Assembly (NCBI GenBank): GCA_963833095.1 | Contig: CAWHWQ010000001.1 | Coordinates: 224,001 to 288,000, forward strand | Reading direction: 5' to 3' | DNA: 64,000 bases | Source of the DNA: Vulcanimicrobiota bacterium | GTDB lineage: Bacteria > Vulcanimicrobiota > Vulcanimicrobiia > Vulcanimicrobiales > Vulcanimicrobiaceae | Shown: in pieces, positions 1 through 64,000 of the stretch | Layout of the letters: the number at the start of each line of letters is the position of its first letter | How positions within the stretch are numbered: position 1 is the first letter of the stretch | The notes under the pieces: model-generated | Seen by the model: only the letters and a program-made list of their open reading frames with translations | Told to the model about the DNA's origin: nothing | The model's database searches: none | Program-made: the position numbers and the translations under genes

Positions 1-27
1 CGTCAAGCGCAGATTCGGTAGGCAAGG

Positions 28-842
28 CTAGGGTGTTCGCTGCCGGAGCGCCTCATAAAGCAAGACGCCGGCCGCCACCGAGGCGTTCAGGGACTCGGTC
101 CGGCCCCGCATCGGGATGCTGACCAGGTAGTCGCACTCCCGCCTCACCAGCGGAGCAGGCCCTCGCCCTCAGCGCCGATCACGAGCGCCAAATCGCGGTC
201 GAAATCGATCTGCCCCATGGGCATCGATCCCTCACCGGCAGCTGCCCCGGCGACCCAGATCCCGGCCTTCTTGAGCGTCCGGATTGCCTCATTAACGTTG
301 GCGACTCGGACGACGGGCAGATAGCCGGCTGCGCCGGCCGCAGCCTTACGGACCGTGGCGTTGACCCCGGCCGAGCGCCGCTCGGGCAAGATCACCGCAT
401 CGGCCCCAGCACATTCAGCCGTTCGGATGATCGCCCCAACGTTGTGGGGATCGGTGAGGTGATCGAGGATCACGAAAAGCGCATGGCCGGTCTTCTTGGA
501 TCCGATGACGTCCGGGAGGTCGCGTAATCAAACGGTGGCGCGATCGGCGACCACGCCCTGATGCGTCTTGAACGGAAGTTGCGTGAAGAACCCACGCGCC
601 TCAAAGCGTACGGGAACGTTGTGCTCCTTCGCCTGCGCGATGATCTTGCGCAGCAGCGGGTCGCGCTTGCGATCGTCGGAGACGTGGATCGTGCGCAACT
701 CGTCGCCGGCGTTAAGCGCCTCCTCGACGACGTGAATCCCATAGATCACATCGTCGAAATCGAGGCGCGGCTTCCGCGGCGGTCCACCGCGCGGCGGTCC
801 ACCGCGCTGCGGCGGCCCCGGCTTTACTCTGCGACGGTCCAC
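28..842 (-). CDS. rlmB: 23S rRNA Gm2251 methyltransferase RlmB (SpoU family); frameshifted in this sequence
   Basis: Fragments in ORFs 528..944 ([12 protein letters not shown]...HQGVVA) and 144..473 ([27 protein letters not shown]) continue to [22 protein letters not shown] start 842, TAG at 28-30; follows cysS. Confidence 0.9.
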
Positions 843-2249
843 GTGGTTCCGTCCTTCGAATCCTTGATGGCGACGCCGGCACTGCGAGCGCATCACGCAA
901 ACGATCCGATGCGGCCCAATCTTTGCTCGCGCGGGCGCGTGCACGCGCCTCGATCACCACGGCAATTGCTTCTTCTGCGCTCGCTCCGTTGAGCGAAAAC
1001 TCGTGACCAAGCTGCGCGCGTAAGCGCTCGAGCAGATCGAGGGCAGCGCGCGCTCGGCCTCGTGCGCCCAATCCTCGGTCGGTTCGATGCCGAGCAGCCA
1101 CAGCGCGCGTTCGAATTCCGCGCGCGATCCAGGCTGTGGGCTCCATTGCAACAGTTCAGCAAGTGCAACCGAGGTATTCATATCCTCGTCGAGCGCCGCT
1201 TCTATCCGTTCGATCAATCCCGTTGCGACGGGCGCTCCCGCGGGCAACGCGACGAGCGCGCGAAATGCTTTCTTTAAACGTTCGAGTGTGATATACGACG
1301 ATGCAAGCGACTCGTCGGTGAAGTTCATCACCTTGCTGTAACCCGTTGTCAGAAACGCCAGACGAATGGCCTGCGGATCGTGGCGCGCGAGCAAGTCTGC
1401 GAGCGGCTCGAAATTGCCCAGCGACTTCGACATCTTGCGCCCTTCGAAGTTGAGCAATCCCCCGTGAACCCAAAAGTTCGCCATCGGCGGATGAGGCATC
1501 AGCGGTTCGCTCTGCGCAATCTCGTTCTCGTGATGCGGGAAAATCAAGTCTGCACCCCCGCCATGGATGTCGAAGCCGGCGCCGGCGGGATCGAGCAACG
1601 CGCGCGACATCGCCGAACACTCGATGTGCCAGCCAGGGCGTCCGTCGCCATAGGGCTCAAATGGCCACTTCGGCTCGCCGGGTTTGGCGAATTTCCAAAG
1701 CGCAAAGTCAAGCGGATCTTTCTTGAACTCGCCGACTTCAATGCGCGCGCCCGCCTCCAATTCGTCGATCTTGCGATTGCTGAGGTCGCCGTATCGCGGA
1801 AAACTACGCACGTTGTAATAGATTCCGTCTTCAACGACGTAGGCGTTCCCGCGTTCGATAAGGTCGCGAATCATCGTCTGTATCTGTGGGACGTAGGCGG
1901 TCGCGTAAGGCTCTTCGTCGGGCTCCATCACGCCCAGGCGGCGCATCGAATCGTGAAACTCCTGATAGTAGCCGCGGACGATCTCGCGCCAGTCTTCGCC
2001 GGTCTCGCGCGCGCGGTTGATGCTGCGATCATCGATGTCGGTGACGTTCTGGACGTAGGTAACGTCGTAGCCCCTGTGCATGAGATACCGGCGCAGTAGA
2101 TCGAAAAACAAGAATGAGCGCGCATGGCCGAGGTGCGCCTGCGCCGAGGGCGTGAGGCCGCAAACATACACCCGCACTGCTTTGCCGTGCAGCGGAGTGA
2201 AGGTTTCCAGCGAGCGCGTACGAGTGTTGTAGAGCTTCAGATGACCCAC
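824..2249 (-). CDS. cysS: Cysteinyl-tRNA synthetase; C-terminus frameshifted (~870-1040)
   Basis: [45 protein letters not shown] and KMSKS motifs; C-terminal [17 protein letters not shown] lies in another frame; TAA at 824-826. Confidence 0.95.
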
Positions 2250-2920
2250 GACCAGGTCTCTTCGCCGTTCTCGCGTTCGACCTGTGCTAAGCGGGCCTCG
2301 AGCTGTTCGAGCCGGCGCTGTAAGTGGTTGATGGCGTCGGCGTTCGGATCGGGCATCTCAACTTGCGGACGATCCGGTACCGGACGCACGGGTTTGCCGT
2401 CCTGAGCCACAACGTGCGCGGGAATTCCAACAACCGTCGCGTTGGCCGGCACATCGCGCACCACGACCGAGCCGCTCCCGACGCGCGCGTTATCGCCGAC
2501 GACGATTGCACCCAGCACCACCGCGCTCGCGCCGACCGTGACGTTCTTTCCAAGCGTAGGATGGCGTTTGGTGTGCGCGAGGCTCGTGCCGCCCAGCGTA
2601 ACGCCTTGGTAGATCGTGCAGCCGTCGCCAACCTCGGCGGTCTCGCCCATGACCACACCCATCCCGTGATCGATGAAGACGCGTTGTCCGATCGTCGCGC
2701 CGGGATGGATCTCAATGCCGGTTAGAAATCGGGCGACGTGCGAGAGCCATCGAGGCAGCAGCGGAACGCCGAGCAGCCACAGCCGATGGGTCACGCGGTA
2801 CGCGGTGATTGCATGAAATCCCGGATAGGAGAGCACGACGTCGAGCCAGCCGCGCGCAGCGGGATCGCGTTCGATCGGGGCGTGAAGATCACTGAGAAAC
2901 GTTTCGATCGGTCCGGCCAT
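2237..2920 (-). CDS. cysE: Serine O-acetyltransferase
   Basis: ERDPAAR, YPGFHA, TGIEIHPGA, FIDHGMGVV, KRHPTLG and hexapeptide repeats. Confidence 0.95.
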   Translation of the reverse strand: MAGPIETFLSDLHAPIERDPAARGWLDVVLSYPGFHAITAYRVTHRLWLLGVPLLPRWLSHVARFLTGIEIHPGATIGQRVFIDHGMGVVMGETAEVGDGCTIYQGVTLGGTSLAHTKRHPTLGKNVTVGASAVVLGAIVVGDNARVGSGSVVVRDVPANATVVGIPAHVVAQDGKPVRPVPDRPQVEMPDPNADAINHLQRRLEQLEARLAQVERENGEETWSWVI

Positions 2921-2923
2921 TGC

Positions 2924-3208
2924 CTAGGGAACCTCTGAAGACGTCGGTGTACCGATTGCGATCGGTCCTTTCGCATCAAGGCGAGGAGCGATGAGGGAGC
3001 GACGCCCAAGCGCATCGTGACCGACGCAGCAACGATGAATTGAGCGAAAAGACCGCTCGCCCTTCGGGCTTAAGCCGGAAATGCCCATATGCGTCGTCGC
3101 CGGATCCCTCACAGACCGCCGCGGGTATGCTTGGTCGCCGGCTTCTCGCATCTGATGCATTTCGGGCTTAAACAATCGGTGCATGGACGTCTCCAGAGAT
3201 TCCCTCAG
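2924..3208. repeat. Nested inverted-repeat element (MITE-like composite or structured RNA)
   Basis: Outer imperfect 33-bp IR at 2926-2958/3173-3205; inner IRs at 2964-2974/3044-3054 and 3070-3093/3147-3171 (the latter flanked by TTAA); CTAG at the left edge. Confidence 0.75.
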
Positions 3209-3214
3209 TCTAAC

Positions 3215-3765
3215 CTACGGGTCAACGCGCTTGGATTCAATCGTTTCGAAGGGCTTGCCGTCGGGGCCGAACTTGATCGGCTCCAGGCCGCGCCCGTGGA
3301 GCAGACGCGAATTCACCGCGCCGATGCGAATCAGCATCCGGTCATGGCCCAGTAAGGGGAAGAGGAGCTCGAGCGAAGGTCCCTCTTTCTCGCCGGTGAG
3401 GGCCATGCGTAGCGCAGCAAAAGCGTCGACCGGCGCGATTCCGAACTCGCCGGCAATGGCCGGAACGTCGTGCGCGAGCGGCAAGCCGCGCAGTTCGGGC
3501 TGATGATCGATATACTGTCCAATCGAGTCGAGAAAAAGAGAACGGAGCGCGTACGCAATCGCTCGAGTTCGAGCGCGGGAATCACGCACGACTCGGCGCG
3601 CAGCGCGGCAACAGAGGTGAACGCGTCATCGATGCGCGGCAAGCGATCACCGAACGCCTCGAGAAACGTATCGATCCAGCGAAGTGCCGCATCGGGCGCG
3701 GGATCCTCGAGAAAGCCCCAGCGCTGCATTGCCGTCAAGAGCTGCGCCCGCGTGATCGTCGTCAT
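3215..3765 (-). CDS. Stand-alone GluRS-type C-terminal anticodon-binding domain protein (~183 aa; 1-nt indel near 3535)
   Basis: ATG overlaps the ispF stop (ATGA); C-terminal [30 protein letters not shown] resembles the GluRS anticodon-binding helical domain; no HIGH/KMSKS catalytic domain. Confidence 0.75.
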
Positions 3766-4244
3766 TGCGCGCCCCGCTCGAGCGACGCAACGGCGAACGC
3801 GGCGATGCCTGTACCATCGCCGGTGTAGCCCATGCCTTCGGTCGTCTTTGCTTTGACGCTGACGCACTCGAGCGGTAAGCCGAGACGCGTCGCGAGATGT
3901 TCACGCATGGCCCCAATATACGGCGCGAGCTTGGGGCGCTCGACGACGATCGTCGCATCCAGGTTCACGACGCGATAGCCCGCCTCGCGAACGCGCGCCA
4001 CGCACGCCTCGAGCAGAACCATCGAGTCGGCGTCCTTCCAGCGCGGATCGCTGTCGGGAAAATGCCCGCCCAGGTCCCCGAGCGCTGCGGCACCGAGCAC
4101 CGCGTCGGAGATTGCGTGCGCGAGAACGTCGGCATCGGAATGGCCAAGCGCCCCGCGATCGTGGGGAATCGTGATCCCGCCGAGGACCAATCGACGACCT
4201 TGCACCAATCGATGCGCATCGAAACCATGACCAAAGCGCGTCAT
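3762..4244 (-). CDS. ispF: 2-C-methyl-D-erythritol 2,4-cyclodiphosphate synthase
   Basis: [43 protein letters not shown]. Confidence 0.97.
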
Positions 4245-4915
4245 TGCAAGAGCACCGCCGCGCGCGCGACGTCGCCGGGATGCGTGACCTTGAAGTTCTC
4301 CGAGCTAGCCGGAACAATCGCCACGTCGATGCCGATCGCTTCGAGCAAGGCAACGTCGTCGGTTGCTTCGAGCGCCGCTGCCGATGCGGCGTCGTGCGCG
4401 CGCACGAGTTCTGAACGCATCGCGAATTGCGGCGTCTGCGCGGCCCAAAGCGTTCCGCGATCGAGCGTGCGCTGCACCAGCATGCTTTGCGGATCGACGA
4501 CTTTGATCGTGTCCACAACGGGAGCTGCCAAAACCGCCGCGCGGCCCGGCTGCACCTTACGCATGCCTGAGCGCACGTCATCGGCACGGACCAGTGGCCG
4601 CGCACCGTCGTGCACGAGCACCGCGTCGTACTGCGCCGGCAACGCGTCTAAGCCACAACGCACACTGGCTTGGCGCGTCGCGCCGCCGCCGACGACGGCG
4701 ACCTCGCACTGCGCGCAAAGCACGGTCGTCATATCTTTGACGGCATCGAGCCATTCACGCTCGGTCACGACTACGATTGCTCCGATTTCGGGCATTGCAG
4801 CTAGGGTTTCAAACGACCACGCAAGCATCGGGCGTCCGGCGATCTCGATCAGTTGCTTGGGACGGCCGAAACGCGTTCCGCGTCCGGCCGCAACGATCAC
4901 AGCGCCCCAATTCAT
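4241..4915 (-). CDS. ispD: 2-C-methyl-D-erythritol 4-phosphate cytidylyltransferase
   Basis: [33 protein letters not shown]. Confidence 0.97.
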
Positions 4916-6012
4916 CGGGCCGCGGCGCTCGCGGCCTTGGGGCGCGCAAAGATCATTCGACCGGCAACGGTTTGCAGAACGCTCGTAACGACCACATCGG
5001 TGCTCGATCCAACAAAGCGCTTCCCTTGTTCTATGACGATCATCGTTCCGTCATCGAGATAGGCGACGCCTTGGTGCGCTTCCTTTCCCTCGCGAATGAC
5101 GTGCACGTGCAATTCCTCGCCCGGCAAAACCACGGGTTTGACGGCGTTGGCTAGCTCGTTGATGTTGAGCACCTCCACTCCCTCGACTTGCGCGACGCGA
5201 TTGAGATTGTAATCGTTGGTCAGGAGCCGCCCTGGCAGTTCGCGCGCGAGGCGCACCAACTTAGCGTCGACGTTCCCCGGTGGAAGATCGTCGTACTCGC
5301 GCTCGTAGATCTCGATCGCATGCAATTCTTGGAGTTTGGTCAGAGCCTCGAGTCCACGGCGCCCGCGCGTGCGGCGCTGCGGATCTTCGGAATCGGCAAT
5401 CGCTTGCAGCTCGCGGAGCACAAAGCGTGGCACGATCAGTGCGCCTTCTAAAAATCCGCTCTGCACGATCTCGACGACGCGCGCGTCGACGATCACCGAG
5501 GTATCGACGATCTTTGCGCCCCCACCGCTGCGCGGACCCCCGTCCTTAGAAACCAACGGCAGTAACCGGGTCTTCGCCCCCACGCGAGCGCCGAGATACG
5601 CGAAGAAAATCGTGACGATGAGATACAGCAAAATCGCAAGGTAGCTGCCCGCGCGTCCGGTGATTGAGATGAACTCGAAGAGAATGCTCTTAACCAGCAG
5701 CGCCGTTCCAAGACCAACGAGCAGTCCGATGGCGCCGCCCGCGATTTCGGCCGGCGCGAGCCGCTCGATCGCGCGTTCGACGAGATCGAGCTCGTCCTCG
5801 AAGAACGATTGCGCCAGCGGCGCGACGACAATGCCGATCAGCGCACCGACGACCGGGGAAAGGATCATCATCGTCCACTGCAACCAATCGCTTGCAAAGT
5901 GGAGCGAGAGTACGTTGACGTAGAGTTCGCGCCCGAGCAAAAAGCCCGTAATCGAAAAGAAGATTGCGAACACGGTGCGCAGCACCGTCGCGGAAAGATT
6001 GCCTGTGTTCAT
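4912..6012 (-). CDS. Membrane PIN/TRAM domain protein (YacL-like)
   Basis: Four TM segments, VDTSVIVDAR, RGRRGL, TNDYNLNRVA, GVAYLDDGTMIV, TSVLQTVAGRMIFA; ATG 6012 overlaps the hemW stop. Confidence 0.93.
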   Translation of the reverse strand: MNTGNLSATVLRTVFAIFFSITGFLLGRELYVNVLSLHFASDWLQWTMMILSPVVGALIGIVVAPLAQSFFEDELDLVERAIERLAPAEIAGGAIGLLVGLGTALLVKSILFEFISITGRAGSYLAILLYLIVTIFFAYLGARVGAKTRLLPLVSKDGGPRSGGGAKIVDTSVIVDARVVEIVQSGFLEGALIVPRFVLRELQAIADSEDPQRRTRGRRGLEALTKLQELHAIEIYEREYDDLPPGNVDAKLVRLARELPGRLLTNDYNLNRVAQVEGVEVLNINELANAVKPVVLPGEELHVHVIREGKEAHQGVAYLDDGTMIVIEQGKRFVGSSTDVVVTSVLQTVAGRMIFARPKAASAAAR

Positions 6013-7139
6013 TCGAATACTACAAACGCTCCGCATACGTCGTTTGCGAAAAATCGCCCGCGTCTGGTCAACATGAGCCGATCGTCCTTGCGTTCGAGCA
6101 GGCCGTCGCTTTCGTACCGGGCGACGACAGGAGCGTATCGCTGGGCCACATCGACGCCGTAGCGCTCTTTGAACTCGCCCAGCGCAACCCCTTGCGCGGT
6201 GCGTAGCGCGATCATCACCGCCTCCCCCACTGCCTTGATTCCGCCCAAACGCTCGGCCTCACCGGGAATCGGGGCGTCCGATCTTGCTGCCGCCAGATAC
6301 GCGTCGAGATCGCGAGTATGCACGCTGCGCTCGCCATCGCGATAGGAGGCTGCGCCGACCCCGAATCCCGTGTATTCGCCGTTGCGCCAATAGTTTTCGT
6401 TGTGGGCGCAGCGATGCGCGGGACGCGCAAAGTTGCTGATCTCGTACTGTTCGTAGCCGGATTGCTCCAAGCGCCCGATTGCTATGTCGTAGAGATCGGC
6501 CTCGGCGGCATCATTCATAAAAGCGTCCGGATCACGTTCGCGCCAGTGCTCGTACGGCGTATCCGGTTCAACCGTTAAACCATAGGTCGAGATGTGATCC
6601 ACGCCGAGTTCAATCGCGCGCTCGAGCGAGTGCGTCCAGCTCTGCGGGGTTTGTCCCGGCACGGCAAACATCAGATCGATCGAGACCGAACGAATCTGCG
6701 CGGCGCGTGCTAGCGCGACGACACGTGTCACATCTGCCGGCGTGTGCTTTCTGCCGAGCGTCGCGATCTCGCTGGGCACGAATGACTGCACGCCGATCGA
6801 GACGCGATTGATGCCGGACGCGGCGTAGAGTGGAAAATCATCCTCGCGCACGAGTTCGGGATTGACCTCGATGGTGATCTCGCGCTCGAGGCCCGCGGAC
6901 GGAAAGCGCTCGCGTATGAGACGTGTGAGCGAAGCGACCTCATGCGCCTCGTATGCGTTGGGAGTCCCACCGCCGTAGAAGATCGTCGCGGCCGGCTCGC
7001 TCCGCGCGCAGGCAATCTCTGCGCGCAGCGCCTCCATGTAGGTCGTCGCGCGCGAACGCCGCATCGGCCACTTTGCGAAATCGCAATACGGGCAAATGTA
7101 CGGACAGAACGGCAGATGAACGTAAATTCCGAGCGGCAT
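6009..7139 (-). CDS. hemW: Radical SAM heme chaperone HemW (HemN-like)
   Basis: YVHLPFCPYICPYCDF, GGGTP, YEISNFA, HNENYW. Confidence 0.9.
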   Translation of the reverse strand: MPLGIYVHLPFCPYICPYCDFAKWPMRRSRATTYMEALRAEIACARSEPAATIFYGGGTPNAYEAHEVASLTRLIRERFPSAGLEREITIEVNPELVREDDFPLYAASGINRVSIGVQSFVPSEIATLGRKHTPADVTRVVALARAAQIRSVSIDLMFAVPGQTPQSWTHSLERAIELGVDHISTYGLTVEPDTPYEHWRERDPDAFMNDAAEADLYDIAIGRLEQSGYEQYEISNFARPAHRCAHNENYWRNGEYTGFGVGAASYRDGERSVHTRDLDAYLAAARSDAPIPGEAERLGGIKAVGEAVMIALRTAQGVALGEFKERYGVDVAQRYAPVVARYESDGLLERKDDRLMLTRRGRFFANDVCGAFVVFE

Positions 7140-7147
7140 GACCGGCC

Positions 7148-7993
7148 TTAGGGCACGATGGCGAAGATCCCGATAGCCCCCGGTCCCATGTGCGCCGCCA
7201 CAGTCAGCGATCCCTCATGGATGAGCTCCTGCACCGGCGGATGGCCGAGCTTGGCTTCCAGCGTTTTGCGCGCGCTCTCCAGCATTTGCGGATTCTCGAC
7301 GTGGCCAAGCGCAATGCGCGCTTTAGGCGAGCGATCGATGCTTCGCACGACCGCGTCGACCATGATCTCAACGGTTTTTTCAAAGGAAAAGCTCTGACCA
7401 GCGGGCCCAATCGCGCCTTGCTCGTTCATTTTGAGCACCAGGCTGACGTTGAGCATGGATCCGAGCGCAACGACAGCCTTGGGCAATCGTCCGCTGCGTC
7501 CCAGCACCGTGAGATCGGGCACGGCGAAGTACACCGCGTACGTAAGTTCACGGGGATCGACTTTCTTTGCGATATCGGCAGTCGACGCGCCTTGATCGGC
7601 GAGTTCCTTTGCGTACAGCGTAAGCAACGCTTCCATTCCGGATGCGCCTCGCGAATCCACGACGACCACTTTGCTCCCGAACTCCTTGGCGACGTTGGAC
7701 GCGCGCGCGTAGTTTTCGGAGATTTGCGACGATAGCGGAATCACCACTGCTTCGTTCCCGGCACCGACGATGCGCGCGAAGGTCTCGCGAAATTGTTGCT
7801 CCGTCGCCGGCTCCGTCTTCGGGATCTCGCCCGCGTTCATGCGTGAGAAAAAGGTCTTGCGATCGATATCGATCCCGTCGCGGTAGCGCTCCTCACCAAA
7901 AAGGATCCATACCGGCACGATCTCAATACCTAGCTTGTCTGCCTCGCCGCGCGAAAGATCGCATCCGCTGTCGGTTACGATCGTGGTTGCCAT
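7148..7993 (-). CDS. DegV family fatty acid-binding protein (FakB-like)
   Basis: IVTDSGCDL, VVDS, GRSGRL, AHMGPGAIG. Confidence 0.9.
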   Translation of the reverse strand: MATTIVTDSGCDLSRGEADKLGIEIVPVWILFGEERYRDGIDIDRKTFFSRMNAGEIPKTEPATEQQFRETFARIVGAGNEAVVIPLSSQISENYARASNVAKEFGSKVVVVDSRGASGMEALLTLYAKELADQGASTADIAKKVDPRELTYAVYFAVPDLTVLGRSGRLPKAVVALGSMLNVSLVLKMNEQGAIGPAGQSFSFEKTVEIMVDAVVRSIDRSPKARIALGHVENPQMLESARKTLEAKLGHPPVQELIHEGSLTVAAHMGPGAIGIFAIVP

Positions 7994-8005
7994 CTGCGTC
8001 CCCCT

Positions 8006-8860
8006 TTACGTGTCTTGCGCAACCGCAATACCGACGGCACCCGGGCCGGCATGCGTCGCGATCACCGGACCCGCCTCGAGGATGTCGAGAAGTCGCGGCT
8101 GCGCGCCGCCCAGCCGCGCGCGCAACTGCTCCATGACTCCATCCGCCAAAGGCGGTGCGTCGGTGTGCATAATCAAAAACCGTGCTTTGGAAACGTCCGT
8201 GACGGCTGCCAAGGCAAGGTCGACCATCGTCGATTGCGCGCGTGTGAACGTGCGCACCTGCGCTTCGGCGGAAACTTGACCGTCTTTGAGGACGATCACC
8301 GGAACGATTTTCATAAGTGTACCAAGCACCTGTTGGGCCTTCCCAATGCGTCCGGTGCGTTGCAAGTGCGAAAGGTCCGAGATGCAGCAGTAGATTCGCT
8401 GCACGGTGCGCTCGCGATCGAGCGCGGCAAGAAGGTCCTCCCAACTCGCACCGGCAGCGATCAGCTCCTGCGCGCGCATTGCCATTATGCCTAGGCCCCC
8501 CGCGGCGCTCTCCGAGTCGTAGACGACGATCTTTGCGCCGGGAAACTGCTGCGCGGCTGCCTGCGCTGCGTTGATCGTTCCCGAAAGATACGACGAGATG
8601 GTAAGACAGAGTATTTCGTTCCCGGCTTGCACGAGCGGACGAAACGCATCTTCGAACATTTGCGACGTGGGTTGCGATGTGGTCGGCAGCGTCTTTTCGC
8701 TTGCGAGCATTTCGAAGAATTGGCGGCGGCTCAAGTCGAGAAAGTCACGGAAACTGCGATCGCCGAAGACCACGAAGAGCGGAACGATGGTTATTCCGAG
8801 AGCTGTCGCGCGCTGCGGGTCGATATCCGAGGTGCTGTCAGTGACGACGACGATCGACAA
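8006..8860 (-). CDS. DegV family fatty acid-binding protein (FakB-like)
   Basis: VVTDSTSDI, PTTSQP, ISSYLSGT, LQRTGRIG, THAGPGAVG. Confidence 0.93.
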   Translation of the reverse strand: MSIVVVTDSTSDIDPQRATALGITIVPLFVVFGDRSFRDFLDLSRRQFFEMLASEKTLPTTSQPTSQMFEDAFRPLVQAGNEILCLTISSYLSGTINAAQAAAQQFPGAKIVVYDSESAAGGLGIMAMRAQELIAAGASWEDLLAALDRERTVQRIYCCISDLSHLQRTGRIGKAQQVLGTLMKIVPVIVLKDGQVSAEAQVRTFTRAQSTMVDLALAAVTDVSKARFLIMHTDAPPLADGVMEQLRARLGGAQPRLLDILEAGPVIATHAGPGAVGIAVAQDT

Positions 8861-8869
8861 TGAAGGTCC

Positions 8870-9898
8870 TTAAGCGCTTTCTACCGAGGTTTCGCGAGTG
8901 AGGTGCGGTGTGACTAGTTCCGCGATCCGGCCAACGACATCGTGTTCGACTTCGCTGATCGCGCTGAGAATTGCGCCCTTGATGCCTCGGCGCGAGACGC
9001 GCCCGTGCGTGTAGATGCAGTTCCCGCGTACGCCAAGCAGCGGCGCTCCGCCATACGTTTCGTAATCGAAACGCCGGCGTAAGCCGCGCAACGACGGCGC
9101 GAGCAAGGCTGTGCCGAGCAAATTCATGATGTTGCGGCGCAACAGCGTGTCTTTGACCACCTCGCTCATCGCTGCGACCATACCTTCGGCCGTCTTGAGC
9201 AAGACGTTACCCACGAATCCGTCGGTAACCACCACGTCGGCCACGTCGTGGAACATGTCCTTACCTTCGATGTTGCCGATGAAGTTGATCGGCGCCCGTT
9301 CGAGCAATCCGGCTGCTTCGAGCACCAGCGAATTGCCTTTGGTGCGTTCCTCTCCGATCGAGAGCAACGCGACTTTCGGGCGCTCGATGCCCAGCACGGC
9401 CGATGCGTAAGCGGAGCCCATGATGCCGAACTGCTCGAGCCACTCGGCGCGGCAATCGACGTTGGCGCCCGAATCGATCAACACCGTCCACCCGTGAACC
9501 GCCGGCCACACCGTGGCGATCGCCGGACGCGCGATGCCTTCGATCGTGCGAAGCTTGATCAGGGCGATCGCTAGGAATGCGCCGCTGTTTCCGGCGGATA
9601 CGACGGCATCGGCTTCTCCCGCTTTAATCGCGCTCACCGCCATGCCAAGCGAGGTGCGATCGGCGCTGCGCAGCGCTTGTGACGCATGCTGATCCATCGG
9701 CACAGACTCAGGTGAGTGCACGATCGAAATTCGCTCCGCGCCCTTCCCGCGCAACAGTGCGCGCACGCGCGCTTCGTCGCCGTACAGGGTGAGCGACGCG
9801 CCGGGGTACTCGTTCGCCGCGAGCAGCGCTCCGGCCACGATCTCATCGGGCGCGTGGTCGCCGCCCATGGCGTCGATCGCTATCCGTGGCTTATTCAT
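8870..9898 (-). CDS. plsX: Phosphate acyltransferase PlsX
   Basis: IAIDAMGGDHAP, VSAGNSGA, DSGAN, TDGFVGNVLLKTAEG, YGGAPLLG. Confidence 0.97.
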   Translation of the reverse strand: MNKPRIAIDAMGGDHAPDEIVAGALLAANEYPGASLTLYGDEARVRALLRGKGAERISIVHSPESVPMDQHASQALRSADRTSLGMAVSAIKAGEADAVVSAGNSGAFLAIALIKLRTIEGIARPAIATVWPAVHGWTVLIDSGANVDCRAEWLEQFGIMGSAYASAVLGIERPKVALLSIGEERTKGNSLVLEAAGLLERAPINFIGNIEGKDMFHDVADVVVTDGFVGNVLLKTAEGMVAAMSEVVKDTLLRRNIMNLLGTALLAPSLRGLRRRFDYETYGGAPLLGVRGNCIYTHGRVSRRGIKGAILSAISEVEHDVVGRIAELVTPHLTRETSVESA

Positions 9899-11480
9899 CG
9901 AGCGAGATCCAGTACTCCGCGTTCTTCATGCCGCCATAATAGTATTCCACATCGGTATTCGCGTAGACCGCACTGAGCTCTTCGCTCAGACGTTGCGCAT
10001 CCTTCTCTCGCTGAGCGCCGCCATAGTACAGCGTGACCAGGCCTCCCTCGACGGCCCCCATCTCGCGCAGCGCCTCGATCGCCGTCTCACCAAGGGTCGG
10101 CGCAGCCACCAAGCTTCCATTGAGGCTCGCCGCTGGCTTTCCTCGCTCCACGCTGACCCCGCCGACGGTCGAATCCTTTCCGGCAAGGAAGAGCTGCGCG
10201 CTGCGCGCGCCTCGAGCGGCGGTCATAATCGCATCGTCGCTAGGAACGGCTTCGCCTGCCGAACGAATCGCAAAAAGTCCCGCGATACCCTCGACGATGT
10301 CCGCGGTCGGCATGACATGCATGCGCTTATCGGTCATTGCACCAAGCTCTTTGGCCGCCAGCGCCACATTCTTGTCGTTGACGAAAAGATAGACGTCGCT
10401 GCCCAGAGTCTTGTTGACCGCCAGCAGTAGGTCGCGCACACTCGGATTGCGTTCGCCGTTGATTGTGACTTCCGCGCCGAGCTCACGCGCAATCCGCTCG
10501 AAGCCGGGCCCCGGGACGATGGCGACAATCGAGTGTGACACGCTCGGCGGTTCAACGACCAGCAACTGATGCTGGCGTTCCATGTTATCGACTTTCACCC
10601 GTGTTAGCCGCCCGTGCCGTCCCGCAATGTCCTGGACGCGATCCGGATTGTCCGTGTGGATATGGACTTTGATCGTCGGCGGTGCGCCGATCACCAATAA
10701 CGACTCGCCGCGAGGTTCGAGCAGATGACGCAGATCGTGCGCGGTGACGGTAGCGTCTTGAAGGAGAAACTCGGTGCAGAATTTGTTTTCGCCGACCGTT
10801 TGCGCCGGCGTAAAGACGCTTTGACGCACCGGACGCCGCGGAAATGCCGTCGTGCGCGAGCGCGACTCGGGAAGAAAGCGCAGGATGCCTTCAATAAAAT
10901 AGACGAAGCCCGCGCCGCCCGAATCCACCACCTGCGCGTCTTTTAGCACCGGGAGCTGGTCTGGGGTGCGGTCGAGCGCCTCATTTGCTGCGCGAACGAT
11001 GCCGCCGCCGAGACGATAAAAGTCGCGCTCGTGCAATGCAAGCTTATAAGCCGCTTCCGCCGCTGCCTCGGCAACCGAGAGAATCGTCCCCTCAACTGGG
11101 CGCAGGAGTGCCTGCCGCGCCGCTGCGGCCGCTTCACGCATTGCCGTCGCGAGCACGAAGGTGTCGATCTCGCTGCGGTTGCGGACGTGATGGGCGAAGC
11201 CGCGCAGCATCTGGGAGATGATCACACCCGAGTTGCCGCGTGCGCCCATGAGGCTGCCTTGGGCCGCGGCGGCGGCGACCTCAGCGATATTGGTCGTATG
11301 GAGCTTGCCGGCTTCCAGCATGGCGGAGCGGACCGTCAGGTACATGTTCGTGCCGGTGTCCCCGTCGGGGACCGGGAACACGTTGAGGTCGTTGAGGACC
11401 CCTCGGTACTTCCGTAGGAAGTAGGTCCCGGCCGCGAGGAACTTGGCGTAGCCGCGGCCATCGAGGCTGGTGATGTCCAC
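9891..11480 (-). CDS. DAK2 domain fatty acid kinase subunit (FakA/YloV-like)
   Basis: [54 protein letters not shown]. Confidence 0.95.
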
Positions 11481-11516
11481 GGAGGAGCCGTCTGCGAGCC
11501 CCCGGCGCCGGAATCC

Positions 11517-11545
11517 TTGTCAAGGCCCAGGGGCCATGGTATCAT
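11517..11545 (+). promoter_or_regulatory. Sigma70-type promoter of rpmB
   Basis: TTGTCA-17 bp-TATCAT with a TG extension. Confidence 0.7.
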
Positions 11546-11580
11546 CCGTAAGTTCGTGCCCAGGAAAGGACCCGACCCCG

Positions 11581-11772
11581 ATGGCGAAACGCTGCGACGT
11601 GTGCTCCAAAGGCCCGATGACGGGCAACAATGTGAGCCACGCAATGAACAAAACCCGACGCCGCTGGCTGCCCAATTTGCAGTCGGTGAAGGTTAATATT
11701 GGCGGCACCCATCGGACAGCCCGCGTGTGCGCGAAGTGCCTGCGTTCGAAGAAAGTCACTCGCGCCGTCTAA
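11581..11772 (+). CDS. rpmB: 50S ribosomal protein L28 (Zn-ribbon type)
   Basis: [34 protein letters not shown]...[16 protein letters not shown]; divergent from DAK2 as in Bacillota. Confidence 0.97.
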
Positions 11773-11814
11773 GGTCAGAAGAGCCCTGTGGGGCTCTCCC
11801 TCGAAAACCATTCG

Positions 11815-11846
11815 AAACGCCGCTTCCATGCGGCGTTTTTATTTTT
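11815..11846 (+). terminator. Intrinsic terminator of rpmB
   Basis: AAACGCCGC-ttccat-GCGGCGTTT followed by TTATTTTT. Confidence 0.8.
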
Positions 11847-11946
11847 GTCATCCCGAGCGTAGTGAGCAAGGCGAACGAAGTCGAGGGATCGGCACTACCT
11901 TTGAGGTGCTTCCCTCGACTGCGCTTCGCTACGCTCGGGATGACAA
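11845..11946. repeat. ~100-bp palindromic REP/MITE-like element (TGTCATCCCGAGCG type)
   Basis: Perfect 18-bp terminal IR TTGTCATCCCGAGCGTAG/CTACGCTCGGGATGACAA; internal IR AGTCGAGGGA (11879-11888)/TCCCTCGACT (11911-11920). Confidence 0.85.
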
Positions 11947-11950
11947 GTTG

Positions 11951-12379
11951 CTAATCAGCTGTCGCTCGTTCGAAGGACGCGAGATCCTGGAGTAATTTGG
12001 TTATCGCCTGCGGTTCGAGGGTGACCAAGTATTCGAGACGTACGTGCGAAGCCTCGATGCTCTTTAAACCTACGGCGCAAAGAACTGGTCCGCGCCGGCT
12101 GGGTGCGAACGACAGATCGAAGAGGCCGCCGGCGAACGAAAAATTTCCGGCGGGGCCGTTGCCTGAGTTGATTTGCGCGAGGTAGCTGCCCAGCGAGCGG
12201 AGTTCGTCCACGCGAATTGAGACCGGAAAGGTTGCGTCGACCGGCGGCGCGACTGCGTGAACAAAACAGTCGAGCAGATCCATGCCCTCTGGTTCAGCCA
12301 CTTCGGGGTGCACGTAACCAGCGATCTGAATCGCGACGTGCGGATCGCCCTCGCCGATCCGAATCGTGTGCGAGGTCAT
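11951..12379 (-). CDS. Hypothetical protein, possibly a WapI-like immunity fold
   Basis: 142-aa ORF coupled to the upstream kinase by ATGA overlap; family resemblance judged by eye only. Confidence 0.6.
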   Translation of the reverse strand: MTSHTIRIGEGDPHVAIQIAGYVHPEVAEPEGMDLLDCFVHAVAPPVDATFPVSIRVDELRSLGSYLAQINSGNGPAGNFSFAGGLFDLSFAPSRRGPVLCAVGLKSIEASHVRLEYLVTLEPQAITKLLQDLASFERATAD

Positions 12380-13329
12380 CCGTAGATAATTTTGTGTTTG
12401 GGCGGCGCGAATTTTAGACGCGGCCCGTCGGCGGCAGTCGCCTTGAGCATTTCGCTCTCGACGTTCGAACGTTCGCAGAAACGCATCGTGCGATCGTCGT
12501 CAACCTGATACCCGAGCGGATTCCATTTTGCGAGCGCTGCGATGGGATCGACGCTTGCCCCAGCATAGTTGGTCGTGTTCGCTACGGCGCGCGAGGCGAG
12601 CGCCGTGCTGAGCAACGTCGCTGCAAACGGCGATCCGCCCAGCGCCATGAACGCAGCGACCGATGCGGCGAACACGTCGCCTGCGCCGTGTGCCTGATAG
12701 CGAGGGAAGTACGGCCCATTGATGCGATGGTACGAATAGCCGTTCGAAAAGAGGCTGGTGGTGCGGTGCTTCTCCGGGTCGCGCGAGAACGACGTAATGA
12801 TCACCGCTTGCGGCCCTAGATCGAAGATCCCGTTGAGATAGGCGTGCTCGGTTAGCGTACGGTCGCCGGTTCCGAGCAAGACCTCGGCCTCGAAGCGATT
12901 CGGCGTGACCACCTGCGCCATCGGCACGAGCATGTCGCGAATTGCGCGCGCGGTCTCTTCGGAAACGAAGAGGCCCTTCTTGTATTCGCCGATGACCGGA
13001 TCGAGAAGCACGACGCCTTTAAAGTCGTGGAGCGCCGAGGCGACGACGTCGACGTGCATGGGCTTGGGCAAAAACCCGATGTGCAGAATTGCGGGGCGCG
13101 CGCGAACGACGAAATCGACGTCACGGCGGAACTGATTCACATCGGCAAGCGTCGTGGTTCGCCCGCTTACGCCGCTAGGAGCGCTAGCGAACTGGGATTG
13201 TGCGTGAACCAGCCGGGCCCCAAGAGCGTTTGCAATCGCGAACGCCGCCTGGTTGCCCAAAAAGCCCATTCCGACGCTGTTCTGAATGCTGCCGATGAGC
13301 GGAAACGATTGAACGTCGTCTTCGAACAA
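12376..13329 (-). CDS. PdxK/ThiD-like ribokinase-family kinase (pyridoxal kinase-like)
   Basis: SIQNSVGMGFLGNQAA, LLDPVIG, VVTPNRFEA, HGAGDVFAA. Confidence 0.85.
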   Translation of the reverse strand: MFEDDVQSFPLIGSIQNSVGMGFLGNQAAFAIANALGARLVHAQSQFASAPSGVSGRTTTLADVNQFRRDVDFVVRARPAILHIGFLPKPMHVDVVASALHDFKGVVLLDPVIGEYKKGLFVSEETARAIRDMLVPMAQVVTPNRFEAEVLLGTGDRTLTEHAYLNGIFDLGPQAVIITSFSRDPEKHRTTSLFSNGYSYHRINGPYFPRYQAHGAGDVFAASVAAFMALGGSPFAATLLSTALASRAVANTTNYAGASVDPIAALAKWNPLGYQVDDDRTMRFCERSNVESEMLKATAADGPRLKFAPPKHKIIYG

Positions 13330-13340
13330 AGTTGCGTTCC

Positions 13341-14318
13341 CTATTGCGAAAAGTGATCCCAGCCGGTGCGCGCAATCGGCTCTTCTCGCCCTTGGTTCAC
13401 CATGACGACGCGCTCGTCCGCCCTGACCGTGCCCAGACGTTCGAGCGGTCGCCCAAACCGTACGTTAAAGCGCCGAGCCAGATGCGCAAAGGCGCGCGCC
13501 TCGATCGCGAGGAGCAGCTCGAAGTCCTCGCCGCCTGCCAGCGCATAGGCCATCGGATTCATGCCGAGCGCAGGCGCAGCCGCGGCCGCCGCATCGGCGA
13601 CCGGCACGCGCTCGATCGACGCGCCGACCCCACTTGCTCGCGCCATGCGCGCGAGGTCGGTTGAAAGACCATCGGAACAATCCATCATCGCGTGTACGTG
13701 CGCGCTGGCGCCGAGCCAACGGCCTTCGGCGACGCGCGGCTGCGGCGCCCGGTGCGCCGCTAACGCGGCCGCGGCCAGCGTAGCCTCCAGCTGCACGGCG
13801 CCTTGCAACAGGTCGAGCCCGGCACGGCTTGCGCCAAGCGCACCCGTGGTCGCAATGACGTCGCCGGGACGCGCGCCGCCGCGCGTCTTGAGGTTGCTTG
13901 GGCGCACTTCGCCGACAACGGTGATCGCGATCGTTAGCACGGGCGCGCGCACCAGATCGCCGCCGGCGATCTGCAAACCGAAGGCCTGCGCACAGCGCGC
14001 CATGCCGCCGTAACACTCTAGCAGTGCTTGCGATGTCCATTCCGGCGGAACGCCCAGTGCGACGGTTCCCAGGCGCGGACGCGCCGCCATTGCGGCAAGA
14101 TCGCTTAAGTTGGCTGCCATCGCGCGCCAACCGATATCGTCCGGCGACATCCAGGCACGTGAAAAATGGACACCTTCGATCAATGCATCAGTCGAAATAA
14201 CGCTGCGCTGCGAACGCGAGGGTTGCCACACGGCCGCATCGTCGCCGATCCCGATCAGCACCCGCGACGTGCCTGCCGTGAGCGCGGCGATGGCCGTTAC
14301 GAGCTCGTCTTCATTCAC
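13341..14318 (-). CDS. thiL: Thiamine-phosphate kinase
   Basis: GIGDDAAV, TDALIEGVHF, NLSDLAAM, GGD, MDCSDGL, GGEDFELL, GWDHF; GTG start 14318. Confidence 0.95.
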   Translation of the reverse strand: MNEDELVTAIAALTAGTSRVLIGIGDDAAVWQPSRSQRSVISTDALIEGVHFSRAWMSPDDIGWRAMAANLSDLAAMAARPRLGTVALGVPPEWTSQALLECYGGMARCAQAFGLQIAGGDLVRAPVLTIAITVVGEVRPSNLKTRGGARPGDVIATTGALGASRAGLDLLQGAVQLEATLAAAALAAHRAPQPRVAEGRWLGASAHVHAMMDCSDGLSTDLARMARASGVGASIERVPVADAAAAAAPALGMNPMAYALAGGEDFELLLAIEARAFAHLARRFNVRFGRPLERLGTVRADERVVMVNQGREEPIARTGWDHFSQ

Positions 14319-14973
14319 TAGCAAGACGGCGCATGACGCGCACGGTCGCGGCCGGATCGGTGGTGCCAAAGATACTCGAGCCCATGACAATGGCTGCGGC
14401 ACCGGCGTCCACGACGCGGCGAACGTTCTCGGTCCCGATGCCACCGTCAACTTCGAGAATACATTGCGGATTGCGCGCGTCGATCAACGCCCGCGCTTCA
14501 CGCAACTTCTCGAGCGAGCGCGGGATGAAGCGTTGGCCGCCAAACCCCGGGTTCACGCTCATGATCAGCACCAGATCGCAATCGTCGATGATGTCTTGCA
14601 GCATCGCAACGGGGGTCTGCGGGCAGATCGAGATCCCCGCTTTGGCGCCCAGCGAGCGAATATGCGACAGCAGCCGCTGGGCGTGCGGCGTCGCCTCGTA
14701 ATGAAACGTAATGATGTCGGCGCCGGCTGCGCGGAACTCGTCCACGTAGCGCTCGGGTTCGACGATCATCAGATGGGCGTCGAAGGTCAATTTTGAAAGC
14801 TTGCGCAGATCGCCGATGATCTTGGGACCCCAGGTGATGTTGGGCACAAACCTGCCATCCATCACGTCGAGGTGAAGAAAATCAGCGCCGCCCGCCTCAA
14901 CCGCAGCGATTTGGTCGGCGATGTGCGCAAAATCCGCCGAAAGCAGCGACGGCGCGATAATTACCGGCATCAC
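14311..14973 (-). CDS. rpe: Ribulose-phosphate 3-epimerase
   Basis: IAPSLLSADF, HLDVMDGRFVPN, DAHLM, MSVNPGFGGQ, EVDGG. Confidence 0.97.
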   Translation of the reverse strand: MMPVIIAPSLLSADFAHIADQIAAVEAGGADFLHLDVMDGRFVPNITWGPKIIGDLRKLSKLTFDAHLMIVEPERYVDEFRAAGADIITFHYEATPHAQRLLSHIRSLGAKAGISICPQTPVAMLQDIIDDCDLVLIMSVNPGFGGQRFIPRSLEKLREARALIDARNPQCILEVDGGIGTENVRRVVDAGAAAIVMGSSIFGTTDPAATVRVMRRLASE

Positions 14974-16037
14974 GGGCCTCCAGGCGAGGGAGAGGGCGTC
15001 GGTTTCTCGTCGTAGATCGCAGCGGGTTCGTCACCCAGTCGCGTCTCGCCCACCAGCGTGTTGTCGACGAAGAGATCGACGACCGACGTGCCGACTGCCG
15101 TAACGGTGAAGTCGAGCTTCTGTCCGGGTTGCGCAAAGGCACGGTACGCTTCGTACTCGCCGGTTGCGTCACGCACGCGCAACACGACCGTGACTGACTG
15201 ATCGGCCTGCGCGTCACCGCTAATCGGAATCGACGCCAGCACGTGGACCTGCCGGATGATATAGCCGGACTCGTTCGGTCCGGCGCTGACTTGCAGAGAG
15301 ACCGGCTCGTACGACGAGATCTTGGTATTCGGCGCAATCGACTGGCGTGCGACGAGACCATGCTTGGGGCCGTTCTTGCCCATAGGCGTCCAGACGATTT
15401 GGCCGAGCTTCACTCCGTCCTTGCTTGCGAGATTGCGCGCGTCGTCGATCATCAAGCCGGTAAACGTGGGGACGTGCACGATCTGCGCACCGCCTTTGCT
15501 GAGCACGAGGTTCACGCTTTCGCCATCGGTGACGTTGGTCAGCGGCGCAGGATCTTGCTCGATGACATGTCCGCCGGGAACCACGTCGTTCTTGACCGAC
15601 GTGACGTGTCCGAGAACGAGCCGCGAGCGCGAGAGGTCCAACTGCACTTCGCGCATCGACTGGTAGCGAAGATCGGGCATTACCCGCGTCACGATGCCGT
15701 CACTGATCACGAAGTCCACTTGGCGTCCCGCGCGCACAGTCGTTCCCGCATCCGGCCGCTGGCTCATCACGACGCCCTTGGGGTAACGATCGCTGGTCGC
15801 ATGGTCGATGACCTGCGCCGCGAGATGCATCTGTTGCGCTGCGGCACTTGCATCAGTCGCGGATTGACCGACGAATGACGGAACGGTAATCGTATCAGCC
15901 GGCGGGAGCAAGAATTCATAGATTTGGTGTCCGAACCACACGAGGACGGCCACGAACGCAGCGAGCACAATTGGAAAGATCCAATCGCGCGGGACGTATT
16001 GATGAACGAGGTCCTGCCAGTTGCGCGTCCTGTTCAG
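14970..16037 (-). CDS. Membrane-anchored PASTA-repeat protein without a kinase domain
   Basis: One TM helix, three PASTA repeats (VPSFVGQS, MPDLRYQS, VPTFTGLM) and a C-terminal beta domain; frame open from CTG 16037 (GGAGG 7 nt upstream); alternative GTG start 15968. Confidence 0.85.
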   Translation of the reverse strand: MNRTRNWQDLVHQYVPRDWIFPIVLAAFVAVLVWFGHQIYEFLLPPADTITVPSFVGQSATDASAAAQQMHLAAQVIDHATSDRYPKGVVMSQRPDAGTTVRAGRQVDFVISDGIVTRVMPDLRYQSMREVQLDLSRSRLVLGHVTSVKNDVVPGGHVIEQDPAPLTNVTDGESVNLVLSKGGAQIVHVPTFTGLMIDDARNLASKDGVKLGQIVWTPMGKNGPKHGLVARQSIAPNTKISSYEPVSLQVSAGPNESGYIIRQVHVLASIPISGDAQADQSVTVVLRVRDATGEYEAYRAFAQPGQKLDFTVTAVGTSVVDLFVDNTLVGETRLGDEPAAIYDEKPTPSPSPGGP

Positions 16038-16768
16038 GTGAGCGCCTCCAGCGCTGCCTCACTCACGTCGAGATTGCTGAAGACGTGCTGCACGTCTTCG
16101 TGCTCTTCGAGCACGTCGAGAAAGGCGAGCGCGGCAGCGAGCTCGCTTCCCTCGGGAGCGACGGTCTGTTTGGCCCGAACGCCGAGATACACGTCGGCCA
16201 CTTTGAGCGCGCCGCGCAGCGCGTCGCGCGCGGCGGCAAGTTGCGTCGGCGCCGTATAGATGTAGGCGCGCGTCAGCGTGTAGTCGACGTCGATGACTCC
16301 GTCGACCAGCGCTGACTCGGTCAGCGCGTCTTCGGAGGCGCCTTGCGGGTCAACTTCAATGACGCCGACCGCGTCGAACATCCAGCCGACAGAACCGGTT
16401 TCGCCGAGTTGGCCCCCGTACTTGGTAAACATGAAACGGAATTCGCCCGCGGTGCGGTTGCGATTATCGGTGGCTGCATCGACCACGACCGCGAGCCCCG
16501 CGGGACCGTAGCCTTCGTAGCGGATCTCCTCGATCTCTTTTTCGCCCGTTCCGCCCGCGCGCGCGATCGCGCGTTTGACGTTGTCGGAGGGCATGTTGTG
16601 CTCGCGCGCTTTTTCAACTGCGATCTTCAAGCGATGGTTGGATTCGGGATCCGGCGATCCCGATTTCGCCGAGAGCGTAATCTCGCGGCTAAGGCGGGTA
16701 AAGAGCGCACCGCGCTGCGAGTCGGTCTTGCCCTTATCCAGCTTGATATTTTGCCACTTACGACCCAT
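16034..16768 (-). CDS. yebC: YebC/PmpR family protein
   Basis: KWQNIK, YEGYGPAG, TDNRNRT, GSVGWMF, DVQHVFSN. Confidence 0.95.
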   Translation of the reverse strand: MGRKWQNIKLDKGKTDSQRGALFTRLSREITLSAKSGSPDPESNHRLKIAVEKAREHNMPSDNVKRAIARAGGTGEKEIEEIRYEGYGPAGLAVVVDAATDNRNRTAGEFRFMFTKYGGQLGETGSVGWMFDAVGVIEVDPQGASEDALTESALVDGVIDVDYTLTRAYIYTAPTQLAAARDALRGALKVADVYLGVRAKQTVAPEGSELAAALAFLDVLEEHEDVQHVFSNLDVSEAALEALT

Positions 16769-16863
16769 AGCTAGCCTCTAACATGTATTCTCTTACTTCC
16801 CATGGATAGGATCGATTTCTTTCAGGCTTAGGCATGGAGGGCCGAAGTGCGGAAGAAATCGGA

Positions 16864-19800
16864 CTACCCTGGTCCCACGATCCAGGTGGGAAACCACATG
16901 CGCAGGTGCCACTGATCCCACGAGATCGGGACGGCTGCGAGAATCGGATAGAAAAACACGAACGACGCCGCGATAAGGACGACGACCGCGGCGATTCCCC
17001 CGATTGCCCAGCGGCGCTTGACTTCACCCTTGTCTGCAAAGTGCAGCCATAGCTGTTGAAGTACGATCGCATTGCACAAACAGATCAACGGTATATCGAC
17101 GTAAAAATGATAGGCGAAGGTGATGCGCGGGGACTTCATCCACGGAAGCCATTGCAAGAGGTAGGTCAGTACGATCAGCGCGTAAGCTTTGTTCTTGCGA
17201 AGCCACGCGAGCACGCCCACGATCGGCACCGCGATCAGCCCGAACCACATGATCAACGGGTTGGGCATTGAGGTGATCTCCTCAACGCAACAACCCTTGG
17301 GGTCCTTCATGTCCTTGCGGTGATCCTGATAGTAGTAGGCGATCGGAACGTAGTCGAGCGGCCACTCCCACCACTTCGAGGAATACGGGTGCGTCGCTAC
17401 CAGTTTGTCGTGATACTCGAACATCGAGTATTGGCGGTAAACCACGTCGTTGAAGTTGTGCACTTCGTTGGGGTCGGGCGACTGCCGAACCAGATCGGGC
17501 ACCCACACCAGCGCATAGACGGTCGCGCTGATAAAAAGAATCGTGGCGAGCGCACCGTCGAGACGGAAGCCGCGCGGATTGCCCCACAGCGCCGGACGGC
17601 GCGCGAAAAACACGCGCTGCAGCCAGATGAGAATCAACACCACGAAGCTCACGCCGAAGCCCATGACGCCGTACCATTTTGAACTGACCAGTAAACCGAG
17701 CGCTATGGTGAAGACGATTAGCCACAGATTTGCGGACGAACCTCGCTCGCGCGCCTGTCCCGCGCGAATTTCATTTTGCGCATACGTCGCGTCGGCCAGC
17801 GGCGTTTCATATGTTTCGCTCGGCTCAGCGCGATACGTGATCGTGAAGTCGTCACCCGGATAGACTAGCGCGCCGGAACGATTCTGCGACCGGTCGCCGG
17901 CGGTGATCCGCGCCTTTCCGCCCGTGCCTTCGATGACACCGCCGTCGGGCGCGTAGAGCGAATGGCTCGATCCCTCGACGAGCGCGAAAGCGCCGTCGGG
18001 AAACGTGAATTCTTGCGCGCCGTCGGCGAACCATCTGCGGAAGAACCGGTAACGTAGTAAGAGATAGACGCCCAGAGCAACGTAAAGAACGACGATGATA
18101 CTCGATGCCAGATCGAGCGTCATCGGCGGGTGAACGAAAGACCTCCACACGAGATCCCATATCCCAACGACGATCGCGCCGGCAACCAGCGAAATCCCGA
18201 CGCCCACGCCGAACGCGAACGGCGGAACCACGGTGTGAGCACGCGACTCGACTTGCGATGCGATCCAGAAGCGATAGAACGCGTAGACCGCACCTAGCGA
18301 AAAGACGATCACAAAGCCTTCGGGCGTGCCGATCCGCGACTGGACGAAGTGCATCCCATCGCAGATCAAGAAAAATGATGCAATCGCGGCAAAAATCGTC
18401 GAACCGGTCACACGCTTGGCAAAAACATAGAGCAGCATGATCACGATCGCGCCGAACACCACGTCGAGGAAGCGCCAGCCCCACGAGTTGTCGCCGTGGC
18501 CGAGACCGCCGAATAGCAGCACCGAGAGCGTGACCAGCAGCTTTGAGAGTGGCGGATGCGTATTCTCGTAAATACGCATGTTCTTGAGGTATTCTTCGGC
18601 CGCACGCGCAAAGTAGATCTCGTCGAAGATCTTGTCCGCCGGATACCAATAGCGGACGAACGAGAGCACGAAGCTGACTACACCAAGCGCGCTCATCGCG
18701 ATGTAGTCGACCGCGCTCATCACTGACAGGCCTTCACGCGGGTCGTAATAGTCACGGGCCCGCTGCTTGGCCTTTTCTTCCGTTTCTGCGGCTTTGGGCT
18801 TGCTGGCGGGAGCGTCTGCGGTCTCGGGTGCCGAGCCGAGATACGCATAACCCAGGGCAAAGAACGTGCCCACCGCGATGAGCGCGTAGAACGAGGTTAG
18901 CGGTCCCCACAAGTTGACCGAATTGACGCCGGGCGTTTGATTCGTCACCACCGTGAGGTACTGCAATGAATAGATGAGGTTTGCAAAGAGCACGACGGAA
19001 AGCGCGAGCGAGCCCCAAAGATAGCGTCGCGCGATCGGTATGCAGGCGATGCAGAAAAGCAGCGCATCGAAGCTGTAACGCTCGTGCATACGGGTCGAGA
19101 GAATGAAGAACCCCAGCAGCGCGATCGTGCACGACTCGAGCAGCGCCGCGGCGGTCCGCTCTTGCAAGTACCGCCAGACCACCAGCGCGAGCGCCGCAAC
19201 GACGAGGGCAATGCCCCACACGTACTGCGGTAGCTGGAATCCCCAACCGATCAGCGCGCTGTCCTTTTGCCAAAAGGGACCCTTGATCGCCCACAGATTG
19301 AACGCGTTGACGGTGTTATATGCGTAAACGTTTGAGCCGAACTCATACCGCTGCAGCAGCCATTGCAATGCATCGACCGGATTGGCCGTCGGATGGAACG
19401 GCAGCACCAGCGCAATCGCAAAAACAAATGCGGCTACGATGCCGATTCCGGTTGACGTTAGCCGTTCGCGCAGACGCGCACGATCGGCAAAGGCGAATGC
19501 GATGAAGAGGGCGATGAGGACCGCCGCCTGCGGCTTAATCAGCAGCGAGTAGGCCAGGCTCACCCATGCCGCCGGAATCAGCCATGAGATCGGCTGAGCG
19601 GCTGCGTCCTCACTCTTTAAAAGAAGGTAGACACCGAGAAGGGCAAAGCCGCCGGCCACGCAGTCGACTTGCCCCCAGTCCGCCGAGATCATGATCGTCG
19701 CCGGATTGAGCACGTAGACGGCAGCCGCTCCGAGCGCGAGCGCGGGTGCCGCGAAGCGCCGGCCTAACGCATAGATCAATGCGCCGACGCCGAGGTCTGC

Positions 19801-20127
19801 GAGCACGGCCGGGAGCTTGACCACGATCCGCAAGAGATTGTACTGCGGGTCCAATCCGCGAAACGGTGCCCACAGATGACCGAAGATTGCCAAAATGTAG
19901 AAATAGCCCGGCGGATAGTCCGCGAAGCTCGTCTTGGCATAGAAGTTCGGTAGGCCGTTGTTGATCAGCGACAGCGTCCAGGCGACAAACGTGTTGACGT
20001 CCGTTGAAAACCCGCTCGAACCAATAAAGAACATGCGCACGACGAAGCCGGCGAACAGCAATACGGGTAGCGCGTACGGGAGCGTACGCTCCCAGACGGA
20101 CGTTTGGACGTTCGTCCTGGCGTTCAC
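16864..20127 (-). CDS. Large GT-C glycosyltransferase: N-terminal mannosyltransferase-like module fused to a PMT-like (GT39) module
   Basis: N-terminal DYPPG, WGQVD, IKPQ, RMHERY; C-terminal FDEIYF, HPPLSK, FVQSRI, HPYSSKWWEWP; many TM helices. Confidence 0.85.
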   Translation of the reverse strand: MNARTNVQTSVWERTLPYALPVLLFAGFVVRMFFIGSSGFSTDVNTFVAWTLSLINNGLPNFYAKTSFADYPPGYFYILAIFGHLWAPFRGLDPQYNLLRIVVKLPAVLADLGVGALIYALGRRFAAPALALGAAAVYVLNPATIMISADWGQVDCVAGGFALLGVYLLLKSEDAAAQPISWLIPAAWVSLAYSLLIKPQAAVLIALFIAFAFADRARLRERLTSTGIGIVAAFVFAIALVLPFHPTANPVDALQWLLQRYEFGSNVYAYNTVNAFNLWAIKGPFWQKDSALIGWGFQLPQYVWGIALVVAALALVVWRYLQERTAAALLESCTIALLGFFILSTRMHERYSFDALLFCIACIPIARRYLWGSLALSVVLFANLIYSLQYLTVVTNQTPGVNSVNLWGPLTSFYALIAVGTFFALGYAYLGSAPETADAPASKPKAAETEEKAKQRARDYYDPREGLSVMSAVDYIAMSALGVVSFVLSFVRYWYPADKIFDEIYFARAAEEYLKNMRIYENTHPPLSKLLVTLSVLLFGGLGHGDNSWGWRFLDVVFGAIVIMLLYVFAKRVTGSTIFAAIASFFLICDGMHFVQSRIGTPEGFVIVFSLGAVYAFYRFWIASQVESRAHTVVPPFAFGVGVGISLVAGAIVVGIWDLVWRSFVHPPMTLDLASSIIVVLYVALGVYLLLRYRFFRRWFADGAQEFTFPDGAFALVEGSSHSLYAPDGGVIEGTGGKARITAGDRSQNRSGALVYPGDDFTITYRAEPSETYETPLADATYAQNEIRAGQARERGSSANLWLIVFTIALGLLVSSKWYGVMGFGVSFVVLILIWLQRVFFARRPALWGNPRGFRLDGALATILFISATVYALVWVPDLVRQSPDPNEVHNFNDVVYRQYSMFEYHDKLVATHPYSSKWWEWPLDYVPIAYYYQDHRKDMKDPKGCCVEEITSMPNPLIMWFGLIAVPIVGVLAWLRKNKAYALIVLTYLLQWLPWMKSPRITFAYHFYVDIPLICLCNAIVLQQLWLHFADKGEVKRRWAIGGIAAVVVLIAASFVFFYPILAAVPISWDQWHLRMWFPTWIVGPG

Positions 20128-20145
20128 GGTAGAGGTGGCCTCCGG

Positions 20146-21042
20146 TCAGCCGACAGGTTCGGCGAGCGTTTCGAGCAGGTAGTCGCGCAGGGCACGGTTG
20201 GGGTGGCGCTCCACGACGGCCATAGGTTCTGCAACGGCACGCGTCGCGGCCTCTCGGGCGCCCAGCTCTTCAAGAGCCGCTACCACAGCCTGGACCTCGG
20301 CTGTGTCGAGCGGCTTCTGCGAGCGATAGGCCGCAGCAATAACTTCGCGCGCGGGCGACGGCGGCCGGGCAAGGGCCCAGACCACGGGGAAGCTCCATTT
20401 CCGCCGCATGAGATCGCCGGCTACCGATTTCCCGGTGCGATCGGTGCTCGCCCAGATGCCGAGCAAATCGTCACGCACTTGGAAGGCCTTCCCGTAGGCG
20501 CGCCCCACTTCGGCGTAGCCGGCAACGCGCGATTCATCGATGCCCGCGCAGCACGCTCCCAGCGAACAGGCCGCTTCGAAGAGCGCGCCCGTTTTACAGG
20601 CGATCATCAGATCGTAATCGGCCAGATCGACATGGCCCTCACTCTCGAATTGCAAATCGAGCGATTGGCCGTCGCACATCGTGCGGTGCGCGAGGTGTAA
20701 TCGTTCGATGACGTCGAGCGCCGCTGCGGGACCCAGTAGCGTTTTCGCGCGCATCAAGGTGAGAAAACTCAACGCGCACATCGCGTCGCCGGTATTGACC
20801 GCTTGGGCGATGCCGTACACGCTCCACAGGGTGCGGCGGCCGTGGCGAAACTCGTCGCGATCTTCGATGTCGTCGTGAACGAGCGAATAATTGTGCAGCA
20901 ACTCCACCGCGGCTGCTGCATCGAGCGCGCGCTCGAGCGGCGCGCCTTCGGATTCGCAGATGCGCATGAGCATCGTCGGACGCAGACGCTTTCCACGCCG
21001 CGCCGGCCCATGTGGCGGATAACCGAAGTGATATGCGAGCAT
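20146..21042 (-). CDS. Polyprenyl diphosphate synthase (true start probably upstream, ~21120)
   Basis: GKRLRP, ELLHNYSLVHDDIED, RHGR, GQSLDL, KTGALF, FQVRDDLLG. Confidence 0.93.
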   Translation of the reverse strand: MLAYHFGYPPHGPARRGKRLRPTMLMRICESEGAPLERALDAAAAVELLHNYSLVHDDIEDRDEFRHGRRTLWSVYGIAQAVNTGDAMCALSFLTLMRAKTLLGPAAALDVIERLHLAHRTMCDGQSLDLQFESEGHVDLADYDLMIACKTGALFEAACSLGACCAGIDESRVAGYAEVGRAYGKAFQVRDDLLGIWASTDRTGKSVAGDLMRRKWSFPVVWALARPPSPAREVIAAAYRSQKPLDTAEVQAVVAALEELGAREAATRAVAEPMAVVERHPNRALRDYLLETLAEPVG

Positions 21043-21106
21043 GTCGGCGATCGCCGGCGATCCGCCGTATTCGCGGACGCACTCGCTCAGATGGGCTTCG
21101 AAGCGC

Positions 21107-21949
21107 TCAGACGGGTTGACGAGCGAGCTCCTCCATGCGCGCCTGCACGCTGTCGACTAGCCATCCTGGGGTTGACGCCCCCGACATGAGCCCCGCCACC
21201 TTCACGCCGTCAAACCACTCGGGCCGCAATTCATCCGGGCCCTCGATGTGAAACGAGCGCGCGCCATGCGTTTCGGAAAGCTCAGCCAGGTGCTTCGTGT
21301 TGGCCGACGTTTTTCCGCCGACCACGACCATCACGTCGACTTCGTTTGCAAGTCGCAGCGCTTCGCTTTGCCGATTGTTGGTATCGGTGCAGATCGTATT
21401 GACCGCGCGCACTTCGTAATATTTTTCGCTCAACGCTTTGACGATGTCGCTGAAGCGCTCGCGCGAATAGGTTGATTGCACGACCACGCCCATGCGGCTG
21501 CCACGCGGAAGCTTCGCGACGTCTTCGACCGTCTCGATGCACCAGGCGCCGGGTACGTGACTGAGCGTGCCTTTGACCTCGGGGTGCGCCGGGTCGCCGA
21601 TCACGATGATCTTATAGCCTTCGGCCTTGAGCTTTTCGGCTTGCACGTGAATTTTGGTAACCATAGGGCAGGTCGCGTCGATGATCTCGAGGCCCTTGGC
21701 CTGCGCCTTTTCGAACACGTCAACCGGCAAGCCGTGCGCGCGCACGAAAAGCGCGCCGCTTTGCACCTCATCGATGCCGGCGGCATTGCGCAGTCCGCTG
21801 GCTTCGAGCGTCGCGACGGTCTGCGGGTTGTGTACCACGTGACCGAGCGTGGTCACATCGCTCCGCTGCGCGATCGCTTCTTCGGCTTTTTTTACCGTGA
21901 TCGCGACACCGAAGCAGAACCCCTGAACCTTAGCTTTGCGAATTTCCAT
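21107..21949 (-). CDS. ispH: 4-hydroxy-3-methylbut-2-enyl diphosphate reductase
   Basis: GFCFGV, VHN, RAHG, DATCPMV, HPEV, NTICTDT, SANT, GASTP. Confidence 0.97.
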   Translation of the reverse strand: MEIRKAKVQGFCFGVAITVKKAEEAIAQRSDVTTLGHVVHNPQTVATLEASGLRNAAGIDEVQSGALFVRAHGLPVDVFEKAQAKGLEIIDATCPMVTKIHVQAEKLKAEGYKIIVIGDPAHPEVKGTLSHVPGAWCIETVEDVAKLPRGSRMGVVVQSTYSRERFSDIVKALSEKYYEVRAVNTICTDTNNRQSEALRLANEVDVMVVVGGKTSANTKHLAELSETHGARSFHIEGPDELRPEWFDGVKVAGLMSGASTPGWLVDSVQARMEELARQPV

Positions 21950-22532
21950 CGATGCTTTCCCGTACGGCCCAAATGGCGCTCATGACGTCATCGGTGAACT
22001 TCGCCAAGTCGTCGCGCGTTGCTTTCCGATCCGCCGGCAACACGAGCGGTTTGCCAAATGCGACTTTGATCTGAGCCAGGCGGCCGGCCCGCGCGCTTCC
22101 CGAGATATAGGCTGGGACCACCGGCGCCTTGGTCAGCGAGGCCAGCAGCGCGACACCGATTTGGGGCTCCTTGTCGCCGTGGACGTTACGGCCCCCCTCC
22201 GGGAAGATGCCGACGCATCCGCCCTTGCGCAAGACCTCGACGGAGCGCTTGATCGCCGCGGCGGCGCTACCCTGACGGTCGACCGGATAGGCGCCGACCG
22301 CGGCAATCAGCGGCCCGAGCACCGGAACTTCGAAGAGTTCTTTTTTCGCCATGTAGCTGATACGGCGTGGACAGCACGCGCCAAGCAGCGGCGGATCGAG
22401 ATTGGAGATATGATTGCAGGCCACGATCAGCGGACCCGTCATCGGCACGTTCTTCTTCCCGTACGCGCGCAAGCGCCAGAGCGGCGCACCGAACAAACGG
22501 ATCAAGCCCTTGGCCAGTCCATACAGGCTCAT
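21930..22532 (-). CDS. plsC: 1-acyl-sn-glycerol-3-phosphate acyltransferase
   Basis: NHISNLD, MAKKELF, FPEG motifs; located between cmk and ispH. Confidence 0.9.
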   Translation of the reverse strand: MSLYGLAKGLIRLFGAPLWRLRAYGKKNVPMTGPLIVACNHISNLDPPLLGACCPRRISYMAKKELFEVPVLGPLIAAVGAYPVDRQGSAAAAIKRSVEVLRKGGCVGIFPEGGRNVHGDKEPQIGVALLASLTKAPVVPAYISGSARAGRLAQIKVAFGKPLVLPADRKATRDDLAKFTDDVMSAIWAVRESIDGNSQS

Positions 22533-23218
22533 CGGGCGCGCTCCACGAGACCTGCGATTTCGGCCACCACCGCATCGATACCCAGCGTGCTCGAATCGAC
22601 CACGTGCGCATCCTGCGCGGGCGCAAGAGGTGAAACGGCGCGTTCCCGATCGAGCCGGTCGCGTTCCTCAATCTCTTGCGACAGTTGATGTTCGCTGATG
22701 TTATCGCCGGCTGCGAGTAACTGCGCGCGGCGGCGCTCGACGCGCGCCTGCACGGATGCGGTGAGGAAAATCTTGACCTGCGCGAGCGGCAATACAACGG
22801 TACCGATATCGCGCCCCGCCATCACGACCGGCCCCTCTTGGGCGATCTCGCGCTGACTGTTCACCATTGCCTCGCGCACGCGCGGATGTGCCGCGATCGT
22901 CGACACGACGGTACTCACTTGATTCGACTGCAAGGTCGCGTCAGAGAGTTCGACGCCGCCGGCGATGATACGAAACCCCTGTGGCGCCTTCGCGTCGAGT
23001 GTCACACTGACGCGCGCGCCCTCCCAGAGCCGCACGAGCGCGCTCTCGTTGTCGGCGTCGATACCGCTGCGCAATGCAAGGTACGCAAGCGTTCGATACA
23101 TCGCGCCCGTATCCAAGTAGAGCACGCCGAGCTCTTGTGCCAGACGAAATGCGACGGTCGTCTTCCCCGATGCGGCCGGACCGTCGATAGCAATCTGGAG
23201 GTGAGGTGGGAGGCTCAT
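22529..23218 (-). CDS. cmk: Cytidylate kinase
   Basis: IAIDGPAASGKTT, LDTGAMYR, GRDIGTVV, KIFLTAS, RDRLD; ATG 23218. Confidence 0.96.
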   Translation of the reverse strand: MSLPPHLQIAIDGPAASGKTTVAFRLAQELGVLYLDTGAMYRTLAYLALRSGIDADNESALVRLWEGARVSVTLDAKAPQGFRIIAGGVELSDATLQSNQVSTVVSTIAAHPRVREAMVNSQREIAQEGPVVMAGRDIGTVVLPLAQVKIFLTASVQARVERRRAQLLAAGDNISEHQLSQEIEERDRLDRERAVSPLAPAQDAHVVDSSTLGIDAVVAEIAGLVERAR

Positions 23219-23276
23219 AGGTCGAGCCGCCGATTCGCCGAGGGGTCGCTCTACCCCCGGTAGCAAACTTCACGAC

Positions 23277-24596
23277 GTGGCAAAAACGCGCTCGGTCTTC
23301 TTCTGTAATGGCTGTGGCTTCGAATCGACGCGATGGCTGGGGCGCTGCCCGCAGTGCGAGGCGTGGAACTCCTTCGACGAGCGTCCTTTCGCCGTGTCCT
23401 CGCGCTCGACGAAAGCCGTTGCGAGCGCGCGACACGCCGCGCTTGCTCCTATCGAGCTCGATTCGATCGACAGCACGAAGATCGCCCGTCTGCGCAGCGG
23501 CATGAACGAATTCGATGCAGTGCTAGGCGGCGGTATCGTGCCTGGCAGCGTCACGCTGATCGGCGGGCCGCCGGGCGCGGGAAAGTCGACCTTGCTCTTG
23601 CAAATCGCGGCGCGACTGTGCGCGAGCGGACGCGTCGTGTACGTCTGCGGCGAAGAGTCCGCCGCGCAAGTGAAGCTCCGCGCCGGACGCCTCGGCATTG
23701 ACGCGCCGCTGCTCGTGCACGCCGAGACAAACCTGCGCGCAGTGCTCGATGCGCTCGATCGCATCGATCCCGTCGCGGTCATCGTCGATTCGATTCAGAC
23801 CGTGTGGCTACCCGACGCGGAATCGTATGCCGGCAGCGTCACGCAGATTCGTGATTGCACGCAAGCGCTGATGGAATTCGCCAAACGCACCGGCTGCTCG
23901 ACCTTCATCGTCGGCCACGTCACCAAAGATGGCGCGATCGCCGGACCACGTTTGCTCGAGCATTTGGTTGATACGGTGCTTTACTTTGAAGGCGAGACGA
24001 CCGGCGAATATCGGATCCTCCGCGCCTACAAGAACCGCTTTGGTTCTATTGACGAGATCTGCGTCTTCGCGATGCACGATCGTGGCCTCGACGAAGTCGC
24101 CAATCCTTCGGAACTCTTTCTCGCCGGGCGCGAAGAGCGGCCAAGTGGGTCGTGCGTCGTCGCGTCGATCGTCGGTTCGCGCCCAGTCTTGATCGAAGTG
24201 CAGGCCCTCGTCGGCGAGAGCAGTTATGGCACGCCGCGCCGCTTGGCAAACAATCTCGACCAAGCCCGCCTCGCGATGATTCTCGCCGTGCTCGAGCGAC
24301 GCGTCGGCATGCATCTGGGGACCCACGATGTCTATGCGTCGGTCGCGGGAGGACTGCGCGTGAGTGAACCGGCCGCGGACCTCGGCATCGCGCTAGCCAT
24401 TGCTTCCTCGTTTCGCGACCGCCCGTTACCGCCGCATTCCGTGGCCTTCGGCGAACTGGGCCTCTCGGGCGAATTGCGCAACGTCAACGCGAGCGCCCGG
24501 CGCGAGGCCGAAGCACGCAAACTCGGCTATCGAACGATCTTCTCGGCGGAGAATCATCGCGACGTCGCCTCGGCGATTGCAGCCGCACTCTCCTAG
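23277..24596 (+). CDS. radA: DNA repair protein RadA/Sms
   Basis: CxxC...CPQC zinc finger, GPPGAGKSTLLLQ, GHVTK, KNRFG, EPAADL. Confidence 0.97.
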   Translation: MAKTRSVFFCNGCGFESTRWLGRCPQCEAWNSFDERPFAVSSRSTKAVASARHAALAPIELDSIDSTKIARLRSGMNEFDAVLGGGIVPGSVTLIGGPPGAGKSTLLLQIAARLCASGRVVYVCGEESAAQVKLRAGRLGIDAPLLVHAETNLRAVLDALDRIDPVAVIVDSIQTVWLPDAESYAGSVTQIRDCTQALMEFAKRTGCSTFIVGHVTKDGAIAGPRLLEHLVDTVLYFEGETTGEYRILRAYKNRFGSIDEICVFAMHDRGLDEVANPSELFLAGREERPSGSCVVASIVGSRPVLIEVQALVGESSYGTPRRLANNLDQARLAMILAVLERRVGMHLGTHDVYASVAGGLRVSEPAADLGIALAIASSFRDRPLPPHSVAFGELGLSGELRNVNASARREAEARKLGYRTIFSAENHRDVASAIAAALS

Positions 24597-24597
24597 C

Positions 24598-25437
24598 GTG
24601 GCACTCTTCGAAATCGTCCCGAATCTTTCCGAAGGGCGCGATCAAGCCACGATCGATGCGGCGGTCGACGCCGTGCTCGCGACCGGCGCGCGCGTGCTGC
24701 ATCGTACCAGCGATCCGGTCCACCATCGCAGCGTGCTTACGATCGCAGGCGACCGCGCACGCGTGCTCGACGCGGCCGTAGCGCTGGCCGGTGTCGCGGT
24801 CGAACGCATCGACCTGCGCGAGCATCACGGTGTCCATCCGCGCATCGGCGCCCTCGACGTGCTGCCGTTCGTGCCGCTCCGCGATGCGTCGCTGGCCGAC
24901 GCAGTGGCGCTGGCGCACGAAGCCGGCGCGCGGATCTGGGACCGCTATCGCCTGCCTTCCTTTTTCTACGGTGCCGCGGCGCGGGCACCCCAGCGCGCGT
25001 TACTCGCAAATGTGCGCGCCGGCGAGTTCGAAGGGCTCGACGCGCGCTTCGCAGGCCTGCCGCCGGACGTCGGCGACATTCCGCGGCACGATCGCGCCGG
25101 CGCGATCGCGATTGGTGCGCGGAACGTCCTCGTCGCCTTCAACGTTGAACTCGAGACGGGCGATCTCACACTCGCCAAAGCGATTGCGCGGAGGCTGCGG
25201 GAGCGTTCGGGCGGTTTGCGCGGCTTGCGCGCGCTCGGATTACGCTTGAGTGAGGGGGTCGTACAAGTCTCGCTCAATGTCACAGACGTTGAAACGACAC
25301 CGCTCTATCGTATCGTCGAGTTGATTGCACGCCTGGCCGCCAAGAAGGGCGTTGCGATCCGCCGAAGTGAGCTCATCGGTCTGGTTCCGCGGGCCTGCGT
25401 GGAAACGTCGGCCCGCTACTTTTTGGGGACACTGTGA
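24598..25437 (+). CDS. ftcD: Glutamate formiminotransferase (no cyclodeaminase domain)
   Basis: EIVPNLSEGRD, DPVHHRSVLT, IDLREHHGVHPRIGALDVLPFVPL, IGAR..LVAFNV, VQVSLN, SELIGLVP; GTG start 24598. Confidence 0.92.
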   Translation: MALFEIVPNLSEGRDQATIDAAVDAVLATGARVLHRTSDPVHHRSVLTIAGDRARVLDAAVALAGVAVERIDLREHHGVHPRIGALDVLPFVPLRDASLADAVALAHEAGARIWDRYRLPSFFYGAAARAPQRALLANVRAGEFEGLDARFAGLPPDVGDIPRHDRAGAIAIGARNVLVAFNVELETGDLTLAKAIARRLRERSGGLRGLRALGLRLSEGVVQVSLNVTDVETTPLYRIVELIARLAAKKGVAIRRSELIGLVPRACVETSARYFLGTL

Positions 25438-28121
25438 AACAATTCGTAATCCTGATCGCCTGCGCCATCTTTGCACTTGCAGGCTCGAGCGCTCGCGCGC
25501 AGCAAACCGGCGGTCCCGGTGATGCCGGCATTTACACGACTACTCTGAAAAACGGGTTGCGCGTCGTGGTAGTCGAGGATCACGCGGCGCCGGTCGTGCA
25601 GACGGCGGTCTGGTATCACTTTGGTTCGCTGGATGAGACCAAAGGCAAGACGGGTCTTGCGCATGCCACCGAGCACATGATGTTTCGCGGAACCGACGAT
25701 CTCAATGCCAGTGGTTTGGACGATATCGTTGCGCGCCTGGGCGCGCAGATGAACGGCCAGACCTCGTATGACTACACACAGTTTTACTTCATGATGCCTG
25801 CCGACAAAGTCGACGTGGGCCTCGCGATCGAAGCGGATCGCATGCAGCACGCGGCGATGCGCCAAGCCGACTGGAACATCGAGCGCGGCGCCGTGCTCAA
25901 CGAACTCGAAGGCGACGAAGGTTCGCCGTTCTTCAGCCTTCTCGAGAAGGTGCGCGCCGCGGCCTATCCAGGCGAGCCCAACGGCCGCACGCCGACCGGA
26001 TACATTACCGACGTCGAGCACGCCACCGCCGCCGACATCGCGAAGTACTATCACGAATGGTACGCGCCGAATAATGCGACACTGGTCGTCGCCGGCGACG
26101 TGAACCATTCAAGGATTTTCGCTCAAGCCGAGCGAGACTTCGGCGCAATTCCGCGTAAGACGCTGCCACCGCGCACCGAGAAGCATCCGACGCCGGTTAC
26201 GCACACGGTCACGGTCACGTCGGACCTGCCCTTTCCGTTTGGCATCGTCGACCTCGCCTACGCTGTTCCGGGCGACACCGAGCCGGGCGAGCCGGCGATT
26301 AGCACGCTCTCGGCGCTGATCCAAAATCAGCTCTCGCCGTTTTACGCGGCGCTCGTGCAAAGCAACATCGCCGTCGCGCTGCAAGCCCAGGAAGACACGC
26401 AGCTCAAAGGCGGGCTGCTGGACGTCTACATCGTGCTCAATCCTGGGCACACCGCAGATGAAGCCGAACGCGTTTTCCAAACCACGATGACGCAAACCCT
26501 CGCGAACGGCTTTGCGCCCGATCTGGTCGAGGCCGCCAAGCATTTGACGATCGCCGATCGTCTCTATTCCGCCGATTCGGTCGACGGACTGGGCGATCTC
26601 GCCGGCTACACGTACGGTATCGTGGGTGAGCGACTTAGCGATGAAGACGATCGCCTCGCCGCGCTCGACGGCCAATCGTTGTTGGCTGTGGCGCGGCAAT
26701 ATTTGAGCCGCCCAACGGTCATCGGCCGGCTCGATCCAAACGCGCAGCCGGCACGCAGCAACTCGCAAAAGAGCAGTGCCGCGATTAGCGACGACTTCTC
26801 CAAACGCGTCCCGACCGGCCCAATCGTTGAACCGGCCGCGCTGCGCGACGCGGTGCGCACGCCCACGACGGCGCGAAGCACGCTCGACCCGACGAGTTTT
26901 ATCTTGCCCAACGGTATTCGCGTGCTGGTGCAGCCCAAACCCGATCGCACGACGTTTGTTCTGGGCGGCGAGATCGCCGGCTCAGCCGCATTTGCGCCGC
27001 CGGGTCAAGAGGGCGTTAGCGACCTTGCCTCAACGCTTGCCGACTTCGGGAGCGCGCAATACCCTTTCGCTCAGCGGCGCAAGGCCGTCGACATGATTGG
27101 CGCAGTCGTGCAAAATGGTCAGCAGTTTAGCGCGCGCGGTCTTGCCCGCGATTTTCCCAAGATCGTGGCAATCCTCGCTGACGGTGAGATGCACCCAACC
27201 TTCAGCGAGCCGTGGTTCACGCTCGAGCGCGACCAGCTCGCTAACAGCTTGCAGTCGACCGCGACCATCTCCGGCGTGATGATCGATCGCGCCTACCTGC
27301 GGCTGCTCGCCGCACCCAATGACCCGTCGCTCCGTCACGCGAATCAAGCCACCGTCGGCAGCCTCACGCAAGCGGATCTCGCGACCTTCACTAAAACCTA
27401 TTGGCGCCCCGACTTGACCACGATTGCGGTGGTCGGCGACGTGACGCCGGATCAGGTGCGTAGCGTTCTCGAGAGCGCGTTCGGCGGCTGGACCGCGCAG
27501 GGTCCAAAGCCCGACGCGCACGCGATGTCGTTTCCTTCGGCGCATTCGGGTCATGAATACGTTGGCACCGACGCCAATCAGGTCTACGTTCGCTTGGGCC
27601 AGCCGGCAGTCGGACGAAACAGCCCGGACTACGACACGCTGCTCGTGCTCAATCAAATCCTCGGCGCAGGCGGCGCTTTCGAATCGCGTTTGTGGCAAGA
27701 ACTACGCCAAAAACGCGGCCTCGTCTACGGCGTGGCCAGCACGGTCGATGCGGGGAGCGATCGGGGTGATTTCAAGATCGAGCTCAATGCGTCGCCGGGA
27801 AAAGTGGTCGAAGCGGTCGCCTTCGTGCGCAGTGAACTGCAAACGCTGCAGACACATCCCGTCACGCAGACCGAACTCAACGATGCTAAGCTGCGTCTCG
27901 TCAGCGACGCATTGCTCGCCGAAGCGTCGGCCGACGGTCAGGTTGGGCAGTTGCTCGACATCGGTACCAACGATCTCCCGCTCGACTACTACCGTACGCT
28001 CAACGATCGCTTCGCGAACATTACCGCAGCCGACGTGGAGCGCGTCGCAAAAAAGTATCTCGATCCGTCGGCTCTGGTCGAAATCTACTCCGGGCCGCCG
28101 GGTCCGTGGTCGGGAACGTAA
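25434..28121 (+). CDS. Secreted M16 (pitrilysin/insulinase) family zinc peptidase, two-module fusion
   Basis: Signal peptide, LKNGLRV, HATEH (HxxEH), YYHEWYAPNNA, second LPNGIRV module, LRQKRGLVYG. Confidence 0.92.
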   Translation: MKQFVILIACAIFALAGSSARAQQTGGPGDAGIYTTTLKNGLRVVVVEDHAAPVVQTAVWYHFGSLDETKGKTGLAHATEHMMFRGTDDLNASGLDDIVARLGAQMNGQTSYDYTQFYFMMPADKVDVGLAIEADRMQHAAMRQADWNIERGAVLNELEGDEGSPFFSLLEKVRAAAYPGEPNGRTPTGYITDVEHATAADIAKYYHEWYAPNNATLVVAGDVNHSRIFAQAERDFGAIPRKTLPPRTEKHPTPVTHTVTVTSDLPFPFGIVDLAYAVPGDTEPGEPAISTLSALIQNQLSPFYAALVQSNIAVALQAQEDTQLKGGLLDVYIVLNPGHTADEAERVFQTTMTQTLANGFAPDLVEAAKHLTIADRLYSADSVDGLGDLAGYTYGIVGERLSDEDDRLAALDGQSLLAVARQYLSRPTVIGRLDPNAQPARSNSQKSSAAISDDFSKRVPTGPIVEPAALRDAVRTPTTARSTLDPTSFILPNGIRVLVQPKPDRTTFVLGGEIAGSAAFAPPGQEGVSDLASTLADFGSAQYPFAQRRKAVDMIGAVVQNGQQFSARGLARDFPKIVAILADGEMHPTFSEPWFTLERDQLANSLQSTATISGVMIDRAYLRLLAAPNDPSLRHANQATVGSLTQADLATFTKTYWRPDLTTIAVVGDVTPDQVRSVLESAFGGWTAQGPKPDAHAMSFPSAHSGHEYVGTDANQVYVRLGQPAVGRNSPDYDTLLVLNQILGAGGAFESRLWQELRQKRGLVYGVASTVDAGSDRGDFKIELNASPGKVVEAVAFVRSELQTLQTHPVTQTELNDAKLRLVSDALLAEASADGQVGQLLDIGTNDLPLDYYRTLNDRFANITAADVERVAKKYLDPSALVEIYSGPPGPWSGT

Positions 28122-28134
28122 GGTCTTTGACCGG

Positions 28135-28180
28135 ATGTCAGACCATCGTCTTGTCGGATCGAAGGGCGGCACGTTACACT
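28135..28180 (+). promoter_or_regulatory. Possible FadR-type operator and promoter of the GntR gene
   Basis: ATGTCAGACCA resembles TKGT-N3-ACMA; TTGTCG-18 bp-TACACT downstream. Confidence 0.4.
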
Positions 28181-28192
28181 TAACCTCCCAAA

Positions 28193-28924
28193 ATGAGCGG
28201 AGGTCCTGTTCTGAGCCAACCCCACGCAACCGCCGATCTGGAGCCCATCGAGCGCCGCTCAGTCTTTGACGAGGTGGTCACGCGGCTGGGCGATTTCATC
28301 ATGCAGAGCGGGCTGAAGCCCGGCGATAAGCTTCCCGCCGAGCGCGAGCTCACCGAGTCGCTGCGGGTTGGTCGCTCGTCGCTGCGCGAAGCCGTCAAGG
28401 CCTTGCGAGCCGTCGGTGCGATCGAGGTGGTGGCTGGCGGGGGCATGTACGTTGGGCACGGTGGATCCAAGGCGCTCGCGAAGCCGCTTTCGTGGGCCGT
28501 GCTGCTGAATTCGTCGAGTTTGCAGCAAACCGTCGAAGCTCGCGAGATACTCGAAGTGCAAATCGTAGCGCTCGCGGCCCAGCGCATCACCGATGAGGAG
28601 CTCACGGGATTGCGCCATCTCCTCGAGCGCATGCGTGGGGCCCTCAAGGACCCAGAGGCCCACCTGGTGGCCGACGTCCAGTTTCATTTGGCGATTGCAC
28701 GCGCGTCAAAGAACGACATCCTGTACTACGCGTTCGAGATGCTGCAGCACGTCGTAGCCGCGTGGATCCGTCGGAGCCTGCTCACCACAAACTGTCAACC
28801 GCTTGCGCTCGAAGAGCATCAAGCGATCTACGATGCGCTTGCGGCGCGAGACCTCGCAAAGGCGCGCGAGGCGATGCATGCGCACATCACGGCGGCTAGC
28901 CACCGCCACAACGAGGCACCATGA
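28193..28924 (+). CDS. GntR/FadR family transcriptional regulator
   Basis: LKPGDKLPAERELTESLRVGRSSLREA; FCD domain ADVQFHLAIARASKN, EHQAIYDAL. Confidence 0.93.
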   Translation: MSGGPVLSQPHATADLEPIERRSVFDEVVTRLGDFIMQSGLKPGDKLPAERELTESLRVGRSSLREAVKALRAVGAIEVVAGGGMYVGHGGSKALAKPLSWAVLLNSSSLQQTVEAREILEVQIVALAAQRITDEELTGLRHLLERMRGALKDPEAHLVADVQFHLAIARASKNDILYYAFEMLQHVVAAWIRRSLLTTNCQPLALEEHQAIYDALAARDLAKAREAMHAHITAASHRHNEAP

Positions 28925-30366
28925 CTGCGACTATCGACAGCTACAACGCACTGCACTTGCTCATCGCGGGTGAACGCATCGGCGCAAATCAGCGCGCGAC
29001 GCGACCCGTCATCAATCCCGCGACCGGCGCCGTGCTTGCCGAGCTCCCCATTGCGACCGATGCCGATCTGCAACAAGCACTTTGCGCCGCAGCAAAAGGC
29101 TTTGCCCGCTGGCGCGCAGTCAGCGCCTACGATCGCGCGAACGTTCTGCATAAGGCCGCAGCGCTGCTGCGCGAACGCGCTGATACGATCGCGCGCACGA
29201 TGACGCTCGAGCAAGGAAAGGTTTTGGGCGAAGCGCGTCTCGAGATCGGCGCCGCCGCCGATATCTTCGATTGGGCTGCAGAAGAGGGGCGCCGCGCCTA
29301 CGGGCGCGTGGTCCCATCGCGCTCGCCGGCGGTGCGTCAAATCGTGATGCGCGATCCGGTCGGGGTCGTCGCCGCGTTCACGCCGTGGAATTTTCCGGCG
29401 CTCACGCCGGCACGCAAGCTCTCCGGCGCGCTGGGCGCGGGATGCGCGATCATCATCAAGCCTGCCGAAGAGACGCCGGGCACGGCACTGGCGCTTCTCC
29501 AGGCGCTGCTCGACGCGGGGCTGCCCGAAGACGCCGCACAAATGGTGTTCGGCGATCCTGCGCACATCTCATCAACGCTGATCGCATCGCCGATCGTGCG
29601 CAAGATTTCGTTTACGGGCTCGACCGCGGTGGGCAAACAGCTTGCCGGATTAGCGGCAGCCGGCGTGAAGCGCGCGACGCTGGAGCTCGGCGGACACGCG
29701 CCGGTTGTGGTGACGGCAAAAGCCGATCTCGACCGCGCGGTGAAACTGTCGGTGGGATTCAAGTATCGCAACGCCGGGCAAGTCTGCGTCTCACCGTCGC
29801 GCTTTCTCGTGCAAGAGAGCATCTACGACGAGTTCGCCTCGCGCTTCACGCGCGCGGCTGCCGACATTCGTGTCGCGAACGGCCTTGAAGAGGGCGCGCA
29901 AATGGGATCCCTCGCAAACGAGCGGCGTCGCAATTCGATTCACGGCCTGGTCGAAGACGCGGTTGCGCGTGGCGCCAAGCTCCAGACGGGCGGAACGCGG
30001 TATGACACACCGGGCTTCTTCTATCCGCCGACGGTGCTGACCGGCATTCCGGCCGATGCGCGCATCCTCAACGAAGAGCCCTTCGGTCCGGTTGCCGCAA
30101 TCGCCACGTTTCGCGACATCGATCAAGCGATTACCGAAGCAAACCGGCTGCCGTACGGACTTGCCGCGTATGTGTTTACCCAAGACGTTACCGAGCACAT
30201 CGCGCTCACAAACGGCATCGAAGCAGGCATGATCGGCGTCAATCATTTCGGCGTCTCGCTGGCCGAGATTCCCTTCGGCGGCGTCAAGGAATCCGGTTAC
30301 GGATCTGAAGGCGGCAACGAAGGAATCGAATCGTATCTGGTTACGAAGTCGGTAACGACGACGTAA
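28921..30366 (+). CDS. NAD(P)-dependent aldehyde dehydrogenase (succinate/2-oxoglutarate semialdehyde dehydrogenase-like)
   Basis: TPWNFP, IKPAEETP, SFTGST, LELGGHAP, NAGQVC, EPFGP, PFGGVKESG. Confidence 0.93.
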   Translation: MTATIDSYNALHLLIAGERIGANQRATRPVINPATGAVLAELPIATDADLQQALCAAAKGFARWRAVSAYDRANVLHKAAALLRERADTIARTMTLEQGKVLGEARLEIGAAADIFDWAAEEGRRAYGRVVPSRSPAVRQIVMRDPVGVVAAFTPWNFPALTPARKLSGALGAGCAIIIKPAEETPGTALALLQALLDAGLPEDAAQMVFGDPAHISSTLIASPIVRKISFTGSTAVGKQLAGLAAAGVKRATLELGGHAPVVVTAKADLDRAVKLSVGFKYRNAGQVCVSPSRFLVQESIYDEFASRFTRAAADIRVANGLEEGAQMGSLANERRRNSIHGLVEDAVARGAKLQTGGTRYDTPGFFYPPTVLTGIPADARILNEEPFGPVAAIATFRDIDQAITEANRLPYGLAAYVFTQDVTEHIALTNGIEAGMIGVNHFGVSLAEIPFGGVKESGYGSEGGNEGIESYLVTKSVTTT

Positions 30367-30377
30367 GGACGTCTGAC

Positions 30378-31515
30378 TTAGACGTACTCCTTGCAATAGG
30401 CAGCGATGCGTTTGATGCCTTCGCGCACGCGGTCGATCGGGGCGACCCAGCTCAAACGCAGCCAGCCTTCAAACGCGCGCCGAATGCCACGCCCGGTATC
30501 GCCAGTACGTCGTGCTCTTCGATAAGTTCCATCGCGGCGTCGTACGACCGTACACCATCGGGTAGCCGAACGCAGCGCATAAAAGCTGCCCTCGGGCCGG
30601 ATAAACCGCAAGCGGCACTGCGACTCCAGCGACTCGACGACGCCGTCCACTGCGCGCGGTACCAGGAGACATGTTCGTTCACGCCGCCGAGCTCGTGAAG
30701 ACGTGCAGCGCGACTGCTGCGCAAAAGTGTCGGTACACGAGGTCAACCAGGCGTGCGCCTTGATCGCATTCTCGATGAAGGTTCGGGGCCGATCAGCCAG
30801 CCAAGACGCAGCCCGGTAAGCGCATTGCTCTTGCTCAGCGAGTTGGTGGCGATGGTGTGCGGATACCGTTCGGCCAAGGAAGGCTTCGTCGTCCACGAAG
30901 GTCTGTTCGCGGTAGATCTCGTCGTGGATCAGCCAGATCGGCTCGCCGCCCGCGCTTCGAGAGCACGAACCAGATTTCGGCTTGCTCGCTGCGAGAGCAC
31001 ACGGCCGGTCGGGTTGTTGGGCGAGCAGATCACGATTGCCCGCGTGCGTTCGCCGATGCCCCGCACGATGCGCTCGGCATCGAACGCAAAGTCGTCGGCT
31101 TCACGCATCGGTCACGCCGCGAACGGCGACGCCTTCGAGCGCGCGCCATCTTCGCGTACGACGGAAAAGCCGGCTCGACGATCAGCAATTCGTCGTTCGC
31201 CGGATCGAGCAGCGTCTTGATCGTCACGTACATCGCTTCTTGCGACCCGGTCGTGACGCAGACGTTGCTCGGCGTCATGCATCCCGGATAGTCGTAGTGC
31301 CGCGCGATCGCTTCGCGCAGCGTCGGATCGCCGGCGTTGGCGCGTATACTTGAATGCCGTGCTCGGCGACGTAGCTCATCGCGTGCTTCGAAGTGCTCGC
31401 GATTGGGCGCAAGCGACGGCTCGCCCAAGCCCAGATCGATCGAACGTCGGCCGGCGCTTCGCCGCCACTCTCGCGGATCAGCGAACGTTCGAATCTCGAG
31501 CACGCGCGGATTCAT
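30378..31515 (-). CDS. PLP-dependent class I aminotransferase; multiple frameshifts
   Basis: Fragments IDLGLGEP, NAGDPTLREAIA, VCVTTGSQEA, EPAFPSY, SPNNPTG, DEIYRE, PEGSFY, WLRLSW across frames; ATG 31515 overlaps the dapD stop. Confidence 0.8.
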
Positions 31516-32338
31516 ACCGGCACCTCGAAATCGCGCAGCGCCGCGTTGAGCGAGGTTTTGCGATCGGTCGATTCGCTGCGCGTGCCGATGATCAGCGCGC
31601 ACGGCACGCCGTATTCGCCGGCCGGAAACGTCTTGGGCATCGTGCCGGGAATCACGACGGCGCGCGCCGGAATGCGGCCCTTGCGTCGTGGCGGCGATCG
31701 CTGCCGCGCACGTCGACGATCGGCGTGCTGGCGGTGAGCACGACGCCGGCGCCGAGCACGGCTTCACGCTCGACGCGCACGCCTTCGACCACGATGCAGC
31801 GCGAGCCGACGAACGCGCCGTCTTCGACGATCACCGGGAGCGGCTTGCGGCGGCTCGAGCACGCCGCCGATCCCGACGCCGCCGGAGAGGTGCACGCCCT
31901 TGCCGATCTGCGCGCACGAACCGACCGTCGCCCACGTGTCGACCATCGTACCCTTCGTCGACGTAGGCGCCGATGTTCACGAAACCCGGCATCAGGATCG
32001 CGCCGCGGCCGAGAAAACTGCCGTAGCGCGCGACGCCCGGGCGGCACGCAGCGCACGCCCAGCTTCTTATAATTCCGCTTGATCGGAAGCTTGTCAAAGA
32101 ATTCGAGACCCTGCGCATCGCCCATCGGCGCCACCTTACGCCGGGCGAAATAGAGAAGGATCGCCTGTTTGATCCAGGCGTGCACGACCCAGTCATCGCC
32201 GTCCGGTTCGGCGACGCGCAACGTTCCAACGTCGAGTGCCGCAATGACGTCGTCAATCGGGCGGCCGGCGCGGCCGCGCACGTCGCCGTCGCCGGCGACA
32301 AGCGCTTCAACTTGCACTTGCAGTTTGTCGGTTTTCAT
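31512..32338 (-). CDS. dapD: Tetrahydrodipicolinate N-succinyltransferase; multiple frameshifts
   Basis: [66 protein letters not shown] in different frames. Confidence 0.9.
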
Positions 32339-32374
32339 GCCGGGCCAAGGTTACGCCTCGGCGAAGGGGCTTCC

Positions 32375-33406
32375 ATGCTCGCATACCGACTCTTTGAAGA
32401 CGGGCCGCGTCTGATCGATGACGCGCCGGTCCCGCAACCGCGTGAAGGCCAGGTGCTCGTAAAGGTCGCCGGCTCGGGCGCCTGCCATTCCGATCTCCAC
32501 GTGATCGCGGCAACGGCTGCCGGCAACTGTTTCTTCAAGCCTCCATATACGCTCGGGCACGAGAGCACCGGGTGGGTCGAAGCGGTCGGCGCGGGCGTGC
32601 AACGCGTCCAACCCGGCGATAAAGTCGCGGTGTATTGCGCGATCGGTTGCGGAAAGTGCCGCATGTGTCTGGCCGGCTTCGAGAGTTACTGCATGCGTTC
32701 TCGTCCAGTGAATGCCTTAGGTCTCGGGATCGACGGCGGCATGGCCGAATATCTCCTCGTGCCGGCGGAACGTTACCTCATTCCGCTGGGCGATCTGGAT
32801 CCCGTGCAAGCAGCACCGCTCACCGACGCGGGCATGACGCCATACCATGCGATCAATCGCTCGCGCCCGCTCCTCACGCCTGACGCAACCGTCGTGGTCA
32901 TGGGGATCGGCGGCCTCGGTCACCTCGCGCTACAGATTCTGCGCTCCACGAGCGCCGTGCGCGTGCTCGCGATCGACATCTCTGACCACAAACTGGCGCT
33001 GGCGAAAGAACTCGGTGCCGATGCTACCGTGCGCGCGGGTGAGAACGCGCTGCGCGAAACGATGGAGTTGTTGCACGGCGAGCAAGCCGACGTCGTGTTG
33101 GATTTCGTCGGAGTGCAATCGACGATCGACCTCGGCCGAAAGCTGGTTCGTCCCGGCGGCGATTTCACGATTGTCGGCCTCGGCGGCGGAACGATGAGCT
33201 ACGGACAAGGGCGGATCGCCGTAGGCGCGCGCGTCTTCACTCCCTACTTCGGCGGCATCGGCGAAATGCGCGAATTGATTGCGCTCGCCGCGCGCGGCGG
33301 CATCGCGGCGCACGTTACCCGCTATCCGCTCAAGCGCGTCGCCGAAGCATACCAGGCACTTCACGACGGCACCGTCGAGGGCCGCGCCGTTATCTGTCCG
33401 GGATAG
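32375..33406 (+). CDS. Zinc-dependent alcohol dehydrogenase
   Basis: GACHSDLH, LGHE, CGKCRMC...C, TDAGMTPYHA, GIGGLG; ATG 32375 with GAAGGGG RBS. Confidence 0.93.
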   Translation: MLAYRLFEDGPRLIDDAPVPQPREGQVLVKVAGSGACHSDLHVIAATAAGNCFFKPPYTLGHESTGWVEAVGAGVQRVQPGDKVAVYCAIGCGKCRMCLAGFESYCMRSRPVNALGLGIDGGMAEYLLVPAERYLIPLGDLDPVQAAPLTDAGMTPYHAINRSRPLLTPDATVVVMGIGGLGHLALQILRSTSAVRVLAIDISDHKLALAKELGADATVRAGENALRETMELLHGEQADVVLDFVGVQSTIDLGRKLVRPGGDFTIVGLGGGTMSYGQGRIAVGARVFTPYFGGIGEMRELIALAARGGIAAHVTRYPLKRVAEAYQALHDGTVEGRAVICPG

Positions 33407-33611
33407 GTCCCACGTCCCATAATCCATTGTCACGTGAGATGGCGTACTGTGAGGGCCCCACGCTCAACGCGGGGTGCGAAGCAGCGTAGCTGCGGAGCAT
33501 TTCAAAATAGGGGTCCCCAAATGACGATGAGCCATTTGGGGGTAAGATATGGATACGGGAGCGCGAATTACTCGCTCCCGCCTCTTCACTAGGGAACGAG
33601 AAGGAGCAGTC

Positions 33612-35615
33612 GTGCCGAACGCCCCCGCCGACGAGCAACGCATTAACACCATCCGCTTTCTTGCGGTCGATGCGGTCCAAAAGGCCAACTCTGGGCATCC
33701 CGGCATGCCCTTAGGGGCCGCCGCAATGGCCTATACGCTCTGGACCCGCCACCTCAAGTTCAATCCTAAGGACCCGCACTGGTTCGATCGCGATCGCTTC
33801 ATTCTCTCGGCCGGACACGGCTCAATGCTGCTCTACGCCCTGCTGTACCTCACCGGCTACGACCTCACGCTCGACGATCTCAAATCGTTCCGGCAACTCG
33901 GCAGCAAGACACCCGGCCATCCCGAAGCTGGGCATACGGCCGGCGTCGAGGCGACAACTGGGCCGCTTGGGCAGGGCCTTGCGAACTCGGTGGGCTTCGC
34001 GATCGCTGAAGCGCATCTCGGTGCCGTCTACAATCGATCCGACGCGAAGATCGTGGATCATTTTACCTACGTCATCGCCGGCGACGGCGACTTGATGGAG
34101 GGGGTGAGCCAAGAAGCTATCTCGCTTGCCGGTCATCTGCAACTTGGCAAGCTTATCGTGCTTTATGACGACAACCGCGTCTCGCTCGCCGCTCCTACCG
34201 ATGTCACGTATACGGAAGATGCGTGCGCGCGCTTCGATGCAAGCGGCTGGCACACCCAACGCGTCGACGTCGATCGTTCGAACGACGTCGCTACCCTCGA
34301 TCAAGCTATCAGCGTTGCCAAGGGCGTCACCGATCGCCCATCCATGATCGCGGTTCGCACGCACATCGGATTCGGCTCGCCGCTGCAAGATACGTTCAAG
34401 GCGCACGGCGAGCCACTCGGTGCCGACAACGTCAAAAAAACCAAACAAGAATTGGGCTGGCCGCTCGAGCCGGATTTCTACGTACCGGAGGAGGCGCTCG
34501 CGTTCTTTCGCGAGTGCGGCGCAAAAGGAGCGACGCTGGAAGCCGAATGGCAGAAACGCTATGACGGATGGATGTCGGCAAACCCGGATCTCGCCACACA
34601 GTTCGAGCGCGCGCTCGACGGCAAGCTGCCGGCGAACGTGCCGTGGCCCGCGTTCAACGCGGAGAACGGCGCAGTCGCCACGCGCGACGCGGGTGGGACG
34701 GTGATGAACGCGATCGCAAGCGCCCTCCCAGAGCTGGTCGGCGGCTCGGCCGACCTCGATCCCTCGACCAAGACCTACCTCAAAGACTGCGGCGATTTCC
34801 AGCCCAACAACTACGCCGGGCGGAACATTCACTACGGCGTTCGCGAGCACGGGATGGCCGCCGCGACCAATGGCATCGCGCTGCATGGCGGACTCATGCC
34901 CTTCTGCGCGACGTTCTTCAATTTTTCCGACTATCTCAAGCCGTCGCTGCGCCTGGCCGCGCTGACGAAATTGCATGCGATCTACGTTTTCACTCACGAC
35001 TCGGTGTTCTTGGGCGAAGACGGGCCGACGCACGAACCGATCGAGCAACTCGCGATGCTGCGCGCGACGCCAAACGTTCGCGTGGTGCGACCCGCCGATT
35101 CGCTCGAAACTTGCGAAGCGTGGAAGCTTGCCGTCGATCCGCGGAGCGGATGTCCGTGGGTGCTGGTGCTCACACGGCAAAAGCTGCCGTTCTTGGGTGC
35201 TCGCGACGCGCACGTTGGGCGCGGCGCCTACGTCCTCTCCGATGCAGCCGGCACGCCCGACCTGATTCTGATCGCGACCGGCTCCGAAGTCTCGCTCGCG
35301 CTCGACGCCAAAAAGCTCCTCGAGGACAAAGGCGTGCGGACGCGTGTCGTCTCGATGCCTTGTTGGGAGCTCTTCGAAGCCCAACCGCAATCCTATCGCG
35401 ACGAGGTACTTCCGCCGCAGATCACTGCGCGTATGTCGATCGAGGCTGCGGCGACCTTCGGGTGGGAGCGTTGGACCGGCGAACGCGGCGTCACGTATGG
35501 GATCGATCGCTTTGGCGAATCCGCGCCAATGGCCGCCATCGCCAAGAGCCTCGGCTTCACTCCGGAGCGCGTCGCCCAGGTTGCGCTCGACGCATTCGCG
35601 CTCGCCTCGCGCTAA
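33612..35615 (+). CDS. tkt: Transketolase
   Basis: [63 protein letters not shown] before GTG 33612. Confidence 0.97.
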
Positions 35616-35648
35616 TTTTTCCTTCGTTCCTTTGTACAGGAGAACCAC

Positions 35649-38499
35649 GTGAGCAACCAATTGCACCAACTGCTCGAGGCCGGGCAAAGCGTTTGGCTGG
35701 ACAACCTGCGGCGCGGCATGTTCGCGTCGGGTGAACTCAAGCGCCTGATCGACCAGGGTCTGCGCGGAATGACCAGCAATCCGACGATCTTCGAAAAGGC
35801 GATCGGAACGGGCGATGACTACGACGAGCAGTTGCGCACCCTCATCGGCCGCGAGACCAGCGCCGACGCGCTCTTTTGGGACTTGGCGGTAGCCGACATC
35901 CAGCACGCCTGCGACGCGTTTCGCGGCGTCTATGATTCCAGTGGCGGCAACGACGGCTTCGTCAGCCTGGAGGTCTCGCCGCTGCTCGCGCACGACACGC
36001 AAGGCACGATAGAGAATGCCAAGCTATTATGGCAGCGTGTCGATCGTCCGAACGTGATGGTGAAGATTCCCGGCACGAACGAAGGCGTCGCCGCGATCGA
36101 AGAGTGCATCTATTCGGGGCTCAATATCAACGTAACGCTGATCTTCTCCATCGAGATGTACGAGAAGACCGCAACGGCCTACATCGACGGGCTCAAGCGC
36201 CGCCTGTTGGAAGGCAAACCGATCGATCGGATTCGTTCGGTCAACTCGGTGTTCGTCAGCCGGATCGATTCGGCCGTCGATCGACTGTTGCAGGCCAAGA
36301 TCGCTAAGGGTGAAGCGTCGCTCCAGTCGCTCATGGGGAAGGCCGGCGTCGCGAACCTCAAACTGACCTATGCGAAGTTCGAGGAGCTTTTCGAAGGTGA
36401 GGGCTTTTCGCGGCGTGCTTCAGGCGGGCGGCGCGGTGCAGCGCCCGCTCTGGGCCAGTACGTCGGTGAAGAATCCGGCCTATCCCGACTTGATGTACGT
36501 TGAGACCGTGGTCGGCAAGCACACGGTTAACACCATGCCACCTAACACTCTCGATGCGCTGCTCGATCACGGCAAGGTCACAGCCGACACGGTTGAGACG
36601 GGGCTCGATGAAGCCCGCGCGACGATGCGCGCGCTGCAAGACGCCAAGATCTCCTTCTACGACGTCACGCACGAGCTTCAGGTTGAGGGCGTCTCGCTCT
36701 TTTCCGATTCGTTCGCCGCGCTAATGGGTGCGATCGTCTATAAGCAAAAGCAACTCGCCGGCGGCAAGGAGCGCGTGGCAATCTCGTCAGAGCGAGCCGA
36801 CGCACTTGAGAAACTCGCGAGCAATGATTTCCTCAAAAAACTCTGGGCCAAAGATCCTTCACCGTGGACGAACGATCCGGCGGCCGCCGACATTATCAAA
36901 CACGCTTTGGGTTGGCTAGACATTCCGCAGCATATGATGGAGCGCGTCCCGGAGCTCGATGCGTTTGCGAAGGAGATCGCGCGCGAGTTCGATCACGTCG
37001 TGGTGCTCGGCATGGGCGGAAGTTCGCTCGCGCCCGATATCATGAGTGAAACGTTCGGTGACTTGGCCGGTGGCCCGGCGAACGACGCCGATTGGCCGGA
37101 ACTGCACGTGCTCGATTCGACCGATCCAACGCAGATCGCCGAACTCGACGAGAAGCTTGCGCTCGACCGCACGCTGTTCATCGTATCGAGTAAAAGTGGA
37201 TCGACTACTGAACCCAATGCGTTCTTTGCCTACTACTACGACAAGGTTGCAAAGCTCGTCGGAACGAGCAATGCGGGCAAACAGTTCATCGCCGTGACCG
37301 ACCCGGGCACACTCATGGTTGACGTTGCCAAGGGCCACAACTTCCGCCGCATTTTCGAAAACGATCCGAATATCGGCGGACGGTATTCTGCGCTCTCCTA
37401 CTTCGGCATGGTGCCCGCGGCGCTGGCCGGTTACGACGTGCGCCTGATCCTCGATCGCGCGCTGGGCGCGATGCATGCCAACGATAAGTCGGTCGACCCG
37501 CGCGTTGCAACCGGCGTCCGCTTCGGTGCGGCGATCGGCGGCTGGGCGCAGGCCGAACGTGACAAACTCACGATCGTAACGCATCCCGACGTATCGGCTT
37601 TCGGTGCGTGGGCCGAGCAACTCATCGCCGAATCGACCGGTAAGCACGGTAAGGGTATTGTGCCGATCGAAGGCGAGGCCTTGGGCGCGCCCAGCGATTA
37701 CGGGGACGATCGCGTCTTTGTCTACGTGGGGTCGAATCTTCCGGATCCCAAAGCCGGCGTGAAAGAAAGTTTGCAGGCTTTGGAAGACGCCGGGTATCCA
37801 GTGATTCGTCTCGCCATGAACGACGAATACGATCTGGGCGAGCAGTTCTACCTATGGGAGATAGCGACGGCTGCGGCGGGAAGCATTCTCGGGATCAATG
37901 CATTCGATCAGCCCAACGTGCAAGAGTCCAAAGACAACACCAAAGCGCTGCTTGCGCAGTACGAAGCCAAAGGCTCGATCGACGAACCGGCACCCAACGT
38001 CGAAGGCCCCGCCTTTGATATCACCTATCTCTCGGGCACCAAGGACTTCGCTGGAGCGCACCGCGATGTCGGCGCGCTTGCCGCGGTCTTCAAGCAACTC
38101 GTGCCCGGCGATTACGTCGCGATCTGCGCTTATATCGCGCGCAATCCCGCGCACATCGAAACGCTCGACAAGCTGCGCTTGATGATACGCAACGCGAGCG
38201 ACGTCGCAACAACGGTTGGCTTTGGGCCGCGCTTCCTGCATTCTACGGGACAACTCCACAAGGGCGGTCCCAACTCGGCAGTGATGCTGCAGATCGTCGG
38301 CGACGACCCGGCGGATCCGCCGATCCCTGGCATGAACGTCGGCTTCCGCACGCTCCTCGCGGCGCAGGCGCTGGGCGACTGGCAATCACTCGATAGCCGC
38401 AAGCGGCGCGGCGTTCGTATCCATCTCAAAGGCGATATCGATTCCGCGCTCCAAACGTTCGTCGCTGCAGTCGACGACGCACTTTCCACTCGGGCATAG
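35649..38499 (+). CDS. tal-pgi: Bifunctional transaldolase/glucose-6-phosphate isomerase; one +1 indel near 36405
   Basis: Transaldolase GQSVWLDN, TSNPTIF, SVFVSRID continues in the next frame as QRPLWAST, then PGI GMGGSSL, SSKSGST, GGRYSALS, QLIAESTGK, HSTGQLHKGG. Confidence 0.9.
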
Positions 38500-38578
38500 A
38501 CGGTTCGGCCGCTTTACGGCGGTCGCGCCGCCTGCGCTCCTCACCTTCACCTGCATCGTGCAGGTACAGGAGTAATAC

Positions 38579-39487
38579 ATGCAAATCGGGATGGTTGGAC
38601 TGGGCAAGATGGGCGCGAACATGACGACGCGCCTGATCCAAGGTGGACATCAGGTTGTCGTCTACGACCGTAGCGCGGATGCGGTCGCGCAAGCGGCCTC
38701 CGGTGGCGCAAGTGCGTCGAGCGGACTGCGTGATTTGTGCGCTAAGCTCAGTGGCTCGCCCAAGGTCGTGTGGATCATGGTTCCTTCGGGCAAGCCGACC
38801 GATGACACCATCGATGAACTCGCCGCCATCTTAAAAAGCGGCGACATCATCATCGACGGTGGAAATACCAACTGGAAGGATGGACTTGCCGCCTACGAGC
38901 GCTGCAAAGCTAAGGGCGTGTTTCTCGTCGATGCGGGCACGAGCGGCGGCATCTGGGGCCTCAAGGAAGGCTATAGTCTCATGGTGGGAGGCGACGACAT
39001 CGCGGTCAAGGCGTGCGAACCGGTTTTTTTGACCCTCGCACCGCCCAAAGGCTACGCGCACGTTGGCCCAGCCGGCGCCGGCCATTTTTCGAAGATGGTG
39101 CACAACGGCGTCGAGTACGGCATGATGCAGGCCTACGGCGAAGGATTTGAGATTCTCGAGACCTCGCCGTTCGATTTCGATCTCGAACAAGTCGCGAGCG
39201 TTTGGTGTTACGGCAGCGTCGTGCGCTCGTGGCTGCTCGAGCTGGCGGTGCTTGCGTTCAAAGCCGATCCGGGCCTCAAAGACATTCGCGGCTACGTCGA
39301 GGACACGGGCGAGGGACGCTGGACGGTGCAAGCCGCAATCGACCAAAACGTGCCCGCTCCGGTCATCACGCTCTCGTTGATGCAACGGTTCGTGTCGCGT
39401 CAAGAAGAGTCGTTCAGCGCAAAGGTGATCGCCGCGCTGCGCAACCAGTTCGGCGGGCACGCCGTGAAGACGGAGACCCATGCCTGA
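38579..39487 (+). CDS. gnd: 6-phosphogluconate dehydrogenase (decarboxylating, short type)
   Basis: GLGKMG, IDGGN, GTSGG, KMVHNGVEYG, GEGRWT, LRNQFGGH. Confidence 0.96.
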   Translation: MQIGMVGLGKMGANMTTRLIQGGHQVVVYDRSADAVAQAASGGASASSGLRDLCAKLSGSPKVVWIMVPSGKPTDDTIDELAAILKSGDIIIDGGNTNWKDGLAAYERCKAKGVFLVDAGTSGGIWGLKEGYSLMVGGDDIAVKACEPVFLTLAPPKGYAHVGPAGAGHFSKMVHNGVEYGMMQAYGEGFEILETSPFDFDLEQVASVWCYGSVVRSWLLELAVLAFKADPGLKDIRGYVEDTGEGRWTVQAAIDQNVPAPVITLSLMQRFVSRQEESFSAKVIAALRNQFGGHAVKTETHA

Positions 39488-41030
39488 AGCGGTTGCTACC
39501 GTCTCCGTCGACGGTCAGTCCGAGAATCCGCTGCGCGTTGGGCTCCAGACCGAACGCATCAGCGATCCGTGCACGATCGTATTCTTCGGCGCGAGCGGCG
39601 ACCTCTTTAAGCGCATGCTGCTTCCTGCCGTCTACTCGCTGCGACTGCACGGCACGCTGCCCAACGATTTCGCCGTCGTTGGAGTTTCGCGCGCCGAGTA
39701 CACCGACGACAGCTTTCGTGACTACTGCAAAGAGCAACTCGATCAATTTGCGCCGGCCGATCAGAAGCCGCAGGGCGCGATCTGGGACGACTTCGCCAAA
39801 CGCCTGAGCTACGTTGCGGGCGAATTCGACGATCACAAGACTTACGGTGAACTGGCTAAACAGATAGCGTACAACGATAAGGAACTCGGGACCAAAGGAA
39901 ACCGGCTCTTCTACCTCTCCACGCCGCCTTCGGTCTTCCCGACAATCATCGAATTCTTGCGCGAAGCCGACCTCAACCAGCAACAAGAAGGCTGGGGCCG
40001 CATCGTCGTCGAGAAGCCGTTTGGCACCGATCTCGAGTCGGCTCGCGCTCTGCAGACAGCGGTCGAGAGCGTGTTCCGCGAGAGGGAGGTCTATCGCATC
40101 GATCACTACTTGGGCAAAGAGCCCGTGCAAGACATCATGGCGTTGCGCTTTGCCAACACGATCTTTGAGCCGGTGTGGAACCGCAACTACGTGCAGTCGG
40201 TGCAGATCACCGCAGCCGAACAGCTCGGCGTCGAGATGCGCGGCGGCTACTACGACAATGCCGGCACCTTGCGTGACATGATCCAAAATCACGTGATGAA
40301 TCTGCTCGCGCTCGTCGCCATGGAGCCTCCCTCGAGTTCCGACGCCGACGCAATTCGCAGCGAGAAGTTCAAAGTGCTCGAGTCGATCCAGCCGCCTGAG
40401 CACGCCAAGGTGCTCGAGATGTCGGCGCGCGGACAGTACGGCGCCGGCGCGATCAACGGCAAACCGGTGCCCAGCTATCGTCAGGAGCCCGATGTCGATC
40501 CACAGTCAAATACTGAGACCTTCGCGTCGGTCCGGCTTTTGGTCGATAATTGGCGCTGGGCCGGGGTGCCATTCTATTTGCGCTCGGGCAAGCGGCTCGC
40601 AAAGAAAATGTCGGAGATCGCGGTGACGTTCAAACCGATTCCGCACCGGATTTACGGTGAACGAACCGATACGATCGAACCCAACGTGCTGGTGATGAAG
40701 ATTCAGCCCGATGAAGGCGTCGCGATGCGTTTCTCGGCCAAGGTCCCGGGAATGAAGAATCACATTCGCAGCGTCTTCATGGACTTCAATTACGGAACGG
40801 GATTCGGCGTGCAATCTCCGCCCGCGTACGAACGCTTGATCGGCGACGCGATGCGCGGCGATCAGACCCTTTTCACCCGCTGGGACGCGGTTGAACGCGC
40901 GTGGGAGATCGTGACGCCCGTGCTCGACGTCTGGCGGAACACCAAGGACTTCACCTTCCCAAACTATCCGGCGGGATCGCAGGGTCCGCAGTCGGCTTTC
41001 ACGCTCTTTCCGGAGTGGCGCGCGTTGTGA
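39480..41030 (+). CDS. zwf: Glucose-6-phosphate 1-dehydrogenase
   Basis: GASGDL, EKPFG, RIDHYLGK, RDMIQNH, RWAGVPFYLRSGK. Confidence 0.97.
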   Translation: MPEAVATVSVDGQSENPLRVGLQTERISDPCTIVFFGASGDLFKRMLLPAVYSLRLHGTLPNDFAVVGVSRAEYTDDSFRDYCKEQLDQFAPADQKPQGAIWDDFAKRLSYVAGEFDDHKTYGELAKQIAYNDKELGTKGNRLFYLSTPPSVFPTIIEFLREADLNQQQEGWGRIVVEKPFGTDLESARALQTAVESVFREREVYRIDHYLGKEPVQDIMALRFANTIFEPVWNRNYVQSVQITAAEQLGVEMRGGYYDNAGTLRDMIQNHVMNLLALVAMEPPSSSDADAIRSEKFKVLESIQPPEHAKVLEMSARGQYGAGAINGKPVPSYRQEPDVDPQSNTETFASVRLLVDNWRWAGVPFYLRSGKRLAKKMSEIAVTFKPIPHRIYGERTDTIEPNVLVMKIQPDEGVAMRFSAKVPGMKNHIRSVFMDFNYGTGFGVQSPPAYERLIGDAMRGDQTLFTRWDAVERAWEIVTPVLDVWRNTKDFTFPNYPAGSQGPQSAFTLFPEWRAL

Positions 41031-42004
41031 GTCTTGACGTCCATCCGGTTGTGGACGCGCTGGCAAAAAGCCGGCAAGACCCAGGCGCAATGAAAACCGC
41101 GACGATGACGTTCGTGATCTTCTTCGGCGCCGGCGAGGGAGCTGATTGGGTGCGCGGTCGCGCGCATGCGCTCGCCGAGAAACATCCTTCACGCGTTGTG
41201 ATTTTCGATGCGAATAAGAACGACGACGAACGCCTCATCGAACCTCCGCAAAGACGCGGTGAGTGGGTAGAAATCGGCGTACACGACGCGGCCCCGGCCG
41301 AGCTCGATGCTGCGCTCACGTTGCTCGAGCTACCCGAAGCACCGGTCGTGCTGCTCTGGATTGCCGAAGCGCTGTCGGCCGACGAGCGCTTTCTGGCGCT
41401 CGCGCGCCGCGCGGATACGACTATTTGCAGTACCTCGGTCGCGCGAACCGACGAGCGTCCGCTGCGCGATCTCAGTCAATTCGTTGACGCGCATCCCGAG
41501 ATCCCTATCCAGGACGTTGCGTATTTGCGTCTGGCAGCGTGGCAAGAGCTCATCGCGGAGTTCTTCGATGAACCGGGCTGCCGCGTGGAACTCGAAGCCC
41601 TGCGCAGCGTCGAAGTTACCGCGGGATCGGATGCCGAGATGTATTATTTGCTCGGCTGGCTCGCAAGCCGGCTTGCGTGGACGCCGCTCGACGGTTCGAC
41701 CTTTGCAGCCAAAAGCGGGAACGTGCAGTTCACGATGATTCGGGACGGCCCGGCGCGACGGCTCTCGAAGGTCGTACTCGCGTCGGAGCGAGCGTCATTT
41801 AGCGCGAGCGTTCATCCGCAGGATCAGGACGCGATCTGCCTCGACGTCACGGGTTCGGCTGCATGTCCGTCGCGCTGCACTCCGTTGCACACGGTCGACC
41901 TCGCTTCGCTCGTCGAGCGCGCGATTCTCCGCCGCTCGCGTGACGAGGTCTTTATGGAATCACTGGGCATGGCCAAACTCATCATCGAAAGGCACGTTGC
42001 ATGA
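41027..42004 (+). CDS. opcA: G6PD assembly protein OpcA-like
   Basis: HPSRV, PVVLLW, DVAYLRLAAWQELIAEFFD, LLGWLASRLAW; located between zwf and pgl. Confidence 0.85.
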   Translation: MSLDVHPVVDALAKSRQDPGAMKTATMTFVIFFGAGEGADWVRGRAHALAEKHPSRVVIFDANKNDDERLIEPPQRRGEWVEIGVHDAAPAELDAALTLLELPEAPVVLLWIAEALSADERFLALARRADTTICSTSVARTDERPLRDLSQFVDAHPEIPIQDVAYLRLAAWQELIAEFFDEPGCRVELEALRSVEVTAGSDAEMYYLLGWLASRLAWTPLDGSTFAAKSGNVQFTMIRDGPARRLSKVVLASERASFSASVHPQDQDAICLDVTGSAACPSRCTPLHTVDLASLVERAILRRSRDEVFMESLGMAKLIIERHVA

Positions 42005-42732
42005 CACGCGAAGCCGGGACCCTCTACGTCTACGAAACGCCCGACGACGTCGCCAAGGCGCTTGCCGATCTTTTCATACGTCATGCAACGTCGGCAATCG
42101 ATAGCAGCGGTCGTTTCGTGGTTTCACTCGCTGGGGGGACGACACCAAAGGCGACCTACTCTATGTTCGCCAAACCTCCCTACGCGAGCGCGATCGATTG
42201 GAGCGCGGTCGATATTTTTTTCGGCGACGAACGCTGCGTACCGCCTGATAACGAGCAGTCGAATTATAAGATGGCATTTGAGGCGTTCATCGGCCCGCTG
42301 GGAATCGCGGGCAGCCAGGTGCACCGCATGCGCGGTGAGGACGATCCGCAGCATGCGGCAATTGCTTATCGCGGCGTGCTCTTCGATGAACTTGGCGAAC
42401 GGCCGTCCTTCGATCTGGTGATGCTTGGCATCGGCCCCGACGGTCACACCGCCTCGCTCTTCCCGGGCGAAGATCCACGCGCCGAAGATCAGGAAAAGGT
42501 TCGCGCCGTCTACGCGACGTCGCACGCACAATGGCGTCTCACCCTTACGCCGGCGGTGATCAATGCCGCGCAGGCGATCGTCTTTGCTGCCACAGGCGCG
42601 GAAAAGGCCATGGTCATTGGAACCGTGCGTCAGGGGCCTTACGATCCGATCACGCTCCCAGCGCAAATCATCGCGCCGACCGACGGCGAACTGATCTGGC
42701 TCGTCGATAAAACGGCAGCCGGGAAAACGTAA
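42001..42732 (+). CDS. pgl: 6-phosphogluconolactonase
   Basis: LAGGTTP, FFGDERCVPP..SNY, LGIGPDGHTASLFP, RLTLT. Confidence 0.96.
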   Translation: MTREAGTLYVYETPDDVAKALADLFIRHATSAIDSSGRFVVSLAGGTTPKATYSMFAKPPYASAIDWSAVDIFFGDERCVPPDNEQSNYKMAFEAFIGPLGIAGSQVHRMRGEDDPQHAAIAYRGVLFDELGERPSFDLVMLGIGPDGHTASLFPGEDPRAEDQEKVRAVYATSHAQWRLTLTPAVINAAQAIVFAATGAEKAMVIGTVRQGPYDPITLPAQIIAPTDGELIWLVDKTAAGKT

Positions 42733-42766
42733 CCGGCCTATTGGAACGCATCTATTAGATATGTAA

Positions 42767-42795
42767 TTGACAGGCACCCGCGCTTCCGCTATGCT
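42767..42795 (+). promoter_or_regulatory. Sigma70-type promoter of the serine hydrolase gene
   Basis: TTGACA-17 bp-TATGCT. Confidence 0.75.
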
Positions 42796-42826
42796 ACCAT
42801 TAGATTCATAATAGCTGGAGACGACG

Positions 42827-44263
42827 ATGCCGTTGATTGCGCAGGCGTTTGGATTTTTATTGCTCGCCGCGGCGGTGCCGATGCAGGCGATTACGCCGCA
42901 GATGGCCTCACACATCGATGCTGCCGTGAACGACGCCCTGGTCCGTCAGCACGTAGCCGCAGCCTCGCTCGCGATCGTTGAAAATGGCGCGGTCGTCTAC
43001 GCGAAAGGCTACGGCACGCGAGAAATCACTTCCGGCGCAGCAGCAGACGCGCAAACCGTCTATCCCATCGGCTCGAATACCAAGCAATTCACGGCTGCGG
43101 CTATCTTGCTGTTGCAAGAGCGAGGCCGCCTAGACATTCACGATCTGCTCGCAAAGTATCTGCCGGACGCTCCCCACGCAAACGAGATTACGATACAGGA
43201 ACTCCTCGAACAAGTCTCTGGTTTAGCGGATTACACGCAAACGGCCCAGTACGGTAAGGACTTTTCAAACGAAGTCACGCCCCAGCAGATACTCGCCACG
43301 ATAGAAAAATCGCCGCTCGCGTTCAGGCCCGGAACCGCCTGGCAATATTCAAATACAAATTACCTTCTGCTCTCAATGGTAATCGCGAAAGCTTCCGGCG
43401 AGCCGTATCAGCGTTTCATCATCGACAATCTGTTGAAGCCGGTCGAGCTGACCACCGCAGATTTCGATTCCTATACAAGAACCTATCCCGACGAGGCGCG
43501 CGGCTATACGTCGTTCGCTATGGGCGCGCTTCACGACGCGGATCACGACGATTACAGCTGGTTTCAGGGAGCTGGAGACCTTATGATGAGCGCTAACGAT
43601 CTTGCGCGTTGGACGATTGCGCTCGATTCCGGCAAAGTCGTCTCTGCCGCATCCTTCGAAGAAATGTCGACGCCCAAGCAGCTGTCAGACGGAACGACGA
43701 CGGGTTACGGATATGGATTGAGCGCCGGCAATAGCTTTCTCGGCCACGAGCTCGTCGGACACCTCGGCGGTCTTGCCGGCTTCGTTAGTGAGGATTTCAC
43801 GGTCCCCACCGAAAACTTCGCCGTGGTCCTCCTCGCAAACGGTGATACCTTCAATCCCGTTCCAATTACGCACGATATCGTGGCCACGCTCTACGGTCAG
43901 CCGCTTCCCCACACTCCCGAGAAAATCTTGACGGAAACAAGCGCTGAGGAGTCGCAGGCAAGAACATGGTTAGGTCGCGCATTCTTAGGCGACATCGATA
44001 CGACGAACGCGACGCCCGACTTTATGGCGTGGGTAATGCGGACCCGGCAAGCGCAGGCCTCAACGCAGGCAGACTTGCGGGAATTGGGCGATAGGCTCGG
44101 CGCGCCGGAGGCATTTGCTTTGGTGAGTCGCCAGGGTCCGCCCGGCGTGAGCGCCTTTGACTACCACGTGACCTTTGCGCATAATGAAATCGACTTTCAG
44201 TACGCGCTCCGTCCGTCGGGCCGGCTCGATTATCTGAATTTTGCGCCAGTGTACGATTACTGA
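42827..44263 (+). CDS. Secreted serine hydrolase, beta-lactamase class C/peptidase S12 fold
   Basis: Signal peptide, GSNTKQF (SxxK), YSNTNY, GHLGG. Confidence 0.9.
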   Translation: MPLIAQAFGFLLLAAAVPMQAITPQMASHIDAAVNDALVRQHVAAASLAIVENGAVVYAKGYGTREITSGAAADAQTVYPIGSNTKQFTAAAILLLQERGRLDIHDLLAKYLPDAPHANEITIQELLEQVSGLADYTQTAQYGKDFSNEVTPQQILATIEKSPLAFRPGTAWQYSNTNYLLLSMVIAKASGEPYQRFIIDNLLKPVELTTADFDSYTRTYPDEARGYTSFAMGALHDADHDDYSWFQGAGDLMMSANDLARWTIALDSGKVVSAASFEEMSTPKQLSDGTTTGYGYGLSAGNSFLGHELVGHLGGLAGFVSEDFTVPTENFAVVLLANGDTFNPVPITHDIVATLYGQPLPHTPEKILTETSAEESQARTWLGRAFLGDIDTTNATPDFMAWVMRTRQAQASTQADLRELGDRLGAPEAFALVSRQGPPGVSAFDYHVTFAHNEIDFQYALRPSGRLDYLNFAPVYDY

Positions 44264-44385
44264 CGACTGCGAGAGTTGAGGCGGTTCAGCTCTCTTCCGT
44301 ATAAGATAGCCATGCGTTCGGAGAGCTTTGCGTAGGTCAGCGCCGAGAGGCGGCGCGAACGGGCTGGTTTCTTGACGACGATCAT
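44257..44385 (-). CDS. Putative 42-aa basic small protein
   Basis: MIVVKKPARSRRLSALTYAKLSERMAILYGRELNRLNSRSRQ; ATG overlaps the TolC stop (ATGA); AAGGAG 10 nt upstream. Confidence 0.45.
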   Translation of the reverse strand: MIVVKKPARSRRLSALTYAKLSERMAILYGRELNRLNSRSRQ

Positions 44386-46111
44386 GGTGTGAGCGCTCCT
44401 TGTCCCAGCGTACCGAGCGAAACATTGTTCTGGCTCAGAATCGAGCCGTCGACACGCTGCAGTTCGACGACAGCCTTGTTGAGGTCGGTCTGCGCCTGGA
44501 GTTCGAGCCCCTCGTTCTGCACGAATTCCACCTGGCGTTGACTGATTAAAAACGTGGTCGACTCACCGTTATGGAACTTGCGTTCTTCGCTCGCGAGCAC
44601 TTGCGCCGAGGCCTCGCGCGCTTGGCGCGCTGCGAAGAGGCGCGCGAGCGCGGCTTGATAGGCTTGCACTGCGTTACGCACTTCGTACTGAATGCGTTCT
44701 GCCGTGCCGAGTTTTTGCACTGCGGCGATGTGCGCTTGCTCATCGGCAACGCCGAGCGCGCCTTTGGCGGTGTTGTTGCCGATCGGCAACGAGACTTGAA
44801 TACCGGCAGAATACGTCGAGAAACGGGACGAGTTGGCGAACGCTTGGCCGTATGTGCCGTCGTAGTACGGTGGCGGCGTCGCCGACCCGAATACCCCACC
44901 CAGGGGCGGCAACGCATTGCCCGCAAAGCCGTTGCCGTTGTAGGTCAACTGCAAGTCGGCTTGCGGTAACATTTGATTCTTGGCATACGCGCGGTTCACG
45001 TCGGCCTGCTTCTGCGCATCGATCGCTTGGCGAACTTCGGGCCGATTCTGCATTGCCGTCGCGAGCAGCGAGGCTACCGAGGGCGTCTGCGGCAACGATA
45101 AGACCGCTGAGGTCGGAACGAGATTCGCCGCCCAGATCGGATCGCCCGGATCGGTGACGATCAGGCTCTTGAGCTGATTTTGCAGCTCGGAGACGGTCTG
45201 CAGCGCCGAAAAGACGTTTTGTGAAGATCGCAACTTGCGTCGAGGATTCGACGGCGTCGATCGGCGCGGCGGCGCCCGTGTTTGGCTTGGCGAACGTTGC
45301 TCTGCTGCTGCAGCACGCTTCTTTGAGCGCGTCCTCTTGAATCGCGACGTTGCGCCAGGCGGCGACCAGATTCCAGTACGCGTCTTCCACACTGCGAGAT
45401 CGTGTGTCGGACCGTCGCCAGCGTCTGGGCCTGCGTCGCGTCGGTGTTGACGATCGCGAGCTTGAAGCTGCCGCTTATCGTCGTTCATCCGAAGTTCTTG
45501 AGCAGCGGCTGCGTCACCGAGACGTTGAACGAGCCGAGATAGTATGGGTTGAACGTGTTGATGTAGGTGTTATCGTTCACCTTGGTCTGCGAGACGCCGA
45601 CATTGTACTGCGTGCCGGTTTCGGTCTGGCCTTGACGCCGGCTTCGTGCGTCTGGTAGTTTTGCACGATCGGCTGAAAGTCGGTGCCGCCCGCGAAAAAG
45701 GCGTTGAGCGGCGGCGTTCGTGTCATGCTTGACGACGGCTCGACGAAGAAGCGAACGTCGAAAGCGCCCTTGGCTTGCTGCATTTGATAGCGCGCGACGC
45801 GCATGTTCGAAGCCGAGACGGCAAGATTCGGATTCCTCAGCAGCGCCATGCCGATCGCGTCCTAGAGCGCGATGCCGACGAACGGCTGCTGCGTGACGCC
45901 GACGATGTCTGCCGCGGTCGGCGCGTACGTCCGGCGCTTCATAGCCGGGCGCGACGCTCGGGACCGGCGGCAGGATCGGCGATGGGACCGGCGTCGGGAC
46001 CGTCGCGTGCGCCGGAACGTCTGCGCGTCTGGCCGGCGCCGCGAGAACGGCGGCCGCTGCGATGACCGGCGACCGAGCGCAAGGGAACGAGAGACGTACG
46101 AAGTCGTTCAC
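44382..46111 (-). CDS. TolC family outer-membrane efflux protein; multiple frameshifts
   Basis: Fragments ALLRNPNLAV, VSVTQPLLKNFG, AYWNLVAAW, NRPEVRQA, EERKFHNGESTTF across frames. Confidence 0.85.
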
Positions 46112-46121
46112 GATACGCTCC

Positions 46122-47661
46122 TTATTCGACCGCGACCGCGCCGAGGCGCGGCTTATTGAGCAATAGGACGAGCGGAGCGAGCAGGATCGTAATCACCGCC
46201 AGGGCTCGCGACGTGTCGGCGTAAGATTGAGACCAGCGCTTGGCCGGCGACGATTCCCTCGAGATTGGCAAGCGCGGTTGTCGACCGGGCGCCGCCGTTC
46301 TCCTGCAGATAGATGCGCCGTCGGCTGCGTGCTGCAGGTCTGACGCTGGCGCAAGTTCGGTCTGATGCGCCGTCGTACCGCGCACGAGCAGCGTGACCAG
46401 CACGGCGGTCGCGATGCTGCCGCCGACTTGCCGCGACAGGTTGAAGAACGCCGAGGTGGACGGGCACTTCCTTATCGGGCACGCCGCCGAGCACGGCGAT
46501 CGAGAGCGGCACGAAGATCTGCGAAAGGCCGATGCCGCTGATGACCAAGCAGACGATGAACGTTCCGAACTCCGATTGCGGCGTCGTAATGCCGGCCAGA
46601 ATCCAGTTCGAGACGCCAGCAGCACGAAGCCGATCGCCGTCGAGATGCGCACGTCGATCGTGCCGCGGCCGGCCAGCATCGCGGTGATCGGCGTGAAGAG
46701 CATCACCGCCGCCGCGCGCACCAGAATCGTCAGGCCCGAGAGCGTCGCCGTGAAGCCGAGCGAGTTCTGCAGGTACTGCGGTAAGACGAGAATCGATCCG
46801 TAGAGGCTCACACCCAGCACCGCCGCCGAGCAAACTCCCCGCCGCAGACTTGCCGCAGTCGCAGCACGTGCAGATCGACGACCGGAATCGCCGACTTCAG
46901 CGTCCACCACACGAACGCCGCCGAGCCCGGCGACCGCGAGCGCGGTGAACAGCCGAATGTTGCCGTCGTCGAACCAGTCGTATTGCTGCCCTTGGTCGAG
47001 CACGTACTGCATCGATCCGAGGCCGAGCGCCAGCAAGCCGAGGCCGATCCAATCGAGCTTGCGATCGTGCTGCGGCTCTGATGGGATTGCGCAAGTACAT
47101 CCAGATCAGCGTGGCGGCGACGATGCCGACCGGAAGGTTGATGAAGAATGCCCAGCGCCACGTGAAGTTGTCGGTGATCCAGCCGCCCAGCACCGGGCCG
47201 AGCGCCGGCCCGACGATGACGCCCATCGCGAAGATGCCTTGCGCTTTGCCCTGCTCTTGCAGCGTGTACGTGTCGCGCAGGATCGCCTGCGACGTCGAGA
47301 TCAACCCGCCGCCGCCCAGACCTTGCACGATGCGCCAGAAGACCAGCGAGCCGAAGCGTCGGCGCGAGGCCGCACATCAGCGAGGCGATCGTGAAGATGA
47401 CGATCGATGCGAAGAAGTACTGTCGCCGCCCGAAGCGCGCGGCCAGCCACGGCGTGATCGGGATGACGATCACGTTGGCGATGATGTACCCCGTGACGAT
47501 CCACGCGCCTTGATCGACCGCCACGCCGAAATTGCCTTGAATGTTCGGCAGCGCGACGTTGACGATCGTGGTGTCGATGATCTCGAGCAGCGTCGCGGCG
47601 ATCACCGCGACGCTCACGATGACCCTGCGCAGGCCGTGCTCGACGACGCACGGTCTTGCAT
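46122..47661 (-). CDS. DHA2 (EmrB/QacA) MFS efflux permease; multiple frameshifts
   Basis: LEIIDTTIVNVALP, WIVTGY, RFGRR, GPALGPVLGGWITDNFTWRWAFFINLPVG, FNLSRQVGGS; GGAG RBS before ATG 47661. Confidence 0.88.
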
Positions 47662-47737
47662 GACAACTCCGCTGGAGGTTACACGGCCGCGGATCGGCCG
47701 AGGCCGACGCGACAGATTGACCGAAGGTGAATCCACG

Positions 47738-48988
47738 CTAGTGAACTTTCACGTTCGCTTCGACCGACATACCCGGGCCGCAGCGGCATGTCCGCGCTCT
47801 GGTCGTCGACCGAGATGCGCACGGGAATGCGCTGCGTGACCTTCACGAAGTTTCCGGTCGCATTCTGCGCCGGAACCAGCGCATAGGTGTTCTGCGACGC
47901 CGGATTGATCGAGATCACGTGCCCGTGGAACGTCGTGCCCTTGTACGCGTCACACGTGATGTCGGCCGGCTGGCCGACCTTGATGCCGCCCATCTGCGTT
48001 TCTTTGAAGTTCGCCGTAATGTAGATGCGGTGCGTGCGGAATGAGCGTCATCACGTCATGCCGGCGGAGACCGACTGACCGATCTCGGCGTTCTTCTCGC
48101 CGACGAAACCGTCGATCGGCGAATAGATGTGCGTGTACGCGAGATTCTGCTTCGCAATCGAGTTGCGCTTTGGCCGACTCGACTTGGCTCGGATCGCTGG
48201 CTTGGTCGAGTTTGCCTTGCGCGGTGGTCGCGCCGCCTTGCGCCGCCGGGACGCCGGCTTGCGCCGCCGCGAGCTCGCTGCGCCGCGTCGTAGTTTGCTT
48301 GGGCGACGTTGATTTGATCTGCGCGTCGCTGGAAGTTGCGCGACGCCGCGGCCTGCTCGGAGCGGATCGCGTCGAGCTGCTGCGCCGGCACGTCGCCGGT
48401 CGCGACCAGCGATAGCGTGCGCGAGTAGTCGGCCTGCGCCTTCTGTAACGCTGCCTGCGCTGCCGGAAGCAGCGCCTGCGCCGAGCGCACCTGCGCGTCG
48501 GCCTGCGCGACGCCGGACGCGCGACGGGAACCTGCGCTTGGCGCATCGGCGATGTTGCCGGAGGCTTGCGTCACGCCGCCTTGATTCTGCAGCGTGTTCG
48601 TCCGCTGATTGGCGACCGCGAGATCGTACTGCGCCTGCGCTGCTGCGGACCTGGCGCGCTCGTCCTTGTCGTCGAAAACGACCAACAGCTGGCCTTTGTG
48701 GACCTGCTGGTTGGTGTCGACGAGAATCTGGTTGATGCGCTCGGGGATTTTGCTGGTGATGGCGACCGGTCGGCGTCGACGCGCGCATCGTCGGTCCCCT
48801 GGTGAACGAGTGCGTAGAGCAACCACGGGATGCCCCAAAAGATCAGGAGCACCGCGACGATCGCCCCGAGCGCGCCGAAGATGACGCGCTTGCGGGGACC
48901 CTTGCGCTCTTGGATGTCGGTCACTGGTTCGGCTGGGCCGTTCGCGATGCGTTGGCCACGGCTGCCGCTGGTCCTCGCGCGTTTCCAT
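47738..48988 (-). CDS. HlyD/EmrA family membrane fusion protein; multiple frameshifts
   Basis: N-terminal TM, TDDA, SPIDGFV, ANFKETQ, PAQNATGNFVKVTQRIPVRI. Confidence 0.88.
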
Positions 48989-49604
48989 TTACTTTTCTCC
49001 TTACGCCGTTGAGAAAGACGTCGATGATATAGGCGCAGTGCGTAGTCTGAATCCGAGAACATCCGGCTATCCGGAAACTTACCGCGCGCCATGACTCGTG
49101 CAAAGGTGATACCCATAAAGAACTCGCTAGTTTCTCGGGGTTGCCGTGCAGGGTCCCGTCCCCGACCTTTTTCTCCATGAAGTCGACCACGGCCGACCGG
49201 ACGGCGGTCTGCGGCCGCCAGGTCTCGCGAGCGAAGACGCTGTTCTCGTAGTCGGTCTCGACCAGGGACCAACGGATCATGTCGCTCATGGACTCCATGT
49301 GGTCGTTCATCGATTTTGCGATCGCAAGAGAGCTGGTGCTCTACCGGCCCCGCCAGCGTACCGATCGAATCGCGCAGTTCGCCGTCGGGGCACAAGCGCT
49401 TGCGCGCACGGCGATGATCAGCGCGTCCTTATTTCCGAAATGACGAAAGAGCGTTGCCTCGTTTACGCCGGCGACGTCTGCGATTTCTCGCGTCGTTGCG
49501 CCGCGTTTGCCCTTGCGCTTGATAACGTCACGCGCCGCGAGAACGATGCGATCGCGCGTCTCTTCCGGAGCAGCTTTTTCCGTCTGCTTTTGAGCTTCGA
49601 TCAT
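48989..49604 (-). CDS. TetR/AcrR family regulator; frameshifted, end approximate
   Basis: TRDRIVLAA...GATTREIADVAGVNEATLFRHFGNK; C-terminal IIDVFLNG in another frame. Confidence 0.85.
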
Positions 49605-50301
49605 GGCTGCTTCCTAAATACCGCGTCGTTTACGGCGACGTTGGTTTGATAGGAATCGTAAATCGAGTCGCCCGTAAACCCGATGCGGCGATGTCCTTCG
49701 AAGTGCTGGCGTACGACAACGCTAAAACCGTCTTCCGTGCCATAGTACTGCTTCATCACGATGGCATCGCCGTTCGTGTAGTGCCAATCCATCTCGACGA
49801 GCTCGTAGGTAGCGGGATCGACATAGACGGTCGTGTCCTTGATCTGATCGCTGTAAATTTTCTTGGTCAGCACGAGCACGATCATCGGATGGCCGTCGAG
49901 CGGCCGGATGCCGTCGAGCTTGATGTTCGAGTTTTTTCCCATCCGGTGGGGTCGCCCACGTCGGTGGAAAGTTTTTGAATGTCCTTTAGCGAGCCTGCGC
50001 ACAGGCCGGAGATCGGATTCAGTTCCACGGCAAAACTTCCGGGACGCTTGTAGTAGGCCGTGCCGTCCGTGCGCAGGCTGCACAGCGGAATCGAAGGACG
50101 AGCGCTAACATGTACGTGCGCCGTGTACGAGCTCAGCCCCGCGTTGCGCGAGAGCATGCGCTCCACAACCGCATTCGCATCCTCGGGCGCCGCTTGGATC
50201 GCAGCCGAAGCCGGTGCGACGCTCGGTGCTGTATTTTGGGCAATCGCACCAACCGATGCGCCGGCCATGGCCGCGACCATCGCAAAAGCTCGCAGAATCA
50301 C
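49601..50301 (-). CDS. Secreted hypothetical protein, possibly LolA-like; frameshifted near 50000
   Basis: Signal peptide; beta-rich fragments (SYTAHVHV, GTAYYKRP, TTVYVDPATY, YDSYQTNVAVNDAVF) in ORFs 49882..50301 and 49601..50083. Confidence 0.6.
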
Positions 50302-50579
50302 GCTGCAAGCCCAACCATCGGAAAGAGCCGGTCGAGCGCCATCACCGAGAGCGAGCGCAGCAGTTCCGGCCGGGTCACTTTGAGGGCGACCTCGCCGCCG
50401 ACTTCGCGCGATCGGCGAAGCAGCGTGATGAGGCCGCGGACGCCTTCGGTATCGAGCCGTACGAGCTTATCGAGATCGAGAACGACCCGCGGGGCGCCCT
50501 CTTCGAAGGCGGCCAGCGTTTCACGGGTGATGGCCTCGAGCGATTCGGGGCGATAATTGATGGTCAGCGGGGTCAGCAT
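50298..50579 (-). CDS. Stand-alone STAS domain protein (anti-sigma-factor antagonist-like)
   Basis: VVLDLDKLVRLDTEGVRGLITLLRR...GGEVAL...LSVMALDRLFP; ATG 50579. Confidence 0.85.
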   Translation of the reverse strand: MLTPLTINYRPESLEAITRETLAAFEEGAPRVVLDLDKLVRLDTEGVRGLITLLRRSREVGGEVALKVTRPELLRSLSVMALDRLFPMVGLAA

Positions 50580-50603
50580 GGTATCTGCGCTTGTGTTCCT
50601 TAA

Positions 50604-50668
50604 TGCAAGTGGGTACTTGCACGCAAAGAATACCACGAGGGCCACGTTGCGTGCAAGTACCCACTTGC
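50604..50668 (-). promoter_or_regulatory. Promoter of the STAS-efflux operon bracketed by two palindromic operators
   Basis: Perfect 22-bp IR at 50605-50626/50647-50668, each arm containing GCAAGT-N4-ACTTGC; minus-strand TTGCAC-18 bp-TATTCT with TG extension. Confidence 0.75.
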
Positions 50669-50730
50669 GCAACGTCGCCTTTCGCATTTTTCCCTCGCGC
50701 CGCTCCGGGGAAGGCCGCCGAGCCGGGGCC

Positions 50731-51159
50731 TTAGGTTGAGGCCGGGGAAGGCTCTGCGCCCTCCATGGCGCCACCCATGGCACGGTGGTGGCGATACTTA
50801 CCCGAGGCCTTATGGTAACCGGCCGCCACCGCCGCCGACGGGCACATGTATGACCCGTGCTTCGTCCGGCCGTAAAGCGGATCGGCAGGCTCGTGATAGG
50901 TGTGCGAGCGCTGATTCACCCAGACCGGTTGGACGGCACCGCAATTAAGGCCGGACGGTACAGGTGCGGCTACCCCGCCGCCCATGGACCCGGGCGACGC
51001 GGCGCTCATCGCGCCCGGCGATACGACGCTCATGGCGGCGGCGCTGGAGGACGGTTCCGCGCTGCTCGAACTCTGACTCCCACCGCCCCCGCCGCATGCA
51101 GCTAAGGCGGTGATGAGGAGCGCGCATACGAGTTGGTTACGCGATGACACGATTCGCAA
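50731..51159 (-). CDS. Hypothetical lipoprotein
   Basis: Lipobox LAAC, Ser/Ala/Met-rich linker, compact domain VWVNQRSHTYH...YGRTKHGSYMC...AAGY. Confidence 0.75.
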   Translation of the reverse strand: MRIVSSRNQLVCALLITALAACGGGGGSQSSSSAEPSSSAAAMSVVSPGAMSAASPGSMGGGVAAPVPSGLNCGAVQPVWVNQRSHTYHEPADPLYGRTKHGSYMCPSAAVAAGYHKASGKYRHHRAMGGAMEGAEPSPAST

Positions 51160-52435
51160 TCTCCTTGAGCTTCACGCGCGCATGTTGCGCGATAGGTGAT
51201 GGTTCACCGCTGTAGACTCGGGCTCCGTTGACAAATGCTGCCTGCACCCACGCATCCTGCGCGCGGTAGACGATCGCTTGCACCTCGGGCGTCCACGGAT
51301 CGATATTCGAAGCGTCGAGTACGAGATAGTCCGCCGCGTAGCCCGCGATGAGGTCTCCGGTCATAAGGCCCAGCGCGCGCGCGCCTTGCGCCGTCGCCAG
51401 ATCGAATGCCGCGCGCGCACCGAAAGCGCTCCCGTCGAGGCGCGCGATCTTTTGTAACAGTGTTGCCGCGCGCATCTCGTCGATCAGCGAGGGCTTCACA
51501 TCTGCATCAGTGCCTAAACCCATCGTCACCCCGAGCGCTTGCAAACCGCCGGCATCGCAGATTCCGTCGCCCAGATATTGGTTGGTCATCGGGTTGTGGA
51601 TCACACGCGCGCCGCGCTCCGCGAGTAGTCGCTTTTCTTCCTGGGTGATGTGAATTGCATGAATCGCGATCGTCCGGTGGTCGAGCGCGCCGAGCTGATC
51701 GAGAAGCGCGATCGGGGTCGCACCATAGCGCTCGAGGGTTTGATCGCCTTCATAGGCAGCCTCGGCGACGTGAACGTGCAGCATACAATCGTACGACCGA
51801 GCGAAATCGGCGGCCGCGCGAATCATCGCCTGCGACGCCGCGTGGAGCGAGTGCGGCGCGACGCACACATTTGCCCAGGGATACCGCTCGATCAAGTCGA
51901 GCGTGCGCGATTGGGCGACGTCGATACTCTCGCGAAACTGAGGCGGTGCATATTCGGCGTCCATCCACGTGCGCGCGAAGATCAGGCGAATGCCCGTTTC
52001 TTGGGCAGCCGCGATTGCGGCCTCGGCGTGCGCGTTCCCTGCTCCGTTGAGATAAAAGAACTCCGCAACCGAGGTAATGCCAGCCGCGAGCATTTCGCTA
52101 AAGGCGGCGATGAACGTCCAGTAGACGTCATCGGGAGTGAGCTGCGGAACGACCTTGTAGAGCGCGTCGCTGCGCCAACGCTCAAAGGTCCAATCGTCGG
52201 CCCAACCGCGCAGCAAGATCTGATATGCGTGACTATGCCCATTGATGAATCCCGGCACGATCAAGCGGTCTTCGGGAAATGCGCGGGCGGGGAGATCGTC
52301 TGCGTGCTCGCGGATCACCGCAAAGTCCCCTGCGTATTCGATCGTACCCTTGCGAATGACCATGGCGTAGTCGCGGCGCAACTCGCCGCCCACTAGGGCG
52401 CGAGCGCAGCGCACGAACTCGCTTGCGGCCTTCAC
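51137..52435 (-). CDS. Amidohydrolase, formiminoglutamate deiminase (HutF)-like
   Basis: PGFINGHSHAYQ, EMLAAGITSVAEFFY, APHSLHA, HVHVAE, LGDGI, GTD; GTGA overlap with hutI. Confidence 0.8.
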   Translation of the reverse strand: MKAASEFVRCARALVGGELRRDYAMVIRKGTIEYAGDFAVIREHADDLPARAFPEDRLIVPGFINGHSHAYQILLRGWADDWTFERWRSDALYKVVPQLTPDDVYWTFIAAFSEMLAAGITSVAEFFYLNGAGNAHAEAAIAAAQETGIRLIFARTWMDAEYAPPQFRESIDVAQSRTLDLIERYPWANVCVAPHSLHAASQAMIRAAADFARSYDCMLHVHVAEAAYEGDQTLERYGATPIALLDQLGALDHRTIAIHAIHITQEEKRLLAERGARVIHNPMTNQYLGDGICDAGGLQALGVTMGLGTDADVKPSLIDEMRAATLLQKIARLDGSAFGARAAFDLATAQGARALGLMTGDLIAGYAADYLVLDASNIDPWTPEVQAIVYRAQDAWVQAAFVNGARVYSGEPSPIAQHARVKLKEIANRVIA

Positions 52436-53649
52436 TTGAAGAGCTCGCCGCGATGCACGACCGCACGAGCGAGGTTGGCGCCGAACTGCCAGCCGAATTC
52501 GTCCGGCGAGTCGATCTGCAACGCGACAAAGTCGGCGCGTGCGCCAAGGCGTATCACGCCGGCATCCCTGCGCAACGAGCGCGCTGCCGCGCGTGTCACC
52601 CCGTACAGCGCTTCGGCGGCGGTCAATCCAAAGAGCGCCCGCCCGAAATAGGCGACCGTCTGAAGATTGAAGCACGGCGACGTACCAGGATTATAATCGC
52701 TCGCGAGCGCAACGTCGGCGCCGCGTTCGAGCAGCGCTCGCACCGGAGCTTTCTGCGCCAGCCCAAGATAGGCGATCGTGGCGGGGCACGCGACGGTCAC
52801 GATGCCGGCGTCGGCGATTGCGCGCACATCCTCGTCGCGAATACAGTTGCAGTGATCGACCGCGTCGACGCCAACCTCGACCGCCATCTCTGCCGCCGCG
52901 CCGAACGCCATCTCGTCGCAGTGGACGCGCAGACGCATCCCCGCCTCCGCGCATGCTTGTAAATACCGGCGCGTCTGTGCCGGTGAAAAGAATCCCGGTT
53001 CGCAAAAGGCATCAGCGTAGACGGCGCCATGGGCAACCGCGGTGGGGATCACCTGATCGATCAAGTAATCCACGTAGGCTTCTTCGCGCGTAAACTCCGG
53101 AGGTAGCGCGTGCGCGCCGAGAAATGTCGCGACCAAGTGGGGCACACCCGGATCGTCGCGATGGCGTGCGATCAGGTCGAGCAACGTATCCTCGCCGGGC
53201 TTATGCAACGCGTACCCGGTCTTGGTCTCGAGCGTCGTCGTCCCATGCGCAAGCATCGCGCCCAATCTGGGTCGCACGACGTCGTCGTAAAAGGCGTTGG
53301 GCTCGAGCAGCGCGTCCCGCGTATGCTCGACCGTGTAGAGCATACCGAGGGCCGGCTTTTCGCCGCGCAGGCGCGAAGCAAAGTCGGGCTCGCGATCGCC
53401 GGCGAAGAGCGGGTGCGCATGCGCATCCACAAAGCCCGGCACGATCACGGAGTCGCGCAGATCCAGCTCCTCGATATTACCGCGCAACGAACGTTCGACC
53501 TCGGCGCGCGGGCCCACCGCGGCGATACGCTCGCCATCGATGATGAGCGCGGCATCGTCGATGCGTCCGAGATCCTCGAACGTGACACCGTTCTGCGCGA
53601 CGTCGCCGTCGCACGTTACGATCGTCCTCGCGCGGACGAGCGTCAGCAC
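52432..53649 (-). CDS. hutI: Imidazolonepropionase
   Basis: PGFVDAHAHPLFAGDR, GTTTLETKTGY, TFLGAHA, DAFCE, ALASDYNPGTSP; GTG start 53649. Confidence 0.95.
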   Translation of the reverse strand: MLTLVRARTIVTCDGDVAQNGVTFEDLGRIDDAALIIDGERIAAVGPRAEVERSLRGNIEELDLRDSVIVPGFVDAHAHPLFAGDREPDFASRLRGEKPALGMLYTVEHTRDALLEPNAFYDDVVRPRLGAMLAHGTTTLETKTGYALHKPGEDTLLDLIARHRDDPGVPHLVATFLGAHALPPEFTREEAYVDYLIDQVIPTAVAHGAVYADAFCEPGFFSPAQTRRYLQACAEAGMRLRVHCDEMAFGAAAEMAVEVGVDAVDHCNCIRDEDVRAIADAGIVTVACPATIAYLGLAQKAPVRALLERGADVALASDYNPGTSPCFNLQTVAYFGRALFGLTAAEALYGVTRAAARSLRRDAGVIRLGARADFVALQIDSPDEFGWQFGANLARAVVHRGELFK

Positions 53650-53650
53650 G

Positions 53651-55312
53651 CTATAAACGCCAATCGATGCCTTGTTCGTCAGCGGTTTGGATCGCGAGGT
53701 CGTACCCGGCGTCGGCATGGCGGACGACCCCCATGCCGCAATCGGTAGTCAGTACGCACTGCAGTCGCTCTTGCGCGTCGGCCGACCCGTCGGCGACAAC
53801 AACCATACCCGCGTGCAGGCTATAGCCGATCCCGACGCCGCCGCCATGATGGAAACTGACCCAGTGCGCGCCGGCGGCAGTATTGAGCAGCGCGTTGAGG
53901 ATCGGCCAATCGGCGATCGCGTCGCTGCCGTCCTTCATCGCCTCGGTCTCGCGGTACGGCGACGCGACGCTACCGGTATCCAAATGATCGCGGCCGATCA
54001 CGATCGGCGCTTTGATCTCCCCGGAACGCACAAGTTCGTTGAAGCGCACACCGGCTTTGGCGCGATCGCCGTAGCCGAGCCAACAGATGCGAGCCGGCAA
54101 ACCTTGGAATGCAATGCGCTCCTGCGCGAGCTTGATCCAGCGCTGCAATCCGGCGTCGTTCGGAAAGAGCGCGAGCAACTCGCGATCGAGGCGCGCAATA
54201 TCGCTCGGGTCGCCCGAGAGCGCGGCGAACCGAAAGGGTCCGGATCCCTTGCAGAACAGTGGCCGTATGAACGCCGGGACGAAGCCGGGGAAATCGAAGG
54301 CGCGCGCGTAGCCGGCGCGCTGAGCTTGCGCGCGCAGATTATTGCCGTAGTCGAAGACGACCGCGCCCGCATCGAGAAACTGCACCATTGCGTCGACGTG
54401 TTTTCCGCAGCTCTCTAGTGCGCGGCGTTCGTATTCGTCCGGCGCGCTCACCCGCAAAGCAGCCGCTTCTTCGAGCGTCACACCTTCTGGAACGTAGCCG
54501 TTGACGAGATCGTGGGCGGAGGTTTGGTCGGTGACCGCATCGGGACGAAATCCCGACTTGTACAGTTCCCAGAACTCGGTAGCCGCGTTGCCTTCATAAC
54601 CCACGGAAATCGCCTCACCCGCCGCGCGCGCACGTTCGACTTCCTTCAGTGCCGCCTCGCGCGAATCGGCGACAACATCGAGATAGCGCAAATCGCGGCG
54701 GCGTTCGAGGCGCGAGCGGTCGACGTCGACGAGCAGCGCAATCCCTTCATTCATCGTGATCGCGAGCGGCTGCGCGCCGCCCATGCCACCGACGCCGGCC
54801 GTCAAACAGACGCGCCCTTTGAGCGAGCCGCCGAAGTGCTGACGAGCAAGCTCGGCAAATGTCTCGTACGTTCCTTGCACGATGCCTTGCGTGCCGATGT
54901 AAATCCATGAGCCCGCCGTCATCTGCCCGTACATCGTGAGACCTTGCGCTTCGAGTTCGCGGAAGATTTTCCAATCCGCCCACTTCGGGACGAGGTTCGA
55001 ATTGGCAAGCAGCACGCGCGGCGCGCGCTCGTGCGTCTTCCAAACTGCGACGGGCTTTCCGCTCTGCACGATCATCGTCTCGTCGTTTTTAAGACGGGTG
55101 AGCGTGCGCACCATCGCGTCAAACGCCGCCCATGAACGCGCGGCGCGGCCGTTGCCACCGTAGACCACCAAGTCGTCGGGCCGTTCAGCGACGTCGGGAT
55201 CGAGATTGTTGCAGAGCATGCGCAGCGCGGCTTCTTGCGGCCACCCTTGCGCGGTTAACTGTGTACCTCGTGCTGCCCGAACCACTCGCGGACCTGAGAT
55301 CGTCGTTGCCAT
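53651..55312 (-). CDS. hutU: Urocanate hydratase
   Basis: [51 protein letters not shown]. Confidence 0.98.
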
Positions 55313-55322
55313 GCCTTGGGGT

Positions 55323-55435
55323 TTTGGGCCGGGGAACGTTGACCCTCGCTAAGCGCCTCGCGTCTCGGATACGCCTACATGGTCAGGGTCCTCGCCGCTT
55401 GGCTAACCCGCTCGGGCAAACGTCCCCGGCCCAAA
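55323..55435 (-). promoter_or_regulatory. Structured element immediately upstream of hutU (candidate cis-regulatory RNA)
   Basis: Imperfect IR at 55323-55349/55410-55435 enclosing two small hairpins; ends 10 nt before the hutU ATG. Confidence 0.5.
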
Positions 55436-55560
55436 TCTATAAGTTCCAGTGGCGGCAAAACTTCGAGCCTTCGGTCGCGAGACCGGTGCAGCCGTTCCCA
55501 CACCTCGTGGCGAGCCCGAGCGACCAAACGCGGCTCTCGGTGAATTCTTTCGAGGAGGGC

Positions 55561-55593
55561 TTGACCGTATTCGATATATCGAGTAACTTACTC
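55561..55593 (+). promoter_or_regulatory. Promoter of the wHTH-PadR pair with two overlapping palindromes
   Basis: TTGACC-17 bp-TAACTT; TCGATATATCGA (55571-55582) in the spacer; GAGTAA-C-TTACTC (55581-55593) over the -10. Confidence 0.7.
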
Positions 55594-55625
55594 GTAAGCA
55601 CGGCGACTATTCGAAAGGACCTCCA

Positions 55626-55853
55626 ATGGACTACGCCATCCTGGCAACCCTCTGGAACGGACCGGCGACCCTCCCCGAACTCGTTGGTGCCGTCTACGAC
55701 CGCATGGGCGGCCGCCCGGTCAGCCCCTCCCTCGTCGATAGCTATCTACGCCTGCTCGAGCGATTCGGGTTCATCGAGCGCTCGGCCGGCGATTTACCCT
55801 ACAAACTCGCGGAACGCGGCTCGGTCTACTTGGCCCACGCAGCGACCGCATAG
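55626..55853 (+). CDS. Small winged-helix (PadR-like) protein
   Basis: 75 aa; ILATLWNGP...L...SPSLVDSYLRLLERFGFIE...YKLAERG; AAAGGA RBS. Confidence 0.75.
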   Translation: MDYAILATLWNGPATLPELVGAVYDRMGGRPVSPSLVDSYLRLLERFGFIERSAGDLPYKLAERGSVYLAHAATA

Positions 55854-55867
55854 GAATAACAGCATCA

Positions 55868-56398
55868 ATGGACTTCCAATTTAGACACAGACACCACGGC
55901 TTCGAAGGCCACTTTGGACCCGGACGCGGCGGACGTCGCGGCGGATGGGGCGGCGGTCGCGGACGCGGCGACCTCAAGTACGAGATTCTCGAAGCGTTGA
56001 TCGAGGGCCCACGTCATGGTTACGACATTATGCTGACCATCGAACAAAAGCGCGGCGTGCGCCCAAGCCCCGGATCGATTTATCCGGCGTTGCAGATGCT
56101 CGAAGACGGCGACTTCGTTCGCGGTCAGGAGCGCGACGGTAAGCGCGTCTATGAAATTACCGACAAGGGCCGCGAACTGTTTGCTCAACGCGAGCCGGCC
56201 GAGGAAGGCCACGAGATGCCCTTCGGCAATCCCGCCTTTTACGCGACCGTCGCCGAAGCAATGCGCCAAGTGCATGGCATCAAAGATGCCGCCAAACAAA
56301 TTGCCAAGAGCGGGAACCTCGAGCTCTACAAAAAGGCCGTCGAGGTCCTCGATAAAGCGCGCCGCGAGCTCTTACACATCCTCGCGGATCACATCTAG
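55868..56398 (+). CDS. PadR family transcriptional regulator with His/Gly-rich N-terminus
   Basis: RGDLKYEILEAL..PRHGYDIM, PSPGSIYPALQMLED, KRVYEITDKG. Confidence 0.93.
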   Translation: MDFQFRHRHHGFEGHFGPGRGGRRGGWGGGRGRGDLKYEILEALIEGPRHGYDIMLTIEQKRGVRPSPGSIYPALQMLEDGDFVRGQERDGKRVYEITDKGRELFAQREPAEEGHEMPFGNPAFYATVAEAMRQVHGIKDAAKQIAKSGNLELYKKAVEVLDKARRELLHILADHI

Positions 56399-56411
56399 CG
56401 GATCACATCTA
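56384..56411 (+). repeat. 14-bp perfect tandem duplication at the PadR gene end
   Basis: GCGGATCACATCTA at 56384-56397 and 56398-56411. Confidence 0.9.
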
Positions 56412-56418
56412 AAGGAAC

Positions 56419-56442
56419 CCCGCGTGCTCTAAAGCACGCGGG
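56419..56442. terminator. Hairpin after the PadR gene (possible terminator, no U-tract)
   Basis: CCCGCGTGCT-ctaa-AGCACGCGGG. Confidence 0.45.
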
Positions 56443-56504
56443 AATGCGTGCGGCGCATGGAAAAGACAGCCAAGTCGCTACGCGACGGAAGGACGGATTT
56501 TCGT

Positions 56505-56885
56505 ATGATCAAGCGCCTTTCTATCGTGTTCCTTACAGCACTTGCGATCGTTTTTCCGCGGCCTGCATACCCCGGCACGTACCCGAGCATCGAGGTGGTG
56601 AACCAATCGCACCACTGTGCTTGGGTCACCTTCTACCACAAGGGCTACCTAAACGTCGATTGGACGATGCAAAAGAATCAGTGGTGGCCCGGTTTTCTCG
56701 GACCGGGATGGCATACCGGCTATGCCAGCACCAACTCGTGGCGAATGAAAGTGCTTGTCGAGATCATGCCCGGCATCGATCATTGCGGGGGCAGCCGCAT
56801 CGCCGCCGTGGATTTCATCACGGACGTGAACGGCGATAAGGTGTATCTGCGGCAGACAAACGGCCGCTGGACGCTCACTCGATAA
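56505..56885 (+). CDS. Small secreted hypothetical protein
   Basis: Signal peptide MIKRLSIVFLTALAIVF; beta-rich, Trp-rich, two Cys; GAAGGA RBS. Confidence 0.7.
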   Translation: MIKRLSIVFLTALAIVFPRPAYPGTYPSIEVVNQSHHCAWVTFYHKGYLNVDWTMQKNQWWPGFLGPGWHTGYASTNSWRMKVLVEIMPGIDHCGGSRIAAVDFITDVNGDKVYLRQTNGRWTLTR

Positions 56886-56962
56886 GGCACACATCAGACC
56901 CGGCCCGCTAGGACCGGAGGCTTTTTCAGCGATCTCTCAATAATTGCCGAGAAACTTCTTGG

Positions 56963-58576
56963 GTGCCAGAGCCGGAAGTCAAAGACTCCATTTTCCTACA
57001 CTGCGGGTGGCGTACGGCGGGAACATGGCTATGGTCACTGTTCCGGTCACGACCCGATGTGATGGCGTTTTACGAGCCTCTCAACGAATCACTCGCAACG
57101 GCAACGCTTCGCGACATTGCGGCGATGCGCCCAAGCGCCACCGACTCGAGACATCCTGACCCAGAACGCCCGTACTTCGGGGAATTCGCCCCGCTGATTC
57201 CAACACGGGGGTGCGGTGTTACAGGGTTTCCGGTTGGTCTCTCTTACGATCATTTTCTCGCCGGCCCGCAGACGAATCTCCCCGGCCTCGCAAGCTATCT
57301 CGACTCTCTGGTACGGTTCGCACGCGCCGACGGAAAGACGGCGGTGATGAAGCATTGCCGTACGCTTGGACGAGTTGCGTGGATGCGCAAACACTTTCCC
57401 AACGCGTGTCATATCGCGGTGGTACGCTCCCCGTGGGGTCAGTGGCTCTCGGGGTGGCGAATCTACAAGGCTTCCGGTAACGCGTACTTCATTACCAAGC
57501 CCCTAGAGATACTCGCGCTGTATCACGATCATCCGCTCTTCGCGCGTGCCTTGAAGGCGCTCCACATCTCACCCGAACTTTTGAACGGCGCCGTGAAAAG
57601 TGCGACCAGAAGGGGGTTAAGCCGGGCCGTTCCGGCCACGACGACACCTGACATATTCTATCGAGCCTTCCTCGCTTTTTGGATCAGCACGACCTACAGT
57701 ACGTTGTTGGACGTTGGAGACGTCATCGATTCGGATCGGCTGGGCGAATCGCAAGCCTATCGCCGTGAAACCGAGCAGATGATTCAGGTACGCAGCGGGT
57801 TAGCGATCGATCTTAGCAATGCGCATCCTCTCCCCGCCGCCGGGTCGGTTGTTGGAATATCGGGCGCCGATATCGAGCGTTGGCATACCGAAGCGATTTC
57901 AGCGCTGCCGGCCTTTGCCGAGGTCGATCGTACAATTTCAGAGGCGCATCATGCTACTGTTTCCGCGTTGATCCGGGCGAAGCTGGCTACGATCATATCC
58001 CTAACCCCGGATCGACCTGCCGTTCCGAGTAGCATCGTCTCCCGGGCGTCAAAGATCATGCGTTGGCCAATCCGGTATCGAGACGCCGTGAAACACGCCT
58101 CGAGCCGGTTCTGGTTCTGCATTGCTGCGGCGGTCATCGCGGCCGCGACCGCCGATCCTTTGGTCGAAGGCGTCTCGAACGCCGGCTGGCTTGGGCGGGG
58201 TTCGTACACCGACCATTCGAGTCTCATCGTCCTGCCTACGCTTGCCCTGGGCGCTATAGTTGTCGTGCTCTACTTAGTGACGCGTGTGCGCAGCGATCTG
58301 TCTCAGGGCTCCGAGGATGCGCTGCGCATGCCGGTCAGCCGTTTGCTCGTACCGATCTTCGGGTTGCAGCTCGCGCTGCTCGCGTCTATGGAGACGCTCG
58401 AACAGATCGTCGTTGCCGGCCACTCACTTGGCCGTACGGTTTGGCTGGGCGGCCCCATATGGTTCAGCCTAAGCGTCCACGCGGCGGTCTGCGTCGCCGT
58501 CAGTTTCGGTCTGGCGAAGGTGCTGCAGCCGTGGACGCGCACGACCGTGCGCATCATCCGGCACATGCGCGCGTAG
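56963..58576 (+). CDS. Sulfotransferase-fold protein in frame with a C-terminal multi-TM domain
   Basis: FLHCGWRTAGTWLW (5'-PSB-like), FYEPLNE, VVRSPWGQWLS (3'-PB-like); about four hydrophobic segments after ~58088. Confidence 0.7.
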   Translation: MPEPEVKDSIFLHCGWRTAGTWLWSLFRSRPDVMAFYEPLNESLATATLRDIAAMRPSATDSRHPDPERPYFGEFAPLIPTRGCGVTGFPVGLSYDHFLAGPQTNLPGLASYLDSLVRFARADGKTAVMKHCRTLGRVAWMRKHFPNACHIAVVRSPWGQWLSGWRIYKASGNAYFITKPLEILALYHDHPLFARALKALHISPELLNGAVKSATRRGLSRAVPATTTPDIFYRAFLAFWISTTYSTLLDVGDVIDSDRLGESQAYRRETEQMIQVRSGLAIDLSNAHPLPAAGSVVGISGADIERWHTEAISALPAFAEVDRTISEAHHATVSALIRAKLATIISLTPDRPAVPSSIVSRASKIMRWPIRYRDAVKHASSRFWFCIAAAVIAAATADPLVEGVSNAGWLGRGSYTDHSSLIVLPTLALGAIVVVLYLVTRVRSDLSQGSEDALRMPVSRLLVPIFGLQLALLASMETLEQIVVAGHSLGRTVWLGGPIWFSLSVHAAVCVAVSFGLAKVLQPWTRTTVRIIRHMRA

Positions 58577-58715
58577 CACGTGGCACTTCGAAAGCAGTGC
58601 TTGCGCCGTGATCGGCAGTCGCGTACGCGAACGCCGGTCGCGTGTCGCACGGTCGCGGCCGGATCGTTCATCTGACACGCTGCCATTCTTCCTCGATTTT
58701 CGAAAGAATCACGGG

Positions 58716-59261
58716 TTAGGGCAGGTCGGAAAGGTCGTCTACATCGGTATAGGGCCAAGCTTCCTCGATCGTCAGGGTGCGCCGTGTCAACCCGGGATGT
58801 TCGCGCACTTTGGAGATCGGCTCATTGTCCGCCAGCTTTGCGATCAGCGCACGAGCGCGTGCCGAAAAATAGACCGGATGTCCGGGCGTGCCGTCGGACC
58901 GCATGGGATGGACGACGTCGGCGTCCTCGGCCGCAGCGGCGACGTCGGCGACGTGATGTGGTTCGATCAGCAGCAGGTCGGCGGGAAGAACCAGGATCGG
59001 CCGTTCCGGTCCAATCGCATCGTTGGCGAGGCGAAGCGAGTGCGCCATTCCCCGTTCCGGCTCGCGATTGAGAACAGCATGCGTTCGTAGCGCGCGAGCA
59101 ACGGGCTGCGTCGCCTCGCTGCACACGACGACGGTATCAAAGGCGCCGGCGGCCCGGATCGCGCGTTCGACCAGCGTGTCGTTTTCCTCGAGCTTGTGAA
59201 GCAGCTTTTGCGATCCGAACCGTTTCGATTCCCCGGCCGCAAGCACAACGACGGTGAGCAC
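58716..59261 (-). CDS. MobA/MocA-like nucleotidyltransferase family protein
   Basis: VVLAAGESKRFGSQKLL, GMAHSL, LPADL, GHPVYF, DVDD. Confidence 0.88.
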   Translation of the reverse strand: MLTVVVLAAGESKRFGSQKLLHKLEENDTLVERAIRAAGAFDTVVVCSEATQPVARALRTHAVLNREPERGMAHSLRLANDAIGPERPILVLPADLLLIEPHHVADVAAAAEDADVVHPMRSDGTPGHPVYFSARARALIAKLADNEPISKVREHPGLTRRTLTIEEAWPYTDVDDLSDLP

Positions 59262-59266
59262 CGTTC

Positions 59267-60811
59267 TTACAACGGCTCGCCGATCGCCGCTTGCGCCGCA
59301 TGGACGAGCACGCCCGACGCGATGAGTTCGCGCGCCGCTTCAATATCCGGCGCGGGCACGCGATCGGTTGTCCATGGCGCGATGCGCGCTCGCGCGCATT
59401 CATAGGCAGCGTGCGTGCCGGCGCCCGACTTGAGCGGCCGGCGAAAATCCGTCGCAGCTAGCGCGCCGAGAAGCTCGCAGGCAAGCGCACCTTCCACGTT
59501 GTCGAGCACACGGACGAGATTGTTGGCTGAGGTCATGCCCATACTTACGTGGTCTTCCTGTCCAGCCGAGGTGGGAATTGAATCAACGCTCGAGGGCCAC
59601 GCCAAACCCTTGTTGTCGTTGACCAGCGCAGCCGCCGTATATTGCACGATCATCAGACCGGATTGCAAGCCCGAGCGCCCGGTGAGGAAGAGCGGCAGCC
59701 CGCGATCCTCGGCGTTGAGCAAGAGATAGAGACGCCGCTCGCCGATCGAAGCAAGCTCGCCGATCGCCATCTTGAGAAAATCGATCGCCAGCGCAATCGG
59801 TTCGCCATGAAAGTTTCCGCCCGAGAGAAATTCACCGTCCTCGGGAAAGACCAGAGGATTGTCGGTGACCGAGTTGGCTTCGGTTTGCGTTACGCTACGG
59901 GCATACGCGATCGCGTCGCGTACCGCACCATGCACGACGGGAATGCACCGGAACGAATACGGATCTTGAACGCGGCCGCACTCGCGATGCGAGAGCATAA
60001 TTTCTGAGCCGGCGAGCAACACCCGAAGATTTGCCGCGACGCGTCCTTGCCCCGGATGCGGGCGCAAGTCGTTGAGGCGCCGATCGAAAACGCGGTCAGT
60101 GCCCAAGAATGCTTCGAGCGACATCCCACCGATCACGTCGGCCGCCGCCGCCAAGCGTTGCGCCCGCAAGACTCCAAGCGCCGCAATGCCGGTCATGACT
60201 TGCGTTCCGTTAATTAGCGCGAGGCCTTCTTTGGGACCCAGCGTCACGGCGCGAAGGCCGGCGCGTTCCAGGGCAACTGCGCTGGGCAACCGCTCACCCT
60301 TAAAGATCGCCTCGCCTTCGCCGATCAGCGTCAGGGACATGTGCGCCAGCGGTGCGAGATCGCCACTCGCGCCCACCGAGCCTTGGCATGGAACCACCGG
60401 GGTGACACCGCGATTGAGCAGTTCGGCCAAGAGGTCGAGCGTCTCCAGCTTCACGCCCGAATGCCCGGCCGCGAGTGAGTTCACGCGTAACACGCCTGCC
60501 GCGCGCACCAAGCGCGCGTCGAGCGGCGCACCGGTTCCAGCTGCGTGCGACCGCACCAAATTTAACTGCAAGGCGGCAGCATCTGCGGGTTCGATTTGCA
60601 CGTTTGCCAGACGGCCGAAACCGGTCGTGACTCCGTAAATTGCATGTCCGCTTGCAAAACGCTCGTCGACGAACGCGCGCGCCCGGACGACGCGCTCGCG
60701 CGCAGCGGCCGCGATCGTGACCTGGGCACCGCCGGCGACGGCTTCAATTGCCTCGAGACTCAAGTGGCGGCCGTCGAGTTCGACCGGCTGCGCAAAGACC
60801 GTTTGTGACAT
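59267..60811 (-). CDS. hutH: Histidine ammonia-lyase
   Basis: YGVTTGFG, GSVGASGDLAPL (MIO), KEGLALINGT, VQDPYSFRC, SGGNFHG, QEDHVSMG. Confidence 0.97.
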   Translation of the reverse strand: MSQTVFAQPVELDGRHLSLEAIEAVAGGAQVTIAAAARERVVRARAFVDERFASGHAIYGVTTGFGRLANVQIEPADAAALQLNLVRSHAAGTGAPLDARLVRAAGVLRVNSLAAGHSGVKLETLDLLAELLNRGVTPVVPCQGSVGASGDLAPLAHMSLTLIGEGEAIFKGERLPSAVALERAGLRAVTLGPKEGLALINGTQVMTGIAALGVLRAQRLAAAADVIGGMSLEAFLGTDRVFDRRLNDLRPHPGQGRVAANLRVLLAGSEIMLSHRECGRVQDPYSFRCIPVVHGAVRDAIAYARSVTQTEANSVTDNPLVFPEDGEFLSGGNFHGEPIALAIDFLKMAIGELASIGERRLYLLLNAEDRGLPLFLTGRSGLQSGLMIVQYTAAALVNDNKGLAWPSSVDSIPTSAGQEDHVSMGMTSANNLVRVLDNVEGALACELLGALAATDFRRPLKSGAGTHAAYECARARIAPWTTDRVPAPDIEAARELIASGVLVHAAQAAIGEPL

Positions 60812-60829
60812 GGATCAAACGTACTTCCG

Positions 60830-60880
60830 AGTGGATAACCCGACGCCTGCCGTGCATAACCGCAAAAAACTTGTGGATAG
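60830..60880. promoter_or_regulatory. Array of three DnaA-box-like 9-mers at 21-bp spacing
   Basis: AGTGGATAA (60830), CGTGCATAA (60851), TGTGGATAG (60872); each has one mismatch to TGTGNAWAA (reverse complement of TTWTNCACA). Confidence 0.65.
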
Positions 60881-60905
60881 TATGTGGGTGAGCGCGCGCG
60901 TGCCC

Positions 60906-60934
60906 TTGAAGCGCCAAAGACGCGGTGCTACCAT
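60906..60934 (+). promoter_or_regulatory. Sigma70-type promoter firing into the hutH-WYL intergenic region
   Basis: TTGAAG-17 bp-TACCAT with TGn extension. Confidence 0.65.
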
Positions 60935-60940
60935 CACTTC

Positions 60941-61142
60941 ACTTCGAATTCATCGAAGGGCGACGCACGTATCGGTCGCGATCGAAAGCACTACGTGTGA
61001 TGGCTGCGCTGGTAGCCATCCCACGGCGACGATCGAACCGCCGTCGACGTCAGTTGGGCTCTCCCACCCGGGAGCCCGATAGGCGACCCCGGTGCGCGAA
61101 TACGTCGAAATCCGCTAGCTACACGCTAGCGGATTTTGTTTT
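60941..61142 (+). ncRNA. Candidate ~200-nt structured small RNA of unknown family
   Basis: Bounded by a promoter and an intrinsic terminator; hairpins at 60999-61020 and 61048-61085 contain G-U pairs valid only on the + strand; no credible ORF or RBS. Confidence 0.65.
61108..61142 (+). terminator. Intrinsic terminator (may also serve the convergent WYL gene)
   Basis: AAATCCGCTAGC-tacac-GCTAGCGGATTT followed by TGTTTT. Confidence 0.85.
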
Positions 61143-62160
61143 ACGCGTGTACGCCGGCCGCGCTGCCGTTGCTCGAGTACTTACTTGCTATTTCTTTGGT
61201 GAGCGTTGCGACGCGGTCGCGGACATCGGGCGGACCGAGAATCTCGGCCTGCGCGCCCCAGCCCAATACCCACCGCGCAAGTTCGTCGGCATCGCTCACG
61301 CGATATTCGATCTCGACGCCGCCGTCATCCAAACGCTCGATCTGGCGCTCGGCAATGACGCGCGCGGCAATCGCCGCCTTTGCGACGCGGGAGGCGAAGC
61401 GCACGCGCACGGGCGTTGCCGGCGCTCCGTGCATCACGCCGCTGATCGAATCCGAGGCAAACACATCGACGTCAAAATCGTGCGGCTTGGTGAAGGTTTG
61501 CGCGGTCACGTGCACGTCGCTGACGTTATCGATCGCGAAGACGCGCTTATCGTGACGCGCATGATCGTACGCAACGCAGTAGATGCGACCGGAACTCACG
61601 ATGAAGCCGTACGGGTCGGCTTCGCGCCTGCTGCGAGTCCCTTCTTTGTCCTGATAGACGAATTGCACGCTGCGTGAGGAGCGCTCGGCGGCGGCAAACA
61701 GACTGAACGCGCGCTCGCCGTGTTCGTCGAGCTGAATTTCGGAAAGGCGAAACGAGACCGGTGATGGCGCATCGACCTGCGCGCGAACGGCGTTGCGCGT
61801 GGAGCCCAGCAGCTTGTCGGTAATCTCGTCGATCGACGCGCCGATTGCGCCGCCGATCGAGGCGCCGAACGAACGCAAGGCGACCAAACCGAACAGCTCG
61901 CCGTTCGAGAGATCGAGGCGGCGCAGGCTGTAGCCCGCGGCAAAGCGATACGCGTTGGTCGCACGGTCGAAATACCAGGGGAAACCGGCATCGGCCAGCA
62001 CCGCAAGGTAGCGGCGCAGGCTGCGGGTGCTCGGGCGCTTGGTGCCCTCGGCGATCCGGTCCTTGAGGCTTTCGAAGGAGTGCCGTCCCTCGTCGATAGC
62101 GCTCAAAAGCCGGACCAGCAGCACGATCTTGGGTTCCGTTGTACGTTCCACTGATTCCAT
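61141..62160 (-). CDS. HTH-WYL-WCX transcriptional regulator (PafB/YafY-like)
   Basis: N-terminal HTH STRSLRRYLAVLADAGFP; WYL domain FVY...READPYG...IYCVAYD...RVFAIDNV; WCX ELARWVLGWGAQAEILGPP. Confidence 0.92.
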   Translation of the reverse strand: MESVERTTEPKIVLLVRLLSAIDEGRHSFESLKDRIAEGTKRPSTRSLRRYLAVLADAGFPWYFDRATNAYRFAAGYSLRRLDLSNGELFGLVALRSFGASIGGAIGASIDEITDKLLGSTRNAVRAQVDAPSPVSFRLSEIQLDEHGERAFSLFAAAERSSRSVQFVYQDKEGTRSRREADPYGFIVSSGRIYCVAYDHARHDKRVFAIDNVSDVHVTAQTFTKPHDFDVDVFASDSISGVMHGAPATPVRVRFASRVAKAAIAARVIAERQIERLDDGGVEIEYRVSDADELARWVLGWGAQAEILGPPDVRDRVATLTKEIASKYSSNGSAAGVHA

Positions 62161-62261
62161 ACTCTAGCGTAGATCGTCGCGTCGTGGTGTGCCAACTGCT
62201 CGGCCTAGTGCTCAAATTTCAATCAATTCGGAGGCTAGACAGCCGTGTTAGAATGGACGCC

Positions 62262-62879
62262 ATGCTCGACGTCGCCGTGCCCCCCCAGGTCGCAGCCGAT
62301 CTCGCCGCTATCGGCCGGTTCGCCGCCGCGCGCGGCTGGGTGCCCGCGACCAGTGGAAATTTCTCGTGCCGCGTCGATGCGACCCATGCCGCCGTCACGC
62401 GCTCGGGGATCGACAAGGGAAACATCCGCCCCGAGGACCTGATCGTTGTGCCCCTCGCCGGGGAGCTTCCGGCCGGCGTCTCAGCCGAGACACCGCTGCA
62501 CGTCGCCCGCTATCGCCGTGAAGCCGGGGTCGGGGCGATCGTCCATGTCCATACCGTCGCCGCCACCGTCCTTTCGCGCGCCGATGCCGCTCGCGGGTTC
62601 GTCGAACTCGACGGCTTCGAAATGCACAAGAGCCTGCGCGGCGTAACCACCCACGAGAGCACGCTGCATCTGCCGATCTTTGCCAACGATCAGGACACCA
62701 GCCGCCTGGCCGACCGCATCGAGAGCAGCTTGGCGGCCGAATCGCCGGTGCCCGGATACCTGCTGGCGGGACACGGGTTGTACGCGTGGGGAGCCACGAT
62801 GGCAGATGCCCAGCGCCATCTCGAGGGACTCGAATTCTTACTCCAGTGTTCATTAGAGGAACGGAGACTACGCCGATGA
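62262..62879 (+). CDS. mtnB: Methylthioribulose-1-phosphate dehydratase
   Basis: GWVPATSGNFS, SGIDKG, SAETPLH, HVH, GFEMHKSLRGVTTH, GHGLYAWG. Confidence 0.95.
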   Translation: MLDVAVPPQVAADLAAIGRFAAARGWVPATSGNFSCRVDATHAAVTRSGIDKGNIRPEDLIVVPLAGELPAGVSAETPLHVARYRREAGVGAIVHVHTVAATVLSRADAARGFVELDGFEMHKSLRGVTTHESTLHLPIFANDQDTSRLADRIESSLAAESPVPGYLLAGHGLYAWGATMADAQRHLEGLEFLLQCSLEERRLRR

Positions 62880-63433
62880 CCACGACCCTAACCAGCACGC
62901 TTCGCGTCTATGACGACGAGCGTCCCGAGACGCTTGTGCTTGAGACGAGCGACGGCGAGCGCATTGCCGACGAGCTGCGCGCGCTCGGCGTGCGCTTTGA
63001 GCGTTGGGCCGCAGACGCGCAGTTGCCCAAGGGCGCCGACCAGCAAACGGTCATCGATGCGTATCGCCGTTCGATCGACAAACTTGTCGCCGAGTGCGGC
63101 TATCAAACGATGGACGTGATTCGTCTGGAACGCGGTACGCCGAACACCGAGCCGATGCGCAAAAAGTTCCTCGACGAACATCAACACTCTGAAGACGAAG
63201 TGCGCTTCTTCGTCGAAGGCCGCGGCGCGTTCTACCTTCACGTCAACGGACGCGTCTATCAAACCGTCTGCGTCAAGGGCGACTTGATCAGCGTCCCGGC
63301 CGGGACCAAGCACTGGTTCGATATGGGCGCGGATCCCGAGTTCACAGCGATTCGCCTCTTCAACAACCAGGAAGGCTGGGTCGCCAACTTTACCGGCGAC
63401 CCCATCGCAAGCGGTTTCCCCAAGCTCGATTAA
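62876..63433 (+). CDS. mtnD: Acireductone dioxygenase
   Basis: GVRFERW, KFLDEHQHSEDEVRFFVEGRG, SVPAGTKHWFDMG, GWVANFTG. Confidence 0.96.
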   Translation: MTTTLTSTLRVYDDERPETLVLETSDGERIADELRALGVRFERWAADAQLPKGADQQTVIDAYRRSIDKLVAECGYQTMDVIRLERGTPNTEPMRKKFLDEHQHSEDEVRFFVEGRGAFYLHVNGRVYQTVCVKGDLISVPAGTKHWFDMGADPEFTAIRLFNNQEGWVANFTGDPIASGFPKLD

Positions 63434-63498
63434 CAGGGTTCAGCTTTGCTGAACCCGTGGTGTTCGGGCTTCGCCCGATCCGCAGCGAGGATGCGATA

Positions 63499-64000
63499 TT
63501 GAAGTTTAGAGCTCGTACGGCGCTGATCGATATCGAAGGAACGATCGGCTCGATCGCTTTTGTGCGTGACGTGCTCTTTCCGTTTGCCGCGCTGCGCATG
63601 GATGCATACGTGCGCGAGCACGAGCGCGATCCCGCGGTGCGCGAGATCCTCGACCAAACCGCCGTCGAAGCTGACGTTGCGCGCGGCGACCTCGACGGAC
63701 TGCTCGAGGCGCTGCACGACTGGGCCGATCGCGACGTCAAGGTGACGCCGCTCAAAGCGCTCCAGGGATTGATTTGGGTCGAGGGATTCGAATCCAGCGG
63801 TATCCAGGGCCACCTGTATCGCGATGCGATCGACGCGCTGCGCCGCTTCTACGACGCCGGCGTCGCGTTATACGTCTACTCGTCGGGCTCGGTTCCCGCG
63901 CAGAAGCTGCTCTTCGGTCACAGCATCGCGGGCGATTTACTTCCGCTCTTTTCAGGCTTCTACGACACGACGATCGGTCCGAAGCGCGAAGCCTCTTCCT
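63499..64000 (+). CDS. mtnC: Enolase-phosphatase E1 (acireductone synthase); runs off the window end
   Basis: TTG start; LIDIEGTIGSIAFVRDVLFPFA, DRDVKVTPLKALQGLIW, YVYSSGSVPAQKLLFG, DTTIGPKRE. Confidence 0.95.
   Translation, partial: MKFRARTALIDIEGTIGSIAFVRDVLFPFAALRMDAYVREHERDPAVREILDQTAVEADVARGDLDGLLEALHDWADRDVKVTPLKALQGLIWVEGFESSGIQGHLYRDAIDALRRFYDAGVALYVYSSGSVPAQKLLFGHSIAGDLLPLFSGFYDTTIGPKREASS

Follow-up and report, generated by a model that had tools for sequence, protein, structure and literature searches.

Positions 60906-61142 of the window (the whole stretch of 64,000 nucleotides that was analysed, G000:C1:224001-288000, from an assembly that is 81% complete) lie between hutH and the gene of a WYL-WCX regulator, and they raise the question of whether this gap holds a gene of its own and, if so, how its product acts. 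The preliminary description had proposed that a structured RNA of a new family is made from the + strand, a proposal borne out by covariation, by a + strand bias in folding and by the absence of any Rfam match. Sequence comparison confirms that 60940-61142 (+), in an Eremiobacterota (Vulcanimicrobiota) bacterium, is a stand-alone gene for a structured RNA, and it almost certainly encodes a functional RNA. The features of the locus are collected in Table 1.

Table 1. Features of the locus, in window coordinates.
Feature	Position	Strand	Description
hutH, histidine ammonia-lyase	59267-60811	-	Pfam PF00221; divergent neighbour, outside the module
DnaA-box-like site, distal (about -110)	60830-60838	+	1 mismatch to the DnaA box; position in a minority of 89 promoters
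DnaA-box-like site (about -88)	60851-60859	+	2 mismatches; box-like at -90 to -87 in 75/89 promoters
Double DnaA box	60872-60891	+	two 9-mers with a gap of 2 bp here and mostly of 3 bp in homologues
Promoter, housekeeping-sigma type	60906-60934	+	-35 TTGAAG, 17 nt, extended -10 TG-n-TACCAT; conserved in homologues
ncRNA gene	60940-61142	+	170-nt structured core 60940-61109 plus terminator; start predicted at ~60940-60941; covariation, homologues, RNA-library contigs over 60953-61105
P0, 5′ hairpin	60942-60958	+	97.6-98.7% of cells paired; U-A to G-C/C-G swaps in 14/44 diverse sequences
P1 hairpin	60960-60979	+	loop 60967-60972 provides the 5′ strand of the pseudoknot; 93-94% paired; A-U to G-C in 17/89
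P2 and variable arm	60980-61034	+	P2 60980-84/61030-34; all 5 P2 pairs with both-side changes; arm capped by hairpin 60999-61020
P3-P4-P5, long irregular hairpin	61039-61094	+	P3 61039-43/61090-94; P4 61048-54/61079-85; P5 61057-63/61070-76; loop 61064-69; 87-96% paired, many both-side changes
Pseudoknot 3′ strand	61100-61105	+	pairs with 60967-60972; 90.6% paired; both-side changes in 4/6 pairs
Intrinsic terminator	61108-61142	+	stem 61108-61137, U-rich tail to 61142; adjoins the WYL stop codon
WYL-WCX transcription regulator, DriD/PafBC-like	61141-62160	-	convergent neighbour, candidate partner; Pfam WYL and WCX; PDB matches E ~1e-12 to 1e-5; synteny

The nearest relatives of the WYL protein are found mostly in Eremiobacterota/Vulcanimicrobiota records, some of them labelled Ca. 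Aquilonibacter or Baltobacteraceae. Beyond the WYL gene, and diverging from it, lie methionine-salvage-type genes (class II aldolase, ARD; window 62259-64000, +) whose linkage is confined to closer relatives. Two further open reading frames of the window, at 56963-58576 (+; 537 aa) and 56448-56885 (+; 145 aa), have no Pfam match, and the 537-aa frame appears to consist of two joined parts.

Boundaries and fold of the RNA gene

The promoter elements first described (TTGAAG at 60906-60911, a 17-nt spacer and TG-n-TACCAT at 60926-60934) are present in the sequence, as is the described terminator, with a stem at 61108-61137 and a U-rich tail ending at 61142. A generic consensus scan listed neither element, the promoter reaching 8/12 matches at a threshold of 9, so that the support for both comes from conservation. 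Promoter, start region and terminator all recur in homologues: TTG, TG and TAnnAT are kept in their promoters with a variable spacer, the terminator stem changes in sequence while its pairing is preserved, and a terminator-like hairpin occurs in 88/89 homologues under a loose rule applied without shuffle control. The terminator may serve both the ncRNA and the WYL genes. Relative to dinucleotide shuffles, folding beats chance and favours the + strand (z = -6.1 versus -3.2 on the - strand with the terminator, -3.9 versus -1.6 without it), in agreement with the folded + strand RNA that had been claimed. The claim that the locus lacks a credible open reading frame also holds, since none is conserved across 89 homologues; their lengths distribute over all three reading frames, and the best start-codon column is common to 37/89 sequences on the + strand and 45/89 on the - strand.

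The structure, drawn by hand from the alignment, differs from the fold outlined earlier: covariation supports two 5′ hairpins, a loop-to-3′-end pseudoknot and two dispensable arms. In 58 MAFFT-aligned sequences with a mean identity of 60%, 88.8% of cells are paired and 31/47 pairs carry both-side changes. This covariation was equalled by 0/500 shuffles (tests which here, as for the pseudoknot and the DnaA boxes, overstate significance because the sequences are related), and slid controls are at most 41% paired versus 89%. In 89 sequences fitted to a covariance model, both-side changes are found in 39/47 pairs; scores are low (34-39%) for one P3 pair and for some pairs of the arm, in part because of misalignment. 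The pseudoknot is 90.6% paired in these 89 sequences although the model did not contain it, and its strands swap wholesale between lineages (ACGUAU/AUACGU, ACGUG/CACGU, UGUAG/CUACA, GACGGUA/UACCGUC, GCGAGAA/UUCUCGU). Cognate loop-tail pairs score 5.37 versus 4.58 for permuted pairs (maximum 4.81 of 500, n = 116) and 5.78 versus 4.22 in a chosen diverse set of 30, with a score of 3.5 or less in 9/116 sequences. RNAalifold applied to the diverse alignment A4, in which MAFFT misaligned the pseudoknot strand, recovered P0 and P1 only. An alternative in which the P1 3′ strand would instead pair, in nested fashion, with the 3′ end was rejected in favour of P1, because P1 is 93.1% paired with both-side changes in 2/5 pairs, versus 84.8% and none for the nested alternative.

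Three elements of the earlier fold fared less well. The closing helix that had been drawn and the proposed base of the long arm do not covary and are unsupported, with 59.6% of their cells paired in the 58 sequences and 90-489 of 500 shuffles doing as well, depending on the measure. The capping hairpin of the long arm (60999-61020) is present. The hairpin credited with an exposed CCACCC loop is present together with its loop (61064-61069), but this loop is not conserved: a CCACCC-type sequence occurs in 27/89 sequences, the P5 loop elsewhere reads UUCACC, GCAA, GAAA and similar, and the C-rich form is lineage-specific. The P2 arm is shrunken or absent in five loci (L018, L058, L092, L095, L331), and the whole P3-P4-P5 domain is absent from a 104-nt form (L301). 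Since either arm can be lost, giving natural forms of 104-141 nt, the core consists of P0, P1 and the pseudoknot. A genuine but partly deleted copy was excluded from alignment A3; this paralogue (L285, G169:C2:611909-612104) is without the P4-P5 segment and retains cassette, core and terminator.

Transcript data add a hint. Among 24 RNA runs from 21 studies that share a small part of the window, four (X1-X4) were examined. In X4, contigs mostly at least 95% alike pile up over 60953-61087 to depths in the thousands (maximum 11,400), the WYL gene being uncovered and hutH reaching about 1-2 at one of its ends; X3 contributes a single contig over 60953-61105, and in X1 and X2 the RNA and its neighbours are covered alike, at about 10. 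Because metatranscriptome contigs give no strand, ends or level, they hint that the RNA is abundant and discrete.

The contigs of X3 and X4, from two studies, share the start base 60953, beside adapter sequence and within the P0 loop. Such a common end, a compact pseudoknotted core and a few near-invariant bases are what a ribozyme or ligand-binding RNA with a chemistry of its own might display. This reading is nevertheless highly unlikely. The common start may be a library effect, as 5′ base loss in library preparation would yield the same end; the near-invariant bases are few (2 invariant columns in 44 diverse sequences), and no Rfam ribozyme matches. HDV-like ribozymes are built on a nested double pseudoknot with P3 and P1.1. 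By inspection the present RNA is without these two elements and has only 1-4 nt between the pseudoknot strand and the P1 3′ strand, on which ground, together with the absence of an Rfam match, an HDV-like ribozyme was rejected.

Distribution and copy number

As far as the genomes searched go, the RNA is found in one order of mostly uncultured soil bacteria. BLAST located the stretch in 16/17 other genomes of the genus, and a profile matched 73/80 loci retrieved via the WYL protein, 4 of the 7 misses having less than 130 nt of flank. Applied to the same sample of 151 phylum genomes, three covariance models matched 67, 62 and 69. The last of them matched 67/81 genomes of the host's own family (f1), one being a chance coding match, and five further f1 genomes were found via the promoter cassette or the WYL neighbour (G148, G159, G162, G172, G181), which brings the total to 71/81. 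In the remaining 10/81 (G021, G076, G090, G094, G111, G126, G145, G166, G178, G186), some of them fragmented and some 95-99% complete, the RNA was not found, and it may thus be dispensable. The sister family f2 has the RNA in 5/5 genomes, though all covariance models missed it, so that deeper homologues may be missed as well. The last model did not find the RNA in 67 other phylum genomes (10 of family f3 and 57 others). The one match among the 10 f3 genomes was judged to be chance, as were weak R1 matches in L283 and L287-L291 on inspection; weak R3 matches in 8/19 f3 genomes were also rejected, the 10 inspected, from 7 genomes, being without cassette or terminator and resembling coding DNA.

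Outside assembled genomes of the order, metagenomes yielded the RNA in 40/80 loci among the matches listed, 39 with the promoter cassette and one cut by a contig end. Plasmid and phage collections gave no blastn match to the RNA, and viruses and plasmids gave 0 promoter-pattern matches and 0/3 real core-pattern loci. At least 80 viral pattern loci gave only weak matches, the best, at 25.9 bits, on a locus pre-selected by pattern. That locus (viral contig L222:599-717) matches the 5′ core and 3′ tail; no promoter cassette was found there, and the match is probably due to chance. In six records labelled Alphaproteobacteria, Acidoferrum/Acidiferrales or Verrucomicrobiia (L033, L034, L038, L040, L057, L078), this WYL gene occurs at 68-93% identity together with the RNA; these are likely to be mislabelled or mixed bins.

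The copy number per genome is 1-3 or more. In many genomes a diverged second copy is found at another place, next to nadA/OPT, yqeY-nfeD or tauE, and in one lineage a copy lies between a radical-SAM gene and mutS. Tandem arrays among 80 loci comprise 2 copies at 10 loci and 3 copies at 2 loci, and genus g31 has 2-3 copies. Each tandem copy comes with a promoter and a terminator of its own, and one such copy (L086) no longer has the DnaA boxes. In the host assembly, 81% complete, no second copy was found by nhmmer, a promoter HMM or R3, and 7/11 genomes of the same genus have two cassette matches. Two identical inverted copies with a broken WYL gene between them, at a contig end (L282, G167:C6:325730-327510), are probably an assembly artefact. 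None of the claims depends on the unpublished genomes G036 and G059, and the results do not need the single alignment row that may share an assembly with one of the two.

The upstream DnaA-box cassette and the WYL neighbour

The RNA had been suggested to form a module with DnaA-like boxes upstream, and this association is upheld, as the boxes travel with paralogues to unrelated loci. Between -110 and -40 of 89 promoters, DnaA-box-like 9-mers with at most 2 mismatches number 215, versus 11.8 in shuffles (maximum 21). They lie in a single orientation at about -110, -88, -67 and -56, at least one being present in 87/89 promoters; each of 10 control ncRNA promoters has 0 or 1. The first 9-mer of the double box occurs with at most 2 mismatches at -69 to -67 in 73/89 promoters, and the second is weaker (18/89 at the same cut-off). 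The pattern of cassette plus start was found in 84/196 genomes of the order, one of them unpublished, with 1 match for the reversed control, and the cassette accompanies the paralogues beside nadA/OPT, yqeY, tauE and mutS.

The double box recurs upstream of dnaA in the host genome and in three of four relatives with flank (G000, G002, G006, G023), and the fourth relative has perfect DnaA boxes upstream of dnaA in a different arrangement. In the host assembly, dnaA matches fall in three separate frames (G000:C8:193934-194421), probably through assembly frameshifts; four relatives have long open frames. A related cassette stands upstream of minC in three genomes (G000:C2:301700, -; L315, L319). 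Taken together, dnaA, minC and the ncRNA suggest a small putative DnaA regulon. DnaA of E. coli prefers boxes 2-3 bp apart, and the nrdA, polA, purH and rne promoters share with the present cassette a pair of 9-mer boxes at that distance (PMC11317965). The cassette likewise holds a double box 2-3 bp apart near the promoter, its second box often weak. In Table 1 of the same source, protein genes and origin-control loci are given, whereas here the cassette precedes an ncRNA (PMC11317965). DnaA very probably binds the ncRNA promoter, and we strongly infer that it controls transcription of the RNA; the boxes are degenerate, and another factor could bind them.

A set of three or four oriented DnaA-like boxes that all lineages retain and that duplication has multiplied could also mean that the DNA itself is the functional element, a titration site of the datA/DARS type or an origin, with the RNA incidental. 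Strong covariation at the RNA level speaks against this, and the locus lies about 1.1-1.4 Mb from dnaA in three relatives (G002, G006, G070) and shows no change of GC skew in the host genome, observations that also led to rejection of an origin of replication at the locus. The reading is extremely unlikely.

The second proposed member of the module, the convergent WYL gene, presents a mixed picture. The RNA or its promoter lies downstream of a WYL orthologue in 85/95 loci whose flank measures 1400 nt or more, with protein identities as low as 45%; this count is biased upward because some of the loci were found through the RNA. hutH is near the WYL gene in 66/95 loci with room and is missing from the deepest lineages in which the RNA persists. 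The synteny is thus real and outlasts the link to hutH, but it is not obligate, given paralogues distant from any WYL gene and 10/95 WYL loci without the RNA. Families f1 and f2 have the WYL orthologue as well as the RNA, and neither was found in f3, the orthologue having been sought in 13 f3 genomes with the query used. According to the available part of one source, Tyr168, Arg178, Tyr192 and Arg204 are ssDNA contacts of DriD, and DriD binds ssRNA more weakly than ssDNA (PMC9186387). Equivalents of these four residues occur in 106/106 sequences of the WYL family, while DriD Arg207 is replaced by Ala in 105/106 and the next Arg by Asn, Ser or Gly, so the ligand of this family may differ from that of DriD.

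These observations are what would be expected if the RNA were the ligand or decoy of the convergent DriD-like regulator, through which DnaA status would feed a DNA-damage regulator: the two genes co-occur, they stay together while hutH is lost, and the pocket is kept apart from the Arg207 change. Yet that change is also present in the genomes shown that have no RNA, dispersed copies have no WYL neighbour, one copy (L337) is co-oriented with the WYL gene, DriD itself has the weaker affinity for ssRNA (PMC9186387, as far as available), and a common terminator together with old synteny would explain the linkage. A functional pair of RNA and WYL regulator is possible, synteny would suffice as an explanation, and the ligand-or-decoy reading as a whole is rather unlikely.

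Proposed action and comparison with known RNAs

The reading that we prefer, with a probability of roughly 0.5, is that DnaA sets the transcription of a stand-alone structured RNA, which works in trans by binding a protein. DnaA would bind the double box just upstream of the -35 element and would most likely activate the promoter, the sign of the effect (activation or repression) being a guess from position; the RNA level would consequently follow DnaA activity, in the way envisaged for dnaA and minC, whose upstream regions have the cassette in common with it. Since helices, the pseudoknot and a few core bases are conserved and the exposed loops are free to vary, the RNA would act through its shape and not through mRNA pairing. 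An RNA acting in this way would be expected to titrate or scaffold a protein, and its gene copies would contribute dose or tuning. One candidate for this partner is the DriD-like WYL regulator. A stronger version, in which two checkpoints are coupled by DnaA driving an abundant RNA as dedicated ligand or decoy of that regulator, is unlikely; if true, the status of the replication initiator would tune the DNA-damage response through an RNA. Control by DnaA, if true, would provide a testable RNA output of the replication initiator.

Paralogous genes arranged behind the sites of one regulator also occur in other systems. Qrr1-5, RsmX/Y/Z and CsrB/C are sibling sRNAs and protein sponges, with several paralogues behind the sites of one regulator, and in this the present genes resemble them; the difference is that the alignments contain neither a repeated loop motif nor a conserved seed and that a pseudoknotted core is kept instead. 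A base-pairing sRNA with sibling copies, Qrr- or CcnA-like and acting on cell-cycle mRNAs, would account for sibling genes behind one transcription-factor cassette, for the intrinsic terminator with its U tail and for the C-rich loop in the host's genus. It is very unlikely, as no single-stranded seed is conserved, the loop varies, and the conserved P1 loop is occupied by a pseudoknot whose sequence swaps wholesale between lineages. CcnA lies at the origin and pairs with mRNAs; the present RNA, by contrast, is far from dnaA and without a conserved seed. The two would be alike in being ncRNAs tied to replication and the cell cycle, CcnA of Caulobacter modulating CtrA and GcrA, as described in the available part of its source (PMC8959179).

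Comparison with known families gave no counterpart. Searched with E values up to 10 over 58000-64000 and 60900-61160, Rfam 15 gave no match at the locus, 6S and Ms1 included, and for a divergent member (L298) it returned only chance matches on the terminator. The earlier view that SRP RNA, tmRNA and RNase P RNA do not match was correct: SRP RNA and tmRNA lie on other contigs of the host genome, and RNase P RNA lies elsewhere in 5/5 relatives. No RNase P RNA was found in the host assembly itself, probably owing to a gap in an 81% complete assembly. A riboswitch or 5′ leader was rejected because the terminator faces a convergent gene and the neighbours of the paralogues are unrelated. No Ro60 (TROVE), the partner of Y RNA, was found in the host genome, again at 81% completeness.

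The RNA resembles 6S RNA (RF00013) and Ms1 RNA (RF02566) in size and in being a stand-alone gene with a terminator, and differs from both in having no covariance-model match and no 5′-3′ closing rod with a central bubble. RNAs of several unrelated kinds bind bacterial RNA polymerase, and an abundant RNA binding the core enzyme or holoenzyme, in addition to an ordinary 6S RNA, would suit a stand-alone gene of ~200 nt with hinted abundance. This alternative is nonetheless quite unlikely, and the suggestion of a divergent 6S-like RNA made in the preliminary description does not stand, in view of the multi-branched pseudoknotted fold, the lack of any RF00013 match at the locus and a separate 6S-like gene. 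For Ms1, 0/5 genomes gave a match above cut-off and none at the locus. In three relatives, sub-threshold RF00013 matches of 27-46 bits (L117-L119) fall at another locus; the corresponding host sequence, at G000:C8:113826-114014 (-), is 94.7% identical to the relatives' match and was missed by Rfam, and folding of the G006 copy gives a closed rod that has a central bubble.

Within a mostly non-subscription literature, searched in its main texts, no ncRNA target of DnaA, no paper linking DnaA to a small RNA and no paper on RNA motifs or ncRNA in Eremiobacterota/Vulcanimicrobi were found; supplements could list this RNA. Its class and fold are apparently undescribed, and its mode of action may prove to be of a known kind, for example that of a protein sponge. 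To our knowledge, few bacterial RNAs are widespread and conserve a tertiary fold yet belong to no known family, raiA and OLE being open problems of this kind. Homology with raiA, suggested by look-alike sequence words, was rejected because there is no cross-match in either direction: model R2 does not match a true raiA locus (L297), and RF03072 (gathering threshold 101 bits) has 0/5 genomes above cut-off, its best score being 12.8 bits elsewhere. As far as the available parts of the sources tell, raiA has a 5′-3′ closing P1, two pseudoknots (PK1 and PK2), a conserved linker between PK1 and P6, and a single locus (PMC10861870, PMC12968392); closing P1, PK1/PK2 and linker are not present in alignments A1, A3 and A4. 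On the same partial accounts, the two RNAs share a length of ~200 nt, a stand-alone gene, a pseudoknotted fold, optional peripheral stems and the lack of a known biochemical function, and raiA is abundant and trans-acting, properties that are hinted at for the present RNA (PMC10861870, PMC12968392). Unlike raiA, the present RNA has two local 5′ hairpins and one loop-to-3′-end pseudoknot, and it is multi-copy behind DnaA boxes. Two handles that raiA and OLE lacked would thus be at hand, namely a regulator, DnaA, predicted from the promoter, and natural minimal forms of 104-127 nt, which define the core and suit structure work.
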